Shown here piece by piece: positions 1-64,000 of a DNA stretch of 64,000 nucleotides. Location: the NCBI GenBank assembly GCA_964486045.1, contig CAZALK010000001.1, positions 520,242-584,241 of the forward strand. The letters are read 5' to 3'. Positions within the stretch are counted from its first letter, which is position 1. Every line of letters starts with the position of its first letter. Source of the DNA: an uncultured archaeon (lineage in GTDB: Archaea > Asgardarchaeota > Lokiarchaeia > Sigyniarchaeales > SOKP01). Under the pieces are notes generated by a model, which saw only the letters and a list, made by a program, of their open reading frames with translations, did not search any database and was not told where the DNA came from. The position numbers and the translations under genes were made by a program.

Positions 1-2
1 TT

Positions 3-2963
3 AGAAAAAAATCAAATATCCCCAAATATGAGGCTACGGAGGCTGAAATTGGTAGATATGTTGAAGAAGTGAAACTCTATGACAGAAATGTACATCTACA
101 ATATCCTTCATCAAATCGTGAAATAAGGTATGCAGTTAAAAATTTACCTATTGAAATAAACGGTGATTCGACAGAAGTAGAAGAAGTATCTGCATTTCGA
201 GACTTGCCAAGAATAGAGACTAATCGTATAAGAGGAGGGGCATGCCTTGTTTTAAACGATGGAATCTTATTAAAAGCTCCGAAATTATTTAAAATTGCTA
301 AATCTATGAATTTGGAAGGTTGGGATTGGTTAGCTGATTTGAAAAAAATAGCGCAGAAAGAAGAATCTGAAAAAAGTCATTCACAAATTGGTAAGAATGA
401 AAAAGTACAACAAAAACCAATTATCCCTAATTTTAAATATGTTGCTGATATTATAGGGGGTCGAGCTGTTTTTAGTCATCCTTCTGAAATTGGGGGACAT
501 CGAATAAGATACGGACGATCTCGAAACACAGGGCTTGCAGCAGGAGGTATGCACCCTGCTACAATGGGAATCTTAGATGATTTTGTAGCTATCGGTACAC
601 AACTTAGAATTGAAAGACCTGGAAAGAGTACAAGTATTTGTCCTGTAAGTAGTATAGAAACTCCGATTGTAAAATTAAGAAACGGAGACGTTATAAAAGT
701 TTCAACATATAAGATGGCTAAAAAAGTGTTTAAGGATTTAGAAGAAATATTATTCTTAGGAGATATTCTTTTTGGGTTTGGAGAATTTGCTGAGAACAAT
801 CATAAATTAATCCCCTCTGGATATGTGGAGGAGTGGTGGGTGTTAGAATTAAAAAATGCCGTAACAGATCAACTAATTAGTGATTCTAGGTTAAAAGAAT
901 TAATAGAAAATCCATTTAATCTTAAACCTACAGCTAAAGAAGCAATAAGGATATCTAAGGATTTGAATATACCATTGCATCCAGCTTTTACTGATTTTTG
1001 GGGAAATATTACAACTAAGGAACTATATAAACTTCGAGATGCTTTTCTCGTGGGATTTTCAGATTTAGGAAATAAAATAGTTTTAGATAATGATCCCCCT
1101 ATTAAAAAAATTCTTGAGAAAGCCTTTATCACTCATAAAATCGTTGATGACAAAATTTATTTCAACGAAGCTATGAATTTTGTGTATACAGAAATTTTTG
1201 GACTTAATAATAAAAAGAAAATAAAACCTACAAGTCATGATAACGTCTTTTCGTATTTTACTAAAATTTCTTCATTAAGAGTTAAGAATAAAGCTCCATA
1301 TTTCATTGGGTCTAGAATGGGGAGGCCAGAAAAATCAGAGAGGAAAAGTATGAAGGGAGTTCATACCTTATTCCCCTTAAGTAATAAGGTAGGGCGTTCC
1401 CGATCAGTTGAAAAGGCAATAGAACTTCAGAGAGTAAAAATTGATGTGTGTCGGAAAAAATGTCCAAAATGTGGAACAACGAGTATATTTAATAGATGTC
1501 CTGAATGTTTTACCCATACTGAACTTGGTTCAATATGTGAGAAATGCAAAAGAATCTATCCTCCTAGCGGTTCAAGTGATGTTAGAAAGTGTCCTCAGTG
1601 TAATGAAAGATTAAAGTCATCTAGTGAGGCAATTTTTAATATAAAGAATTATGTGAATTCAATTTTAGGTTCATTTCAAATGTCAATCCCTAAACAATTA
1701 AAGGGAATTTATGGTTTAACAAATCAGTTTAAAGTTCCTGAACCGCTAGAAAAAGGGATCTTGAGGGCTAAAAACAAAGTATTAGTTTATAAAACTGCTG
1801 AAATAAGATATGATGCCACAGATATTCCGTTATCACATTTTAAACCAAAAGAAATAGGGATATCCATTTTAAAATTAAAAGAGCTGGGATATTCCAATGA
1901 TTATAAAGGAAATCCTATACGTGATTTAGAACAAATTATAGAATTAAGAGTTCAAGATGTAATTCTTTCAGATGATTGTGCTAAATATTTTATCAAAGTA
2001 GCAAATTTTCTAGATGAGGAACTAGAAAGATTCTATAACATGGATAGTTTTTATAATATTACTAATATTAATGACCTAATTGGGCATTTGGTTGTTGGGA
2101 TAGCACCTCACACTAGTGCTGGCATAATTGGAAGGATTATTGGATTCAGTCCTGCAAGAGCGATTTATGCACACCCCTTCTGGCATGCTGCGAAGCGAAG
2201 AAATTGCGATGGAGATGAGGATGGGATTATGTTATTGTTGGATCCTCTCTTAAATTTTTCAAGACATTATTTGCCTAATAAAATAGGGGGAAGAATGGAT
2301 GCAACCTTAGTTATTTCTTCCATTTTAGATCCAAATGAGGTGGATGTTGAAGCTCATAATGTAGATATTTTGTATAGTTATCCATTAGAATTTTATGAAG
2401 CCACTGAAACTTATTCAATGCCTTCTGCACTTGGAAAAGTAATGAAATTAGTAAAACATCGGCTTGGAACCCCCTATCAATATGAAAATCTCGGTTTTAA
2501 TATTCCCACAGATAATATTAATGAAGGTCCAAAAACTACTGCATATAAATTATACGAATCTATGGATGACAAATTAGGAGCTCAGTTACATCTGGCTAAC
2601 TTAATTAGGGCAGTTAATGCTAGAAATGTGGCAGAAAAAATACTTTCGACACATTTTAACCCAGATATTTTAGGTAATTTAAGAAAATTCAGTATGCAGG
2701 AATTTAGATGCGTTAAATGTAATGCAAAATATAGAAGACCACCGATTTCGAATGCAGGAAAATGTCCTGCATGTGGGGGTAAAATAATATTAACTGTTAA
2801 TCCTGGGGGGATATCAAAATATATTCCTAGGGCTTTGAAACTTTGCAAGGAGTTTAATTTAGATGAATATACTATCCAAAGAATGGAACTAATCGAGGAA
2901 TATGTTGAGAGCTTAACTAATAATCCAAAGATCAAACAGCATCAGTTAGCTGATTTTTTCTAA
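3..2963 (+). CDS. polC: DNA polymerase D large subunit DP2 (5'-partial; frame is open from the window start)
   Basis: RIRYGRSRNTG, catalytic RRNCDGDED, Zn fingers and C-terminal PIP box QHQLADFF; no stop in frame upstream of 69 (RKKSNIPKYEATEAEIGRYVEEV). Confidence 0.97.
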   Translation, partial: RKKSNIPKYEATEAEIGRYVEEVKLYDRNVHLQYPSSNREIRYAVKNLPIEINGDSTEVEEVSAFRDLPRIETNRIRGGACLVLNDGILLKAPKLFKIAKSMNLEGWDWLADLKKIAQKEESEKSHSQIGKNEKVQQKPIIPNFKYVADIIGGRAVFSHPSEIGGHRIRYGRSRNTGLAAGGMHPATMGILDDFVAIGTQLRIERPGKSTSICPVSSIETPIVKLRNGDVIKVSTYKMAKKVFKDLEEILFLGDILFGFGEFAENNHKLIPSGYVEEWWVLELKNAVTDQLISDSRLKELIENPFNLKPTAKEAIRISKDLNIPLHPAFTDFWGNITTKELYKLRDAFLVGFSDLGNKIVLDNDPPIKKILEKAFITHKIVDDKIYFNEAMNFVYTEIFGLNNKKKIKPTSHDNVFSYFTKISSLRVKNKAPYFIGSRMGRPEKSERKSMKGVHTLFPLSNKVGRSRSVEKAIELQRVKIDVCRKKCPKCGTTSIFNRCPECFTHTELGSICEKCKRIYPPSGSSDVRKCPQCNERLKSSSEAIFNIKNYVNSILGSFQMSIPKQLKGIYGLTNQFKVPEPLEKGILRAKNKVLVYKTAEIRYDATDIPLSHFKPKEIGISILKLKELGYSNDYKGNPIRDLEQIIELRVQDVILSDDCAKYFIKVANFLDEELERFYNMDSFYNITNINDLIGHLVVGIAPHTSAGIIGRIIGFSPARAIYAHPFWHAAKRRNCDGDEDGIMLLLDPLLNFSRHYLPNKIGGRMDATLVISSILDPNEVDVEAHNVDILYSYPLEFYEATETYSMPSALGKVMKLVKHRLGTPYQYENLGFNIPTDNINEGPKTTAYKLYESMDDKLGAQLHLANLIRAVNARNVAEKILSTHFNPDILGNLRKFSMQEFRCVKCNAKYRRPPISNAGKCPACGGKIILTVNPGGISKYIPRALKLCKEFNLDEYTIQRMELIEEYVESLTNNPKIKQHQLADFF

Positions 2964-4163
2964 TTATTCAACTCTTGAGTCAATAGATCTAAGTGCTTGA
3001 TAACAAATTGCTAAGCATCCATTTAGATTTTCAGATGTATATTTATCAGGTGTATCTCTTAATGAATGAATATATTTCGAATCTTTACCTGAATGAAAAA
3101 GGACCACTTGAAATTTTTTTCTTGCTCTCCTGGCGCATCTTCTAAAAATAGTATGATCGCTTTTTGGTTCAACTACTTTATTGTACCTAGTTATTGGGAT
3201 GTTTAATGAGTTTGCGGTTGCTTCTAAAATATTATTTAAATCATTATTTAATCTTCTTCTTAAGGGCAATCCAACTTTATCTAAAAGTCCAATATAAGTT
3301 CTTACCATATCAATATTAATGTTGAAAGACTTATTGAGATCGTACTCCTCATTCAAACGGATAAAATGGTCAGAACAGAATTTTTTTGAGCCTTTTAACC
3401 CCCATTCCTCAGCACCAGTCCAAATAAAGTATAAATCGATTTTATCTAGTGGATTCTTTTTAAATAATTTAGCTAATTCAATCAATATCGCAACGCCGCT
3501 TGCATTATCAATTGAACTCGATGATGATTTTTCATTAAAAACGAGATACAGTATTGGAATTGATGTTACTACCCCGATTAAGGATAAAATAGATATAATT
3601 ATGACGATATTATTAGGGAGTGAATCCACATTAAATAAATCTAGTGTTAGCCATATGGAAAGAACGAAAATAATACAAATGTAAAAACCGATGATTAATC
3701 TATATATCTGAAACATTAAAACTTGAATACGAAACGATATGTTTGCTGAAATAGAATCATAATGTACTGAGAAGATAACCACAGGTCTTTTATCACCTCT
3801 TTCCATTGAGGGTATTTTTGCAAAAATATTCTTAGAAGATTCTTTTTTTATTAAGGTCATCTGTCGCGTCCTTTCAAAAGAAAGTTTTAAAACTACATAG
3901 AGTATCAAAATTAAAAATAGACGTGAAAGAAGCAAGTAAGTCACAACTATTAAATAACTTACTCTCATAAGTATTCTAGTTGGACCAGTCCAATGGAAAT
4001 ACTCATACTGAGAATCCAGATTCACCGAATTCAATTCTTTTTCTATATAATCAATAGCTTTTGTTTCTCCTATAGTTGATGCGGCTCTGTTAAAGGCTAA
4101 TGATTCGACATGCTTTTTTGTTGAGAGCTCCTTTTCTAATAACAAACTTGTAATAGAAATCAC
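2964..4163 (-). CDS. Membrane-embedded M28 family metallopeptidase
   Basis: HYDS, DNASG, GAEEWG, NIDM, SDH and HSLRD motifs interrupted by hydrophobic helices. Confidence 0.85.
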   Translation of the reverse strand: MISITSLLLEKELSTKKHVESLAFNRAASTIGETKAIDYIEKELNSVNLDSQYEYFHWTGPTRILMRVSYLIVVTYLLLSRLFLILILYVVLKLSFERTRQMTLIKKESSKNIFAKIPSMERGDKRPVVIFSVHYDSISANISFRIQVLMFQIYRLIIGFYICIIFVLSIWLTLDLFNVDSLPNNIVIIISILSLIGVVTSIPILYLVFNEKSSSSSIDNASGVAILIELAKLFKKNPLDKIDLYFIWTGAEEWGLKGSKKFCSDHFIRLNEEYDLNKSFNINIDMVRTYIGLLDKVGLPLRRRLNNDLNNILEATANSLNIPITRYNKVVEPKSDHTIFRRCARRARKKFQVVLFHSGKDSKYIHSLRDTPDKYTSENLNGCLAICYQALRSIDSRVE

Positions 4164-4266
4164 ATTACGTTTTAATAAATTAATTTTTTGTATTTAATGA
4201 TCATTATTAAATCCGATTAATCTTGAGCATTATGTTACGCAATATGTTAACAATTATTTCTAGGCA

Positions 4267-4381
4267 TGCAGGAGGTGGGATTCGAACCCACGAAGACCTA
4301 CGTCACTAGAGCCTCGGTAACGCCATAATCGCATATCTACGAAATATTCTAGCGCCTTAGACCAGGCTTGGCAACTCCTGC
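4267..4381 (-). tRNA. tRNA-Leu(GAG) with 30-nt intron at position 30/31 (4319-4348)
   Basis: Acceptor GCAGGAG/CTCCTGC-A, anticodon stem CTAGA/TCTAG, long variable arm, T-loop TTCGAAT; BHB central helix CGCT/GGCG. Confidence 0.92.
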
Positions 4382-4731
4382 GAAATTAAATGATTTTTTA
4401 AATTAGGTCAATTATCTAGAGATATTGAATGAAGATATTGTAATTAATTTTAACAATTTTTTTCCTCTAATATCATTGATCGATTTTATTGATTATGAAA
4501 CCAATTAGAATATAAACCTATGAAGTTGGGGGAGGAAAAGACAATTTTATTTCGAATTATATTATTATGCATCAAAATTTCATTTCCTTTTAAGTGAAGG
4601 CTGTAATAATATAATTTTTTAAAAGTGTTTTGGTTTTCTATAAATTTTTAAGATAAACTTGTTATATTAAATAATAAATTTTAATCATTTAATGATATTC
4701 TTAAAAACAACATACAAAGGTTATAAAATAC

Positions 4732-5745
4732 ATGTCTGTTGATCGAAATAAACTCGAAGCAATGTTGAAATGGTATAGGCAAGATGTTGGAAAACACTTA
4801 ATTGCGGCTATTATCGTAAACAGAGAAGGTTTGGTAATGTCCGCAGTAAAAGGAGAATCTAAGGCAGAAATAGAGGAGGATGTAATAGCAGGTGTTAGTG
4901 CCTTAGTAGAACCCGTTCTAACCAGAATCACCGAAGAGTTTAGTTCTGGCGCTTTTGGAACGGGAACTTTCGACACAGAAGAACATCGAATTATTTTTTG
5001 TGAAGCTGGCCCTGAGGCAATTTTTGTCACTGTCTTAGATTCTATTGCCATGGTTGACCCCATTTTTCCATATGCATACTTAGCTGCTGAGAAAATTGCA
5101 CGAATTTTTGATGGTAGAACTGTAAGCCCAGTTATACCAAAATTCTTTCACGATCTAAGCACTCAAAACATTGAAAGGAAAGTAGATAAGCTTCAAAAGA
5201 TTAAGATTGAATCGGGAGAATACGCGTACAAGTTAATATTGGGAGGAGAGGGGGGTGTAGGTAAAACCAGTATGGTTCATCGATTTGTTGAAAACTCTTT
5301 TCTAACTGATTATAAATCTACAATTGGCACTTCAATTATGAAGAAAGAATGTGAATTTGAGGGATTAGAATCAAAAGTGCGTTTTGTTATGTGGGATTTG
5401 GCAGGTCAAGCTCAATTTAAGCGTGTAAGACAATCGTATATATCAAAAGCGGAAGCAGGAGTTCTAGTTTATGATGTTACTCGTAAGGAGACTTTCGATA
5501 GTGTAGAAAGTTGGCATAAGGAGATTACGGGTGTTTCACCAACGATTTCTTTAGTTTTAGTTGGAAACAAAATAGATTTAACTGAAGATCGAGTCGTATC
5601 TACTGAAGAGGGAGAAGAAATTTCAAAAAAGCTCAATCTTTCCTATATAGAAACTTCTGCTAAAACAGGTGAGAATATTAATGATGCCTTTAAAATGCTT
5701 GCATTACAGATGATAAAGAAATATATCGTCACTGAGGAAGTGTGA
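4732..5745 (+). CDS. Roadblock/LC7-domain plus Rab-like small GTPase fusion
   Basis: N-terminal AAIIVNREGLVMS Roadblock pattern; C-terminal GEGGVGKTS, WDLAGQ, NKID, ETSAK. Confidence 0.9.
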   Translation: MSVDRNKLEAMLKWYRQDVGKHLIAAIIVNREGLVMSAVKGESKAEIEEDVIAGVSALVEPVLTRITEEFSSGAFGTGTFDTEEHRIIFCEAGPEAIFVTVLDSIAMVDPIFPYAYLAAEKIARIFDGRTVSPVIPKFFHDLSTQNIERKVDKLQKIKIESGEYAYKLILGGEGGVGKTSMVHRFVENSFLTDYKSTIGTSIMKKECEFEGLESKVRFVMWDLAGQAQFKRVRQSYISKAEAGVLVYDVTRKETFDSVESWHKEITGVSPTISLVLVGNKIDLTEDRVVSTEEGEEISKKLNLSYIETSAKTGENINDAFKMLALQMIKKYIVTEEV

Positions 5746-5749
5746 TTAA

Positions 5750-5850
5750 AGCCTCTGGGGGGAATTGAACCCCCGGCCTACAGATTACGAATCTTTAACA
5801 TTTACGTCAAAATGATATTAAATGTTGCTCTACCGCTAAGCCACAGAGGC
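5750..5850 (-). tRNA. tRNA-Thr(CGT) with 29-nt intron at 28/29 (5795-5823)
   Basis: Acceptor GCCTCTG/CAGAGGC-T; restored anticodon arm ACAGA-TTCGTAA-TCTGT; relaxed HBh' motif AGCA/TGTT with TTTA/TAAA. Confidence 0.93.
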
Positions 5851-6158
5851 ATGAAAATATTATAACTTAAAATCAATATATTGAAGGATCCTACAAAAAA
5901 AAGTTTTTGTCTTCATCATATTATTTAGATTTAAATCTATTCTACATACTAATTTCTATCTAAAAATGGAAGAAGAGAAATTTGTGTCAATGCAATTTTT
6001 TTTTAGCTTTGGTATTTTAAGGGCTATATCTATATTTGTTCTATACTTATTACATTATCAAAGGATAAGTTTAGCGTTTCGAAAACAAGATAGGGATAAA
6101 TATTAGTGATTACTATATTTTAAACATAAATAAGTTATGAAATGATAAATTTAATCTA

Positions 6159-7178
6159 ATGAAGAACGATTCTAAGATAAGTAATATCGGAGAAATTAAT
6201 TTAATAAAAATTATTGAGGAATTTGTCTTCAAAAAAACTGGTAAAGCTTTACTGAGTGATGACTCCTTTTTTTTCAACCTTGATGAGGTTAAAAGGGGGA
6301 ATTTCTTAGTTTTGAACTCAGATATGCTTGTCTCAACTACTGATGTACCACCTAAAATGAGTTTTTATCAGATTGGGCAGAAATCAGTTGTTATGAATTT
6401 GAGTGATTTATTAGTCAAAGGTGTTAAACCGCGGGGATTAATTATATCTTTAGGGTTACCTAAGGATCTAAAGAAAGGAGAATTCATTGCTATAATAAAA
6501 GGAATTATTGACTCTTCATTAGAATTTGATATTGAATATATTGGGGGAGATATTAACGAAACAAAAGAACTTATTATAAATCCTACAGTGTTTGGTTCGA
6601 AATCATCTTCATGTATAATTTATCGTAGGGGAATCAACGTTGGTGATACTTTAGCTGCTAATGGAAAATTCGGTTTAACTGGTGTTGGTTTCGACATTCT
6701 CTTAAATAGAGGTGGGGGTTTTGAAGACTTTCCAAAGTACAAAAGATCTATTAAGAGCGTCTTGGAACCTAAAATTTCAGGGGTGGAAGCGCAAATATTA
6801 TCAGATAAGCAGTTAGCTACTTCGAGTATAGATTCTTCAGATGGTTTTTCAAAACTGTTATTTGATTTACTGAAATCGAATCCAAATTTAGGGTTTGAAA
6901 TCGACTTTAATGAAAATTTAATTGAATCTGAAGCAAGAACCTATTCTCAAGAATTTAATATTTCCTTGGAAGATCTTATATTTAACGGGGGTGAGGAATA
7001 TATTCATTTTTTTACAATACCAGCAAATAAGTTTTCTAAGGCTAAAAGAGTAGTTCAAACACATGGTGGAAGAATATTCAAAATTGGCAAGGTAACATCA
7101 GAAGAAGGTATATTTATCTTAAAAGAGAACATAAGAAGCGAATTAAAAAGTAATGGATATGAACATTTTAACAATTAG
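6159..7178 (+). CDS. thiL: Thiamine-monophosphate kinase
   Basis: GEINLI, SDMLV, NLSDL, IGGD, DSSDG, GGEEY motifs. Confidence 0.92.
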   Translation: MKNDSKISNIGEINLIKIIEEFVFKKTGKALLSDDSFFFNLDEVKRGNFLVLNSDMLVSTTDVPPKMSFYQIGQKSVVMNLSDLLVKGVKPRGLIISLGLPKDLKKGEFIAIIKGIIDSSLEFDIEYIGGDINETKELIINPTVFGSKSSSCIIYRRGINVGDTLAANGKFGLTGVGFDILLNRGGGFEDFPKYKRSIKSVLEPKISGVEAQILSDKQLATSSIDSSDGFSKLLFDLLKSNPNLGFEIDFNENLIESEARTYSQEFNISLEDLIFNGGEEYIHFFTIPANKFSKAKRVVQTHGGRIFKIGKVTSEEGIFILKENIRSELKSNGYEHFNN

Positions 7179-7307
7179 GTCAAAGTAATAATACAATGAT
7201 GGTAAATAATTCAAAAACAATAGAAGAGACACCTTATACAATAAAATTTTTATATAATAGTTGATTTATTGTAAGTACAATCTTTACCTATACTCTATTA
7301 TATGTAT

Positions 7308-7411
7308 GGGCTATTGGCGCAGGCAGGTAGCGCAACAGGCTTTTAACCTGAAATTTATGAGATTAACTCTCCTGAAAAGGAAGGTCGGGGGTTCGATTCC
7401 CCTATAGCCCG
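7308..7411 (+). tRNA. tRNA-Lys(TTT) with 30-nt intron near 44/45 (about 7353-7382)
   Basis: Acceptor GGGCTAT/ATAGCCC-G, loop CT-TTT-AA, T-arm GGGGG/CCCCT; the junction can slide within a repeated GAA. Confidence 0.92.
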
Positions 7412-7529
7412 TAATTACTCAATGTCATTCAAAAAGATCAATCTAATTTCTAAATATTCTATTTTTAAGAAATATTTATGAAATTACAAAATTTATAATG
7501 CATAATAACTCTTCTTTCTGTTTTTTAGT

Positions 7530-8534
7530 ATGGAAAATACGCAATATAAATTACCCTCTGACGAACCTGAGCAATTATTGTTGAAATCGCAAGATAATAC
7601 TAATCCAAATTATGGATGTGAACCAAAAAAGAGGAGCATTGACCAATTACTGCAGTATGGAGTAGTAAATTTAGATAAACCAAGTGGTCCTACTAGCCAT
7701 GAAATTGTGTCATGGGTTCGAAAAATATTAGGAATCCCAAATGCGGGTCATGGGGGAACCTTAGATCCCAAGGTTACAGGTATTTTACCCTGTGCTCTTG
7801 GAAGAGCTACAAGGGTTTTATCAGCATTATTGAATGCCGGTAAGGAGTATGTCGGTATACTTTACTTACATTCTCCAGAAAAATTAACACGCATTGAAAA
7901 AATATTTAAATTATTCACAGGGAAAATATATCAAAGACCTCCATTAATATCATCTGTAGCAAGAAGACTAAGAGTTAGAGAAATATACTATAGTCAAGTT
8001 CTTGAGGTAAACAATAATCATGTTTTGTTTAGAATAGGATGTGAAGCAGGTACTTATATACGGAAATTTTGCTTCGATATTGGAGAAGCCCTTTGTTCAG
8101 GAGCTCATATGTTAGAACTTAGAAGAACAAGAGTAGGAAATTTTAATGAAAATTCTAACCTTGTTACACTCCAAAATTTAAAAGATGCACTTACAATTTA
8201 TCAAATGGAAAACAATGATTATTATTTGAGAAAACTTATACTACCTATGGAAAAAATAGTGTCGCATTTACCAAAAATTTATATTCGAGACACGGCAGTT
8301 GATGCAATTTGCCATGGAGCGGATTTAGCTTCAGCAGGTATATGTTACATTGATGCTAGAATCAAAAATAATTTCTTAGTTGCATTAATGACTATGAAAA
8401 AGGAATTAATCGGATTTGGCACTTCTTTAAAGAATGCTTTGCAAATGTATAAAGCCAAATCAGGAATTCTAGTAAAAACAAATAAGGTTTTTATGGAGAG
8501 AGGTATATACCCACGTTGGAATGAAAAAAAATAG
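7530..8534 (+). CDS. cbf5: H/ACA pseudouridine synthase Cbf5
   Basis: LDKPSGPTSHE, GHGGTLDPKVTG, GTYIRK motifs and PUA domain. Confidence 0.96.
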   Translation: MENTQYKLPSDEPEQLLLKSQDNTNPNYGCEPKKRSIDQLLQYGVVNLDKPSGPTSHEIVSWVRKILGIPNAGHGGTLDPKVTGILPCALGRATRVLSALLNAGKEYVGILYLHSPEKLTRIEKIFKLFTGKIYQRPPLISSVARRLRVREIYYSQVLEVNNNHVLFRIGCEAGTYIRKFCFDIGEALCSGAHMLELRRTRVGNFNENSNLVTLQNLKDALTIYQMENNDYYLRKLILPMEKIVSHLPKIYIRDTAVDAICHGADLASAGICYIDARIKNNFLVALMTMKKELIGFGTSLKNALQMYKAKSGILVKTNKVFMERGIYPRWNEKK

Positions 8535-8564
8535 AGAAAATATTCAAAAGTTTTTTTTTTTAAT

Positions 8565-9197
8565 ATGAATAATAAAAATGAACACTATTCTACTGAATTT
8601 CCCAATGTAAAAGTAAAAATCCTAACAATTTCAGAAAGTTTGAGAAGACATCTATATATTTTTAAAACCGTGACGGGAGTATTTTCTTTTAGTAAAATAG
8701 ATTTGGGTACGAAAATCTTAATCAAACATATGGTTATTCCTGAGGAGTCAAGTGTATTACTTGATTTAGGGTGTGGTTATGGACCCATTGGCATGGTTCT
8801 AGGGTATGAATCTCCAGAAAGCCTTGTATTTTTAGTGGACATTAATAAACATGCAATTTGGTGTGCAAAAGAAAATATCAAGATAAACTTACCGAATACT
8901 AGAAATATCCGAATATTCTCTGGCAATTATTTTGAACCTATAAAATCAAAGAATCTAAAATTTGATGGAATTTTCATGAATCCCCCTCTACGACAAGGAA
9001 GAAAAGAGTTTTTAAACATAATAAACAATATTCCTGATTATTTGAAACCAAAAGGATCTTTTCAATTTGTAATAAAAAAGAAAATGGGAGCACCTTATGT
9101 TTTAAATTATCTTAAAAATAAGATACCATCTTATAAAGTTGATATCTTATGTAAAAGAAGTGGATATTGGGTTTTTCGATATTTCCAAGAAAATTAA
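8565..9197 (+). CDS. RsmC-like class I SAM-dependent methyltransferase
   Basis: GVFS..IDLGT, LDLGCGYG and NPP motifs. Confidence 0.88.
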   Translation: MNNKNEHYSTEFPNVKVKILTISESLRRHLYIFKTVTGVFSFSKIDLGTKILIKHMVIPEESSVLLDLGCGYGPIGMVLGYESPESLVFLVDINKHAIWCAKENIKINLPNTRNIRIFSGNYFEPIKSKNLKFDGIFMNPPLRQGRKEFLNIINNIPDYLKPKGSFQFVIKKKMGAPYVLNYLKNKIPSYKVDILCKRSGYWVFRYFQEN

Positions 9198-9305
9198 AAA
9201 TAATAATTATATTCGTTAATTTTTTGAAAATGATGAAAAATGGAAAAATTTTTTAGAATAGATTGATTTCAATAATTATAAATCGATTTATAAGAGGATT
9301 TTTCC

Positions 9306-9563
9306 TTGACTAAGAAGAAAAAAATTGATATCTTATTACATAAATTTGTCCCTCAACATCTTCTTTTAACTAAAGAAGAAACTGACCAACTCTTAGAAAG
9401 ATACAAAATAGATGTAACAGATTTACCTCAAATGTTTGAAAAGGATCCTGTTGCAATTGCTATAGGGGCAAAAGAAGGAGATATTGTAAAAATAATCCGA
9501 GATTCACATACAACAGTTAAGTATATTGACTATTATCGTTATGTGAAAAAGGAAAAAGCTTAA
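9306..9563 (+). CDS. rpo5: RNA polymerase subunit Rpo5 (H)
   Basis: HKFVPQH..LPQM..DPVA..GDIVKIIRDS..YRYV; TTG start after GAGG. Confidence 0.96.
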   Translation: MTKKKKIDILLHKFVPQHLLLTKEETDQLLERYKIDVTDLPQMFEKDPVAIAIGAKEGDIVKIIRDSHTTVKYIDYYRYVKKEKA

Positions 9564-9616
9564 TATGATTTTACAATAAAAATATTTATAAAATTCTTTA
9601 TATGGAATGATTAACA

Positions 9617-12600
9617 TTGAGTTCAGAAAAGTTATCAAATGAAGATAAATGGATTGTTTTAAAAAGTTTATTTGATGAAAAAGGTTTAGTTCGCCAGCAT
9701 TTAGATTCATATAATGGTTTCATTGAATACGAAATGCAAGCGATAGTTGATGAGTCAGGGGAAGTTATCCCTGATATTCCCGGTTTTAAAATAAAATTTG
9801 GCAAAATCAAGGTAGGAATGCCTAAAGTGAGAGAAGCCGATGGTGCTACTATGGAGATCACCCCTATTGAAGCAAGAATACGGGAATTGAGTTATGCCGC
9901 CGATATTATATTAGAAATGACCCCGATTACGATAGATGAACGAACACAGAGAGAAGAAGCTGAAGAAACTCTTGATATATACATTGGGAAAATCCCAATA
10001 ATGTTAAAAAGTTGCCGATGCCCATTAGAGAGTTTATCCGAACAAGAATTAATTAACAAGGGAGAGGATCCACTCGATCCTGGAGGATATTTCATTATAA
10101 ATGGGACAGAACGAGTGCTTGTAACCCAGGAAGATTTAGCACCTAATAGAATATTAGCAGAAGAAGCAAGTAGAAGCTCCAGTGCTACTCATCAAGCAAA
10201 AGTCTTCTCAACTAGGAGTGGTTTTAGAGCCCCTGTTACTATTGAGAGAAAAAAGGATGGTAACCTACGAGTTTCATTTCCTTCCGTTCCTGGTAAAATT
10301 CCTTTGGCCATTCTTATGAGAGCTTTAGGATTACACTCAGATAGAGAGATTTTTGAAGCGATATCTGAAAATGAGGAAATCCAAAAGGAACTAATACCAG
10401 TAATAGATGTTGCTTCAGAAATTCAAGTTCTCAAAGATCCCGAAAAATCCCAACAAAATGCTCTTGATTATATAGGAAAAAGGGTTGCGATTGGACAAAC
10501 AAAAGACTATCGTATTAGGAGAGCTCTTCAGGTTTTAGATAGGTATTTATTACCCCATATTGGCAACAATGAAGAAGATAGGATCAAGAAAGCATATTAT
10601 TTAGGCCAGATGGCACAAAAAGTAATGGAACTTGCTCAAGGATTAAGAGAACCAGATGATAAAGATCACTACGCGAATAAAAGATTAAAACTAGCAGGAG
10701 AATTATTTACCTCCCTATTTAGAGTCGCTTTTTTGAATCTTGTAAAAGATATTAAATATCAATTAGAGAGGACTGCAGTTCGAGGGAGAGCTCCAAACAT
10801 TAAAACTGCAGTTCGAGCGGATGTAATCACAGAGAGAATTAGACATGCGTTAGCAACTGGGAACTGGGTTGGAGGTAAAGCAGGTGTGAGTCAATTACTA
10901 AATAGGACTAACCATGTTGGAACATTAAGTCATTTAAGAAGAGTTATTTCTCCATTAAGTCGAAGTCAACCTCATTTTGAAGCGAGAGACTTGCACCCAA
11001 CTCAATGGGGGAAGATTTGTCCGGCAGAAACCCCTGAAGGACCAAACTGTGGTCTAGTTAAGAATCTTGGATTAGCCTCAATAATTTCTGTTGGAACTGA
11101 TGAGAGAATAATTGAAAATATTCTAATCGATTTAGGAGTCATCCCAATAAATGAAGTAAAGAATGTTAAAGGAGAAAAGGTAAAAGTATTTCTAAATGGA
11201 AAACTTGTTGGTGTTCATCAACAGCATAACCCTTTTATAAAACAACTTAGAGAAAAAAGAAGAAAAGGAGAAATAGGACAGCATGTAAACCTTGGATTTT
11301 ACTATGACTCAAAAGAGATTCAAATTAATTGTGATGCTGGAAGAGCTACGAGACCACTTTTTGTATTAAAAAATAAAAAACTATTGATTGTTAAGGATGA
11401 TATCGAAAAATTAAAACATGATAAATATAAATGGTCAGATTTAGTTTTAAAAGGTGTAATTGAATATTTAGACGCTGAAGAAGAAGAAAACGCGTATATA
11501 GCCATGTTTGAAGAAGATTTAACAGCAGAACATACTCATTTAGAAATCTCACCTGCTGCTATTCTTGGTATTTGCGCATCTATCATTCCTTTTCCAGAAC
11601 ATAATCAATCACCAAGAAATACTTATGAAGCCGGGATGGTTAAACAAGCTTTAGGCTTATTCGCCGCAAACATGCATCTAAGACTTGACACAAGAGGCCA
11701 TACATTACATTATCCTCAACAAGCATTAGTAAAAACAAGCCCAATGGAGATAATAGGAATCAATAAACGCCCAGCAGGACAGAATTTTATAATTGCGATG
11801 ATGAGTTTTGAAGGATTTAATATTGAAGATGCTATAATTATTAATAAAGCCTCAATTGAGAGAGGACTTGCTCGTAGCCACTTTTTTAGAACATATGATG
11901 CCGAGGAAAGGAAGTATCCGGGGGGAGAAGTTGATAAGTTTGAGATTCCTGAAAGAGGAGTTAGAGGATTTAAATCTGCAGAATCATATCGCCTTTTATC
12001 GGAAGAAGATGGAATAATTGAACCTGAAACCCAAGTAAATGGAGGAGATGTTCTAATTGGAAGAACTTCACCACCAAGATTTATTAAATCTTATGAAGAA
12101 TTTGAGCTCATGCAACCAAATAGAAGAGAAACCTCGAAGAATATGAGACATAATGAGAAAGGAATCGTAGATACAGTGATAATTTCCGAAACTGTTGATG
12201 GAAATAAATTAGTTAAGATTAAAGCAAGAGACTTAAGAATTCCAGAATTGGGAGATAAATTTTCTTCTCGTCATGGTCAAAAAGGAGTACTTGGATTAGT
12301 AGTAGAACAATCCGATATGCCATTCACCTCATCGGGTGTAATTCCGGATATTATAGTAAATCCACATGCGATGCCGTCAAGAATGACTTTAGGACAATTG
12401 TTTGAGGGTATAAGTGGTAAAATTGCGTGTGTTAACGGAAAACTAGGTGATGCTACCGCATTTGAATGGACAGACATTACAATACTTCAAGAGCATTTAG
12501 TGGATGCAGGATTTGAATTTAATGGGAGAGAGGTTATGTATAATGGGATAACTGGTGAAAAATATGAAGCTGGTATTTATTGTGCTCCCATATATTATCA

Positions 12601-12988
12601 GAAACTTTATCATTTAGTTGCTGATAAACTCCATGCTAGAGCTCGCGGACCTGTTCAAATATTAACTAGACAACCCACAGAAGGAAGGGCTAGAGAAGGA
12701 GGTTTAAGATTCGGTGAGATGGAGAGAGATTGCCTTGTCGGTCATGGTTCAGCTCTACTTCTAAAAGAAAGATTATTAGATGAATCGGATCGAACTGTAA
12801 TATTAGTTTGTGAAAAATGTGGACTTTTAGCTGTTTATGATAGAAATCGTGATAAACGTTACTGTCCTGTCTGTGGAGAAGGGACAATCATTTCAAAGGT
12901 GGTTTGTTCTTACGCGTTTAAATTACTATTGCAAGAAATGATGAGTTTAGGACTTGCTCCAAGACTTAAATTAAAAGAAAAAATATAA
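9617..12988 (+). CDS. rpo2: RNA polymerase subunit Rpo2 (B), unsplit
   Basis: GGYFIINGTERV, ETPEGPNCGL, GDKFSSRHGQKG, GGLRFGEMERD motifs. Confidence 0.99.
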   Translation: MSSEKLSNEDKWIVLKSLFDEKGLVRQHLDSYNGFIEYEMQAIVDESGEVIPDIPGFKIKFGKIKVGMPKVREADGATMEITPIEARIRELSYAADIILEMTPITIDERTQREEAEETLDIYIGKIPIMLKSCRCPLESLSEQELINKGEDPLDPGGYFIINGTERVLVTQEDLAPNRILAEEASRSSSATHQAKVFSTRSGFRAPVTIERKKDGNLRVSFPSVPGKIPLAILMRALGLHSDREIFEAISENEEIQKELIPVIDVASEIQVLKDPEKSQQNALDYIGKRVAIGQTKDYRIRRALQVLDRYLLPHIGNNEEDRIKKAYYLGQMAQKVMELAQGLREPDDKDHYANKRLKLAGELFTSLFRVAFLNLVKDIKYQLERTAVRGRAPNIKTAVRADVITERIRHALATGNWVGGKAGVSQLLNRTNHVGTLSHLRRVISPLSRSQPHFEARDLHPTQWGKICPAETPEGPNCGLVKNLGLASIISVGTDERIIENILIDLGVIPINEVKNVKGEKVKVFLNGKLVGVHQQHNPFIKQLREKRRKGEIGQHVNLGFYYDSKEIQINCDAGRATRPLFVLKNKKLLIVKDDIEKLKHDKYKWSDLVLKGVIEYLDAEEEENAYIAMFEEDLTAEHTHLEISPAAILGICASIIPFPEHNQSPRNTYEAGMVKQALGLFAANMHLRLDTRGHTLHYPQQALVKTSPMEIIGINKRPAGQNFIIAMMSFEGFNIEDAIIINKASIERGLARSHFFRTYDAEERKYPGGEVDKFEIPERGVRGFKSAESYRLLSEEDGIIEPETQVNGGDVLIGRTSPPRFIKSYEEFELMQPNRRETSKNMRHNEKGIVDTVIISETVDGNKLVKIKARDLRIPELGDKFSSRHGQKGVLGLVVEQSDMPFTSSGVIPDIIVNPHAMPSRMTLGQLFEGISGKIACVNGKLGDATAFEWTDITILQEHLVDAGFEFNGREVMYNGITGEKYEAGIYCAPIYYQKLYHLVADKLHARARGPVQILTRQPTEGRAREGGLRFGEMERDCLVGHGSALLLKERLLDESDRTVILVCEKCGLLAVYDRNRDKRYCPVCGEGTIISKVVCSYAFKLLLQEMMSLGLAPRLKLKEKI

Positions 12989-13123
12989 AACAATATTTTT
13001 TTTTTAAAATTCAAACACTACTGACTTATTTGCTTAAGAAATTTGAAATTTATTACAAAATTTCATACTTTATGATTAATAAAAAGAAAAAAATAAGTTA
13101 TAATTTTTAATTATTTACTATTA

Positions 13124-13549
13124 TTAATTTAATACGAATCCAAGAAAGTTAGCAAGTCCTGGTATCAGAGTATATAATAGGAATAAAACAAACAATGTGA
13201 GTAATGAAATCCATAACGCTTTATCCCAAGCAACGTCTAAAAGAAATTTAACAAGTACCAATATAATAAGAAAACCAATTATTGGTATTAAAAGTGTTAA
13301 ATAATTACCATCACTCCATGGGATATTATCAAAAACTCCAAATACAGAACCTATTGCACCTAAAACTAATGGAATCACAAGTACACATATGAAAGCCAAC
13401 AGAATAATTAAAAACTTTTTGTCTGAGGCTTTAGTCTTCGAAACAATAAGCAATACAGCAATATAAAGAATTAGTGTTACTATTACTGTTGCTAAAATGA
13501 GCCATAATACAAAAAAAAGTGGATCCCCTTGAAATAATTGAAATAACAT
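13124..13549 (-). CDS. Hypothetical 4-TM membrane protein (weak Yip1-like C-terminus)
   Basis: Four hydrophobic helices; ends ..LLDVAWDKALWISLL. Confidence 0.7.
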   Translation of the reverse strand: MLFQLFQGDPLFFVLWLILATVIVTLILYIAVLLIVSKTKASDKKFLIILLAFICVLVIPLVLGAIGSVFGVFDNIPWSDGNYLTLLIPIIGFLIILVLVKFLLDVAWDKALWISLLTLFVLFLLYTLIPGLANFLGFVLN

Positions 13550-13668
13550 TTTGCTCTCCTTTATTTTAATGAATTAACTTATGAAATTTTAATTATGAAA
13601 TGTAAGCTTTTCTTCTTTTTTAAATATTAAGTTTATAAAGTAAGTATTCCCACGTTTAGCTGAGAGAA

Positions 13669-13869
13669 TTAAATACCAAAATTTAGCAAGAAGAAGTGAA
13701 TGGAGAATCCGATAAATATCGCAGATATTAAAATATTAATAACTGATAGTCGAACGGATTTCTCTCTCCCATATCTAGTATAAATTACCAAAACTATTAA
13801 AGCGATTAATCCGATAAAAAGAAAAATCCACGCTAAAACCCATAATGTTAAAGAAGGAAATTCAGCCAT
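13669..13869 (-). CDS. Small 2-TM protein, probable Ost5/TMEM258-like oligosaccharyltransferase subunit
   Basis: 66 aa; FPSLT, TRYGR and FIGFSIHFFLLNFGI align by eye with recalled TMEM258 segments FPHLT, TKYTR and FMGFGVLFLLLWVGI. Confidence 0.6.
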   Translation of the reverse strand: MAEFPSLTLWVLAWIFLFIGLIALIVLVIYTRYGREKSVRLSVINILISAIFIGFSIHFFLLNFGI

Positions 13870-14022
13870 TTGCGGTAGTATATCAATTTTTTTTCTTGTA
13901 TTTTAAAGTTATGAATTATTTTTTTTTAATTTTATGATTAATAAAATTTAAAACTATTTTCTTTTGATATTTAATAAACAAAACTAATAATAATTTTCAA
14001 TAAAATTGCTTCAATAATAAAA

Positions 14023-14799
14023 ATGCATTTTCTTAAAAAATTAACAGAATCTCCAGTTTTGGAAGATCCAGCACAAAAACATATTGATGTTCATCGTCAT
14101 TTTTATCGATACTCAAAAGGAGAATTTATTGGCCCGGCGCTAAAAATAACAAAATCTAGTGCCCGTATAACTTTAAAGGGGAGTCACGAATATGAGGATC
14201 TAATTCTTGAAGTAGCTACTAACACTATTTCTGAAGATGATGTCGAAATAAAAGGGACTTTAATATCAGGGAGTGACATCAGTAATTTGATTACTAATTT
14301 AGGATTTGATTGGAATTTAAAAAAATCGACTGGGAAGACAAAGAATTATAAAGCAAATATTTTGAGTAAAACTAGTAAAGGAACACTTTTAGAAAGCATT
14401 GATGCTTTTAGAAAAACTAGTTATTATTTGATTTCTTTCAATCTAAATCCTTTATGTAAAGTAACGACAAAAAAGAAAATTCCTCAACCTTCTAAAAAAA
14501 AAGTAGAGGATGATGACCTAACCAAGAGAATCGGATTCTGCACTGGTATTATCAATAATAGCGAGAAGAACTTGAGTATGCTAACTAATTTAACTTTGCA
14601 TGACTTTGTGTCAGAAATTCCCCAAAAATGGAAAAAGATCATAATCTTGAATAATTATAAAATAACTGATATTATCCTACCTGACCATATAGATAATTGG
14701 GGATTAAAACGGATACTAGCAATTAGGAAAGGCAAACTCTTTCGTTCAATGGATATTGATGGTGAAGTATTAGAAAAACAATATTCCTTTTCCGTCTAA
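14023..14799 (+). CDS. Hypothetical protein
   Basis: 258-aa ORF with genome-typical composition, ATG start, directly upstream of tfe. Confidence 0.75.
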   Translation: MHFLKKLTESPVLEDPAQKHIDVHRHFYRYSKGEFIGPALKITKSSARITLKGSHEYEDLILEVATNTISEDDVEIKGTLISGSDISNLITNLGFDWNLKKSTGKTKNYKANILSKTSKGTLLESIDAFRKTSYYLISFNLNPLCKVTTKKKIPQPSKKKVEDDDLTKRIGFCTGIINNSEKNLSMLTNLTLHDFVSEIPQKWKKIIILNNYKITDIILPDHIDNWGLKRILAIRKGKLFRSMDIDGEVLEKQYSFSV

Positions 14800-14896
14800 T
14801 ATAGAATTATTAGTTTTCTTATTAATTTTTAAAAAAATTTAATTTCAATAAAAGATATTTATTTATCAATTTAAAACTATGAACTGAACGAGGTAA

Positions 14897-15478
14897 ATGT
14901 ACATTAAAGAATTAAATCCCCCGTTAAAAAGTCTTCTATACATAATTGGTGGGGAGATCGCGATTTATGTGGGAGTAGAACTCTTAAATTCTGAATCTAA
15001 AAACATAACCGATGAGGATATTACAGAAAATATTAAAGAAAAGATTGAAGGTAAGGATATTGATTTTGAACCCAACGATAAAGAAATTTTAAAATTAAAT
15101 TCCGTGCGAAAAACGCTCTATAAATTGTATTCTGAAAAATTAGCTCAATTTAGACGCATACGAGATAAATCTACGGGATGGTTTATTTATTACTGGTGGC
15201 ATGAATTCGATTTGCTCGAAGAAATTCTTATCGAAAAAAAAAAAAGGTTAGATGCCAAATTAAGAGAGAGATTAAGTTTTGAAGAGAATAATTATTTTTT
15301 CTATTGCACCTCTTGTCAAAATAAAAATAAAAAATATAATTTTGATGAAGCTTTTGAGCTTAACTTTAGATGCCCTGATTGTGGAAACCCCTTAGAAGCT
15401 CAAGATAACAAGAAAATTATTGATTTCTTAAAAAGTAGGATCGCTTTGAGTCAGAAAATCAAAATCTCAATAGATTAA
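14897..15478 (+). CDS. tfe: Transcription factor E (TFE-alpha)
   Basis: VRKTLYKL, RDKSTGWFIYYW and Zn ribbon FRCPDCG. Confidence 0.95.
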   Translation: MYIKELNPPLKSLLYIIGGEIAIYVGVELLNSESKNITDEDITENIKEKIEGKDIDFEPNDKEILKLNSVRKTLYKLYSEKLAQFRRIRDKSTGWFIYYWWHEFDLLEEILIEKKKRLDAKLRERLSFEENNYFFYCTSCQNKNKKYNFDEAFELNFRCPDCGNPLEAQDNKKIIDFLKSRIALSQKIKISID

Positions 15479-15551
15479 ATGAGGGCAGTAAGGTTAAAAT
15501 TTTGTTGTTTATTTAAACATAAGAAATTATAAGTTAATTTTAAGTTATTTC

Positions 15552-17576
15552 ATGAATCGAAAAAATCGTCTTGGTACATGTACAAAAGATTGTTATGGGG
15601 CTTGTGTGTTTAATGGATTATGGAATGATGACGCTCAAGAAAAAAAGTTCTTGAGTGCTGACCCTTTAAGGACTCATCCTTTTACTAATGGATTTTTCTG
15701 TCCTAAGTATAAACGAAGACAAGATTTATTATATCATTCAAAACGCATAAAAAAACCATTACTTAGAAATGGAATAAAACCTAAAAATAGTTTTAAAATT
15801 ATCTCGTCTAACAGAGCATTAGACATAATAGTCAAAGAAGTAACAGAAATTAAAGAACATGGGGATCCAAAATCAATTATTGGCGCATTTTATTCTGGAA
15901 ATTCAGGATTAATATCAATGTATTCACCTCTTAGATTTTTTTCAAAGTTGGGAGCTACAATAACTAATGGCGGTATCTGCAATGAAGGAGGATGCGCAGG
16001 ATTAACAAAATTATTTGGTACGCATTCAGTGTCCAATCCCTTTCAAATAAATGATCCCGCTACTAGCTTAATTGTGGTTTGGGGGAGTAATCTTTCAGAG
16101 AGTAATATTCATGCCTACTTTTTGTTGAAACAAGCTATAAAAAATAAAACCAAGTTGGTAGTTATTGATTCTCGATTCACTCAAATCGCAAAGAAATCAG
16201 ATTGTTTTCTTCATATCTTCCCTGGAACTGAACATTTATTAGCTAAACTATTAATCAACGCGCTTTTTAAGCGGAATGAACACGATCTTAAATTCTTAAA
16301 AGAGAATGTTGATCATTATTTATCAATATTTTCAAAATTAGATGACTTAGATGAAAAAGCATTAATATCTCAAATTGGTATTAATTTTAACTTATATCAG
16401 GAGTTTGTTGATCTATTAGTTGAACATAAACATCATACACTATTCATGATCGGTTATGGAGTTCAGAAGGATTTTTATGGTGGAAGAATAGTTCAATCCA
16501 TAGTATCGATTCAAATCTTACTTGGAAATCTTGCCAAACGAGGAACGGGTATAATTTACTCTCAGAGTGACTTCATAAACCCTACTCTCAAGCCAATTTT
16601 AGAATATATTACTCAATCTACACTCCATTCTAGTTTAAATGAAATTCCTGTAATTAAACTTGGTGATGCTTTATCTTCCGGGGATTATAAAATATTATTT
16701 GTATACAATTTTAATCCAGCAAGCGCTCTACCTAATCAAAACGCATTCAGGGAAGCTCTTTTAATGAAAGATTTATTTGTAGTAGTATTAGATATGTTTT
16801 TAAACGAAACAACTAAATATGCCGATGTTGTAATTCCAGCAAAATTTGATCTAGAATTATATGATATAATCAAGCCATATTATATACCAAGTTTATCCAT
16901 AAACATTGGGGGGCCTTGTCCTTATCTAGATTGCATGTCGAATTATGAATTTTTTCAACAATTAGCCCAAAGAATTGGGTATGAAAATTCACCAGTTTTC
17001 AAAGAAACACAAGAGATAATATTCAATAAGTCTCTAGATCTGCTACCATCTACGATTAGTAATAATCTTCTTGCTAATGGTTATCATTTGTTATTTAGCC
17101 AAGAACAGATTCCCTTTAGTGATCTTGAATTTCCTACTCCAAATCACAAAATTCAAGTTAGAAATTTAAGTTTTGATTTTGGTAAAGATTTTTTATTTCT
17201 GAAATTAAACCGTAAATCAGATGAATTCATCTTAATTTCACCTTCCCACCCTCACCTTTTGCATTCTCAATTAGGTCGATTAAATACTAAATATTGTAAA
17301 GATTTTAACAAAATTTTTTTAACTCCTGAAGATATTGGCATACTGGAACTAAAAGTGGGAGATGATGTAGTAGTATCGAATGAGTATGGCTCTGACCATT
17401 ATAATCTAGCAGAATTCAAGACTTTAAAACCTGGAACTGCCCTTATTTATTCAGGGGGTGCTTCGCCTAATGAAGAAAGGCCGAATGTGAACCTCTTTAC
17501 CCCAGATGTTCCTGAGGAGTTAGGTCAATCAGGATCCTATTACTCTACTATAATCAAAGTTCGAAAAATAAACTAA
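15552..17576 (+). CDS. Molybdopterin-dependent oxidoreductase (DMSO reductase superfamily)
   Basis: N-terminal CTKDCYGAC..C Fe-S motif, WGSN, ETTKYADVVIPA, C-terminal MPT-binding domain. Confidence 0.9.
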   Translation: MNRKNRLGTCTKDCYGACVFNGLWNDDAQEKKFLSADPLRTHPFTNGFFCPKYKRRQDLLYHSKRIKKPLLRNGIKPKNSFKIISSNRALDIIVKEVTEIKEHGDPKSIIGAFYSGNSGLISMYSPLRFFSKLGATITNGGICNEGGCAGLTKLFGTHSVSNPFQINDPATSLIVVWGSNLSESNIHAYFLLKQAIKNKTKLVVIDSRFTQIAKKSDCFLHIFPGTEHLLAKLLINALFKRNEHDLKFLKENVDHYLSIFSKLDDLDEKALISQIGINFNLYQEFVDLLVEHKHHTLFMIGYGVQKDFYGGRIVQSIVSIQILLGNLAKRGTGIIYSQSDFINPTLKPILEYITQSTLHSSLNEIPVIKLGDALSSGDYKILFVYNFNPASALPNQNAFREALLMKDLFVVVLDMFLNETTKYADVVIPAKFDLELYDIIKPYYIPSLSINIGGPCPYLDCMSNYEFFQQLAQRIGYENSPVFKETQEIIFNKSLDLLPSTISNNLLANGYHLLFSQEQIPFSDLEFPTPNHKIQVRNLSFDFGKDFLFLKLNRKSDEFILISPSHPHLLHSQLGRLNTKYCKDFNKIFLTPEDIGILELKVGDDVVVSNEYGSDHYNLAEFKTLKPGTALIYSGGASPNEERPNVNLFTPDVPEELGQSGSYYSTIIKVRKIN

Positions 17577-17638
17577 AAAAAGAGAATGCATCAAAACTGA
17601 TATGTGGATTAACGGCATGTAATGAATATAATTTATAT

Positions 17639-18187
17639 TCATATATCTGAGTCTTTCCTCTTTTTTTTTATAAAAGCAATATCTCCTAAGGAACCTCCTG
17701 ATGATTTTTTCATGAATTTATTCTCTTGAATATTGAAACCCATCTCATCTGGTTTTGTTAATAATTGTATTTTGTAAATTTTTTGAATTTTTTTAGCGAG
17801 CTTGACCGTCGGTTCAGCTTTTCCATTTTCGATTCTTCTAATTAAGGATGGTTTTTCATTCAATTTCTGAGCAAACTGATCTTGGTTCAGACCAAGGCTA
17901 TTTCTAGCATTTCTAACTCTTTTAGCATAATCTGAAACAATTTCTAATTCTCCAATAGTCTGAGATTTAATTATGTGTCTTTTGGGTGCAGAATAAGGTT
18001 TTTTTTTAACTGGGTTCTTTCCATAAGTATAAGATGCTGGTTTATGGATTTTCGTTCCATGCTGAGCACAATTATGACAAACGGTAATTCTAGCACCCTC
18101 TAAGATAACTTTTTGACCTTTTCCCCAAATTAAGCTTCCACATATTTGGCATTCCTTATCATTCTCAACAGAGGTAGGTTTTGGCAT
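17639..18187 (-). CDS. mbf1: Archaeal multiprotein bridging factor aMBF1
   Basis: CQICG..VCHNC Zn ribbon, Cro-type HTH, C-terminal SLGDI. Confidence 0.93.
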   Translation of the reverse strand: MPKPTSVENDKECQICGSLIWGKGQKVILEGARITVCHNCAQHGTKIHKPASYTYGKNPVKKKPYSAPKRHIIKSQTIGELEIVSDYAKRVRNARNSLGLNQDQFAQKLNEKPSLIRRIENGKAEPTVKLAKKIQKIYKIQLLTKPDEMGFNIQENKFMKKSSGGSLGDIAFIKKKRKDSDI

Positions 18188-18431
18188 TAGCTCATCTCGA
18201 GAGAAATTAATAAATGATTCTTCCTTTACTAAGAGATATTGACAGAGAACTCTTATAATTTATGGTTTTTATCCCATTATATATTATAATCAATAAATTT
18301 TTTAAAAATCATGATTTTTAACAAATAGAAGATAAGTAACCTTAAATTTATATGAATAAAAGTTTATTATAGATTTAAAGTACTTATACAAGATTTTATT
18401 TATAAATGAGAAAAGAAGGAGCATATGGTTT

Positions 18432-19640
18432 TTGACTACAACAAAGGAAAAGAAAAAGAGGGAAGAGACAAAAGATGGGGAGTATCTAATTACATATACT
18501 CGACATCTGGAAAAAAGATTAAGAAATTTAGAAACTGAAAAACAACTTTTGGATGCTGAAAGACTTAGATTAGAACAAGAACTCCACAGTTTAAGAAATG
18601 AAATTGATCGGTTAAGGGAACCCCCTTTAGTTTCTGCAACTATAATTGACTTCATAGATGATAAAGGAAGAGCAATAGTAAAAAGCTCAACTGGTCCAAG
18701 CTTTGTTGTAAATGCAAGCAGAAAAGTAAAGAATGAAAAATTAACCCCAGGAATGAGGGTGGCTTTAAATCAAAGAACGTTTGCAATTATGGAAGTATTA
18801 CCTACAAAACTGGATCCTTTTGTTAAAGGGATGGAAGTAATTGATTCAATTCCAGATATCTCCTACCCTGATGTTGGAGGTTTGAAGGATCAATTACAAG
18901 AAGTTAGGGAAACTGTCGAATTACCCCTTAAAAAACCAGAACTTTTCGAAAGGATTGGTATTGAGCCTCCTAAAGGTGTTTTATTATACGGACCTCCGGG
19001 TACAGGAAAAACCCTATTAGCAAAAGCTGTTGCCCATGAAACGGAAGCTACATTTATACGGATTATTGGGTCTGAATTGGTACAAAAATTCATAGGTGAA
19101 GGAGCTCGATTAGTAAGGGAAATTTTTAATATGGCAAAAGAAAAAGCCCCAACAATATTGTTTATTGATGAATTGGATGCCATTGGCTCTCAAAGATTAA
19201 AAATCGCCACATCGGGAGATAGAGAAGTTCAGAGAACTTTAATGCAACTATTAAGTGAATTAGACGGTTTTGAAATGAGAGGAGATGTTAAAATAATTGG
19301 TGCAACAAACAGGGTTGATATATTAGATCCCGCGTTGTTAAGACCAGGAAGATTTGATAGAATGATCGAGTTTCCGATACCAAATGAAGAAGCAAGAAAA
19401 GCTATTTTTAAGATTCATACTAGAAGATTAAATGTTGAAGAAAAAATTGACATTAACAAACTAGTAAGTTTAACTGAAGGTGCGACTGGAGCGGATATAA
19501 AAGCAATCGCCACTGAAGCGGGTATGTTTGCAATTAGAAAAGAGGCAGAGAAAATAATTAGTAAAGATTTCATTGATGCTATTGATAAAGTTATGAAAAA
19601 AGTTAGAGACCAATGTGTTGATTCACGACTATACTCATAA
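18432..19640 (+). CDS. pan: Proteasome-activating nucleotidase
   Basis: Coiled coil, OB domain, [21 protein letters not shown]; C-terminal HbYX motif (LYS). Confidence 0.97.
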
Positions 19641-19701
19641 TAATTAGAGATTAAAACTTATTTATACTTTTATTACTTCTTTTAATTTTAATAATTTTTA
19701 G

Positions 19702-20205
19702 TTGCTATCACTAATGGAAAACAAACTTTTACTAGGCTTAAGACAAGCTAAAGCGATTACAGATTATCAATTTGGACAAGATATTACAAATTTACTCTTT
19801 AAAAATATAGAAAAAATCCTTATTAAGAGATCCCCTGCTACTCAAAAAATGCGATATATTTTTTTAGAAAATAATTTAATACTTACACTACGACCTAATA
19901 ATGGTTTCTTTACGTTAAGTATGCATTCGGCTCATATTATTATAAAAAATATAGCACCACCAAAGTTGAGAGTTATTGTTTTAAATGAGATTTCAGAGTT
20001 TATCAAAAAAGGTAGGAATGTTTTCTGTAAACACGTAATTGATGTTGATAGGAACTTAAGACCCTTAGATGAAGTTATTGTAGTTAATCAAGACGATGAA
20101 ATATTAGCTATTGGGCGGTTGAAATTGCCAATAACTTATATCATTTCATTTTCAAGAGGAGTTGCAGTAAAAGTTCGGAAAGGAGTTAATAAATTAAAAA
20201 TTTAA
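19702..20205 (+). CDS. PUA-domain protein (resembles stand-alone C-terminal part of archaeosine TGT)
   Basis: DYQFG, GRNVFCKHV, DEVIVVN..AIGR, GVAVKVR. Confidence 0.85.
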   Translation: MLSLMENKLLLGLRQAKAITDYQFGQDITNLLFKNIEKILIKRSPATQKMRYIFLENNLILTLRPNNGFFTLSMHSAHIIIKNIAPPKLRVIVLNEISEFIKKGRNVFCKHVIDVDRNLRPLDEVIVVNQDDEILAIGRLKLPITYIISFSRGVAVKVRKGVNKLKI

Positions 20206-20247
20206 ATTGCAATTAATTATATATTTATATAATAAATACTCTCGAAA

Positions 20248-20739
20248 GTGAAAATCTTGGTAAAGTTACCAAAAGAAATGCAAGATAAAGTGAAAAGTAA
20301 ACCTAAACGCTCTCAAACTGTCAAAAAAAGAGAAGGTGCTCAATTCGGATCAAGGCAGATGAGGAGAAGAATGCAACAACAAGGTGTTGAGATGGACCAA
20401 ATTGAGGCAACTAGAGTTATAATCGAAGGAACAGAGAAAACTTTGGTACTAGAACAACCCGAAGTTATCCTCATGAAACAAGCAGGTCAGGAGATATATC
20501 AAGTAATAGGACAAGCAGAAGAACATAATTCAGATGCTATAACCATCATGTCTGATCATGAATCTGAAGGTGGAGATGTATTAGAATCTACAGAAATTAA
20601 ACCTACTATAACTGAGAATGATATTATGTTAGTTGCCACTCAAGCAAATGTAGATAAAAAAGAAGCGGAAGTTATACTAAATGAATGTAATGGAGATATT
20701 GCGAAAGCAATATTATTTTTAAAAAATAGAATAAAATAA
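20248..20739 (+). CDS. nac: Nascent polypeptide-associated complex protein
   Basis: RQMRRRMQQQG, YQVIG and C-terminal UBA-like DIMLVATQA..GDIAKAI. Confidence 0.93.
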   Translation: MKILVKLPKEMQDKVKSKPKRSQTVKKREGAQFGSRQMRRRMQQQGVEMDQIEATRVIIEGTEKTLVLEQPEVILMKQAGQEIYQVIGQAEEHNSDAITIMSDHESEGGDVLESTEIKPTITENDIMLVATQANVDKKEAEVILNECNGDIAKAILFLKNRIK

Positions 20740-20824
20740 AGTCACTTCTTCTGGATCAAGAAATAATAAAAAATAAGAATCATCAAATTTTTAATATTAA
20801 AAAAGAAGACTAATTGATTAAGAA

Positions 20825-21178
20825 ATGTCAAAAGTTAGAAGAAAACAGATCACCCGTAAGAGGGTAATTTCGGAATTAGATATCAAATTTGAAAAAATAA
20901 TCCAATTTTCCGGTTGGATGTTTTTATTGGCCCTGGGAGCTTTTATGGGTGTATGGGTACTCCTTGACGACATTTTAAGTATTTTAAACTTAAGTTTAGA
21001 TGAGATGACTTTTAGCTTCATCATTTTTACTGGCACAAATTCAGCCGTTAGCTTTGGAATAGCTTCAAAAATAAAAGGAGACCCAGATAAAAAAAGAAGT
21101 TATTTTCTTGATTGGTTATTGGGGGAATTTCTTCTGTGTATGTTCGCTATCTTCGCAGTTGCAGCTTATCAATGGTGA
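20825..21178 (+). CDS. 3-TM membrane protein, candidate EMC6-like or DAD1-like (unverified)
   Basis: 117 aa, basic N-terminus, three hydrophobic helices; family match is by eye only. Confidence 0.55.
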   Translation: MSKVRRKQITRKRVISELDIKFEKIIQFSGWMFLLALGAFMGVWVLLDDILSILNLSLDEMTFSFIIFTGTNSAVSFGIASKIKGDPDKKRSYFLDWLLGEFLLCMFAIFAVAAYQW

Positions 21179-21227
21179 AATTTGATTTCTTATTCCATCT
21201 ATTAAAATTTATTAATAATTGTTCAAA

Positions 21228-21581
21228 TTATTTATAGTCTTCTCTTGAAGGGTTAAATACATCGATTACTTCAGAGTTTTCCAGCACCAACGCACCATGT
21301 TTTTCATTTGAATCGAAAAAATAACTATCCCCCTCTGAAGCAATAAATTCATAATTTTCGGTAATGAATTTTAGTTTACCTTTAATGATATAGCCGATTT
21401 GGGATTCATTATGATTATGTAAAGGAATCTCTGCATTTTCTTCAAGATCAAAATGACACAACATAAGGTTGTTATCATATGTTAATGTTTTTCGATAAAC
21501 TCCTTCAAAGACTTTGATGGATTGAACATCTTCTTTATTCTTGACATTTGTGGGCATAATAAATTTACTCAAAGAATTCAA
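21228..21581 (-). CDS. Cupin-domain protein
   Basis: PLHNHNESQIGY, KHGA, DVFNPSREDY. Confidence 0.88.
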   Translation of the reverse strand: MNSLSKFIMPTNVKNKEDVQSIKVFEGVYRKTLTYDNNLMLCHFDLEENAEIPLHNHNESQIGYIIKGKLKFITENYEFIASEGDSYFFDSNEKHGALVLENSEVIDVFNPSREDYK

Positions 21582-21984
21582 ATTGATAAATTTTTTGTTT
21601 AAATGTCGATATACCTATATTTTTTTAGATTGATTATTAATTAACTCAATAAAAAACCCTAGTGTCTACGACAAAATTTGTTAATGTTGGTAATAAATGA
21701 AATCAAAAATTAGAAATCAACCAGACTCTGAATAATTATGTAATTTTCTCTAACTTAAGTAAACAGAAAAGGAGAATGTAAATAATTGGTTAATAAAATA
21801 AGTTTAAATTGGAAAAACAAATAAATTTTTATATCAAAAGAGGTAAATTTATTAACGATAATAAAGAATTAATAATTCTCTTAATTCTACTCATAATCCC
21901 GACATAAAATTGGATTTTAAAATATCGTAAATCGTAGTAGTTTATTGTTAATGTTTATCAAAAATTGAAAAGAGATGGTTAATA

Positions 21985-24120
21985 GTGGTATTGGGAACAG
22001 ATCCAAAAATGTTAAATGAAAAAGAAAATAAAAAAATTAGGCGAAAATATTTAACAAAATTATTACCTCAAGTTTTTAGAACTGAAGGTGATGTTGTAGC
22101 TTTTGACACAGCTAAAATCGAACAGAGTCTTATGAGAGAGACGGATTTAGATCAAAGGACTGCTGATAGAATAACTGAGCTTGTAGTTAGGAGAATCATT
22201 TCATCCGGAATAAAATTTTTATCTGGACCTCATATTAGAGAAATTGTTTGTTCAATTTTGTCAGAACAACACTACGTAGAGGAACGGAAGATATATACTA
22301 GAATAGGTATGCCGTTAATGGATTATGAAGAAATTTTGGAATACGGAGTTGATGAAAACGCAAATCAAGATATGAATCCGGAAAGTATCCATCATTGGGC
22401 TGCAAATAGGATATCAGACGAATATGCGTTATTAAGAATTTTAGACTCAGAAGAAGCTCATGCTCATTTATTTGGCGATATTCATATCCATATGCTCCGT
22501 TATTTTGATTTACGCCCATTTTGTCAAGAATGGGACCCACGGATGATTCTTCAACATGGTTTACCACCGGTAGAAAGTTGGGCTCATTGTAATAAATCAG
22601 GTCCAGCCGGTAGCTTACGAGTTGCTGTAACACACTTAGCCAAATGGCTAGGGATTATCCAAGGTGAATTCAGTGGAGGGCAAGGTTATGATTATATAAC
22701 CACATTTTTAGCTCCATATGCACATGGTATTTCCAAGAGAGAAATAGAGCAATCTATGCAATGTTTAATATTTGAAACTAATCAAATTTTCGCTGCAAGA
22801 GGTGGACAAGTGCCTTTTACTTCAATTTCCTGCACCCCAACCGTACCTGAGGGATTATTAAATATTCCAGCAGTTGGGCCTAAGGGAAAGGTTGTCGGGA
22901 AATATCGGGATTATCTAGATGAATGTCTCGAACTTTTTGATGCCTTAACTGATGTATATATCAAAGGTGATCATAATGGGAAGCTCTTTGCATTCCCGAA
23001 ACATGAAATAAAGATGAAAAAAGAATGGATTCAAGAATTTGAACCATCCTATTTAAAAGTTATGGAAGAATCAGCCACAATGGGAACGCCATATTTTCTT
23101 AATATGTGTCCCGAATGGATGCCAGATGAGATTCATAGTCAATGTTGTAGAAAGTTTTTAAGTGGAAATCAAATAATTGAGCAGTGTAACCTAGATCCAG
23201 AGAAGAGGAAGAATGTCAATATATGGGAAAACTACGTAACAATTGGTTCATTACAATCCGTAAGCCTAAATCTACCTAGGTATGCTTACCTATCTGAAAA
23301 TGAAGAGGATTATTTTACCTTGTTAGATAATAAAATGGAGCTTTCTGCCAGAATTTTAAGAAAAAAATGGAATTTAATAGAAAAACGGTTAAAAACAGGT
23401 CATTTACCCTTATGTAGTGGAAAAATTAATGGTAGACCAATTTTTAATATCAATAATCAAAATCTTTCAATTGGTTTTACTGGGTTAAATGAAGCTGTAA
23501 AAAGTTTAACTGGGTATGAATTACATGAAGATCATACCTCATTTGAACTTGGAAAAAGAATTTTAACGTACTTGGTTGCAAAATGCAATACTATGACAGA
23601 AAGAGATAAGAAATATTATTCACTATGGGAACAACCCTCAGAATCCACAGCCAATCGTTTAGCTAAATTGGATTTAAAACATTTTCCAACAAAAGCTATT
23701 CCTCAATCATATGGTGATTCTGCATATTATACTAATTCAGATCATTTTAGATATGATGCAGATATATCTTTATCAGAGAGAATTAAAAAACAGGGAGAAT
23801 TCCACCCGATAGTTAACGGTGGAGTTATTACTCACATTTGGTTGGGTGAACAAAAGCCGGATATATACGGTTTATGGGAGTTGACAAAAAATATCTGCTT
23901 AAATACTAATACTGCTTATTTTGCGTATACTTCTGATTTTATTTATTGTCCTTCGTGTAGAAAAATGATTAGAGGTGCCCAATTTCATTGTCCAAGATGT
24001 TATTCTAAAGATGTAAAAGTATATTCAAGAGTGACAGGTTATTATAGTGAAGTAAATAGATATAATCCGGGTAAAAAGGCAGAATGGGTAGCCCGTAGAC
24101 GAGAATCCCTTTTTCACTAG
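21985..24120 (+). CDS. nrdD: Class III (anaerobic) ribonucleotide reductase with ATP cone
   Basis: ATP cone, GDIHIH, SGGQG, SQCCR, SLNLPR, Zn site, glycyl-radical motif YSRVTGYY. Confidence 0.96.
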   Translation: MVLGTDPKMLNEKENKKIRRKYLTKLLPQVFRTEGDVVAFDTAKIEQSLMRETDLDQRTADRITELVVRRIISSGIKFLSGPHIREIVCSILSEQHYVEERKIYTRIGMPLMDYEEILEYGVDENANQDMNPESIHHWAANRISDEYALLRILDSEEAHAHLFGDIHIHMLRYFDLRPFCQEWDPRMILQHGLPPVESWAHCNKSGPAGSLRVAVTHLAKWLGIIQGEFSGGQGYDYITTFLAPYAHGISKREIEQSMQCLIFETNQIFAARGGQVPFTSISCTPTVPEGLLNIPAVGPKGKVVGKYRDYLDECLELFDALTDVYIKGDHNGKLFAFPKHEIKMKKEWIQEFEPSYLKVMEESATMGTPYFLNMCPEWMPDEIHSQCCRKFLSGNQIIEQCNLDPEKRKNVNIWENYVTIGSLQSVSLNLPRYAYLSENEEDYFTLLDNKMELSARILRKKWNLIEKRLKTGHLPLCSGKINGRPIFNINNQNLSIGFTGLNEAVKSLTGYELHEDHTSFELGKRILTYLVAKCNTMTERDKKYYSLWEQPSESTANRLAKLDLKHFPTKAIPQSYGDSAYYTNSDHFRYDADISLSERIKKQGEFHPIVNGGVITHIWLGEQKPDIYGLWELTKNICLNTNTAYFAYTSDFIYCPSCRKMIRGAQFHCPRCYSKDVKVYSRVTGYYSEVNRYNPGKKAEWVARRRESLFH

Positions 24121-24166
24121 CTTTTTATTTTCTATTCTTTAAATACAACCCAGTACTATTTCATAT

Positions 24167-24484
24167 ATGGTAAAAATGAATTCAATAATAGAAATTCAAG
24201 AAAAAGCTGATAGGTGGATCCACGAGCATGGTGGATATTGGTCACCTTTATCAATGGTTTGTGCTGTTATGGAAGAATTAGGGGAGGTTGCCAGAGAGAT
24301 TAATTCACTTGAAGGGTACAAACCTAAAAAATCTGGGAAATTTAATTCAAATTTAGGGGAAGAATTAGCGGATCTTCTCTTTTCTATAATTTGCATCGCA
24401 AATCATTATAAGATAGATTTAGGAGAAGAGATAAGTAAAATTTTTGATAAATATTCTTATAGAGATTCAATCCGATTTTGTTAA
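24167..24484 (+). CDS. MazG-like nucleotide pyrophosphohydrolase (YpjD type)
   Basis: EELGEVAREI..GEELADLLF. Confidence 0.9.
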   Translation: MVKMNSIIEIQEKADRWIHEHGGYWSPLSMVCAVMEELGEVAREINSLEGYKPKKSGKFNSNLGEELADLLFSIICIANHYKIDLGEEISKIFDKYSYRDSIRFC

Positions 24485-24667
24485 TTTAATTTATTTTTTC
24501 CTTTTCTAATATAATTCTTTTTTTCCATAGATCTAATAACGTTTCTAATGATGTTTTATGCCTTAAATAATATTATCTATGAAAAAATATATTTAGTAAT
24601 TTTTACTATTTAATATTTAGAATAAATTTATTTGGGAGTTTAATTTCATAAAGTTTGATTTTATAAT

Positions 24668-25447
24668 ATGGGGAAGGATAAAAAAGCACTAGGGATAAAA
24701 ACAACTAGATATTTTACAAAAAATTGTTCTAAATGTGGTTTCGAATATCCTAATTGGTTTACTAACTGTCCAAAATGCGGAACAGCTTGGGATGAATTGG
24801 AGGCAAAAGCATTTACTTTAACAACTGAAACACAAAAGAAGACTATTAAAATTGTAGTAAAGATAACAGAAGAAGATTTCCATAGAGCAATTCTAAGCGT
24901 AAATTTAATTTTTAGTGCTGACCAAGGAAAATCATGGTATCAGATGGTAATGGACTCAAAAATTGCCTATTATATCGCTGAAATCGCTGAAGTCCCAGCT
25001 GGTTCAATAATTGTCTATTATATAGAGGTTCATTTAGAAAATGGAGAGAAAATAATCGAAAACAACGATAACAAGTATTTCTATTATAAAGTAGGTGTTT
25101 CAGTTGGAGAACCCGAAGAAAAACCGTCTGAACTTGAAAGAAATGAATTAAAAGGAAAAATTAAGGATAAAGAAATTAGACCTCAAACATACGCTAAAGA
25201 TCCCGCTATATCTCAAATTCCCACTCCTCACATTACTCGAAAGATGATAAAACCCTCTACAGAGGTACCTCAAGAGCCTATTAAATCTGCTACCTTGAAT
25301 AATAACCCAAAATCCTCTTCAAGCAATTTGACGATTTTTGGACAACCTCAGACTACAATTGATCCTGAATTGAAGATTTGTACTCATTGTAACTCTAAAA
25401 TTAAGAAGATGTGGAGTACGTGTCCCATATGCGGAAAAGATCTTTAA
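24668..25447 (+). CDS. Protein with N- and C-terminal zinc ribbons, beta-rich middle domain and Pro-rich linker
   Basis: CSKC..CPKC and CTHC..CPIC motifs. Confidence 0.8.
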   Translation: MGKDKKALGIKTTRYFTKNCSKCGFEYPNWFTNCPKCGTAWDELEAKAFTLTTETQKKTIKIVVKITEEDFHRAILSVNLIFSADQGKSWYQMVMDSKIAYYIAEIAEVPAGSIIVYYIEVHLENGEKIIENNDNKYFYYKVGVSVGEPEEKPSELERNELKGKIKDKEIRPQTYAKDPAISQIPTPHITRKMIKPSTEVPQEPIKSATLNNNPKSSSSNLTIFGQPQTTIDPELKICTHCNSKIKKMWSTCPICGKDL

Positions 25448-25492
25448 GTTACTGAAGAAAGATTTTAGATACTAATCATTTTTTGTAATTAT

Positions 25493-27184
25493 TTATAATT
25501 CACTTCCACATTTATTACAGAAAGCATAATCAGAAGACAACATAGCTCCACAATTTTTACAAATTATCAATTCTTTTTTATCTGATGAGGATTTTTTGCT
25601 TTTTGTTGATGATTGAATTGGAGTGAAGGAACTGGGTTTAGTATTTATATCTGCGGTGTTTGGGATTATCCTCAATTTACTTTTTTCCTGATTTTGTGTT
25701 TTTACCGTTTTACTAAATGGAACAAAGGAAGACGATTGAATTTTTTCAGTTTCATCATCTTTTTGTGCCAAGGCTTGAAAGAGAGAGGGAGTCTTCGGTG
25801 TTTCACCAAAAGAAGTAGGTTTGGGAGTTGGCTGGGAGACGGTAGCTTCAGAGGATATAGATTTTTCTTTTTTCTCTTTTTTTGGTTTCTCTTTCTTTTC
25901 TTTTTTAGCTTTTTTCATTTCCTCTATTAATTTCTGTTGTCGTTCTTTATCTTCCTGAATTTTCTTTTCTTTCTCATCCTTCTTCTTTTGTTTCTCTATT
26001 TTCTTTTTATTCTTCTTGGAATAACTTGGTTCGAGTGTATGGTCTACTGATGAATCAGATTTAGCAGGAACTCGTTGGCTAGATGTTAAGAATGGAGTAG
26101 GTACCGCATTATTCCCTTCTGAAGTATGCAATGATTGATCTATTTGAAATCCTTCTGGAGTTGGTGCAGGAACTGGGATGTTTGAAGTAAAAGGAGCAGC
26201 TTTTGGTATATAAGTTTCTTTACTAGACGATGTGAAAGGTTTGGGAGGAGATTCAATGTTCTGACTAACAAGGTCCTCAGATTCTTCTTCGGCTAATATA
26301 GCGTCGGGAGTTTTAAATTCAAATTCGGTAAATGTCTTTGGTCTTTCCTCTATTTTAGGTTCAGGTATGGGTATTTCAGGTTCAGATTCTGACTCAAAGG
26401 GAGGGTGAAGGCTTGGTTGCACGAGATTCGGCGGTTCTGGAACTGGAGGAGCAGAATAATCATATTCAGGTTCGGGTTCAAATGAATTTGATGGTTCCGG
26501 ATTCACAGTTGAAATAGGTTCTGGAACAGGTGGTGCTGAATATTCAACATCAGTTTGAATTTGAGGTGATGAATCCTCATATGTTTCAGAAGTATTAGGA
26601 GAAATCTGTCCAGGATTGAAAACAATACGATTTGATAAAAGTTGATCAGGTACCCCAGATCCTATCATTAAACAAGCAAGAATATAAAAGCAATCACCAA
26701 CCCCTTCACCTGTTTTGGCTGATGTCTCCATGTAGTATAGATTAAAATTATGGGTGAAAGTGTTTATTTCTTCTAAAGAAACTGCTCTTTGATCAATTAA
26801 ATCACTCTTATTCCCAACAAGTAATAACGGTATCTCATTTTTTACATTTGCTCTAATTTCCTCAATCCATTGAGGAAGATGTTCAAAACTTGATGAATTT
26901 GTTAAGTCAAATATTAATAATGCTCCTAACGACCCTCTATAATACATTGGCCTAATAGAGCTAAAGCGTTCTTGTCCACCTGTATCCCATATTTGTAATT
27001 TAGACCGAATAGTTCCTTCATCAGAATCTATAGAAATAGTTTTGACGTGAAAATCCACACCAATTGTCATTTTATAATCCTCTGTAAAAAAGCCCTTACT
27101 AAACCGAAGGGTTAGGGCGGTTTTTCCAACCCCTCCATCTCCTACAACGATAGATTTAAAAAGATAGTCGTATTCTTCAGCCAT
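25493..27184 (-). CDS. Rab-like GTPase with long Pro/Ser/Lys-rich tail and C-terminal zinc ribbon
   Basis: GDGGVGKT, IGVDF, KLQIWDTGGQERF, YYRG, NKSD, ETSAK; ends CKNC..CNKC. Confidence 0.92.
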   Translation of the reverse strand: MAEEYDYLFKSIVVGDGGVGKTALTLRFSKGFFTEDYKMTIGVDFHVKTISIDSDEGTIRSKLQIWDTGGQERFSSIRPMYYRGSLGALLIFDLTNSSSFEHLPQWIEEIRANVKNEIPLLLVGNKSDLIDQRAVSLEEINTFTHNFNLYYMETSAKTGEGVGDCFYILACLMIGSGVPDQLLSNRIVFNPGQISPNTSETYEDSSPQIQTDVEYSAPPVPEPISTVNPEPSNSFEPEPEYDYSAPPVPEPPNLVQPSLHPPFESESEPEIPIPEPKIEERPKTFTEFEFKTPDAILAEEESEDLVSQNIESPPKPFTSSSKETYIPKAAPFTSNIPVPAPTPEGFQIDQSLHTSEGNNAVPTPFLTSSQRVPAKSDSSVDHTLEPSYSKKNKKKIEKQKKKDEKEKKIQEDKERQQKLIEEMKKAKKEKKEKPKKEKKEKSISSEATVSQPTPKPTSFGETPKTPSLFQALAQKDDETEKIQSSSFVPFSKTVKTQNQEKSKLRIIPNTADINTKPSSFTPIQSSTKSKKSSSDKKELIICKNCGAMLSSDYAFCNKCGSEL

Positions 27185-27604
27185 TACATGTCAACTGTTT
27201 GCGTTTCACATTAAGCTATTTCTAAAAATTTTCTAAAATGTACAAGCTTATATATATAATTACTATAAATACAAATTTATAATTTTATTTATATCTATAA
27301 AACCGTATTCCGTTATAATAATTATAATTCAATGAGTTATCGAGTAATATTATTTTTGTAATTGATGTGTCAGAGAAATAACATAGAATATGAGAAGAAA
27401 TAAAAAGAGGTTCTACTCTTTAAGAAATTCTGTATGTGATGAAATAGGAAAAACCAAAATAATTACTTGAATAATAAAATTATTGAAATGAAAGAGCGTT
27501 TCATAAATTTACAATCTGATTTCTTTTATCATTTATTATTTCTAGATAAGATTTTTTATAAAGCATTCATATATTTTTTTACATGTTTCAGAAGATGATT
27601 TAAT

Positions 27605-28633
27605 ATGGTAGAAGCGAAAGATATTGATTTTTATTCATTAGGATTTAATTTTATAGCTACGAAATCTATGTTTATTTCTGATTATAAAGATGGGAGTTGG
27701 GATGAGGGTAGATTAGTACCCTTTGGAAATTTTGAAATTTCTCCAGCAGCCTGTGTATTAAATTATGGACAAGGTATTTTTGAAGGTATGAAAGCTTTAA
27801 AAGCAAAATCGGGAGAAATTACATTATTCAGACCTGAAGAAAATGGAAAGAGGTTAAATAAAAGTGGCTCAAGGCTGTTAATGCCTCAGTATCATGTAAA
27901 TAAATTTGTCGAGGCTGTAAGAAAAGTGGTTAAGGCTAATTATGAATATATTCCACCCTATGATAGTGGGGGGGCACTATATGTTCGGCCTTTATTAATT
28001 GGGAACCAGGCAATTTTAGGGGTTGCACCTGCAGAGGAGTATAAATTTTTAATTTTTACTGTCCCCGTTGGACCTTATTTTCCTGAAGGATTCAAAGGAA
28101 TAAATTTAGAAATTTCAAAAAAATATATAAGAGCTGCACCAGGTGGTACAGGATCAGCTAAAACTTGTTGTAATTATGCAGGGACGATGTTACCTGCAAA
28201 GGAAACCAAATCACGGGGATTTGCTCAAATAATTTATTTAGATGCAATAAACAAGGAATATATTGAAGAAGTTGGAACTGCTAATTTTTTTGCGATTATA
28301 AATGATAAGCTTATAACACCCAGAAAAACGGGAACTATTTTGGAAGGAGTAACTCGAGATTCAGTAATAGAGCTTGCATCGAGAAAACTTGGAATTGAAG
28401 TTGAAGAACGAGATATAACCTATAAGGAAATATTTCAAGAAAGTTGTACTGAAGCCTTCTGCACTGGTACTGCGGCTGTTATAACACCAATCGCTTCAGT
28501 TTCTTTAGAAAATCAAAAGCGGGTTTATAATAACAGTGAACCTGGTGAACTTACCACAAAAATATATAAGTTATTAACGGGAATTCAGTATTTGGATATT
28601 GAAGATGAATTTGGGTGGGTAACTAAAATATAA
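27605..28633 (+). CDS. ilvE: Branched-chain amino acid aminotransferase
   Basis: LNYGQGIFEGMKA, LYVRP, catalytic K in GSAK, EEVGTAN, LEGVTR, GTAAVITP. Confidence 0.95.
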   Translation: MVEAKDIDFYSLGFNFIATKSMFISDYKDGSWDEGRLVPFGNFEISPAACVLNYGQGIFEGMKALKAKSGEITLFRPEENGKRLNKSGSRLLMPQYHVNKFVEAVRKVVKANYEYIPPYDSGGALYVRPLLIGNQAILGVAPAEEYKFLIFTVPVGPYFPEGFKGINLEISKKYIRAAPGGTGSAKTCCNYAGTMLPAKETKSRGFAQIIYLDAINKEYIEEVGTANFFAIINDKLITPRKTGTILEGVTRDSVIELASRKLGIEVEERDITYKEIFQESCTEAFCTGTAAVITPIASVSLENQKRVYNNSEPGELTTKIYKLLTGIQYLDIEDEFGWVTKI

Positions 28634-29159
28634 TTATTTTCTTTTGTATATGGTTTGAGATATTCTCTATTAACCTATAAAAAGCTTTTTTAATATTTAG
28701 ACCGGTTTTTGATGATATTTTTAAATACCCAATCACATTTTTATTTTTCCTTCTAATTTCTGTCACATAATCATCGAAGACATTAATTTCATAAGGATCA
28801 ACTTTATCCGTTTTGGATCCTAATATTAACGTAGGTATTTCTCCATATGTATTTAATTTCTTAATCCATTCTTCAACGTTTCGAACTGTATTGAAACGTG
28901 ATAAATCAAACATTACAAATGCTGCAAGTGACCCATCTACAAAATCATATAATAACTTTTTAAATTGATTCTGACCTGCAAAATCCCATATTATAAAATT
29001 ATATTCAGATCCATTAATGTAAACATCTTTTGAAAAAAAATTTACACCTTTGGTTAAACCATTATTCACAATGAAATTATCGTTTATTAATCGGTTAAGA
29101 AATGAGGTTTTCCCTACTCCTCCATCCCCAGAGACAATGACTTTAATCGTGTGTTTCAT
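28623..29159 (-). CDS. Rab-like small GTPase
   Basis: GDGGVGKTS, WDFAGQ, variant G4 SKTD, ISSK. Confidence 0.9.
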   Translation of the reverse strand: MKHTIKVIVSGDGGVGKTSFLNRLINDNFIVNNGLTKGVNFFSKDVYINGSEYNFIIWDFAGQNQFKKLLYDFVDGSLAAFVMFDLSRFNTVRNVEEWIKKLNTYGEIPTLILGSKTDKVDPYEINVFDDYVTEIRRKNKNVIGYLKISSKTGLNIKKAFYRLIENISNHIQKKIIIF

Positions 29160-29459
29160 TTTATTATATGAAATTTTGTTTTTAATTTAAAAAAGTACGA
29201 TAAATTTTGTTTTGAATTTTTCTCCTTAATCTAATAGAAATTCTATAGCCAATCTTAGCTTTTGGACCTGATTTGATGATAAAGATCCCAGAGACAGAAC
29301 GAATTGATTTCATTGATTAATTCTTAAGAGAGATAATGTAAATTGAGAAAGAGTTAAGATATTGACTAATTCATAAATTTATTTTGTTCCTCTTAATGTA
29401 ACAATTTAAGATTAGGATTCGCCTAAATAACGTGTAATATTTTAACGGCAAAAAAAACC

Positions 29460-29678
29460 ATGCCAAATTCTTTAAATATCATTAGGTTATTTCTTAAAAA
29501 GTGTGTTGGTTGTGGGACATGCGTGGAATTATGCCCAAAATCTGCTATTCCAAGCTCATTAATTGGCTTTATTTCATCACTTGCAAAAATAAATGAGAAT
29601 AAATGTGACGGTTGTGGGAAATGTGTTCAAGCTTGCCCTCACGGGGCATTAATTGTTCTCAAAAGAGATTCAATCTGA
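29460..29678 (+). CDS. 2x[4Fe-4S] ferredoxin-like protein
   Basis: CVGCGTCVELCP and CDGCGKCVQACP. Confidence 0.88.
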   Translation: MPNSLNIIRLFLKKCVGCGTCVELCPKSAIPSSLIGFISSLAKINENKCDGCGKCVQACPHGALIVLKRDSI

Positions 29679-30003
29679 GATATTATTCGATTTAGAATTC
29701 TTTCTGAGAATCTTAGCTAAAAAGTTGTTCTTAAATGTTTTTAATATTTCGGGTTCAGATATATTTGATTTTGAGATAATATTATTTATGTAATACAATA
29801 CTTTGATTAGAAAGATTTATTAAGATTAGAAACGAAAAAGTTTAGTAATTAGCCTTTAATAGAGAGATTTTTAAATTGAAAATGAACATATATTTCTGAA
29901 ATTTTTTAATTGAAAACTCATCAGCTATAAAAAGCTAATTAATTGTCAAATTGCTGGAACTGGACTTTTAAATCCTCTACTTGATAGGTTATGAATTTAT
30001 CGC

Positions 30004-31154
30004 TTGATTTTTATGATTCTATTACAAGCGAACTTGTACAAAAATTATGATACAATTGGAAAATGGAAGGGAAAAATGGTTGCTAATACTTTTGCGCCCC
30101 CAGTCGGGAGTCGACCCATGCTCCGTGCGCTAAAAGGATTAATAAAATCTCAATTAATGCCTTATCCTTTTCCTGTTGCCATGACGTTCACAATAACATA
30201 TAACTGTCAATGTAAATGCGTTATTGTAGTGCTGGAAGGCATGATAACAAAGATAGGAAAGAATTATCTACAGAAGAAACGAAAAAACTAATAAATGATG
30301 CTCAAAAATTAGGGGTAACTATAATTGCCTTCACAGGAGGAGAACCGACACTAAGGAAGGATCTTTTTGAGCTTATTACTCACGTAAACAAAAAAAAAGC
30401 GATGCCTGTAATGTTTACAAGTGGTCAATTCCTTACACATGAAAATGTAGAAAAATTGTCTGAAGCAGGACTTTATTCGTCATTTTTAAGTATTGATTCT
30501 CCTAATCCTGAGGAACATAACAAATTAAGAGGCATGCCGGGATTATTTGAAACTGCAATTGAGGGGATTAAGAAAGTGAAATCAACAGGGATTTTCGCAG
30601 GACTTTCTTCTTACGCTACCCGCTCGGGAACAGAAAAAGGAGTTTATAAAAAAATTCACGAGCTAGGTATCAACCTTGGTCTTCATAATATAATCTATTT
30701 TGATTGTGTGCCTACAGGAAATATGCTAAAGGATACAAGTGAGATGTTAACACCTGAATTGCATGAGGAAATCCATAACTATTCTGCTGAAGTATTTAAA
30801 AATAAGATTGTTCCACCTCTTTCATCGCAAGCTTGGCTAAATTCTGTGAAAGCATTTCTTTCTGGAATAGGATGTTTGGCTGCAAATATTCAATATTATG
30901 CTTCTGCTTATGGAGAGATTTCTCCATGTGATTTCTCTCCTCTTTCATTTGGGAATATTCGGAAAGAATCATTAAAAAAAATATAGATGAGGATGGTAAA
31001 ACATCCTGCATTCAATCATCGGAGTCCTTTCTGTAGAATGCAAAACAAGGAATTCAGACATTTCTATATTTATCCCATCCCCGATGACACAAACCTCCCA
31101 TATTCTATAAAAAACCTTCCTAGCGTAGACTACCGGAAAGTAAAAATAGATTAA
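30004..31154 (+). pseudogene. Radical SAM/SPASM-type protein disrupted by a frameshift and a nonsense codon
   Basis: CxxxCxxC split by a 1-nt deletion near 30220; in-frame TAG at 30984-30986 where ESLKKI-W is expected; frame continues to 31154. Confidence 0.88.
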
Positions 31155-31207
31155 GTTAATTATACTTAGTAGTTTCAATAATTTTATCCTACAATAATCT
31201 TACGTTG

Positions 31208-32717
31208 TTAAAGATTGATCTTAAGGAAATTAAGACTGGTTTCATAATTACGGGAAACTTTGAACTTCTTTCCAACTAATTCTTGATGGCTTAGGTTTTC
31301 TAATGTTTTAGAGTCTTCTTTTAACACTGCTAATGTACGTGAACCATTTTCAAGAACTCCAATAACAATTCCCAAATCTGGTTTTCCATCTCGTTTATAA
31401 GTAATAGTATAGGCTTCAATAGTAAGGATACCATTTGGTTCTTCAACAGGTTTAGGAAGTTCTTCACCTTCAATTTCTTGTTGCACTTCTGAAAGTTTAT
31501 CAGTGCACCATGGTCTTATAAGGGGTGTTTTCCCATAAATTACTACAGATTGTTTGGTATTCCATCCCCCGTTTGCTATTTGCATTATTTTTAAAGATGG
31601 AGACTTACGAATTAGATCTACAGCTGTTATTGCTGGATGTAATGAATAATTATTCCCAGGTCCTCCAAAAAAAGGCATTCTTCCAGTAATAATAAGGGGG
31701 CGTGGGTCTTTTTCCTTTATATTTAATGCATTACGAATAATCTGTACCATTGAAGGAAAGCAACTATAAAAATCAAATAGATCAATATCCTCAATTTTAA
31801 GTCCAGCCTGAGCAAGTGATAAACGGGATGCATGTTTTACAGCAGGAGATTTGATCAAGCTTGGTCGTTGAGTTATGTTAAATATATTATGTAAATCTCC
31901 TCCTCCCATTAAATAAATCCATTTAGAAGGTTCAATGTTTAATTCTTCAGCAAATTCTTGAGAGGTTATTATTATCGCACCTGATTGATCAATAAAAGGA
32001 TTAACACACATAAATTTTGTGTATGGGTGATTTATATTACGATTTTTTGGAGTTGGTGTAATTATCTCTTGAGCAGTAAAGGATTTTTTGGACCAAGCAA
32101 AAGGATTATTCGAGGCCATTTTACTGAATTTTTCAAAAAGTCCCCCAATATTTAACTGATGTTCTTTTAAGTTTCTCCTTGAGGCTCTCCTTAATGCGGT
32201 TTCGAAAATAGCATATGATATTGAGGGAATATATAAGCTGTATTTTTTTTCAAATTCGTTTAAGCTTTTCATTTTTCCTGCTTCTGGGAATTTAGATTTT
32301 TTGTATTTCGGCCAGTTTAAAACAATCTCTCCTTTTCGTGCTAGACTCGTTGAATACCATGTTTCTCCGCCTGCAATGAGGATCATTTTACTTTTTCCTT
32401 CAATTATAGATAGAGCTGCTTGATTGAGTAGTTTTAGAGATGTATTTCCACCAGATGATGATAAGACTTTATTTAATGGTTTTATTCCAAGCATCTCACA
32501 TAATTCACCAGGAGCATCCTCATATGACCAACTAACAAAAAATACAAGAGAGACTAAATCAATTATTTCATTTAAATATACTATTCCGGTATCCTCTATC
32601 GCTAATTTACTTGCTTTAGCAATTAACTTAAGCGGATCTAGTGGATTTTGTGTTTCTTTAGGTTGAGTATTACTGAGCCGCACCAATAATAATTGGCCAA
32701 GATTTTAAATTCTTCAT
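31208..32717 (-). pseudogene. Thiolase-like acetyl-CoA acetyltransferase with N-terminal frameshift
   Basis: FDFYSCFPS and PFFGGPGNNY motifs; family-like N-terminus MKNLKSWPIIIGAAQ from ATG 32717 joins the ORF only if one extra base at 32670/32671 is removed. Confidence 0.8.
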
Positions 32718-32755
32718 AGTTAGAAAAAAAAATTTGTATTGAAATCAAAGTTAAA

Positions 32756-33301
32756 CTATAATTTCATTAAATATTCCTCTGGAATTTCTTGTCCTAAACC
32801 AGCTTCTTTAAATTTCTGACCATTTTGCACGTAAAGATTCGAACCTCCTTTTCTTATTTTACTGCCGGGATACTCTTTCTTTTTCGTTGCTGGTATTCCT
32901 GCATAAAGACAATTATCATCTGCTTGACCTCCAATAACAGATCCCCCAGCTATGATAACTCCGCTTCCAATAATAGAGTTGTGCAGAACAGTTGCTCCCA
33001 TACCTATAAGAGTTAAGTCTCCTATAGTTGCTGGACCATGGACAATTGATAAATGCCCAAGAGTCACATTTTTTCCTAATTTTACTAAACCTTTAACTGT
33101 GGTATGGATCACACAATTTTCTTGAATGCATGAGTTTTTCCCTACTATAATTTTTCCCCAATCTCCTCTAATTTTGGCTCCAAACCACATGTTCACATAA
33201 GCACCGATTTCCACATCTCCAATTATAACTGCGTCTTTTGCAATGAACGCGGTGGGATGAATACAAGGGATGGTTCCGTCAAAAGGTGATTTAACAATCA
33301 T
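32756..33301 (-). CDS. Gamma-carbonic-anhydrase family hexapeptide-repeat protein
   Basis: IHPTAFIA, IRGD, and His ligands in VIH, LGH, VHG. Confidence 0.92.
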   Translation of the reverse strand: MIVKSPFDGTIPCIHPTAFIAKDAVIIGDVEIGAYVNMWFGAKIRGDWGKIIVGKNSCIQENCVIHTTVKGLVKLGKNVTLGHLSIVHGPATIGDLTLIGMGATVLHNSIIGSGVIIAGGSVIGGQADDNCLYAGIPATKKKEYPGSKIRKGGSNLYVQNGQKFKEAGLGQEIPEEYLMKL

Positions 33302-33460
33302 TTTATCACACTCAATTCCTTTTAAAAAATTCGTTGATTTTTAAAGATTCATTAATTATTTAAGATTTTTGGATAGATTTTCTAATGAAGATCCTAAGTC
33401 ATAGATAATGAAAAATTAAAAAGTCAAAAATTCTACTTTTTAATTAACTATTAAATCTCG

Positions 33461-33955
33461 TTGTGGATATATATGAGAACCAATGTTATTTATGAAGAAA
33501 ATCTACAAATTTCAATTAACCAAGCGTATGATATCACACTGCAGTGGTTAAATAGCCAATATAAAGCAAAGATAAAAGAGTCAATCTCTCCCAATTTTAT
33601 TGATGCGAAGCAGGGGACAATGATGACTAACACTGGTCATGATCCGAATTGGAAAAAGAGAATTCGAGTTAGTTTTTATGAGCTGGAAGGAAGTAGAGCA
33701 TTAATAAGAGTGGAAACAAGACCATTATCACGGAATATATTAAGAGTAGAAAAGCTCAAACAATCATGGTATGATGGATTATTTATCCATTTATTCTCTT
33801 TACTCCGTACTGTCGGAAAGGATTCACAACCAGAGATAATTGCTAAAATTAAAAGTGAAGAGCAACCCAACATTAAATACTGCTCTAATTGTGGGAAAAA
33901 AATTGAAAAAAAAGCTATTATCTGCTCATCTTGTGGAATTGAAATAAACTACTGA
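33461..33955 (+). CDS. Hypothetical protein with C-terminal zinc ribbon (ATG at 33473 is an alternative start)
   Basis: CSNCG..CSSCG. Confidence 0.75.
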   Translation: MWIYMRTNVIYEENLQISINQAYDITLQWLNSQYKAKIKESISPNFIDAKQGTMMTNTGHDPNWKKRIRVSFYELEGSRALIRVETRPLSRNILRVEKLKQSWYDGLFIHLFSLLRTVGKDSQPEIIAKIKSEEQPNIKYCSNCGKKIEKKAIICSSCGIEINY

Positions 33956-34213
33956 ACTAAGAAAACGGCAGAACTAATTAAGAAGCAAAACATTACAATC
34001 ATTAATAAAAAACTTATAAAATAACAAGATTCATCACCAGTTATATTACAAACAGTCGAAATCCAAATATACAAGATAATAGAGATTATAAATAAAAGAA
34101 ATGATAAAGTGATTTTATATTTCATTGCAATACGAAATCGCTTTATTCTATTAAGGTTTACTTTTTATAGTGTGTGACTAGGAAATGGTAAGATAGTACT
34201 TTTTTTCAATTTT

Positions 34214-34705
34214 TTACTTTTTAAAATTTTTCTTCTTTAACAAATGAGTCATCTCAAAAGACATGATAAATTCTTTTGAAAAGTCAGGATGAATTTTATT
34301 AATTGTGAATGAAGAATCTAATATACCTCTCTCGGAATAAGTCTTCGATTCTCTAGTAGTAAGAATTATAACTTCAACTTCCATTGTATCACCTACTCTT
34401 AAAGAGGTTTTAAATAGTAGATTTTTAATACCTAATAATGCGATGACTGTTTTTTCATAAACTCCTAACTTCAAAAAAAGCCCAATTGCCAAAGGAATGA
34501 TAAAGGGGCCGGGAAATACAGGTGATTCATAAGGCATTTCATTAGCAGCATAAATTTCGTCAAAAAACATTGATAAATTAAACCAGCATAAATTACAAAA
34601 GTCCATTAAGTCAGCTTCTCTTAAAGTCCTTCTAGAGGTTAGAAAAGTATCCCCCTCTTGAAATTCTTCAAAATATTTTCCTCTTCTTTCAGAAATATCA
34701 TTCAC
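34214..34705 (-). CDS. MaoC/hotdog-fold dehydratase family protein
   Basis: GKYFEEFQEGD..RRTLREAD, VGDT, RGI patterns. Confidence 0.85.
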   Translation of the reverse strand: MNDISERRGKYFEEFQEGDTFLTSRRTLREADLMDFCNLCWFNLSMFFDEIYAANEMPYESPVFPGPFIIPLAIGLFLKLGVYEKTVIALLGIKNLLFKTSLRVGDTMEVEVIILTTRESKTYSERGILDSSFTINKIHPDFSKEFIMSFEMTHLLKKKNFKK

Positions 34706-34930
34706 CCAACTGTCGCTTACTTTGTATCTGCGCAGTATTTTAATTTAAGTTCCACAATATTAATAAATTTTGATTTTTCAAAAAAATAGCTTATCATATC
34801 AATTTATATTAACGTTTTAGCCAAAGTTTTTAATTTTCTTCCTTCATTCTGTGAATAATCAAACACCTCAAAATTTAATGAGTAGAAAATAAAAATTGTG
34901 AAGAAAAGTAAACCAGTGATGAAAGTATAA

Positions 34931-35416
34931 ATGAAAAAAAACTGCGTTTCAATCAAAAGTTTCAATGATATCAATTATTATATTTCCGTAAAGATTGAAA
35001 GAAATGGTGAATTAAATAATCTTCAAAAAGGGGAGGAGAAAGTAGTAATTTATGTAAGAGACGATCCAGTAATAATAATACCGGGAACTTATTTTTCTTC
35101 GTTTAAAGATGCAATTGAAGAATTATCTGAAAAATCTCATCTCCATAATAAAAACAATGAAGAAATGACAATAGAAGTTCTTTTTACGAGGCTTTGTTTT
35201 GATATTCATACTTGGTCTGAAAATAATTATGGTAGTCAATATTTACATTTTAAAATTTCTTTACCACTTCTAAAAAAGCTTAGGGATGTAGGAGAAACGA
35301 AATTTCAAATTATTTTTCAACAAGAAATTTTAACAAGATATGCTACAAGTACAGCAAGAGTAAAAGGATTTTTAGAACAAGAAGGGTATTTAAAACTTAT
35401 TAGTGACTTTTTTTGA
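34931..35416 (+). CDS. Hypothetical protein resembling the N-terminal domain of Lokiarchaeal LRR proteins
   Basis: HTWSENNY..LHFKISLPLLKKL..EIL.R..EGYL pattern recalled from that family. Confidence 0.6.
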   Translation: MKKNCVSIKSFNDINYYISVKIERNGELNNLQKGEEKVVIYVRDDPVIIIPGTYFSSFKDAIEELSEKSHLHNKNNEEMTIEVLFTRLCFDIHTWSENNYGSQYLHFKISLPLLKKLRDVGETKFQIIFQQEILTRYATSTARVKGFLEQEGYLKLISDFF

Positions 35417-35665
35417 ATTGTTGAATTTTGATTTATATATGTCTTTAGCATATTATCCTATTTTTATCTTATAAACTAGTTCTCAACATCAAAAAACCTA
35501 ATATATCCTTGACATTAGCGTCAGAATCTATTATATATGTATAACTAAAAGTAGAGATCTCTGCTTAGGAATATTGATAAATTAAACGCTTTAAGAAAAT
35601 TATTATTCTTTGAAATCTTTTTAGAATCATCTATTTTCAATAAATTTTTAGATTGGACTCTTGGC

Positions 35666-37198
35666 TTGGAGAATAACAACATGAATACAGAAGAGAAGTT
35701 AGAATTAATGAAAGTTATGTTTAATCCCAAAAACGTAGCAATTATAGGGGCCACTGATAACATGATGAAAATTGGTTCTCGTGTTTTTACAAGTGTTTTA
35801 GGTTGTGGTTTTACAAAGAATGTTTATGGTATAAATCCTAATCCTAAATATGAAAATAAGAAAGTTTTTGGCTGTGATGTATACCCATCGCTTGATAAAT
35901 GTCCTGAACAAATTGATCTTGTAGGAGTGGTTGTTCCCCCACATGCTGTTGTAAGTTCAGTAAAATTAGCTATTGAAAACGATGTTAGAACAGCAGCCAT
36001 TATTACCGCGGGTTTTGGAGAAGTAAAAAATGAAGAACGACAAGATGAAAACAAAGAATTAGTTAACGTCGCTAAAAAGGGAGGATTGATTTTTGTAGGG
36101 CCTAATTCAATGGGTTTTTATTCATCAGAAGATAAAGTATCTCCTCTTCATTTAGGATTTGGATTTATGATACCAAGACCCGGAAATTTGTCAATTGTTT
36201 CGCAATCTGGAACAATGGGAACTGTTCTATGTAGTGCGTTTCAAAATATCAGATATTTTGTATCAAGTGGGAATGAAGCATCCCTAACTTTAGAAGATTA
36301 TTTAGAATATTATGCCCAAGATCGAGAAACTAAAACAATAGCTTTATTTGCTGAGGGTTTACGAGCAGGTTCACGATTTAAAGACATTTGTACTGAAACT
36401 ACAAGAACAAAACCAATCATTTTTCTTAAAGCCGGGACCACTAAAACTGGAGCTAGAGCCGCAAACAGTCATACCGGGTCAATAGCAGGTTCATTAAATA
36501 TTTACAAATCTTTATTTAAACAAACAGGTGTGATTTCTGCAGATCAAATAGAGCAATTTGTTTATTTAGTTAAAGGAGCGCAATTTTTATTGCCACTTCC
36601 GACAAATGGGCGTTTAAGGGTAGGAATCATTAGCGGGGGAGGTGGATTTGTTGTTCACCTTACAGATCTTTGTGAAAAACACGGGATTTATGTTGTTGAT
36701 TTAAAAACTGAACCTAATGGTCTCAAACTTATAGAGGATATTTCAGAACATCTTCCTTTTTATTGGAGCCATAACAATCCTGTTGACCTGGTTGCTACTC
36801 GTAATCCTGGAGCTTATCGGACAATTACTGAATTAATGTTAAACTCCGATTGTTTTGACATAATTCTTACAATGTCATCTGCAAGCTTCCTAGATCGAAT
36901 GAAACTCTTAAAACCTTTAAATGAGTACGGAAAAAAAATGATGGAAATGATGATGCATAGAGCAAGTGATCGGTATGACCAAGCAATCGCAAATGAAATT
37001 GAGTTATGCCAGAAATTCCCCGATAAGCGGATAATATATATTTCCTTTACATCAAGTATGGGGAGTCTTTCTCTTGAAAAGTATGATGAGAATAAGATAA
37101 TGGTTTTTGGAGGGAATCCCGAGAACGCGGCTGTAGTTTTAAGAAAGCTTCACGACTATCAAAAATTTATTAATGCGAAAAAGAAAAAAAAGACGTGA
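35666..37198 (+). CDS. acdA: ADP-forming acyl-CoA synthetase alpha subunit (ATG at 35681 is an alternative start)
   Basis: VAIIGA, ITAGFGE, GPNSMG, SQSG, SHTGS phospho-His, NNPVD. Confidence 0.9.
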   Translation: MENNNMNTEEKLELMKVMFNPKNVAIIGATDNMMKIGSRVFTSVLGCGFTKNVYGINPNPKYENKKVFGCDVYPSLDKCPEQIDLVGVVVPPHAVVSSVKLAIENDVRTAAIITAGFGEVKNEERQDENKELVNVAKKGGLIFVGPNSMGFYSSEDKVSPLHLGFGFMIPRPGNLSIVSQSGTMGTVLCSAFQNIRYFVSSGNEASLTLEDYLEYYAQDRETKTIALFAEGLRAGSRFKDICTETTRTKPIIFLKAGTTKTGARAANSHTGSIAGSLNIYKSLFKQTGVISADQIEQFVYLVKGAQFLLPLPTNGRLRVGIISGGGGFVVHLTDLCEKHGIYVVDLKTEPNGLKLIEDISEHLPFYWSHNNPVDLVATRNPGAYRTITELMLNSDCFDIILTMSSASFLDRMKLLKPLNEYGKKMMEMMMHRASDRYDQAIANEIELCQKFPDKRIIYISFTSSMGSLSLEKYDENKIMVFGGNPENAAVVLRKLHDYQKFINAKKKKKT

Positions 37199-37266
37199 TT
37201 TGTTTTAATCCTTATTATCACCCGAAATTTAAGGCATTTAGTTTAATAGACTTTTTTTCGCTTCCT

Positions 37267-38718
37267 TTATTCTAAATTTTCATCTGCCTTGATGTGATTG
37301 TTTTGTACATAAATGGTTTCTAGGTTAGGTAGAACTTTAGTTTTCAGTATGTTGATTTGGTCTAAAAATCCCTTTCTCAGCTTAAATATTTCTTTATTAA
37401 TAACCAAAGTAGGGTTAACTGAAGTATAGGATCCATTAGTTGCTGAAATCCACTCCCTTTGATTTAATTTTTTAAGAGCATCTCTAACAATTTCTTTTTC
37501 AGTTTTCATTACATTACTCAATGTTGATTCACTAGCAATTCCTAATGATAAAAGAGTTGTGTAGGTTCTTATTTCAGGATCAGAAACGTTTAGAAATTGC
37601 ATATCCTTTAATATAGTTCCATCTATTTGTGTAATTCGCGTTTTTTTCCTCAGAGATTCTTTATCGATTTTTAAGATATCAATTTCATTAGAAGTAACGA
37701 TTTTTTTGGCCTTTACTATCTCATTAAAGATTTTTGCTCCTATTTCTGTTCGTACTACTACACTATTCCACTCGTTTTTAGGTACACCTACGCTTCCTAC
37801 AGATATATCAGCAATTTCAGCACTAAAATCTTTGCAATATTGACAACTTTCCCATGTATATTTCTTAATTTCCTTTAATGGAACCTTTTTTATAGTATCA
37901 TCATTCAAATAGAGATAGAATTTACCGTGCGAAACATCCATTTTCTTCACGCTAATTAGTGGTATTCCAAGCTCTCCCTGGATAAAATTTGTCATTAAAT
38001 CATAAGAATAGTTTGAGAAGCAAAAAAGTCCTATTATTAAGGTAAACTTCCCATATTCTTTTGAAAGAGGTGAGAACAATTGTAATTTTCTTACTGCATG
38101 AATTTGGCAAGGCATCCCAACAAATGCTAATTTTTCTAGTTTAAACTCATTAATAGCATTGTTATAGCTGCTTAAAGTTGGGGCGATAGTATATTTAGAA
38201 CCCATACACGACATTATTTCATTTGCTGTTCTCGCGATTATGGGTTTTGGAAACCAATGATCATCTTTATCTGTAAGAAGAACTCCGTCTATTAATCCAG
38301 TATCTAGAGCATGAATGAGCAGTGAAGATACTACTCCCCCGTTTTGAGCAACTTTCAATATTACATCATCCGTAGTTTTTGCCGCAACTATGTTCTGATA
38401 ATACCCCAATGGAAACCTTTTTTTTACTTTATCCTTAAATAATTCTCGTTCAAATATCTCTGCAGGAAAATACGTCCTAGGACAGTACCTGAAGCAAGTA
38501 GAACATTCAGGATCATACTCTAATAGTGTAGGCTCATTTTCATTCATCCCTATACGAGGGCATAATGAATCACATGCCCCACACAACACACAATTTCCTT
38601 TACTTATCACATGGTTATGTAATTCTTGAAACCCAATTCCAAGAACATTTGATTCCAAATAATTTTTCAGCTGATTTCTTCCTTCCATTTGCTTTTCCTC
38701 TATTTTATCATTCCCCAT
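37267..38718 (-). CDS. F420 hydrogenase/dehydrogenase beta-subunit (FrhB/FdhB) family protein fused to a C-terminal TrmB-like winged HTH
   Basis: CVLCGACDSLCP, QNGGVVS, GSKY, GMPCQ, GLFC, CQYC.D, ADISVGS; tail EIRTYTTLL..VRDALKKLNQREWI..SVNP. Confidence 0.85.
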   Translation of the reverse strand: MGNDKIEEKQMEGRNQLKNYLESNVLGIGFQELHNHVISKGNCVLCGACDSLCPRIGMNENEPTLLEYDPECSTCFRYCPRTYFPAEIFERELFKDKVKKRFPLGYYQNIVAAKTTDDVILKVAQNGGVVSSLLIHALDTGLIDGVLLTDKDDHWFPKPIIARTANEIMSCMGSKYTIAPTLSSYNNAINEFKLEKLAFVGMPCQIHAVRKLQLFSPLSKEYGKFTLIIGLFCFSNYSYDLMTNFIQGELGIPLISVKKMDVSHGKFYLYLNDDTIKKVPLKEIKKYTWESCQYCKDFSAEIADISVGSVGVPKNEWNSVVVRTEIGAKIFNEIVKAKKIVTSNEIDILKIDKESLRKKTRITQIDGTILKDMQFLNVSDPEIRTYTTLLSLGIASESTLSNVMKTEKEIVRDALKKLNQREWISATNGSYTSVNPTLVINKEIFKLRKGFLDQINILKTKVLPNLETIYVQNNHIKADENLE

Positions 38719-38729
38719 GTTTCATCACT

Positions 38730-38840
38730 ATACACTCTAATTGCGTTACCTCTCCGTGAATAGCCTTTTCTAATAATAATCATGTTCTAAGCGAACACAT
38801 CCGTGAAGCATTTATTAGAAAAGGTTAGGCGGAAGTGTAT
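38730..38840 (-). promoter_or_regulatory. Nested inverted-repeat structure in the leader of the FrhB-HTH gene
   Basis: Stems ATACACT/AGTGTAT, TCCG/CGGA, 16-bp TAACCTTTTCTAATAA/TTATTAGAAAAGGCTA (1 mismatch), TGTTC/GAACA. Confidence 0.55.
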
Positions 38841-38843
38841 CGC

Positions 38844-38930
38844 TTATAAAATCAATACTACTACGATAATACTAATTAAGGATAAAAATCCCCTCGTCAG
38901 TATTTTTGAAGCAGTATGATTTGAGTTCAT
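38844..38930 (-). CDS. Candidate 28-aa leader or small membrane peptide
   Basis: MNSNHTASKILTRGFLSLISIIVVVLIL; AAAAAG-TTTATAAA (38964-38957) lies about 30 nt upstream of its ATG. Confidence 0.4.
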   Translation of the reverse strand: MNSNHTASKILTRGFLSLISIIVVVLIL

Positions 38931-39169
38931 AATTATATGATAATATCTTTTGAACATTTATAAACTTTTAGTTCATGTTTCAAAAGGAAATTACAGTATG
39001 GCTTGAAAATTCAATAATTAAACAATTTATTGACTAGACAAGGTTCCCTACTTGGTTATTATTGTTGTTGATAGAAATGTAAAAATTTAAATTTATAGCT
39101 GTAAATTTTTATTATACTATTAGTTTTTTACAAATTTGTAAAATAAAGAATTAAAGAGAGTGAAAAAAC

Positions 39170-39490
39170 ATGTATATATTAATAACCGTATGGTTCCCCG
39201 CTAGCAAAGCAGTTGAGGTTGGAAAAAAAGCACTTGAGATTATGGAAAAACTTCCGCAAGACGAGATGATCTCAAAGACAATTCTACCCGGGGGCTTAAT
39301 GAGAACCAAAAATGGAACAAAAGGAATCGCGGTTTATGAAGTTATGGAAGGTAAATTCGAGGAAGCCTTTAACCGAGCTAGTGAAATTCTAGCCCTTTAC
39401 GCAGAAGTGGAAGGATTGAATAGTAGAATAGACACTATGACAACAGCCGCAGAAGCTTTGGAAACCACAGGTCTTGCGATACCTGCCTAA
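39170..39490 (+). CDS. Hypothetical protein (small alpha/beta)
   Basis: Clean ATG ORF followed by T-rich tract. Confidence 0.75.
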   Translation: MYILITVWFPASKAVEVGKKALEIMEKLPQDEMISKTILPGGLMRTKNGTKGIAVYEVMEGKFEEAFNRASEILALYAEVEGLNSRIDTMTTAAEALETTGLAIPA

Positions 39491-39608
39491 TAATTGAAAA
39501 ATTATTTTTTTCAATCTTTTGTTTTATTTTTATCATATCTCTTAAAGAAAACTTAGGAAACAACTTAGGAAAAAAATTATATCACATGTAAATCTTCAAA
39601 TTTTTGAG

Positions 39609-39992
39609 TTATTCATTTCCCAAAACGGCACGGGCTTTTTCCATGTTATCGACTCCGAGGACTAACTTATTGTTCTCGGCAAAATAGATTAGATCAATAT
39701 TAACACCAGTATCACCTATTTTACGAGCTATCTTGCCACCTGTCCCTGGTTTTCCTGCAATATTTCCAACATCAATAACGATGACTTCACGAACCGCCCG
39801 TACTTCGAAACCAGCTGCTTCCAGTACCCATTTGGTCGTGGTTTCATCTTCTACTAATATATGAATGATGGCTTCCTCTTTTAGAGGAAAACCGCAAATA
39901 CCTTCCATATTGATGTTATTTTTCCCCAAAATTTCCCCCATATCAGCTAATATACCCGGTTGATTTTTCAAAACAACAGTCATATCTTTCAT
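39609..39992 (-). CDS. Tandem ACT-domain protein
   Basis: LKNQPGILA..NINM and KPG..GVNIDLIY. Confidence 0.88.
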   Translation of the reverse strand: MKDMTVVLKNQPGILADMGEILGKNNINMEGICGFPLKEEAIIHILVEDETTTKWVLEAAGFEVRAVREVIVIDVGNIAGKPGTGGKIARKIGDTGVNIDLIYFAENNKLVLGVDNMEKARAVLGNE

Positions 39993-40225
39993 TATTTTAT
40001 TCCTCCTTTTCCTGCTTATTTATTTCTTATTTCATTTATAATTTCATTGTCACGAGAATTTCTTCCAATACATAATTATGTCTTTTCCCTTTTTAAGCTT
40101 TCTTTTAAATTTTATTTTATCTTAAATAAAGATAAGTAGGTATTCATAATCATCCTTACTTTTCTACATCTCAACAAACCGATACCCCCTATTTATTTTT
40201 TTTCACATATCGCACAGAATAAGTC

Positions 40226-41413
40226 TCAGATTATTAAAAAAAACCAATATAGCCCTAGTAATATTATAAAAGAAATAAGGATTGGTTTACCTAATAGTTT
40301 TATGACGCTAAAGAAATCTGCCTCAAAATATTCAATACTATAGGCAACACAAGGGTGAATAGGGGTAATTAGATACCCTAAAGAAATTGAAGTGTAGATA
40401 AAAATGAAATCTAAGAGTGGCATTGTATTACCAGTAAATTGTGCTATGTATATAGGAATTAAGATTGAAACGGGTAATTGAATACGTCCTGTTGCAAACC
40501 CAAGAAAAAAGCCAAGTAATATTAAAAGAAAAACTGATAAATCTAATGCAGCAATTTCCTCAGGGGCACCGGAGAGAACAAATACTTCTAAAAATATGAA
40601 CATAGAAAAAATTATTAGTGGGAATCGCCAAATTTTCATTTTTTTTGATATTTGTTTCACATTTGATAGCTTCATCTTCCCGAACCGTAAAGCTATCCAA
40701 ATGCTAAAAACAAGACCAATAAGGAGGATTATTTCTGGAACGGCGATATCAAAAAAAGTCCTCCCGATAAAATCAATTATTGGAGCAATCAAAATTGGAA
40801 GTAAATTATGAAATGCCCCTTTAAGATCCCTTTCCCCTTGTTCTGAGAAAGGAGAAATATTTTTGACCAGAGTAATGTACCCTATTAACCACATTACAAT
40901 TAGACCTGGTAACAACCCAAGTACAAGTATATAGAGATTAATATTAGTGAGAAAACTGGCTATAATTAATGAAGATGATAAGGGATAAATTATCAGCAAT
41001 ATGTGTCTATACCACACATTGATTGAGACTTTCTTGTTAGCATCCGCTTCAGGATCAATCTGTTGGACAATAGGTGCTGACATTAAGGCTCCCCCGGGTA
41101 CGGGTAATAACCCAAACAAAGCTGGTATCATCATTATAGAGGATTTCCGAGATATTCGCATTTTTCGAATCATCCCCATCATCAATCCCGATTCTTCCAT
41201 GATCCCTCCCAGAATTGGAATAAGGGTCATAATTATCATTAATGACAAAATTGAAGGATCTGTTAGCACGTTTATTAATGATTGTAAAATATTAACCCCC
41301 GCCAAAATAGCAAACCCTACGGCTCCTAAAGTTAATACTATACCTAATTCATACTTGGAAAGAGCCATAACTATGCCAATAATGATGATAAAACTTAACC
41401 AAGCTTGTAACAT
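40226..41413 (-). CDS. DUF401 family integral membrane protein (ion-transporter superfamily)
   Basis: PALFGLLPVPGGALMSAP, NVWYRH, GYLITPIHPC. Confidence 0.85.
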   Translation of the reverse strand: MLQAWLSFIIIIGIVMALSKYELGIVLTLGAVGFAILAGVNILQSLINVLTDPSILSLMIIMTLIPILGGIMEESGLMMGMIRKMRISRKSSIMMIPALFGLLPVPGGALMSAPIVQQIDPEADANKKVSINVWYRHILLIIYPLSSSLIIASFLTNINLYILVLGLLPGLIVMWLIGYITLVKNISPFSEQGERDLKGAFHNLLPILIAPIIDFIGRTFFDIAVPEIILLIGLVFSIWIALRFGKMKLSNVKQISKKMKIWRFPLIIFSMFIFLEVFVLSGAPEEIAALDLSVFLLILLGFFLGFATGRIQLPVSILIPIYIAQFTGNTMPLLDFIFIYTSISLGYLITPIHPCVAYSIEYFEADFFSVIKLLGKPILISFIILLGLYWFFLII

Positions 41414-41604
41414 ATCTATGAAAGTTAACGGCTATGATATTTCTACAAAAGTATTCTTAAAAAAATAAATGAGTCAATAATTACTTTCTCCTAAACTAAA
41501 AAATATTATCGAAAAAAATTTTTAAAGTGTTTGTTTTATCAAGTTCTATCAAAGCTGCTACCCTATATAAAGTAATGTACAATTGCCCATTATTGATATG
41601 CTTT

Positions 41605-42042
41605 TTAAAAACAATACATAGGCTTTAGAAGATCATTATCTAACATACTAAATTCCTCGGGAGTAGCTCCATGCAGTAAGGCAAGATGCAGTAACTTCAT
41701 TTTTAAGTTTTCTAAAGGTATTATTCCTTTGTGTGTTTGAATCTCATTGAGTAAACTTTTTACCATTTCATTTACAGGGAAAAATGGGTCTCTAAGCATC
41801 CCAAAATATCCACCAAATGCTAAAAACATGTTCGCAATGAGATTAATATCTTCATCAGAATTTATCGAATAACAGTGAGTACAAATCACCTTGAAATGAA
41901 ATTCTTCAGAATAAAATGCATTTCCTTGCTTGATTTTCTTATGACAAATTCCACAACTCTCAAAATTATGGGATTCCCTTTCCAATTCTTTACTTCCAAT
42001 CATTTTATGATCACTCTCTTTTTTACATTTATTGTTAAACAA
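41605..42042 (-). CDS. Hypothetical Zn-finger protein
   Basis: CGIC..CTHC. Confidence 0.65.
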   Translation of the reverse strand: MFNNKCKKESDHKMIGSKELERESHNFESCGICHKKIKQGNAFYSEEFHFKVICTHCYSINSDEDINLIANMFLAFGGYFGMLRDPFFPVNEMVKSLLNEIQTHKGIIPLENLKMKLLHLALLHGATPEEFSMLDNDLLKPMYCF

Positions 42043-42205
42043 AGATCTATTTTATAGTTTCATTCTCGAAACTTTCCTTAAACTTTTAGATTTCTTTTAG
42101 ATTTCTTTAAAGGACTCAAATTCATCATTTCCAACCGTCAAGATTAAATTATGTTTAATTTCTAAAATTCTAAAATTTTAAAAGCTTAAAAAAAAAGAAT
42201 CTCAT

Positions 42206-42535
42206 ATGATAGCTAAAATCAATTTGGAGAGAAAAATTAAAGAGATTAACGGAAAACCATGGTCACCTATAGATATTACTCAGATAAATGACCAAGTAGT
42301 GAGATTGGCTCTAGTAAAAGGAGAATTTCATTGGCATAAGCACACAGATGAAGATGAACTTTTTTATGTTTTAAAAGGAAAAATCATTATCCAGCTAAAA
42401 GATCAACCCAATATAAATCTGAGTAAAGGAGAAATGGTAGTTATTCCCAAAGGAGTTGATCATTGCCCAAAAAGCTCAGAACCTTCTTATGTGTTATTAT
42501 TTGAACCATTAATTTTAAAAACTGCAGGAGATTAA
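42206..42535 (+). CDS. Cupin-domain protein
   Basis: GEFHWHKHTDEDELF, PKGVDHCP. Confidence 0.92.
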   Translation: MIAKINLERKIKEINGKPWSPIDITQINDQVVRLALVKGEFHWHKHTDEDELFYVLKGKIIIQLKDQPNINLSKGEMVVIPKGVDHCPKSSEPSYVLLFEPLILKTAGD

Positions 42536-42592
42536 AATCCTATCTTTTATAAATCTCAAAAAACTACAAAACTGATGGATTTCACGGTACAA

Positions 42593-42862
42593 TTAAAAGG
42601 AAGATTTTAATTCTTTTACTTCAGAATAGTCAACAGTTATTGAACTCTTTGTTTCGATAATTTCTCCAAGTATCAATACAGGTTTTTCTAAAAATTTATG
42701 CAACTCAGGGTCGTTCTCCCATGATTTTGTTTTTTTCCTCACAAGAATTTCCGACCACCGGTTTTTATACTCACCAATCGGCCTGATGTAATATTTTGGA
42801 CCTTCTGATCTTGAATCTTTTCCCACTATTACAGTGAAAAGTACACCTCTAATTTCGTCCAT
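42593..42862 (-). CDS. Hypothetical protein
   Basis: 89-aa ATG ORF directly downstream of the esterase gene. Confidence 0.7.
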   Translation of the reverse strand: MDEIRGVLFTVIVGKDSRSEGPKYYIRPIGEYKNRWSEILVRKKTKSWENDPELHKFLEKPVLILGEIIETKSSITVDYSEVKELKSSF

Positions 42863-42882
42863 AAGATAAACTAGTTTTATAA

Positions 42883-43860
42883 TTAAAGATATTTATGGAT
42901 AAATTCATTTACACTTTCATATGCCTTTCTACTTTCGGATAATTTATCTCCAAAATTTTGAAACACGTGAGACATGTTCTCATATACTTCAAGTTTAACA
43001 TTTATTCCAGCTATTTTTGCTCGTTCGGCTAGGGAGATTGAGTCGTCTAATAATGCTTCAATTCCACCAGCCTGAATTAGTAAAGGGGGCAATCCTTTTA
43101 GATCAGCAAATACAGGCGAAATTAAGGGACTACTAAGGGGCTCATTCTGGGCGTATGATTTAGCCATATTTTTCAATCCTTCCTTAATGAGTGGTTCATA
43201 TTTTTGGTTACTAATAAGAGATCTTCCGCTTCCTGTAAGATCTACCCATGGTGACATCAACACTCCTGCTGCAGGGAGTGATATTTTTAACTCTTTTAGT
43301 TTTAATAGAGTTGCAATTGTTAATCCGCCACCTGCCGATTCACCACCGATAATAATCTTTTCCGAGTCAAACCCTTTCGATAGTAACCATTTATAAGATT
43401 TAACAGAATCATTTAAAGCTGCCGGAAAAGGATATTCAGGAGCTAATCGGTATGCTATGTTCAAACAGCGTAAATGAGTGACTTTTGAAAGGTGATAAGG
43501 GATCGTTCGACGGCTTTCTAAAGTGCCCATGATATAGCCTCCCCCAAATAAATTAAGAAGCACATTATCTTCTTTAACTCCAGGAATGGAAATCCACTCA
43601 GCAGGGATGTGACCAATTTTAAATTGTTCTATATTTACATCTTTCGGGATATTTTTACTGCGCTCTTCTCCTAAGCTATTCGAAATATGTCGATTAAATT
43701 CTAACATGGTAATTCCATCTACATTTCCTGACGCTAAGTCTCTAAGCGGTATTCCTTTTTGAGTCGCAAACTCTCTAGCAATCTTTCTCCTTATTTCAAA
43801 ACTATCTTCTATTAATTTACCAAGTTCTTTATGAACTTTCGAGATTTCTTCATATGACAT
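42883..43860 (-). CDS. Alpha/beta hydrolase, hormone-sensitive-lipase family esterase
   Basis: FGGGY, YRLAPE, GESAGG, HVFQ. Confidence 0.93.
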   Translation of the reverse strand: MSYEEISKVHKELGKLIEDSFEIRRKIAREFATQKGIPLRDLASGNVDGITMLEFNRHISNSLGEERSKNIPKDVNIEQFKIGHIPAEWISIPGVKEDNVLLNLFGGGYIMGTLESRRTIPYHLSKVTHLRCLNIAYRLAPEYPFPAALNDSVKSYKWLLSKGFDSEKIIIGGESAGGGLTIATLLKLKELKISLPAAGVLMSPWVDLTGSGRSLISNQKYEPLIKEGLKNMAKSYAQNEPLSSPLISPVFADLKGLPPLLIQAGGIEALLDDSISLAERAKIAGINVKLEVYENMSHVFQNFGDKLSESRKAYESVNEFIHKYL

Positions 43861-43963
43861 TTTTACTATCCATACTCAATGTTACTTATTAAAGTGTAAA
43901 TCTAAAACTCACGATAATCCTTAATACTATAAAAGACCCAAGATATTAATAAAAACTTCTTAA

Positions 43964-44872
43964 TCATGAGATTTTTTTGGATTTTAAATCCTGTATTATT
44001 AGTTTAATTTGATTATAATCCTTCCAAATCCCATCAAATCGATTCTTCATACCGGTCTCCCAATTTGCCCCAATTTCGGTAAAAATGTAAAATATGTCAT
44101 TCTTGATTGCTTCAAATACAATATCTCCGGATTCATCAGGCGGAGTTCCTTTTTCCCATATTTTTGGAGCTTCTCTGACAAGTACTTCTGCTTCAGGATG
44201 ATTTTTTATAATTCTTTCAAAACTTGGAATATAATCTGGACCACTAAATTCTGCTGGACGATTTCTTTCGCTGGTTGTAATTTTGGTGTTTACAACTCCC
44301 GGACAAAGAACTGAAACACCTATTTTGGATCCAAAAAGAGGATTCGCGAAACCCGTCCTAAGACTTTCAGAAAGGGCCACTACTCCTTGTTTACTAACAC
44401 TATAAATCCCATTTATACCGTCTCCATGCATTAATCCCGCCATAGATGACGTATTAACAATATGACATTCATTATTTTGTTCAAGCATTATAGGAATAAA
44501 CGTTTGAATCCCATTAATTACACCCCATAAATTTACTCCTATAACCCACTTCCAATCAGATAAGACACACTCCCAAAGTGCACCTGGAACGGCAACTCCT
44601 GCATTATTGCATAATAAATGGACTTCTCCAAATGATTCAATTGTTTTTTGGGCTAATTTTTCAATATTTTCTAATTTTGAAACATCTGTCACTACTGATA
44701 TTACCTCAGCTCCTGCTGACTTTAATTCTTTTTCGGTTTGATGTAGAGCATCTTTTTCAATATCAGCCAATACCACTTTCATACCTTCTTTGATAGCTCT
44801 TCTGGTTATACCACGACCAATTCCACTTGCCGCACCAGTTATTACTGCCACTTTATCTTTAAATTCTCTCAT
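43964..44872 (-). CDS. Short-chain dehydrogenase/reductase
   Basis: TGAASGIG, NNAG, YSVSK. Confidence 0.95.
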   Translation of the reverse strand: MREFKDKVAVITGAASGIGRGITRRAIKEGMKVVLADIEKDALHQTEKELKSAGAEVISVVTDVSKLENIEKLAQKTIESFGEVHLLCNNAGVAVPGALWECVLSDWKWVIGVNLWGVINGIQTFIPIMLEQNNECHIVNTSSMAGLMHGDGINGIYSVSKQGVVALSESLRTGFANPLFGSKIGVSVLCPGVVNTKITTSERNRPAEFSGPDYIPSFERIIKNHPEAEVLVREAPKIWEKGTPPDESGDIVFEAIKNDIFYIFTEIGANWETGMKNRFDGIWKDYNQIKLIIQDLKSKKIS

Positions 44873-45057
44873 TAATTACAAACTTCTTCTTTACTTTTTT
44901 TATTATGTATTAATTTTTTACGTAATATAAACTAGATCTTGACTTTCAAAAGAAACAATTTCAAAAGTTTGCAGAACTTTAAGAAACTTTCCGATAAAAT
45001 AAGATTTTTTGAATATAGTACATATTTTATTACATAATTTTAAAAGAAAGATTAAGT

Positions 45058-45891
45058 ATGCCAATAGATTTAAACGCAATAGGTCAAACAAAGGAAATTG
45101 TCTTTGAATATAAATGGAGAGACGTTGTGCTCTATGCATTAGGGATTAGTGCTCAAACTAATGAATTACCATTTCTTTATGAAAGAACACAAGGAGGAGT
45201 AAAAGTGTTTCCAAGCTATGCCGTTATTGCTGGAGATGGTGAGGCTCCCTTTGAAAAGCTTGGAAGCGTCGAATGGGCTAAATTAATACATGGAGAGCAA
45301 TTTATAAAGCTTTATCGTCCATTTCCGTCACAAGGAAAAATAACAAGGAAGGGAACAATAACAAATATTTATGGTAAGGGAAGAAATGCAATAATTCAAT
45401 CAATAAGGCAAGGGTTTAATGAGAAAGGAGAACATATATTTGATGCAAAATGGGTACATATTTTATTAGATGGTGGTGGATTTGGTGGAGAATCTGGGCC
45501 AAAAGCCCAATCTTTGAAACCTCCAGAGGGAGTTAAGCCTGATTTTAGTATATCTTATAAAACTACCGAGAATCAAGCTGCTATATACAGACTTAACTGA
45601 GATCTCAATCCTTTACATTTAGATCCCAGTTATGCTAAATTGAGTGGTAGATTTAATGAGCCTATTCTTCATGGGTTATGTACATATGGTTTTGCTGCTC
45701 GAGCAATATTATATGGAGCTTGTGAAGGCGATGTGAATCGGTTTAAAGAATTTAGTGCAAGATTTTAACTACCGGTTTATCCTGGTGACATAATTACTAC
45801 AGAAGGCTGGAAAGATAACGGACGATTTATTATTCAAGCTCATACAGGGAAAGATGTAGTAATAAGCAATGGTTATGCAATTGTAGAATAA
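45058..45891 (+). pseudogene. Double-hotdog (R)-enoyl-CoA hydratase 2 (MFE-2/MaoC type) with two in-frame stops
   Basis: YRLN*DLNPLHLDP (TGA 45598-45600 at the Gly position), PILHGLCTYG, ARF*LPVYPG (TAA 45766-45768); frame ends at 45891. Confidence 0.93.
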
Positions 45892-45990
45892 TTTAAGCTC
45901 CTAGACGGGGAATCTAAACGAAAATTGCCGATTATAAAAGCTTATTAGATTAAGGATCAATTTAGGATAATTTACCTTAATTCAAATTCA

Positions 45991-46830
45991 TTGATCGAAA
46001 CCTATTTAGATTTCAAATACTTAGATTGTTCTATGGTGAATGAAAGCTTAAGATCAGTTCGGGTGTCACCAGAGAATGAGTCAATGTTCTATAATCACAT
46101 TAAAAATAACTTCGCAGACTATTTTTTTTTCCATGTTGACTATGCTCAATATCCAGAAAGAACTGAAATATATATAGCGCTAGATAATGAAGAAAAAATT
46201 CAAGGAATGGTCCTAATCTGGAAAAATATCAAACGAAGAATTCAATTGAGAGGATCTCTTACAAGTCTTGAATTTTTATTAAATCGACTGAATCTTAATC
46301 CGATATCTGTTACTGGATTTGATAACCATAAAAAGGTGATTGCAAAATTCTTTCCAGATTATAAAATAGAAATTGCACTATATCGTATGGGTTTGAAAAA
46401 AGGAGATCAAAAAAATTTTGAGAATTACAAATTCAAAAACCTCTCTGAATCTCATAGAGAAGAGATTACTTCGTTGATGAGAATTGCAGATCCTATTTAC
46501 TGGGGTTCACGCAATCCAGAAGATATCCTGATTGATGAAAATAATGTTTGGTATGGTTTAATTGAAAAAAAAGAGTTGATAAGTATTGTGGCGATATGGA
46601 AATATCAAAGTGTAGGGTATTTCACTATTGTTGGGACTCATCCAGATTACTGGAACCAAGGATTTGCCAGTTCACTAATCTCTTCAGCATTAAAAGAAAT
46701 ATTTCGAGACAAAAAACAATCTTTTATTATGGTAAGGGTAGCCAATGCTCCTGCTATCCATACTTATGAAAAATTAGGTTTTTCGATTTGTAATACTCAT
46801 TATTCTTATGAGAGATTGAAGTTTTCATAA
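45991..46830 (+). CDS. GNAT family N-acetyltransferase
   Basis: VGTHPDYWNQGFAS and NAPAIHTYEKLGF. Confidence 0.88.
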   Translation: MIETYLDFKYLDCSMVNESLRSVRVSPENESMFYNHIKNNFADYFFFHVDYAQYPERTEIYIALDNEEKIQGMVLIWKNIKRRIQLRGSLTSLEFLLNRLNLNPISVTGFDNHKKVIAKFFPDYKIEIALYRMGLKKGDQKNFENYKFKNLSESHREEITSLMRIADPIYWGSRNPEDILIDENNVWYGLIEKKELISIVAIWKYQSVGYFTIVGTHPDYWNQGFASSLISSALKEIFRDKKQSFIMVRVANAPAIHTYEKLGFSICNTHYSYERLKFS

Positions 46831-46945
46831 TAAAATCTAATCTCGAGAACTTACACCCTACTACACACCTAATCATAATAACTAGCCATCCAACAAAATG
46901 AATTGTAATAAGAAATTTTAAATATAAAAACGATTTTTCATTGAA

Positions 46946-46974
46946 TTTTCATTGAAGGCAGACTCTGAATTTAC
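46946..46974 (+). repeat. 29-nt direct repeat, copy 1 (left of the GC-rich hydrolase)
   Basis: ttttcattgaaggcagactctgaatttac matches 47968-47996 at 25/29. Confidence 0.7.
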
Positions 46975-47035
46975 TCTTCAAGGATTATTAAAAACCAAGC
47001 GAACACTATAATAATGATTTTATATAAACTAGAAT

Positions 47036-47869
47036 ATGAATCGTATCCAAATTAAAGCTCGTGGATTCACATTTGATGCCTGGTCAGCTGGACCTAAAGA
47101 GGGACCGTTGATACTATTACTGCATGGTTTGCCCCGAACGAGCTGGGAGTGGCACCATCAGTTGGCGAAATTAGGCGAGGCGGGGTTCAGAGCTGTTGCG
47201 CCTGATCTGAGGGGTTACTGTCCAGGTGCGAGACCTGAAGGTGTGAAGGCATATGTTGTAGATGAATTTGTTCAAGATATCCTGGCAATCGCAAACCATC
47301 TTGGATGGACAGATCGTCCCTTTCATCTTATGGCTACCAGTATTGGATCTGTGATCGCATGGTGGCTTGCTGGAAACTATCCACAACGGGTAGCAACGCT
47401 GGCTTGCATTAACATTCCACATCATATGGCACTCCTTGAGGTGATGGAGACAAAGGCGGCGGATAAACTACGAAAAGGGTTTAGCTATTTTTCTAATTTC
47501 AGAAAGGAAGGCATGGAATTGAAAAATTTTGAGGACTCAATTAAACGCATAGGATTGCCAGCCGAAGAAACCAATCCCTATCGTAAGGCGCTCAGCAGCG
47601 AAGAAGCACTTCGAGCTGTTTTTCACTGGTATCGGGCACTACCCTCATGGTCGTCTCAACCATTAAAGTCAGTTGTCATGCCCACTCTATATATCTGGCC
47701 CCGAAATGCTGGCAATGTGACAAAAGAGGCGGCTGAGGCGAATGCGCATTATGTTAAGGGACCATATCGATTCGAGATCCTCGAAATTGCGCTCAATTGG
47801 GCACTTCAAACGGAGCCTGAGAAAATAACCCACCTATTGCTTGAGCATCTGGCGGAACACGCCCAATAA
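47036..47869 (+). CDS. Epoxide-hydrolase-like alpha/beta hydrolase, GC-rich
   Basis: LLHGLP, APDLRGY and HWYRA motifs; catalytic positions atypical. Confidence 0.85.
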   Translation: MNRIQIKARGFTFDAWSAGPKEGPLILLLHGLPRTSWEWHHQLAKLGEAGFRAVAPDLRGYCPGARPEGVKAYVVDEFVQDILAIANHLGWTDRPFHLMATSIGSVIAWWLAGNYPQRVATLACINIPHHMALLEVMETKAADKLRKGFSYFSNFRKEGMELKNFEDSIKRIGLPAEETNPYRKALSSEEALRAVFHWYRALPSWSSQPLKSVVMPTLYIWPRNAGNVTKEAAEANAHYVKGPYRFEILEIALNWALQTEPEKITHLLLEHLAEHAQ

Positions 47870-47967
47870 AACGATGTGTTGCCCCTCCCTAAAAACTTCG
47901 ACAAATGATATAAGATCTTAGATTATTACATAATTATTTTTTGGTTAAAATTCCTTTTTCAAAGGAT

Positions 47968-48068
47968 TTTTCATCGAAATCAGACGCTGAATTTACCTTT
48001 CCATCAAAATAAAAAAAATAATCAAAATAAGAAAAAGAAAAAATTATATCCGCTCAGGAACATACTCC
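47968..48068 (+). repeat. Degenerate copy of the 23S distal trailer and terminator region
   Basis: gaaatcaga..ctga.tttac motif, A-tract, then atccgctcaggaacatactcc (48048-48068) identical to 50248-50268. Confidence 0.85.
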
Positions 48069-48337
48069 TTTAAGGCAATCGAAAATGTACCTACTCTCAT
48101 CCAAATGCCCATCGAAAGTTAATAAGTGAATAAGTGAATTAAAAAATTGAGAAGGGAACACTACTCCTCTCAGCAAAAAAAGAGTAGCGCCCATGAAACC
48201 TCATTTTGTTCAAATACATCCCTTGCACACATCTTCAAGGAAATATCCATAACTCTCTTATATACACTATACTGGACAAAACTACTATATAAAATTAGCT
48301 CAACTATAAAAAAATTAAAAAAAAAAACCGCCAATAT

Positions 48338-48478
48338 ATGAGACCTGCTCTCAAAAAACTAGTTTCAAATGGTTTTATTATTATACGTCCAGGGAGTAAG
48401 GAAACAAGTTATTATTTAAGCTCAGATGGGTTAAAAGCATGTAATTTATTGAAAAAAGAGCTTGAAAATAGTATTTAA
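48338..48478 (+). pseudogene. Possible remnant of a winged-helix protein
   Basis: MRPALKKLVSNGFIIIRPGSKETSYYLSSDGLKAC resembles recognition helix plus wing; upstream frame is closed. Confidence 0.4.
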
Positions 48479-48564
48479 ACCTGAAATTTACAGTTTATAA
48501 TGAAATAACACCATACAAAATATTTTGTATCTTTGTTTGGCTAAAAAAAAGTTTGGAGGATTGA

Positions 48565-48849
48565 TTGAGAATGTTTATTTTAAGAGCTGCTAATCAAATA
48601 AGGAGGAAAAAAGCTCTTGAGAATAAATGGTTTTTGTATGAGATTATCGATAAGAATCCTGGTATGACTATCTACAACTTAAGCAAGAAAATAAATTGGA
48701 CGCCTGGCAAATTAAAATATTATATTCAAAAATTAGTAAAAGATGGAATGATAAAGAACTCAACAAAGAACATCAATGGAAGAACTCAGAAAAGATATTA
48801 TGGAAAAACCATAAAAGAGTTTATTAATTGGGAAGAATGGGATAAATAA
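48565..48849 (+). CDS. Winged helix-turn-helix protein
   Basis: NPGMTIYNLSKKINWTPGKLKYYIQKLVKDGMI..KRYY. Confidence 0.82.
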   Translation: MRMFILRAANQIRRKKALENKWFLYEIIDKNPGMTIYNLSKKINWTPGKLKYYIQKLVKDGMIKNSTKNINGRTQKRYYGKTIKEFINWEEWDK

Positions 48850-48964
48850 AATTTCACTATTTTTCTTTTTTCTATTTTTTGTGAATCTCACTACAAAATA
48901 ATGTTATTGATTTGAAAAAGTGAAAAATTTTATTAATAAATAAATTTTCTAACTGTTCTATGCC

Positions 48965-49783
48965 TTAAGTCTTATTAATACGCAAAAAGAATATCTTTTC
49001 TTCTCCATCTCCTAATAATTCTCTTCTAATCGCTATTTTTTCACCGATAGAATCTAAAATAGTCCGGATATATGATGGACCTCCAATTATCCTGTAAAGA
49101 AACAACGACTTGGAATTATTGTCAATAGAATTTAGATGTATTTCAACTCCTACTACATCTGTCCCAAAAAAATTCTCTTTATTATATTTTACATGAACAA
49201 GCTCTACATCAGTTAAAATTATATCTCGTTGCTTTTCTAAAAATTCCTTAGGATGTCTTGAAGTATCAATTCTGAGGTTATTAAGAGATTTCAAAATCCA
49301 ACGTCTATTAGTCAAAACAAAGGTATCATGATATTTCCACAGTTCTCGATGCGAGATAATCGCTTCTCTTTTGATTTTCACATAATTTTTCAACCCTCTC
49401 CCTATCAAATATGATGTAAAAATTACAAAGAAAATATCAGACACCACAAATATAAACGATACATCAGATGATAAGAAAAACGTAAAAAATAGAGAAACGA
49501 TCACAGCTGGAAGCCCAAAAACAAATCCACCTTGCAACCTACTATAAGCATCATTTAAGAAATTACTTTTCTGAGTGAACCTAAATAAAATTTCTTCCTT
49601 AGGACTTAAGAATCCCTCGAGACCTTGTATTTCAGCATCTAACACCTTATTATAGTTATCAACAGATTTTTTTCTAATGTGCCTTAGGATATGTGTGGTT
49701 GGGAAAGATTTTTCACATTTTGGACAGTTCTTCATCCAATCATCCAATTTTGCTCCACAGATGAAACAATATTTTACCGTCAT
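48965..49783 (-). CDS. Zinc-ribbon plus 2-TM membrane protein
   Basis: N-terminal CFICG..CPKC, two hydrophobic helices, soluble C-terminal domain (FVLTNRR). Confidence 0.78.
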   Translation of the reverse strand: MTVKYCFICGAKLDDWMKNCPKCEKSFPTTHILRHIRKKSVDNYNKVLDAEIQGLEGFLSPKEEILFRFTQKSNFLNDAYSRLQGGFVFGLPAVIVSLFFTFFLSSDVSFIFVVSDIFFVIFTSYLIGRGLKNYVKIKREAIISHRELWKYHDTFVLTNRRWILKSLNNLRIDTSRHPKEFLEKQRDIILTDVELVHVKYNKENFFGTDVVGVEIHLNSIDNNSKSLFLYRIIGGPSYIRTILDSIGEKIAIRRELLGDGEEKIFFLRINKT

Positions 49784-49818
49784 TTCTTTCTAATTGAATT
49801 AATATTCTCAGGAATATA

Positions 49819-49846
49819 CTCAGGAACATACTCCCACACCTTACTC
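49819..49846 (+). repeat. Second copy of the 23S trailer core
   Basis: ctcaggaacatactcccacaccttactc identical to 50253-50280; preceded by a tandem partial copy tattctcaggaa. Confidence 0.9.
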
Positions 49847-50249
49847 GCTTCCCATCAAACCAACCTATTCTTCGGTATCCATAGATTTTCTTTCAAAATT
49901 GGTACTGATCAAATCGGCCTCGGGGTCATTTTCTCGATTATGGGGGTGTTTACGTTTATAATATTGGCTATTAATCCAATTCTTTTCGAAATTGTTTATG
50001 TAGTTTCACTCGTGGAAGGAGTAGGCCTTTTAATTGCTGGAATTATTTTGATTATTAATGGTGCTTTAATTGAAAAAAGAAGTAATTGATTAGCATATTT
50101 TTACAATTAGCAGCTTAATTTCCTAACTTAATTTGGAGTAGTTTATAGTTTTTAACTAGTTTTTCCATTTCAAATTCCCTTGAAATCAGAATCTGATTTT
50201 ACTTTTTTATTAAAATAAGAAAAAATAGAAAAAGAAAATAAAACAAAAT

Positions 50250-50378
50250 CCGCTCAGGAACATACTCCCACACCTTACTCACTTCACTTCTTATCAAACA
50301 ATCAGCCATGATTACCTTACCATACCGCAATACACTTCAATAAACCCTTACGCGCTAAGCCTGAACCTTATGCTCCTC
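50250..50378 (-). other. 3' arm of the pre-23S processing stem with BHB half-site
   Basis: Complementary to 53833-53972; AAGGTTCAG-GCTT-AGC-GC. Confidence 0.85.
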
Positions 50379-50977
50379 TTTCGACAGCCATACACTCGTG
50401 CTGTTGAGAGTAGCGGGCTGAATAGGTCGCCCGTAAGCTCCCTACGTACACCCCTACCTCACCAACCCCGTCTTTTACGGGGGCACTCGTCTCGATTCCG
50501 CAGTTCACGTCACCGCGCCCTGCTCTCGTTATCAACGCTTATAACCCATTACAATTATGGCTTTATACTACATGCTTTTGGCAAAGCTCAATCATCAAGG
50601 TCTCCCCCAATAATTTAAACTTCACCTCTACACTCCGAACTGACTTCCGGCTTTCACAGGACTGCCTTGTCAATTCAACCAACTGCAATACGCTAAAAAG
50701 CGCCTAACATTATTGATCGAGATTGGCTGACTATTTTCGGGTCCGGCTTCGTGCTTAGATGCTTTCAGCACTTATCCGTTAGCGCGTGGCTGCCCAGCAA
50801 TACCTTGTCAGATAACTGGTACACTAGTGGCGCCGGCAAAATGTTCCTCTCGTACTGATTTTCCCTTACCCTCAGTCAACCTACAAGCCCAGCAGATAGA
50901 ATCCGACCTGACTCACGTCGGTCTGAACCCAGCTCACGTTCCCTTTTAATGGGCGTACAGCCCCACCCTTGGAAGTT

Positions 50978-51020
50978 GTGCACCCGGCATTAAAACCGTT
51001 TTAACGGCCCCAAAACCGGT
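50978..51020 (-). other. Putative 43-nt BHB intron in 23S helix 91 loop
   Basis: GCAC-AT|A-CCGG...CCGG-GTGC-AC|A. Confidence 0.75.
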
Positions 51021-51629
51021 ATGTGCGCTCCCAGGATAGGAAGAGCCGACATCGAGGAAGCAAGCCACGAGGTCGATAGGAACTCTTGCTCGTGACAACT
51101 CTGTTACCCCCGGGGTAATTTTTCTATCACCTTAACCACCCACACGAGGTTAGTTAAGGATCGCTAGACCAGGCGTTAGCCTCAGGATTCCTTGGTGATC
51201 AGAATCCAGTCAGACCAGCTTTTGCTCTTAAACTCTTCAGCGGATTCCTGACCCGCTTGAGCTGATCATTGGTTACTCTAGATATTTTTTCTAGAGTGAG
51301 CCGCCCCAGCCAAACTGCCCACCTGCGGATGTCCAACACGTTTTGTGCCGTTAGCGATTTCAGAAAGGAAGGCCGGTATTCCATTTGTGCTCCACCGTGA
51401 CCGAAATCACGGCATCTCCGCTACCGACTATACTCTGCATTCAGTCCAAAACCGCAACAACAGGCTGCAGTAAAACTCCACGGGGTCTACTCGTCCCGCT
51501 GGGCTTCTCCGGTCCGTTCGCCGGAGTGTAATTTCAATCGTCAGAAGGCTGGGACAATGGGGAGAACGTTGGACCATTCATGCACGTCTGAACTTACCAG
51601 ACAAGGCATTTGGCTACCTTAAGAGAGTT

Positions 51630-51686
51630 CTAACTCCGTCTGTCGGAATGACGCGATTTACGCTATTGGAATGATGATAAGACGGT
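51630..51686 (-). other. 57-nt BHB intron in 23S helix 69 (after E. coli position 1917)
   Basis: GGGAGT-AACT-AT|A-CCGTCT...AGACGG-AGTT-AG|A-ACTCTC; excision restores the conserved H69. Confidence 0.92.
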
Positions 51687-53832
51687 ATAGTTACTCCCGG
51701 CGTTTAGCAGGACTTACTCTGGTTGTAACCAGGATTTATCAAACTGCCACTGGCCAGGTTTCAGCTTCTGTAAAAAAGCTTTCGCTCTATCAGAAACCTA
51801 TGTTTTTGTTAAACAGTCGTCCCCCCCTAGTTATTGCAACTTGTGAGCCCCTTCACACTACCGAAGTTGCGTGAAGAAGTTCGCAAGCAAGCCTTCTCCC
51901 AAAGTTACGGCTCTAAATTGTCGATTTCCCTAGCCTCCTTTACACGAATACGCCTTAGGCTACTCACCTAGGGGCACCTGTGTCGGTTCTGGGTACGATC
52001 ACGGCATTTCTTGTTGATGTATTTTTATTAAGTCCTGGACTCAGCGGAGCCTTCCACAATTGGATGGTTATTCATGCTTTGAGCTGGGTCTAAGATTTAC
52101 TCTATTCACCAGCTTTATACATTTAAATAGGGAGATATTCGACGACCCTATTCTACTTATCCGGAACTGTCTACATACAACCATGCGTCACCGCTATTCG
52201 TAGTGCCGTGGTACAGGAATATAAACCTGTTTCCCTTTCGCGCGTACCAGTTAAGGGTGCGCTTAGGATCGACTAACTCTTCGCTGACGACGCGTTGCAA
52301 AGAAACCCTTGCCCTTTCGGCGGATGGGATTCTAACCCATCTATGCTTTTACTATTACCAGGATTTTCACTCCGAAGCGGTCCACAGGAACTCACGCACC
52401 TGCTTCAGCCCACTCCGGACGCTCCCCTACCAGATCACGGGGTTCTTCCGCCCGTGCTCTTGGGTCTCGGTGGCAGATTTAAGCCCCGTCCATTTTCGGG
52501 GCTATATTTCTCGGCAAATGAGTTGTTACACACTCGTTAGGGAATGGCTACTTCTATACCTATCCTTTTGCTGTTTTAGAAATATAACGCCCTTTCGTTT
52601 AACACTTAACCTGCACTTAGGGACCTTAACCCAAGTCTAGGTTGTTCCCTTCTCGGCGATGGACTTTACGCCCACCAACCCGTTTCCCAGAGTCTACAGT
52701 GCCAGCAAATTCGGAGTTTAAGAGCGAGGAGAGGAATTCCTTCCCCTTACCACACAATTAGTGCTCTACGTCACTGGCGACTTCGTCTGAGACTTGGCTG
52801 ACACCAACTTCGGGGAGAACCAGCTATCACCGATCTAGATTAGCCTTTTGCTCCTATTCCCAGTTCATCCAAGAGAATTGTACATCATCACTGGTGCAGA
52901 CCTCCATCGCCCTTTCGAACGACTTCATCTTGACCAGGAATAGATCGACCGGCTTCGGGTTTTACAGCAGAAACTTTTGGCCCTTTTAGACCATTCTTCT
53001 GGCCTAACTCCTTAGTAGGATTCGCTAAACGTTATCAGAGTGGCAAAACCACGCGTCAACGAGTAAACCTTCCTAATGTGATAGTTAGGTTGCAAGAATA
53101 TTGGTTTCCCTATGCCTTCGTGGGTGATCCACTTAAGCTTGCTACTACTGTAAACTCCCTGGCCAATGATTCCAGACTGATGATGCAACCCTAGTCCTCT
53201 GTGCTTTGACATTCCGTCACCGGAACTCATTCGCGCAGAATCTATCCTTTCAGGCTGCATCCTTACTAAGCTATTTGGTTTCAAGCACTTTTCACGACCC
53301 TTCCGGGTTACTTTTCATCTTTCGCTCACGCTACTACTTCACTATCGGTCTTGGGTTATATTTAGATTTACCAGCGTGTATCTGGTACATTCATACGAGA
53401 AAACCATCCCGCATTACTCGGGAACTCTCGCAGCAACCTTCTAGATTTTTATTACGCGGCTATCACGCTCTATGGCTCAGCTTTCCAGGAGTATTCATAT
53501 TCTCTAGAGAGGTCGTACAAGGTCCACACACCACATTTCCACTAGGTTTCCCTAGGGATTCGGTTTGATCTATTCCGCTTTCGCTCGCCGTTACTAACGG
53601 AATCACTATTGTTTTCTTTTCCTCCTGATACTAAAATGTTTTACTTCTCAGGGTTCCCCTTCCCACGAGGGAATCTTGCGGATTATTTGGCCGCAAGTGG
53701 ATGTCCTATTCGAGGATCTCGGGGTCAACGTCTTCATGCGACTAGCCCGAGCTTATCGCAGCTTGTCACGCTCTTCATCGGTTCCCAAGCCAAGATATCC
53801 ACCAAATAGCGGAGGCGTATTGGCGTCTAGTT

Positions 53833-53972
53833 GAGGAAAGATTCAGATTGCTTGCCTAAGGGTTTGGCATATTCGGTATTAGTAAGTTTTTATAACTTTT
53901 TTTTATAAATTATTATCAATTCTGACGATTGATAAGAAGCCTTAAATAATATGGGGAGTATGTTCCTATGAG
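53833..53972 (-). other. 5' arm of the pre-23S processing stem with BHB half-site
   Basis: GC-AAGC-AAT-CTGAATCTT pairs with the trailer; also GGAACATACTCCC/GGGAGTATGTTCC. Confidence 0.85.
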
Positions 53973-54462
53973 CATGATTTATCATGCTTGGCTTCGGTTT
54001 ACTTAGACCAACCAATGTGAAGGTCAGTTTAAGCACCCACATCCTGTGGCACCATCATTTTGACCGAGGTCTTTTCTGGTGTACTTCTGTGAGGCCTAAG
54101 CCGGCTATTGGCCATATTTCATCGACTATCGATGAGATGTTTTTCTAACCAATAACTTGTCGATGACGACAATTCAAATTTTTAAAAGCATTTAATGCCA
54201 TCGACGAAGTATAAGAGTAAATACTTGGTTAAAAATTTTATGGTCTAAACACATAAACATTAAAAGGCATTATGAAGATTCTGGGGTGTAATAATTAAAA
54301 GGTTTACTACACATTTATAAATCGAAGCAAAAAGGGAAATAAATTTGAATCAGAAAATTAAGGAAATTTGAAGTTTTGAATTCGAGAACGATTAATTATT
54401 AGCAGTAAGAAAAGACGAGTTTGAAGATATCGTGGTAATATTTATAAGAATTAGGGTGTAAA

Positions 54463-55332
54463 ATGGTTAGTAAAGTATTGGTTGGTACATCTGGATGGGG
54501 ATATGATGAGTGGATTGGTCTATTTTATCCGAAGGGTTTAGAGCAGAGTGACTTTCTAAGGTATTATTCTGAAATTTTTATCACGAATGAGATTAATACG
54601 ACTTTTTACCACACACCTACAAGCAGGGTTGTAGAAAGTTGGGTAAAGAAGACTCCTAGGAACTTTTTATTTTCGGCAAAAATACCTCAAACAGTTACAC
54701 ATACTCACAAATTAGATGTTGATTTTTGCTCAAGTAATTTGGATCACTATTTAGAAGCTATGAATCCCTTAATTGAAGCGAAAAAATTGATATCATTTTT
54801 AATTCAACTTCCTCCTTCGTTTAACAAAAAAGATCATTTTAGTAACTTAAAGGAGTTTATAGAGAGTTGGCCAGGGGATCTTGAAAGAGATAATTACCAT
54901 TTAGTTGTTGAGTTTAGGCATAGCTCTTGGATTGATGAGGAAGTATTTCAGTTTTTAAGGAAGAACCATTTAACTTATTGTGCTGTAGTTGAGCCGTTAT
55001 TACCTCCGAGAATGGATGTAACTAACCCATCTTTCGTTTATATTAGATTTCATGGATATGGTAAAGAGATCTGGTTTGATTATTTTTTTAAGGAAGAAGA
55101 AATAAGGAAGTGGGCACAAACTATTAAGGATGTTATTCCAAAAGCGGAAAAAATCGGAATATATTTTAATAATCATTTTTCTGGATATGCAGTGAAAAAT
55201 TCGTTAATGATGATGAATGAATTGGGAGTTCAACCAAGAAGATCACCTGAGAATGTGAGTCTTTTGGATATTAAAAAAAAATCGGGAAAATATTCAAAAG
55301 GTCAGACGGGTTTAGATAAATTTATAAAATAA
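54463..55332 (+). CDS. DUF72 (YecE) family protein with C-terminal PIP-like motif
   Basis: GTSGW, EINTTFY, QLPPSF, VEFRH, YIRFHG, YFNN; tail QTGLDKF. Confidence 0.92.
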   Translation: MVSKVLVGTSGWGYDEWIGLFYPKGLEQSDFLRYYSEIFITNEINTTFYHTPTSRVVESWVKKTPRNFLFSAKIPQTVTHTHKLDVDFCSSNLDHYLEAMNPLIEAKKLISFLIQLPPSFNKKDHFSNLKEFIESWPGDLERDNYHLVVEFRHSSWIDEEVFQFLRKNHLTYCAVVEPLLPPRMDVTNPSFVYIRFHGYGKEIWFDYFFKEEEIRKWAQTIKDVIPKAEKIGIYFNNHFSGYAVKNSLMMMNELGVQPRRSPENVSLLDIKKKSGKYSKGQTGLDKFIK

Positions 55333-55396
55333 AGTAACAATCCTCATCTAAAATGATTTTATTTAATTGAAAATTTAAAAAGATTTCTGAAGTAAT

Positions 55397-56404
55397 TTGA
55401 GTAAACAGAAAATAAGAATTGGATTTATTGGGGCTGGATCTATAGGTAGTTTATTTGGGGGGTATATAGCAAATATTGAGTCTGATCTTTTTGAATTAGA
55501 TGTAAATTTTTTTTGTACCGGTGATCATGCTGCAGCAATTAACCAAAACGGGTTAGAAATCGTCAAGAATCAAATTGTTCAAAAAATCAATACCATCCAT
55601 GCTTTTGAAGATGAGAAATTTATAGAAGAATGTATAAGGAATAATCCCACTTTTCGATTCGATTTTATTTTTCTTACAACAAAGACGTATGACATAGAAA
55701 CTGCAATAACCCAATATCAAAAACTTATTGAAGTTAGTAGTTGGATTGTAATTTTGCAGAATGGGATAGGGAATGAAGATATGGTAAGTAGCTATATTTC
55801 AAAATCAAAGATAATAAGAGCGGTGACAACAAATGGGGCAATGTTAAAAGATCCAGGCAAAATAATTCATACAGGTCAAGGTTTAGTAAAAATAGGCTTG
55901 GCATTCCCAGAAGATCTCAATTTGAATGAGGAAGAAGGAAAATTTAAGGAAATTAACATTGGATTGCTCTTGGATCTATTGAGATTAGGGGGTTTTGAAG
56001 CTGATATTACGGAGAATATTATTAAAGAAAGTTGGGAGAAGGTATTTGTAAATGTTGGGATTAATGCTTATGGGGCGTTAACACGGCTGAAAAATGGTGA
56101 GTTGATGAAATTTAAAGGATTAAAACATTTAATGAGTAAGGCAATTAAAGAGGCAATTGAAATCGCTAAACTAAAGCATGTTGAGCTTGCCGAGAAAGAT
56201 TTTGTGGCAATAACTTATGATGTTGCAAAGAAAACAGCGGAAAATAAGAATTCAATGCTACAGGATATTTTAAATGGAAGTTTAACCGAGATAGATTATA
56301 TAAATGGAAGAATATTAACGTATGCTAATGAGTTAGGAGTTAGGGTACCGATTAATGAAATTATAACGTATTTAATCAAAGGTTTAGAAACATCAACCGA
56401 TTGA
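55397..56404 (+). CDS. panE: Ketopantoate reductase
   Basis: GAGSIGS, LQNG, WEKVFVN, NSMLQD, TEIDYING. Confidence 0.93.
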   Translation: MSKQKIRIGFIGAGSIGSLFGGYIANIESDLFELDVNFFCTGDHAAAINQNGLEIVKNQIVQKINTIHAFEDEKFIEECIRNNPTFRFDFIFLTTKTYDIETAITQYQKLIEVSSWIVILQNGIGNEDMVSSYISKSKIIRAVTTNGAMLKDPGKIIHTGQGLVKIGLAFPEDLNLNEEEGKFKEINIGLLLDLLRLGGFEADITENIIKESWEKVFVNVGINAYGALTRLKNGELMKFKGLKHLMSKAIKEAIEIAKLKHVELAEKDFVAITYDVAKKTAENKNSMLQDILNGSLTEIDYINGRILTYANELGVRVPINEIITYLIKGLETSTD

Positions 56405-56932
56405 TTTTTTTTTAGAGTTTAATGTCATGTAATAAGCGTTTTCTCCATCACGGTAATAATTTTTTTTGATGTTAATTATTTGAAATTTGAATTGCTCATA
56501 TAGTTTTATAGCGTTATAATTAGATACTCTTACTTCAAGCACATATTCTTGAATCTTATATTTTTTTACTGCTAACATACTATTTGACAACAAAACTTTT
56601 GCGATTCCTCTTTTTCGATACTCTTGCGAAACAGCAATTGATACAAGATGTCCTTTAGTAATGTATCGTATGCTATCGAGAGAAGAAGTCTTTTCAACTC
56701 TCCACATAATGTAACCGATAATTTTAGCAGCATGATTTTGAGCTACCAAGAAAGATTCTGGAAAATTATCAAGAATGCTTTTATAGAAAAAGTAGGGATA
56801 ATCTTCTGGGAGTTCTCGTTCATTAACTCCTATCACACCGTCTAAATCATCTAATGTGCATCTTCTTATTAGAGATTTTTGGCTATTTAGATAGTCTAAA
56901 GTATTGTCCTTCGTCTCTTTGTTGGTGGTCAT
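56393..56932 (-). CDS. Ard1/RimI-like protein N-terminal acetyltransferase
   Basis: LPEDY, GHLVSIAV..YRKRGIA, LEVRVSN, YYRDGENA. Confidence 0.92.
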   Translation of the reverse strand: MTTNKETKDNTLDYLNSQKSLIRRCTLDDLDGVIGVNERELPEDYPYFFYKSILDNFPESFLVAQNHAAKIIGYIMWRVEKTSSLDSIRYITKGHLVSIAVSQEYRKRGIAKVLLSNSMLAVKKYKIQEYVLEVRVSNYNAIKLYEQFKFQIINIKKNYYRDGENAYYMTLNSKKKSIG

Positions 56933-57035
56933 CGTTAACCTTGTCTAAACGGTCATTTATAAAAGAATAGCATTATTTATATATAGGATATAAGAATAGA
57001 AACTTTTAAGTTTTTATGAATCCTAAAAATAAAAA

Positions 57036-57836
57036 TTATTCATCCGTTAAGATTTTAAAAGCCTCCTTCTTTTGTTTTGAAATGTAATCTATTATCAAAT
57101 CTAATGTTTTTTGGATATTCAATGTATTATCAAAATTATTTATAATTTCATGTAATTCATCGGTATTTAATTTCTTAAATTTTTTTGCGGTTTCAATCAT
57201 TTCGGGAATAGCTCTTATAACATTATCAACTATTGTAATATCTGCCCACAACGCAGTTCTACTTAATGGATTTAGATCAATAGCTATCACTTGTTTTTTT
57301 AATTTTTTCAATGTTTCAGTGCGATCACCATCTTCTAAGGGAACCATGACAACATCCGCTCTTGCGATAAAATCTACTTTTCTTCTATTACTTTCAAGTC
57401 CATCTAGTATAGTCATCTCATTTTCATTAGTTCCTTTAATATTAGCAGCTCCCGCGTTTTTTAAAACATTAGTGATTGCTTGAACTCGACCTTCCTTAAA
57501 ATAAAACAAATTTATTTCAAGGGGTATGTTTAATAATTTAGATAAACCAGCGAGTTCATTTGGTACTAGAGCCGCTACATTTCCATTTACACTGATAACA
57601 GGATTTTCTGCAACCAACAACGCAGCTACAGCTGCTTGTATTGCATCTTTAGCTGTTTTGGTTGTTTTTTCACCTATAATATAATCAAAACATTCACCTC
57701 GACCATGTGCTATTAAACCTGCTTCTGCAACAACTAAATTCTTCATACCTTCGATAATTTTATGTCGATATTTTAGGCTAGTATAGCGAGGGTGTGATTT
57801 AGGAACATCCTGGTCAATGTTTTGGTTCAAAGGCAT
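57036..57836 (-). CDS. pps: Phosphopantothenate synthetase (archaeal CoA pathway)
   Basis: SHPRY.SL, GLIAHGRGE.FDY, ISVNGN, VPLEDGDR, IDLNPLSRT. Confidence 0.93.
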   Translation of the reverse strand: MPLNQNIDQDVPKSHPRYTSLKYRHKIIEGMKNLVVAEAGLIAHGRGECFDYIIGEKTTKTAKDAIQAAVAALLVAENPVISVNGNVAALVPNELAGLSKLLNIPLEINLFYFKEGRVQAITNVLKNAGAANIKGTNENEMTILDGLESNRRKVDFIARADVVMVPLEDGDRTETLKKLKKQVIAIDLNPLSRTALWADITIVDNVIRAIPEMIETAKKFKKLNTDELHEIINNFDNTLNIQKTLDLIIDYISKQKKEAFKILTDE

Positions 57837-57925
57837 ATTATTTCACATGATTTAAATATTGATCTTTATATAAATTGGTATAAAGAAAAAATATTAATCT
57901 TTTGGATAATTTTAAACCATTATAG

Positions 57926-59206
57926 ATGGTTATGAGTACAGGTACAAAAAAGATGTCGAATGATTTACAGATCTACAAGACGAAAAAATTATTAAGTGAT
58001 CTTAAAAAAAAAAAAGGGTTTCATACAGAATTAATTTCATTATATATTCCTCACGATAGGAAGATTTCGGATGTTACGAATCACTTAAAGAATGAAGTGA
58101 GTGAAAGTCAAAATATTAAATCAAAGTTAACAAAAAAAAATGTGCTGGATAGCATTAGTAGTCTTTTAGGTAAGTTAAGAAATATAAAGGATGTACCCGA
58201 AAATGGTTTGGTTATGTTTTCTGGGGCAATCCCCCAAGGTAATACTGCAGGTACTGAGAAAAATGAGTTATACATTGTAGAACCTCCTGATCGAGTAAAA
58301 ACATTTAGGTATCACTGTGCAAGTGAATTTTTATTAGACCCTTTGGAGGATATGCTTTCTCCAAGGGAAACATTTGGATTATTAGTAATAGGACGAAAAA
58401 AGTCAGCAGCAGGATACATCAAAGGAAGTAGAGTTGAAGTAATAAAGGAATTCACTTCAGGCATTCGTTCAAAACATAGCCAAGGTGGTCAATCTCAAAG
58501 ACGATTTGAAAGGTTAAATGAAGAAGCTGAAATTGCCTTTTATAGACGAATTTCTGAAGTAATAAATGAGAAATTTTTAGGATTTGAAGATTTACAAGGT
58601 ATTTTTGTAGGAGGACCAGGTCCATCAAAAGAAAAATTTGTAAAGGATGAGAGTTTAGATTATAGATTAAGGGGAAAAATTCTAGATGTTGTAGATATTG
58701 GTTATGGTGGGCGTGACGGTATACGAGCTTTGATTGAAAAAGTTAAAGATCAGATGGTTAATGTGAAGTATATTCGTGAACAAAAGATTATGCAGCGCTT
58801 TATGAAAGAAATTACTAGTGAAACAGGATTGGCTACATATGGATTAGAAGAAATACAGAGGGCATTAAACTATGGTGCTGTCGATACTCTCTTACTTTCT
58901 GAAAAGATTGATATCTATAAAGTCAAATTAGGATGTTTTAATTGTGAATACGCTGAAGAAAGAACTGTAAAACAAAGTTTGTTAGAAAAATTTAAAAGAG
59001 ATTTGCAAGAAGAAAGTTGTTCAAATTGTGGTTCAAATGCGTTTAAAATTATCGAAATAATTTCATTAATTGAGGAACTTGGAGAAATAGCAGAATCTAC
59101 AGGTACAAAAGTAGAGATATTATCAACGGATACTGAAGAGGGTGAAATGTTGAACAGCACATTTGGTGGTATTGCGGCAATTCTCCGGTATAAAATTGAC
59201 TATTAA
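57926..59206 (+). CDS. prf1: Peptide chain release factor aRF1
   Basis: NIKS, YHCASEF, GGQSQRRF, FGGIAAILRY. Confidence 0.97.
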   Translation: MVMSTGTKKMSNDLQIYKTKKLLSDLKKKKGFHTELISLYIPHDRKISDVTNHLKNEVSESQNIKSKLTKKNVLDSISSLLGKLRNIKDVPENGLVMFSGAIPQGNTAGTEKNELYIVEPPDRVKTFRYHCASEFLLDPLEDMLSPRETFGLLVIGRKKSAAGYIKGSRVEVIKEFTSGIRSKHSQGGQSQRRFERLNEEAEIAFYRRISEVINEKFLGFEDLQGIFVGGPGPSKEKFVKDESLDYRLRGKILDVVDIGYGGRDGIRALIEKVKDQMVNVKYIREQKIMQRFMKEITSETGLATYGLEEIQRALNYGAVDTLLLSEKIDIYKVKLGCFNCEYAEERTVKQSLLEKFKRDLQEESCSNCGSNAFKIIEIISLIEELGEIAESTGTKVEILSTDTEEGEMLNSTFGGIAAILRYKIDY

Positions 59207-59253
59207 AAAGAATAAATATTTAAAAAGGATTAAATAGTAATAAAAAAGCGATA

Positions 59254-60246
59254 GTGACAAAGATGGGACTCGAGGATCAATTATTAAATTTAAAAATGAT
59301 TATGTTTGGGGGAAAAGGAGGTGTTGGAAAAACTAGTTGTGCTGCAAGCTCAGCAATTTGGGCTGCAGAGCATGGGAGAAATACGTTAATTATAAGCACT
59401 GATCCTGCACATTCATTAGGTGATAGTTTAGGTATTGAACTATCACCAGGTATACCTACACCAATCGAAGGGATTGAGAACCTTACTGCATTAGAGATTA
59501 ATCCTAAGGTAAACATATCAGAATATAAGGAATTGACAAATATTAATCCTATGGAAGAGATGGGTATGTCTGGATTGATGGATAGTTTACCGATATTTGG
59601 GGATATGGAAGAATTAGCCTCAATGACACCCCCAGGAATTGATGAGGCTTTAGCTTTTGGTAAAATTTTAGAATTTGTTGAAATGGAGCACGACTATGAT
59701 TTAATAGTATTTGATACAGCACCAACAGGACATACTCTAAGATTTTTGAGCTTACCTGAGACGTTATCTGGGTGGATTGGAAAGTTAATAAAAATGAGGT
59801 TAAAAATAGGGAATATGTTTGGAGCTGTTAAAAGGATGTTTACTCGAGAAGAAAAAAAGGAAGATAATTCATTCGAAGTTTTACAAAGGTTAAACAACGC
59901 TATTTTAAACGCGAGGGAAGATCTTACAAGCCCTGTTAAGAATTCATTTATCATCGTAATGATACCTGAAGAAATGGCAATTACTGAAACCGGACGATTA
60001 CTAAATGAATTAATCAAATATAACATTCCCGTTACCACAATAATAGTTAACCAATTGTACAAGAATCCTACGGAATTTTGTGAATTTTGCAAAGCGCGTA
60101 GAAAAATGCAACAAAAAAATTTATCAAAGATAAAGGAAATTTTTGAGGGGAAGTTAAATAAGAATTTGATCGAAGTTCCCTTATTTAAAGAAGAAGTTAG
60201 AGAATTTGAAAAGTTAAAAGAAATGGGAGAATATCTGATAAATTAA
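59254..60246 (+). CDS. GET3/TRC40-like ArsA family ATPase
   Basis: GGKGGVGKT, STDPAH, DTAPTGHT, CEFC..R..MQ. Confidence 0.9.
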   Translation: MTKMGLEDQLLNLKMIMFGGKGGVGKTSCAASSAIWAAEHGRNTLIISTDPAHSLGDSLGIELSPGIPTPIEGIENLTALEINPKVNISEYKELTNINPMEEMGMSGLMDSLPIFGDMEELASMTPPGIDEALAFGKILEFVEMEHDYDLIVFDTAPTGHTLRFLSLPETLSGWIGKLIKMRLKIGNMFGAVKRMFTREEKKEDNSFEVLQRLNNAILNAREDLTSPVKNSFIIVMIPEEMAITETGRLLNELIKYNIPVTTIIVNQLYKNPTEFCEFCKARRKMQQKNLSKIKEIFEGKLNKNLIEVPLFKEEVREFEKLKEMGEYLIN

Positions 60247-60248
60247 GG

Positions 60249-61235
60249 TCATTGATTAAATTCTTTTAAAAATCGACAATAGATACATAATTGGGCTTTT
60301 CCACATGGATACCCACACGATTGACAAGTTTGGTAACCTTTTTTTTCTAATTGGTTATAAAGAATAGATGATAGTTCTAAAAATCCATTTAATAAATTGA
60401 ATTCAATTTCGGGACTATATTTTTTGCATTCTTGAATAAAATCTAAAACCCTCTTTCTGATAATTGGATCTTTTTCTCGATAAGAGCAATGTGATGGATA
60501 ATAATTAATTTTTTTTATATTCGCATAGAGGAAAATTTCTTCTTCAGGAATTCTCATTAAAGGTCTAATTTTCTTAACGAAGAATTTATTTATATTAGGA
60601 TTTTCCTCCTTAAAGATATATTGGTTTGCAATTAAGTGCAATCGTTTGTATAAAATATTCATTAGATACGTTTCAGCTATGTCAGTGAGATTATGTCCCA
60701 TTGCTAAAATCGTTCCACCTAATTCTTTTGCTCCATCATTTAATAATCTTCTCCTTATTGTTGCACAGTAATTACATGCATACTTGTAATCCGGGAGTTT
60801 CTTTTTTAGGTTTATAATCTCATCTAAAGTATACCCTATTTTTTCTTTAAAAGAGATAATTTTATGTTCAATTTCCAGTTTTTCACAATATTCTTTAGCA
60901 TTCTTAATCGAGTTCTCTCTATAATCAAAGATACCCTCATCGATAATCAAAGCAGTAAGTTCCTGAGACTGAAATTGCCTTTTTTGAATCTCGTTGAGAT
61001 TATATAGGAGAGAAAGAGAATCCTTACCACCTGACACGGCTACAATGATTTTATCATCATTTTTTAACATCTTGTATCTTGAGATGGTTTTAAATATGGA
61101 TTTTTCAATATTTTTCTCAAAGCATTGTGGACAAAGTTCTTCACCTGAATATTTTCTCTGTATTACAATTGAGTTGTTACATCTTAAACATTTACCTCTT
61201 TTTAAAAAAATATTGTAATTACCCATTAAAACCAT
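60249..61235 (-). CDS. tRNA 2-thiolation protein (Ncs6/TtuA/TtcA family)
   Basis: SGGKDS PP-loop, CNYC..RR, GHNL.D, terminal Zn fingers. Confidence 0.92.
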   Translation of the reverse strand: MVLMGNYNIFLKRGKCLRCNNSIVIQRKYSGEELCPQCFEKNIEKSIFKTISRYKMLKNDDKIIVAVSGGKDSLSLLYNLNEIQKRQFQSQELTALIIDEGIFDYRENSIKNAKEYCEKLEIEHKIISFKEKIGYTLDEIINLKKKLPDYKYACNYCATIRRRLLNDGAKELGGTILAMGHNLTDIAETYLMNILYKRLHLIANQYIFKEENPNINKFFVKKIRPLMRIPEEEIFLYANIKKINYYPSHCSYREKDPIIRKRVLDFIQECKKYSPEIEFNLLNGFLELSSILYNQLEKKGYQTCQSCGYPCGKAQLCIYCRFLKEFNQ

Positions 61236-61255
61236 TTAATTGATAAATTAACAGA

Positions 61256-63073
61256 TTAAATCCAAAAGAGTAATCCACCAAAATTTATTAATGATAGTAT
61301 AAAATTCCCCGCAACAATAAATAATGTGATTAGTCGTATTGAATTCAAAATATCCCTTTTTATCTTTCTCTTTTCATCATAATAATGATCGTAAGATATT
61401 TCGATTCTGCAACCTTCAGGTAATTTTTTCTGTTCAGGGAGATTTAACGAAACAGTATCTTTAAAACCGTCTCCGATTTTATCAATCAATTTATAATTTT
61501 CTTCTGCAAGTATAATTCTGCTCGAATTTGTAAATTTTGATTGATCATCCATGATAATTTCTATAGAATTTATTTTATCGACACGATATTCTGATAATTC
61601 GTAGTCTCTTTCATCATTTTTGAAAAAGTATTTATCTTTCTTATTCTTGAGAGACTTGTAATCCTCTCCTATACCCCAATTTATTAATTCTTTTACGAGC
61701 CTATCACCATCAAATACAGGCAAAGGTAACATATTGAATAAAGTAATGCTAAATGCGATAACAAAAAGCCATAATATTTCTCTAAATAATATTACTGGCC
61801 AAGTGCTTGTAAAGAATTTTGCTACATCATTTTTATGCATAAAATAATAATTGGGTCCAATTCCAACAAATACTCCTGTTATATTAACATTGAGTGTATA
61901 ATTTTCTGTGTCGGTACTCAGAGTTAAATTTTTTAAATCAAATAAAGTCAGTGCCTTTCCTAATGTGGTCCCATTATTTCGACTGATCGGAACGCCATTA
62001 ATTTTATTAATTATTAAATCTACTGTTAAACTGGTATTGAAATTATTTCCTCCCTCACTTTCACTGAAAATTTTTGTTATTTGTATTTCTGTATCAGAAA
62101 TATTAGTATATAAAATGCCGATATAGTATCGTGGTCCTAGAATAATATTTTTTTCAAGAATCACATCAGAAGAAGGACTATATATTTTAAAGGTTAGATT
62201 ATCTCCAATAGAGCATTTTAAGCTTGTCTTGTTATTTAAAATATTGGTAAAAGTTCTTCCCTCGTAGTTATCAAGGGAGATATAATCTTCATCTAAAGCT
62301 CCTTGTTTTTTAATTGCTAATATAACATCACCTGTAGAGAGGTTTCCTTCATTGAATCCTCCTTGAGCTTCTGTAAGTACTGAATTTACTTGAGTAACCT
62401 GACGATACCACGGAGCTATAATTAAGGGAAATGTTAAAATTAAGATAAATGCTATCCCTGCTGTAATTCCATTAACAAAAGTACCTGCAGCTGCGATTCT
62501 TAATCGTGTATTTCTTTGAAATTTATTTGAGTTTAATTCCCTTTCATCTACTTCAACAAATGCACCTAATCCAATAATGAAAAATACGCCTGCTCCAAGA
62601 ATTCCGGTAGATTTAACATCCACATCCTCGGCACCTGCGGCTATTCCATGTGCAAATTCATGAGTAGTTACAATAAATAAAAGGGGAAGAATTAAGTAAA
62701 AAAATAATGGGAGATCAATCGTAACTCCAGGAATAAGAGGAACTAGTGCTTGTTCGGGTCTTGGATCTATAATTAGGTTAACAAAGTTTGTAAAAAAGAA
62801 ATAAAACGCGTAAATTGTAAATGCAAATGAAATAAAGATCCCAATAGTCCAGAAAATCTTCCAAGCTTTTGGTGCTTTCTTGGAAATCCTTCTAAGAAAT
62901 TTGTTTAGTCTTTTTGTTTTGAACATTGCTAATAAAGGGAAAAAGAGATAAGCAGCACCTTTCTTCTTTCTTAATAAATACGCAAAAACTAAAACAATTA
63001 ACCAAAATAATAAAGATAAAATAAACCAGGGATTAAGAAAAAAATCTAAAATTGGATTATTAAACAAAGGCAT
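61256..63073 (-). CDS. Site-2 (M50) intramembrane metalloprotease with PDZ-like insert
   Basis: HEFAH, GAFVE, AAAG..N, NMLPLPVFDG. Confidence 0.92.
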   Translation of the reverse strand: MPLFNNPILDFFLNPWFILSLLFWLIVLVFAYLLRKKKGAAYLFFPLLAMFKTKRLNKFLRRISKKAPKAWKIFWTIGIFISFAFTIYAFYFFFTNFVNLIIDPRPEQALVPLIPGVTIDLPLFFYLILPLLFIVTTHEFAHGIAAGAEDVDVKSTGILGAGVFFIIGLGAFVEVDERELNSNKFQRNTRLRIAAAGTFVNGITAGIAFILILTFPLIIAPWYRQVTQVNSVLTEAQGGFNEGNLSTGDVILAIKKQGALDEDYISLDNYEGRTFTNILNNKTSLKCSIGDNLTFKIYSPSSDVILEKNIILGPRYYIGILYTNISDTEIQITKIFSESEGGNNFNTSLTVDLIINKINGVPISRNNGTTLGKALTLFDLKNLTLSTDTENYTLNVNITGVFVGIGPNYYFMHKNDVAKFFTSTWPVILFREILWLFVIAFSITLFNMLPLPVFDGDRLVKELINWGIGEDYKSLKNKKDKYFFKNDERDYELSEYRVDKINSIEIIMDDQSKFTNSSRIILAEENYKLIDKIGDGFKDTVSLNLPEQKKLPEGCRIEISYDHYYDEKRKIKRDILNSIRLITLFIVAGNFILSLINFGGLLFWI

Positions 63074-63360
63074 ATATTTCTGATGATATTTGCTTATTTT
63101 TTATTAGGTAAGTTAATTATAAAGTTAAACTTTTTCTATAAAAAATTCATATGTTTACCAGCACACTCATGACTATATAAGTATGAAAATTTTTAGTTTT
63201 TATGTTGTAGTGTCATTTAGATTTGAAAATTTTCTTCTTTATTTCAATTAACGTTTAAAATTAAGTATAAGTAAAAAGTAAAACATTTTATTTTAGGATT
63301 TATATTCATTATATATAATAAGTATGTATCAGTACAAAATGGTCCCATAAATTTATTCAA

Positions 63361-63485
63361 AGCGGGGTGGGCTAGCCTGGTTTATGCCGCAGGGCTCATA
63401 CCTTGATGAAGTGCGGAAAAACAAAAAATACCGTTCTTTAGAATGAGAAACCCTGAGATCGTTCGTTCAAATCGAACCCCCGCTA
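63361..63485 (+). tRNA. Initiator tRNA-Met(CAT) with 49-nt canonical 37/38 intron (63401-63449)
   Basis: A1-U72 pair, GGG/CCC in anticodon stem, BHB central helix CTCA/TGAG. Confidence 0.94.
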
Positions 63486-63638
63486 CTAATAATTACTAAT
63501 AATATCCCTTGTCATTTTTTTCTCATTGATGTGATGAGGAATAATAAAAAAGAGGACTTTCATATTATACCCTTAATAAGTATTTCTAAATTATACGAAA
63601 TTTAATTTTTAACTATTAGCATTAGTAAGTGAATTAAA

Positions 63639-64000
63639 ATGAGTGGGAGTAGTAGTTATAAAAGAAATCCTGCAATTCATTGTTGGATAAGACATATCGT
63701 AGAGAGTGAATTTGAAGAAGGAGAGAATTCTTTTGATACAATCTTTGGAAAAGTTAAAAGGATTCGCATTATTGGGACAATAATTAGGAAAAATGAAGAA
63801 CTTAAAGAAGTTGATGAGTATAATTTTGGACTAGAAGATGCTGCAGAAGAAAGTACACAATTAATATTTGAAATAGACGATAGTACAAGTTTGATTAGAG
63901 CAATATTAGATAGTGTTAATCCTGAAAAATTTAGGAACTTTAATGTAGGTCATATTGTTGATATTGTTGGTCGTCCTAGGATAAGAGAAGGAATTTTGTC
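63639..64000 (+). CDS. RPA2/RPA32-like OB-fold protein (3'-partial, absent from the ORF track)
   Basis: MSGSSSYKRNPA..VKRIRIIGTI..FEIDDSTSLIRA..VGHIVDIVGR; open to window end. Confidence 0.75.
   Translation, partial: MSGSSSYKRNPAIHCWIRHIVESEFEEGENSFDTIFGKVKRIRIIGTIIRKNEELKEVDEYNFGLEDAAEESTQLIFEIDDSTSLIRAILDSVNPEKFRNFNVGHIVDIVGRPRIREGIL

Follow-up and report, generated by a model that had tools for sequence, protein, structure and literature searches.

Results

The 23S rRNA locus and the region behind it

We analyzed a window of 64,000 nucleotides from a genome that belongs to a Lokiarchaeia (Promethearchaeota) genus; its relatives include the Promethearchaeota (Lokiarchaeia) MAGs Loki_b32, ABR05, and ABR06. 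The window carries an archaeal 23S rRNA gene, which is single-copy and stand-alone: the 16S rRNA gene is located ~52 kb away and the two share no operon. The following features lie behind, within, and in front of the 23S gene:

45058-45896, plus strand: broken MaoC-type hydratase gene
45991-46830, plus strand: GNAT acetyltransferase cassette
46933-46981, plus strand: 49-bp site, beside the GNAT gene
47036-47869, plus strand: alpha/beta hydrolase cassette
47955-48003, plus strand: 49-bp site, near consensus
48004-48068, minus strand: tail copy A, trailer position +116 onward, with stem-arm core and T-tract
48115-48325, no strand assigned: non-coding module
48305-48332, minus strand: putative minimal tail remnant
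48338-48478, plus strand: winged-helix gene remnant
48565-48849, plus strand: winged-helix regulator (HTH_24), intact
48965-49783, minus strand: Zn-ribbon membrane protein, 272 aa
49807-49885, minus strand: tail copy B, trailer positions ~+67 to ~+131, lacking the T-tract, with a 12-bp tandem scar at 49807-49818
49883-50089, plus strand: membrane gene remnant
50161-50209, plus strand: 49-bp site, degenerate, directly behind the 23S terminator
50204-50383, minus strand: native 23S 3' trailer, with the stem arm at 50250-50269 followed by a T-tract at 50204-50248
50384-53826, minus strand: 23S rRNA gene
53838-53973, minus strand: 23S 5' leader, with a bulge-helix-bulge-like half at 53838-53865 and the distal stem arm at 53954-53973

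Both leader elements pair with the trailer, forming a duplex of -108.7 kcal/mol (computed), and the T-tract of the trailer probably acts as terminator. A 16-nt core within the trailer arm had been assigned to the distal arm of the pre-23S processing stem in a first-pass annotation of this DNA, and the assignment holds, with 53954-53973 of the leader as its partner. Across the whole 5.18-Mb genome, the exact core occurs only at 48053, 49819, and 50253, and the probability of one extra exact copy arising by chance in 2.3 kb is ~2e-7. The flanking identities reported for the two outer copies are likewise exact, covering 21 nt (48048-48068) and 28 nt (49819-49846) of the native trailer. The winged-helix genes, the Zn-ribbon membrane gene, and the 5'-truncated membrane gene are all present as described, and we confirmed that the window holds no integrase. 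An Rfam scan of 46.8-50.4 kb gave no match. An accessory region further out, previously put at ~20 kb, is real and smaller: given that backbone genes resume at ~40 kb in an order common to relatives, the strain-specific region spans ~10 kb (~40.2-50.2 kb).

Repeats beside an rRNA gene may reflect faulty assembly, and many of the relatives' arrays described below are indeed broken at contig ends. However, the copies are diverged and non-identical, and the same layout is found in three other assemblies: ENA ERZ23499938 (100% over 12,783 nt, possibly from the same reads), Logan SRR8799001 (100% over 5,330 nt), and ENA ERZ23500248, a second sample whose locus is nearly clonal with the window (3 differences in 10,379 nt). 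In addition, the single-contig relative G050 carries a diverged trailer copy in a gap-free stretch. Judged by the agreement across assemblies, the repeat layout is no artefact of a single assembly, and we regard the chance that high coverage of the rRNA gene produced it as negligible.

The interval between the tail copies is a mosaic

Copies A and B enclose an interval (48069-49818) composed of three pieces of different origins: the Zn-ribbon gene, a pair of winged-helix genes, the first of which is halved at a probable internal tail remnant, and a non-coding piece. The halved gene lost its N-terminal half (46 of 92 aa) at the junction, and intact 92-aa homologues exist in two relatives (G077 and G018). 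The non-coding module is shared with contig C90 of G004, where a tail copy abuts it. What remains at 48305-48332 is an A-tract, matching the terminator tract, and CCGC, four bases of the arm; short as it is, this segment is probably a fourth tail remnant, as suggested by the matching G004 segment, which abuts a degenerate tail copy. Homologues of the Zn-ribbon gene are also located within 23S-tail arrays wherever the surrounding DNA was readable. In another lineage (JGI contigs), the tail copy that precedes this Zn-ribbon gene has kept its T-tract and spacer, and copy B therefore most likely lost both by deletion. On the other side of copy B, the membrane gene remnant lacks ~40 N-terminal codons, cut at the junction; the full 114-aa homologue is found in G013. 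The resemblance of copies A and B to the attL and attR ends of one element is thus the sum of one truncation and one deletion.

Stacked tail copies across the genus

The proposal that the 23S trailer is a site of serial accretion is borne out by the relatives, as at least two matches to the 23S tail are present in 31 of 53 same-genus genomes. A profile search of 41 stretches returned 139 tail matches, all but one (138/139) in the direction of the 23S gene. The copies form direct repeats of variable length, often >30 bp, and alternate with modules of 1-4 genes (median 1.15 kb); the maximum of 12 extra copies in 20 kb is reached in G011. The same modules, junctions included, recur at different array positions in different species. 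Cargo genes are oriented 84 sense to 76 antisense, which gives no hint that the rRNA promoter drives them. While a gene is cut at both cargo-to-tail junctions in the window, the same was true of only 1/39 testable junctions in relatives, and arbitrary breakage is therefore unsupported as a rule. Divergence along the arrays showed no significant age gradient (rho 0.28, p 0.11).

Of the rRNA gene ends compared, the 23S 3' end alone has such arrays. The 23S 5' end has one real match per genome and no arrays, and no comparable arrays were found at the 16S 3' end. Fewer tail copies occur in a second genus of the same family, and two other families, which lack the 49-bp site, include four genomes with 1-2 diverged trailer copies each. 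No trailer copies lie behind the three 23S genes of G055, a 6-Mb single-contig genome. G006, which had been taken for a complete genome with dispersed copies, is an N-gapped scaffold and was left out for position. A comparison of relatives for empty sites did yield near-empty loci, but in other species only: in G030, G025, and G012, the stretch read contains no extra tail copy and the terminator runs into backbone or other genes.

Relative to the mature 3' end, the 119 non-native copies start at positions spread continuously between -150 and +92; 99 of the copies run to the T-tract. A fixed 3' end combined with variable 5' truncation would be expected of retro-copies that a reverse transcriptase makes from pre-rRNA 3' ends, and this genome does encode two RT genes. 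Yet the copies are co-oriented and clustered behind the gene, their source would have to be the rare precursor instead of mature rRNA, and RT searches found nothing in four relatives rich in arrays; we consider this origin extremely unlikely. Among the genomes searched, the arrays had no match to tyrosine, serine, Y1, IS110, TnpB, or RT families, and an IS200/IS605 TnpB reading of the locus found neither TnpA nor TnpB. The sole tyrosine recombinase of three array-bearing genomes (G011, G002, and G025) is XerA-like.

These data also bear on the earlier suggestion that a site-specific element uses the 16-nt stem core as its att sequence, with 48053 and 49819 as attL and attR of a 1.75-kb element. 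The left-plus-core and core-plus-right geometry is exact, split pairs with 19-26-nt overlaps surround a module in G001, G008, and G011, and in three species one module keeps its left junction close to +20. However, no crossover point is fixed across the 119 copies, and the overlaps fall at different places (-98/-73 and +2/+22). The mosaic A-B interval and the presence of copy B's terminator in another lineage point the same way. Viral contigs, proposed as a place to look for the core, contained no match to the trailer or 23S tail, and no integrase is linked to tail-bounded modules. A provirus integrase does lie near an ectopic tail in G024, but no matching tail is found at the other end within 90 kb. 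We therefore judge a stem-core att site to be very unlikely.

Divergence of the copies and matching scars at protein-coding genes

Compared with the native tail of their own genome, the copies carry differences in 7% of the columns that are conserved between species and in 43% of the variable ones (for example, 3/145 versus 21/56). This pattern is what once-functional trailers, and not neutral decay, would be expected to leave, although the contrast is partly biased, given that profile (HMM) detection favors conserved motifs. Foreign trailers placed on a given leader reach pairing energies of -67 to -81 kcal/mol; this is far better than shuffled sequences (-29 to -51 kcal/mol) and in many cases close to the native trailer, and an exchange of tails should therefore be tolerable. 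Leader pairing did not separate donor from resident origin of the copies. The own native trailer is the best match for 19/63 copies, a best-of-18 ranking that is biased and was left out.

Related scars are found at protein-coding genes of this genome. Orphan 3' ends of genes, such as those behind rps7 and EF-2, are located downstream of the corresponding gene in 38 cases and upstream in 7 (p 3e-6); for orphan 5' ends, 11 are upstream and 3 are not (p 0.06), and paralogue controls are symmetric. The orphan 3' ends differ mainly at codon position 3 (234/105/70). Some orphan ends are remnants of tandem paralogues; those of single-copy genes carry almost only synonymous differences (synonymous/other 8/0 for rps7, 23/1 and 23/2 for two others). 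No 49-bp site occurs near the protein-gene scars.

Both data sets are relevant to in-situ duplication, in which replication forks stalled at the strongly transcribed 23S end would switch template and capture foreign DNA between two copies that start out identical, with later gene conversion keeping their rRNA part similar. Such a process accounts for a hotspot restricted to the 3' end and for the variable duplication length; moreover, native trailers out-pair the copies on their own leader in 20/23 cases, and copy B and the native trailer have 28 exact bases in common. On the other hand, neutral decay predicts equal rates in conserved and variable columns, the almost purely synonymous differences of single-copy gene ends do not fit, and modules recur with their junctions at different array positions across species. 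Template switching thus appears unlikely as the source of the arrays, if still deserving of attention.

A dispersed 49-bp site and its integrative elements

The gaaatcaga motif noted beside the stem core is present; the flank to which it belongs is, however, not specific to this locus. It is a dispersed 49-bp repeat with ~20-25 copies in the genome, three of them here. The site was found in 97/134 genomes of this family compared with 0/26 other Lokiarchaeia, and it is co-oriented in 33/33 multi-copy metagenome contigs. With respect to replication-strand polarity, GC skew was uninformative, and distant clusters are often, though not always, co-oriented. Most arrays have one gene between sites, in either orientation and with its own upstream region. 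The hydrolase cassette is an example: it is flanked on both sides by a 49-bp site in this genome as well as in G077 and G018, and has 47.6% GC compared with ~31% for the genome. The contexts of the GNAT cassette differ among relatives; two 49-bp sites bracket it in G001 and G062, and in G011 the same gene is followed by a 49-bp site and the left end of an integrase element. An intact, 90%-identical paralogue of the broken MaoC-type hydratase gene resides in a 49-bp-site array on contig C11.

Among 96 pairs of loci with a common left flank of the site, the right flank was common to 8 as well, and a further set of pairs kept both flanks in 4/29 cases; at a control point 200 nt away, both were kept in 52/54 and 48/49. 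On the basis of this flank exchange, the 49-bp site is, as read from sequence, a recombination joint; the exchange also lends indirect support to excision of its elements as circles.

Following the longest right-hand extensions of the site led us to an element encoding a 172-aa NikA-like ribbon-helix-helix (RHH) protein, a 302-aa tyrosine recombinase, and, in convergent orientation, a helicase-like protein. Intact elements of 7-9 kb with the 49-bp site at both ends are present at loci L350, L351, L367, and L368; their order is site, NikA-like RHH gene, tyrosine recombinase gene, helicase-like gene, cargo, site, and they can be arranged in tandem. The recombinase copies of the relatives match PF00589 (E 1e-23) and retain the full catalytic set (R151, K175, H242, R245, H268, and Y278). 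This integrase is present in 16/134 genomes of the same family compared with 0/26 others, and it is absent from the genome studied here, which has relics only. None of 32 element loci contains a tRNA, and viral contigs held neither the 49-bp site nor a match to the RHH protein. The 49-bp site is thus apparently the attachment site of 7-9-kb integrative elements, on which the 302-aa integrase presumably acts and at whose 23S-linked copies it would have acted as well. The first-pass annotation had an element target the processing stem itself; an integrase site does exist at the locus, but it is the adjacent 49-bp repeat and not the stem.

The site is frequently linked to the 23S tail. Just behind the 23S terminator, 29/303 site copies lie 29-85 nt from the stem arm; 70/152 tail-bearing loci also hold a 49-bp site, always in one relative orientation, and relics of site and element ends reside inside 11 tail-bearing loci. 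Neither the 152 tail-bearing loci nor a further 20 element loci revealed an intact element beside a 23S tail. One might suppose that integrase elements drive the whole array, inserting at the 49-bp site, carrying off tail pieces through imprecise excision, and re-entering with cassettes. The shared orientation at those 70 loci, as well as tail pieces inside site arrays far from 23S (G024, contig C28), would fit. But 19 adjacent sites face 139 tail matches, most copies having no site behind them; tail copies also exist in families without site and integrase; and the protein-gene scars are free of the site. It is quite unlikely that the elements built the array as a whole.

Discussion

The region behind the 23S rRNA gene is a long-running, lineage-wide platform for gene acquisition with two mechanisms. 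With moderate confidence, we propose that two accretion processes overlap here: homology-anchored insertion with variable target duplication, and insertion of elements that use the 49-bp site. In the first process, DNA from a relative would enter the cell carrying the conserved 23S end, its trailer, and neighboring genes. Recombination into the resident 23S end would supply a working stem and terminator, while the far end would be joined somewhere upstream of the old terminator, at a position that varies between events, displacing the old tail outward as a 5'-truncated copy. Later deletions may erode the tail copies, and recombination between copies may shuffle modules among lineages. The earlier idea that stem and terminator are functional beside the 23S gene after every event is in line with the data. 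The tail layer displays this geometry together with co-orientation, variable starts, shared modules, divergence of the type left by selection, and a matching scar at protein-coding genes. It is probably independent of the integrase; as to donor route and enzymes, we envisage either that the host's homologous recombination acts together with an illegitimate joint or that circles integrate by single crossover.

In the second process, elements and one-gene cassettes lacking an integrase would stack at the 49-bp site by the terminator, the integrase being present only transiently. For this layer, we observed the site on both sides of intact elements, the exchange of flanks, and the cassette arrays. 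Several results speak against an account by two processes: there is no age gradient, only 1/39 junctions cuts a gene, arrays spare both the 5' side of the 23S gene and the end of the 16S gene, no intact element lies beside a tail, and this genome has no integrase. Another reading, which we put forward tentatively and at distinctly less than even odds, is a previously undescribed integron-like system in Lokiarchaeia of this family. The integrase of a small mobile element would act in trans to capture and shuffle single genes at the 49-bp site, and, with a site behind the 23S terminator, the exchange of rRNA tails between lineages would both spread entire cassette arrays and multiply them. If this were true, the rRNA end would be a hub that couples homologous and site-specific gene trading in Asgard archaea.

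The platform of two overlapping processes illustrates a way in which accessory genes may be acquired and exchanged by uncultured Asgard archaea. With dozens of protein genes bearing the scar as well, the route may be a general one by which genes are gained while the anchor gene stays intact. The tail arrays account for the breaks that these genomes show at the 23S end, and 3' fragments of rRNA should not be read as extra operons in them. The 49-bp site and the 302-aa integrase would explain cassette-like arrays that integron searches would overlook; as a defined pair, they might serve Asgard genetics as an integration tool.

Our literature search, which was incomplete, revealed no description of stacked rRNA-tail arrays, no paper linking the 49-bp site to an integrase, and none describing the element; stacked, integrase-independent insertion at an rRNA gene end is apparently undescribed. 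Its components nonetheless have counterparts. Insertion with long, variable target duplication is known from single events involving bacterial restriction-modification genes with near-identical repeats (PMC2853133). As there, cargo is located between long target copies of variable length and no other mobile element is apparent; here, in contrast, the target is an rRNA gene end, and diverged alleles are stacked up to 12 deep across the genus. Homology-facilitated illegitimate recombination, which according to the summary in PMC2884548 swaps out resident DNA in bacteria with natural competence, shares one homologous anchor, one illegitimate joint, and the lack of a dedicated recombinase, but differs in that the resident tail is kept and displaced here. 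In Pelagibacter, rRNA genes have been proposed as recombination anchors for accessory clusters in variable islands (PMC4033161); there, whole clusters are replaced and no stacked partial rRNA copies are described. The microcin H47 island likewise has long imperfect direct repeats, variable crossover points, and no recombinase in cis; it occupies a single, non-rRNA site and is independent of homologous recombination (PMC3191183).

The site layer is closer to two other systems. Tycheposon islands and the tandem integrative elements found at tRNA genes (10.1101/2020.12.28.424599) also consist of small elements in which a tyrosine recombinase is accompanied by helicase and regulator genes; these elements are transient and leave relic islands with repeated att copies. 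In our case, however, the 49-bp target is non-coding, involves no tRNA, and is found at many loci, the relics form regular one-gene cassette arrays, and no crossover point is fixed among the rRNA-tail copies. Integrons and CALINs, those of archaea among them (PMC9668308), share with our arrays co-oriented sites, approximately one gene between sites, and often the lack of an integrase in cis. However, the 302-aa integrase scores 52.5 bits against the TIGR02249 cut-off of 265 and is not an integron integrase, and the 49-bp sites are near-identical, lack attC core ends (by inspection), and flank genes in both orientations; the site layer looks like an integron array but does not qualify as one.

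Dispersal of 23S-tail copies and 49-bp-site arrays

Fragments of the 23S tail (the 3′ end of the rRNA gene with its trailer) also occur on long contigs remote from the 23S gene, and part of this set sits within arrays of the 49-bp site, the putative attachment site of the integrase elements. Modules therefore move between loci. The relevant features are given below; contigs C2, C11, C16 and C22 belong to this genome and C28 to the relative G024, while L367 and L349-L351 are loci from relatives:

L298 (G024, contig C28, 326-346 kb), L320, L321, L322: remote 23S-tail fragments
L104 210-9153 (G024, contig C28): provirus-like block, archaeal host, with genes that on inspection resemble those for terminase, portal and capsid proteins
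C11 104263-109803 (L144): four co-oriented 49-bp sites separating accessory genes
C2 320094-325050; C16 124372-131829; C22 33030-36820: inverted or half 49-bp sites, which are rare, flanking 4-7-kb segments
L367 1329-19506; L349; L350; L351: intact 7-9-kb elements of the RHH-integrase-helicase type, some in tandem

The C11 array contains a tRNA-Ala gene, and its accessory genes include an intact paralogue of the broken MaoC-type gene of the window. Some of the integrase elements carry a gene whose product has a peptidase-S24-like N-terminus and which overlaps the 49-bp site. For the provirus-like block, which also encodes a tyrosine integrase of 391 aa, a search for matching 23S-tail repeats at both ends found none; an old ectopic 23S-tail copy lies 1.5 kb away.

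The 23S gene and its flanks

The 23S gene of the window (50384-53826) matches the Rfam model over 3,443 nt, as compared to 2,987 model positions, and contains a variable segment ~150-330 nt ahead of its 3′ end, past which no tail copy was seen to reach. Between species, the pre-23S leader varies less than the trailer with which it pairs, at 85% against 69% conservation (window 53838-53973 and relatives L108-L127).

Other features and orphan gene ends

Contigs C40 and C45 of this genome have a GC content of 58-59%, compared to ~31% in the remaining genome, and are probably contamination in the bin. Further features of this genome are:

C41 152-1651; C14 142412-143710: two genes for reverse transcriptases, with no link to the arrays
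Window 5750-5850; 7308-7411: two tRNA genes, probably with short introns
C13 50077-51944; C13 92102-95766: examples of orphan gene 3′ ends

Genome-wide, at least 38 such orphan 3′ ends lie 0.3-12 kb downstream of their own genes, among them rps7, EF-2 and a small GTPase gene, and their differences are biased towards synonymous changes.

Follow-up and report, generated by a model that had tools for sequence, protein, structure and literature searches.

A canonically spliced bulge-helix-bulge micro-intron is very probably encoded in the helix-91 loop of a Lokiarchaeia 23S rRNA gene

The 23S rRNA gene of one lokiarchaeon carries 43 extra nucleotides in the loop of helix 91, and the locus raises the question of whether these are an intron and, if so, what loop their removal leaves in the mature rRNA. 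The window analysed here is a stretch of 64 kb, to which all plain coordinates refer. It contains an archaeal 23S rRNA gene at 50384–53826 on the minus strand (Rfam RF02540, 2487 bits), the only copy found when the 5.2-Mb assembly was searched. The 16S rRNA gene, which has no large insert, is located about 52 kb away (C1:626407–627898). The source organism belongs to a family of Lokiarchaeia (Promethearchaeota) that we take to be SOKP01 in GTDB. As judged from its fold and from the same site in related genomes, the insert is very probably an ORF-less archaeal bulge-helix-bulge (BHB) micro-intron that is spliced canonically, with neither a scar nor a shifted cut.

The intron, as delimited by folding and by comparison with relatives, occupies 50978–51020 on the minus strand. 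It is located 3' of the sixth base of the helix-91 loop, presumably at about position 2534 in E. coli numbering anchored on A2531. Read along the rRNA strand, the predicted fold starts with the 5' strand of helix 91, GGGAG, and an unpaired C (51027–51032). It continues with GCAC (51023–51026), the first four loop bases, which are exon sequence, include the equivalent of A2531 and form the 5' strand of the central helix. The 5' bulge AUA (51020–51022) holds the predicted cut 51021/51020. It is followed by the intron hairpin (50984–51019), with a CCGG/CCGG base, a 10-bp upper stem and a 4-nt loop, and by the 3' strand of the central helix, GUGC (50980–50983), which belongs to the intron. The 3' bulge ACA (50977–50979), with the predicted cut 50978/50977, leads to an A facing the unpaired C and to the 3' strand of helix 91, CUUCC (50971–50976). 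Both cuts are placed by the EndA rule and the intron-less relatives. At the exon–intron junctions, each strand thus has a 3-nt bulge, and a 4-bp central helix separates the two; helices flank this motif on both sides, the exon helix being 5 bp long. Folding of the rRNA strand reproduced exactly the helices, the bulges and the C facing an A that the first-pass annotation had described for 50971–51032. The central helix of the source sequence is in the canonical register with pair probabilities of 0.95–0.96, and none of 200 shuffles is as stable as the segment 51032–50971 (z = −3.6 to −5.3). Because the exon-side pair adjoining the central helix is C·A, the motif is slightly relaxed. Canonical cutting, after base 2 of each bulge, removes 51020–50978 and gives the 7-nt, C·A-closed loop GCACAUA, in agreement with the product that the same annotation had derived.

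A BHB-shaped pattern by itself is not beyond chance, as a strict scan found three in the 3.4-kb gene against zero to four in shuffled sequences. It is the comparison with relatives that carries the argument. What does go beyond chance is a BHB lying exactly on the borders of the insert, in the source genome and in 23 others. Among the 135 genomes of the family sample, 40 cover helix 91; the insert is present in 24 of these and absent from 16, always with the same insertion point and at lengths of 28–58 nt. Between the 5-bp stems, each of the 16 intron-less genomes has 9 nt (CGCACATAA in 13 and CGCACCTAA in three), which amounts to a 7-nt, C·A-closed loop, and the product loop of the source genome is the loop of those 13. 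Exact letter matches to the predicted spliced product occur in genome G114 (L056) and in metagenome contigs L075 and L082. Ten metagenome contigs, obtained with a pattern built for short loops with this 5' flank, carry the predicted product loop, all at the same length. The intron stems covary: in the first five pairs, 105 of 115 cells are paired, compared with 54 ± 6 (maximum 77) when the arms of different introns are exchanged, a count over 23 introns that, as kin, are not independent. The presence of the intron changes at least eight times on an exon tree from which 10 short rows and the helix-91 loop itself were removed, whose deep branches are moderately supported and in which gain and loss are not told apart; the distribution is also patchy within genera g28 and g29.

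The BHB on the borders of the insert and the intron-less relatives that match the product support the earlier proposal of a micro-intron at an unusual site. Its description of the splice product as non-standard holds when the reference is the 6-nt loop of E. coli, but not when the reference is the organism's own family, in which a 7-nt, C·A-closed loop is normal and present in all 16 intron-less genomes. The comparison with intron-less Lokiarchaeia loops thus leaves nothing that is non-standard for the family. The same proposal had offered a 1-nt scar, a shifted cut or retention as ways to account for the product. A shifted cut that restores a 6-nt loop, or a 1-nt scar that is new relative to the organism's own lineage, would agree with the 6-nt loop of 46 Asgard genomes outside the family, and the source sequence alone gives the same product if both bulges are cut after the third base. 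Against these readings, the 6-nt loop occurs in none of the 40 family genomes, and the intron-less members already carry the 7-nt loop. Canonical cutting gives 7 nt in all 24 intron-bearing genomes and regenerates the native, intron-less loop in 23, the sole exception, L059, having an exon substitution. No other placement of the cuts does so in all of those 23 genomes. Earlier cuts are excluded because the middle base of the 3' bulge varies among relatives (A, C, G, T), in line with its being the last base of the intron, while cuts one base later are excluded by introns with an initial T (L037, L049, L060, L068). Since the intron-less loops match the canonical product in length and the canonical placement is the only shared one, neither a scar nor a shifted cut is indicated, and both have minimal probability.

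That the mature rRNA keeps the insert as an expansion hairpin specific to the lineage gains some plausibility from the true expansion segments that exist in Lokiarchaeia (PMC7594248). Most relatives also have a stable predicted fold in a slipped register with 5-nt bulges, and EndA might not cut such a fold. Yet the 3-4-3 arrangement holds exactly across hairpins of 28–58 nt, neither border departs from its EndA cut position, and presence is patchy even inside single genera. [quoted passage not shown] The Asgard segments ES9 and ES39 are likewise extra sequence in the Lokiarchaeia 23S gene, but they are retained at peripheral sites (Penev 2020, PMC7594248), whereas the insert has BHB borders and a patchy presence. 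An expansion segment would be a stable feature of the lineage, placed at a variable site on the periphery, but the insert is found in 24 of 40 genomes and in a conserved loop; helix 91 is not mentioned in that paper. Cleavage without ligation, which would leave a fragmented 23S rRNA like that produced by bacterial intervening sequences, is opposed by the RtcB encoded in the genome, and a break in the helix-91 loop would be unlikely to be tolerated. An assembly artefact is contradicted by 23 other independent assemblies in which the same site is occupied by different, compensated hairpins. Between them, fragmentation and artefact have hardly any likelihood.

Removal as a canonically spliced BHB intron also agrees with the splicing machinery of the genome, which encodes two EndA subunits (genes on C7 and C10) and RtcB. 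The RtcB gene (G000:C1:512216–513523) is on the same contig as the 23S gene, about 7 kb before the start of the window. The catalytic EndA subunit has the Tyr/His/Lys motifs and, in its N-terminal loop, a Lys that aligns with K44 of Aeropyrum pernix; the second subunit is without the His. By its sequence, the enzyme is classed as an (αβ)2 type with a relaxed-specificity loop. Enzymes of this type are reported to cleave relaxed motifs; the loop permits relaxed BHB substrates and is reported to be conserved in Asgard archaea (PMC5829648). In the proposed pathway, the intron in pre-23S RNA would pair with the first four bases of the helix-91 loop to form the 3-4-3 bulge-helix-bulge, and EndA, the tRNA splicing endonuclease, would cut 3' of the second base in each bulge. 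RtcB would then ligate the exons, and the 43-nt piece would probably be circularised. The mature rRNA would be left with the family's native 7-nt loop. Cleavage, ligation and circle formation are all predictions from sequence here. The most likely classification is a tRNA-type intron of known kind and not a new splicing mechanism.

The pairing of the central helix differs among relatives. Of 23 distinct related introns, 16 have GCGY as its intron strand, which produces an A·C mismatch in the canonical register, and for these ViennaRNA favours a fold slipped by two bases whose bulges measure 5 nt. The source genome is unaffected, having GUGC and the canonical fold. The 5-4-5 register can be paired in every one of the 24 introns, and most relatives are predicted to fold in it. 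It was rejected as the cleaved form, as base-2 cuts there would give a loop two bases below the native one and the source sequence folds canonically. In the relatives with the mismatch, either EndA would capture a minor register or the A·C pair would be tolerated. A GCGC palindrome in helix-91 introns (L036–L062) also gives the two ends of the intron a short direct repeat, possibly a trace of how the intron arose.

Small introns have been met before in archaeal 23S genes. Kjems and Garrett reportedly described in 1991 two small, ORF-less BHB introns in Staphylothermus marinus: hairpins of 54 and 56 nt that lie in domains IV and V of its 23S rRNA gene, which is present in a single copy. The Lokiarchaeia gene also has one intron in each of the two domains, in a different phylum and at positions that are apparently different. 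The S. marinus introns are reported to be spliced in vivo, while for the helix-91 intron splicing is predicted. The geometry is also that of the canonical archaeal tRNA intron at 37/38, in which four central-helix loop bases, with two and one from the bulges, make a 7-nt loop; the helix-91 intron differs in its rRNA host and in the loop-closing pair, which is C·A and not Watson–Crick. Hairpin-forming BHB introns of less than 50 nt are known from the 16S rRNA genes of Thermoproteales and Desulfurococcales (Jay and Inskeep 2015, PMC4496867). The helix-91 intron has every testable feature of these, being shorter than 50 nt, without an ORF, a single hairpin with BHB at its junctions, and patchily distributed in a conserved rRNA loop. 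Those introns are removed by EndA and RtcB, and the same removal is predicted here. The differences are in the host, the 23S gene of mesophile-type Lokiarchaeia, and in the site, the helix-91 loop.

Other classes of insert do not fit. A homing-endonuclease (LAGLIDADG) intron is ruled out by the length of 43 nt and by all 24 family introns being 28–58 nt; no endonuclease-coding intron was found at this site in the 40 family genomes. Group I and II introns are ruled out because their ribozyme core takes hundreds of bases, against the 43 nt here, and the window has no Rfam intron match. A mobile repeat is ruled out, the intron body being without a second copy in the genome. A literature search of incomplete coverage returned no paper on helix-91 introns or on a 7-nt variant of the loop; within that coverage, the present case adds helix 91 to the sites of BHB introns.

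Outside the family, all 46 readable Asgard genomes have a 6-nt loop without an insert, and the 7-nt loop is therefore a family trait. Genomes of the sister family (one of 6.04 Mb with three copies and one of 4.32 Mb) likewise have 6 nt and no insert. A scan of 185,579 species, covering helix-91 segments of 20–50 nt with a GATGTCG anchor, found a helix 91 longer by one base in groups of Bacillota, Anaerolineae, Sphaerochaeta and Alphaproteobacteria and in three Nitrososphaerales. In bacteria this is mostly an extra U ahead of the loop. The cases among L113–L231 (many Eubacteriales, Anaerolineales, Sphaerochaeta and Alphaproteobacteria, with Nitrososphaerales L160, L206 and L220) are independent one-base expansions without an intron. 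A longer helix-91 loop is rare and not unique to the family. Two Thermoproteota MAGs, S9B2_HD70 (L140:125–213) and S9B1_HD70 (L216), have BHB-type hairpins of 28 and 31 nt at the same 5' cut, and canonical cutting there returns the loop to the standard 6 nt that their relatives have. The site thus serves introns in at least two phyla without forcing an extra base, which weakens the idea that an intron in helix 91 requires a 7-nt loop.

These observations bear on the origin of the family's loop, which may be the fossil splicing scar of an intron in the family ancestor. An ancestral intron, through the 4+2+1 geometry of EndA, would have fixed the extra base, and later loss of the intron would have kept the longer loop. 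In favour of this origin, a single family holds both the 7-nt loop and the intron among Asgard archaea. It is opposed by the two Thermoproteota introns with a 6-nt product, by the one-base expansions that arise elsewhere without introns, and by the earliest-branching genus of the family, which is intron-less. Because that genus already has the 7-nt loop, the order of loop before intron is favoured, on a tree in which gain and loss are not told apart. That an ancestral intron created the 7-nt loop is accordingly unlikely and may stand only as a historical possibility; if true, a splicing event would have permanently remodelled a loop touching the sarcin-ricin loop. Whatever its origin, the helix-91 loop, which neighbours the sarcin-ricin loop, is near-universal, and its lengthening by one base throughout the family is a natural variant that could be tested in a model ribosome.

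The host gene provides an internal control in a second BHB intron of 57 nt in the helix-69 loop (51630–51686, minus strand), delimited by canonical cutting, with bulges AUA and AGA. When it is removed canonically, what remains is the 33-nt segment that intron-less relatives have; no insert was found at this exact point in the related loci that cover it. Hairpin inserts are seen about 10 nt past helix 69 (L032, L033, L044, L046, L076, L077, L079, L080), near E. coli 1610 (L139, L133, L215), at the tip of helix 89 (L158) and near 2602 (L125). At these other conserved 23S sites, the inserts of family relatives measure 29–36 nt, apart from one of 125 nt. Together the inserts would make up a family-wide set of rRNA micro-introns. 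One Lokiarchaeia family with many rRNA introns of about 30 nt matters for annotation, for probe and primer design and for rRNA alignments.

Two tRNA genes in the window, at 5750–5850 (minus strand) and 7308–7411 (plus strand), are about 30 nt too long, with introns apparently outside 37/38. Read by eye, they are Thr-CGT and Lys-TTT; both are miscalled by ARAGORN, whose intron calls are too unreliable for tRNA intron positions. In the 23S gene itself, a large and highly variable region near helix 98, of the ES39 type (about 50490–50720, minus strand), differs in length between family members.
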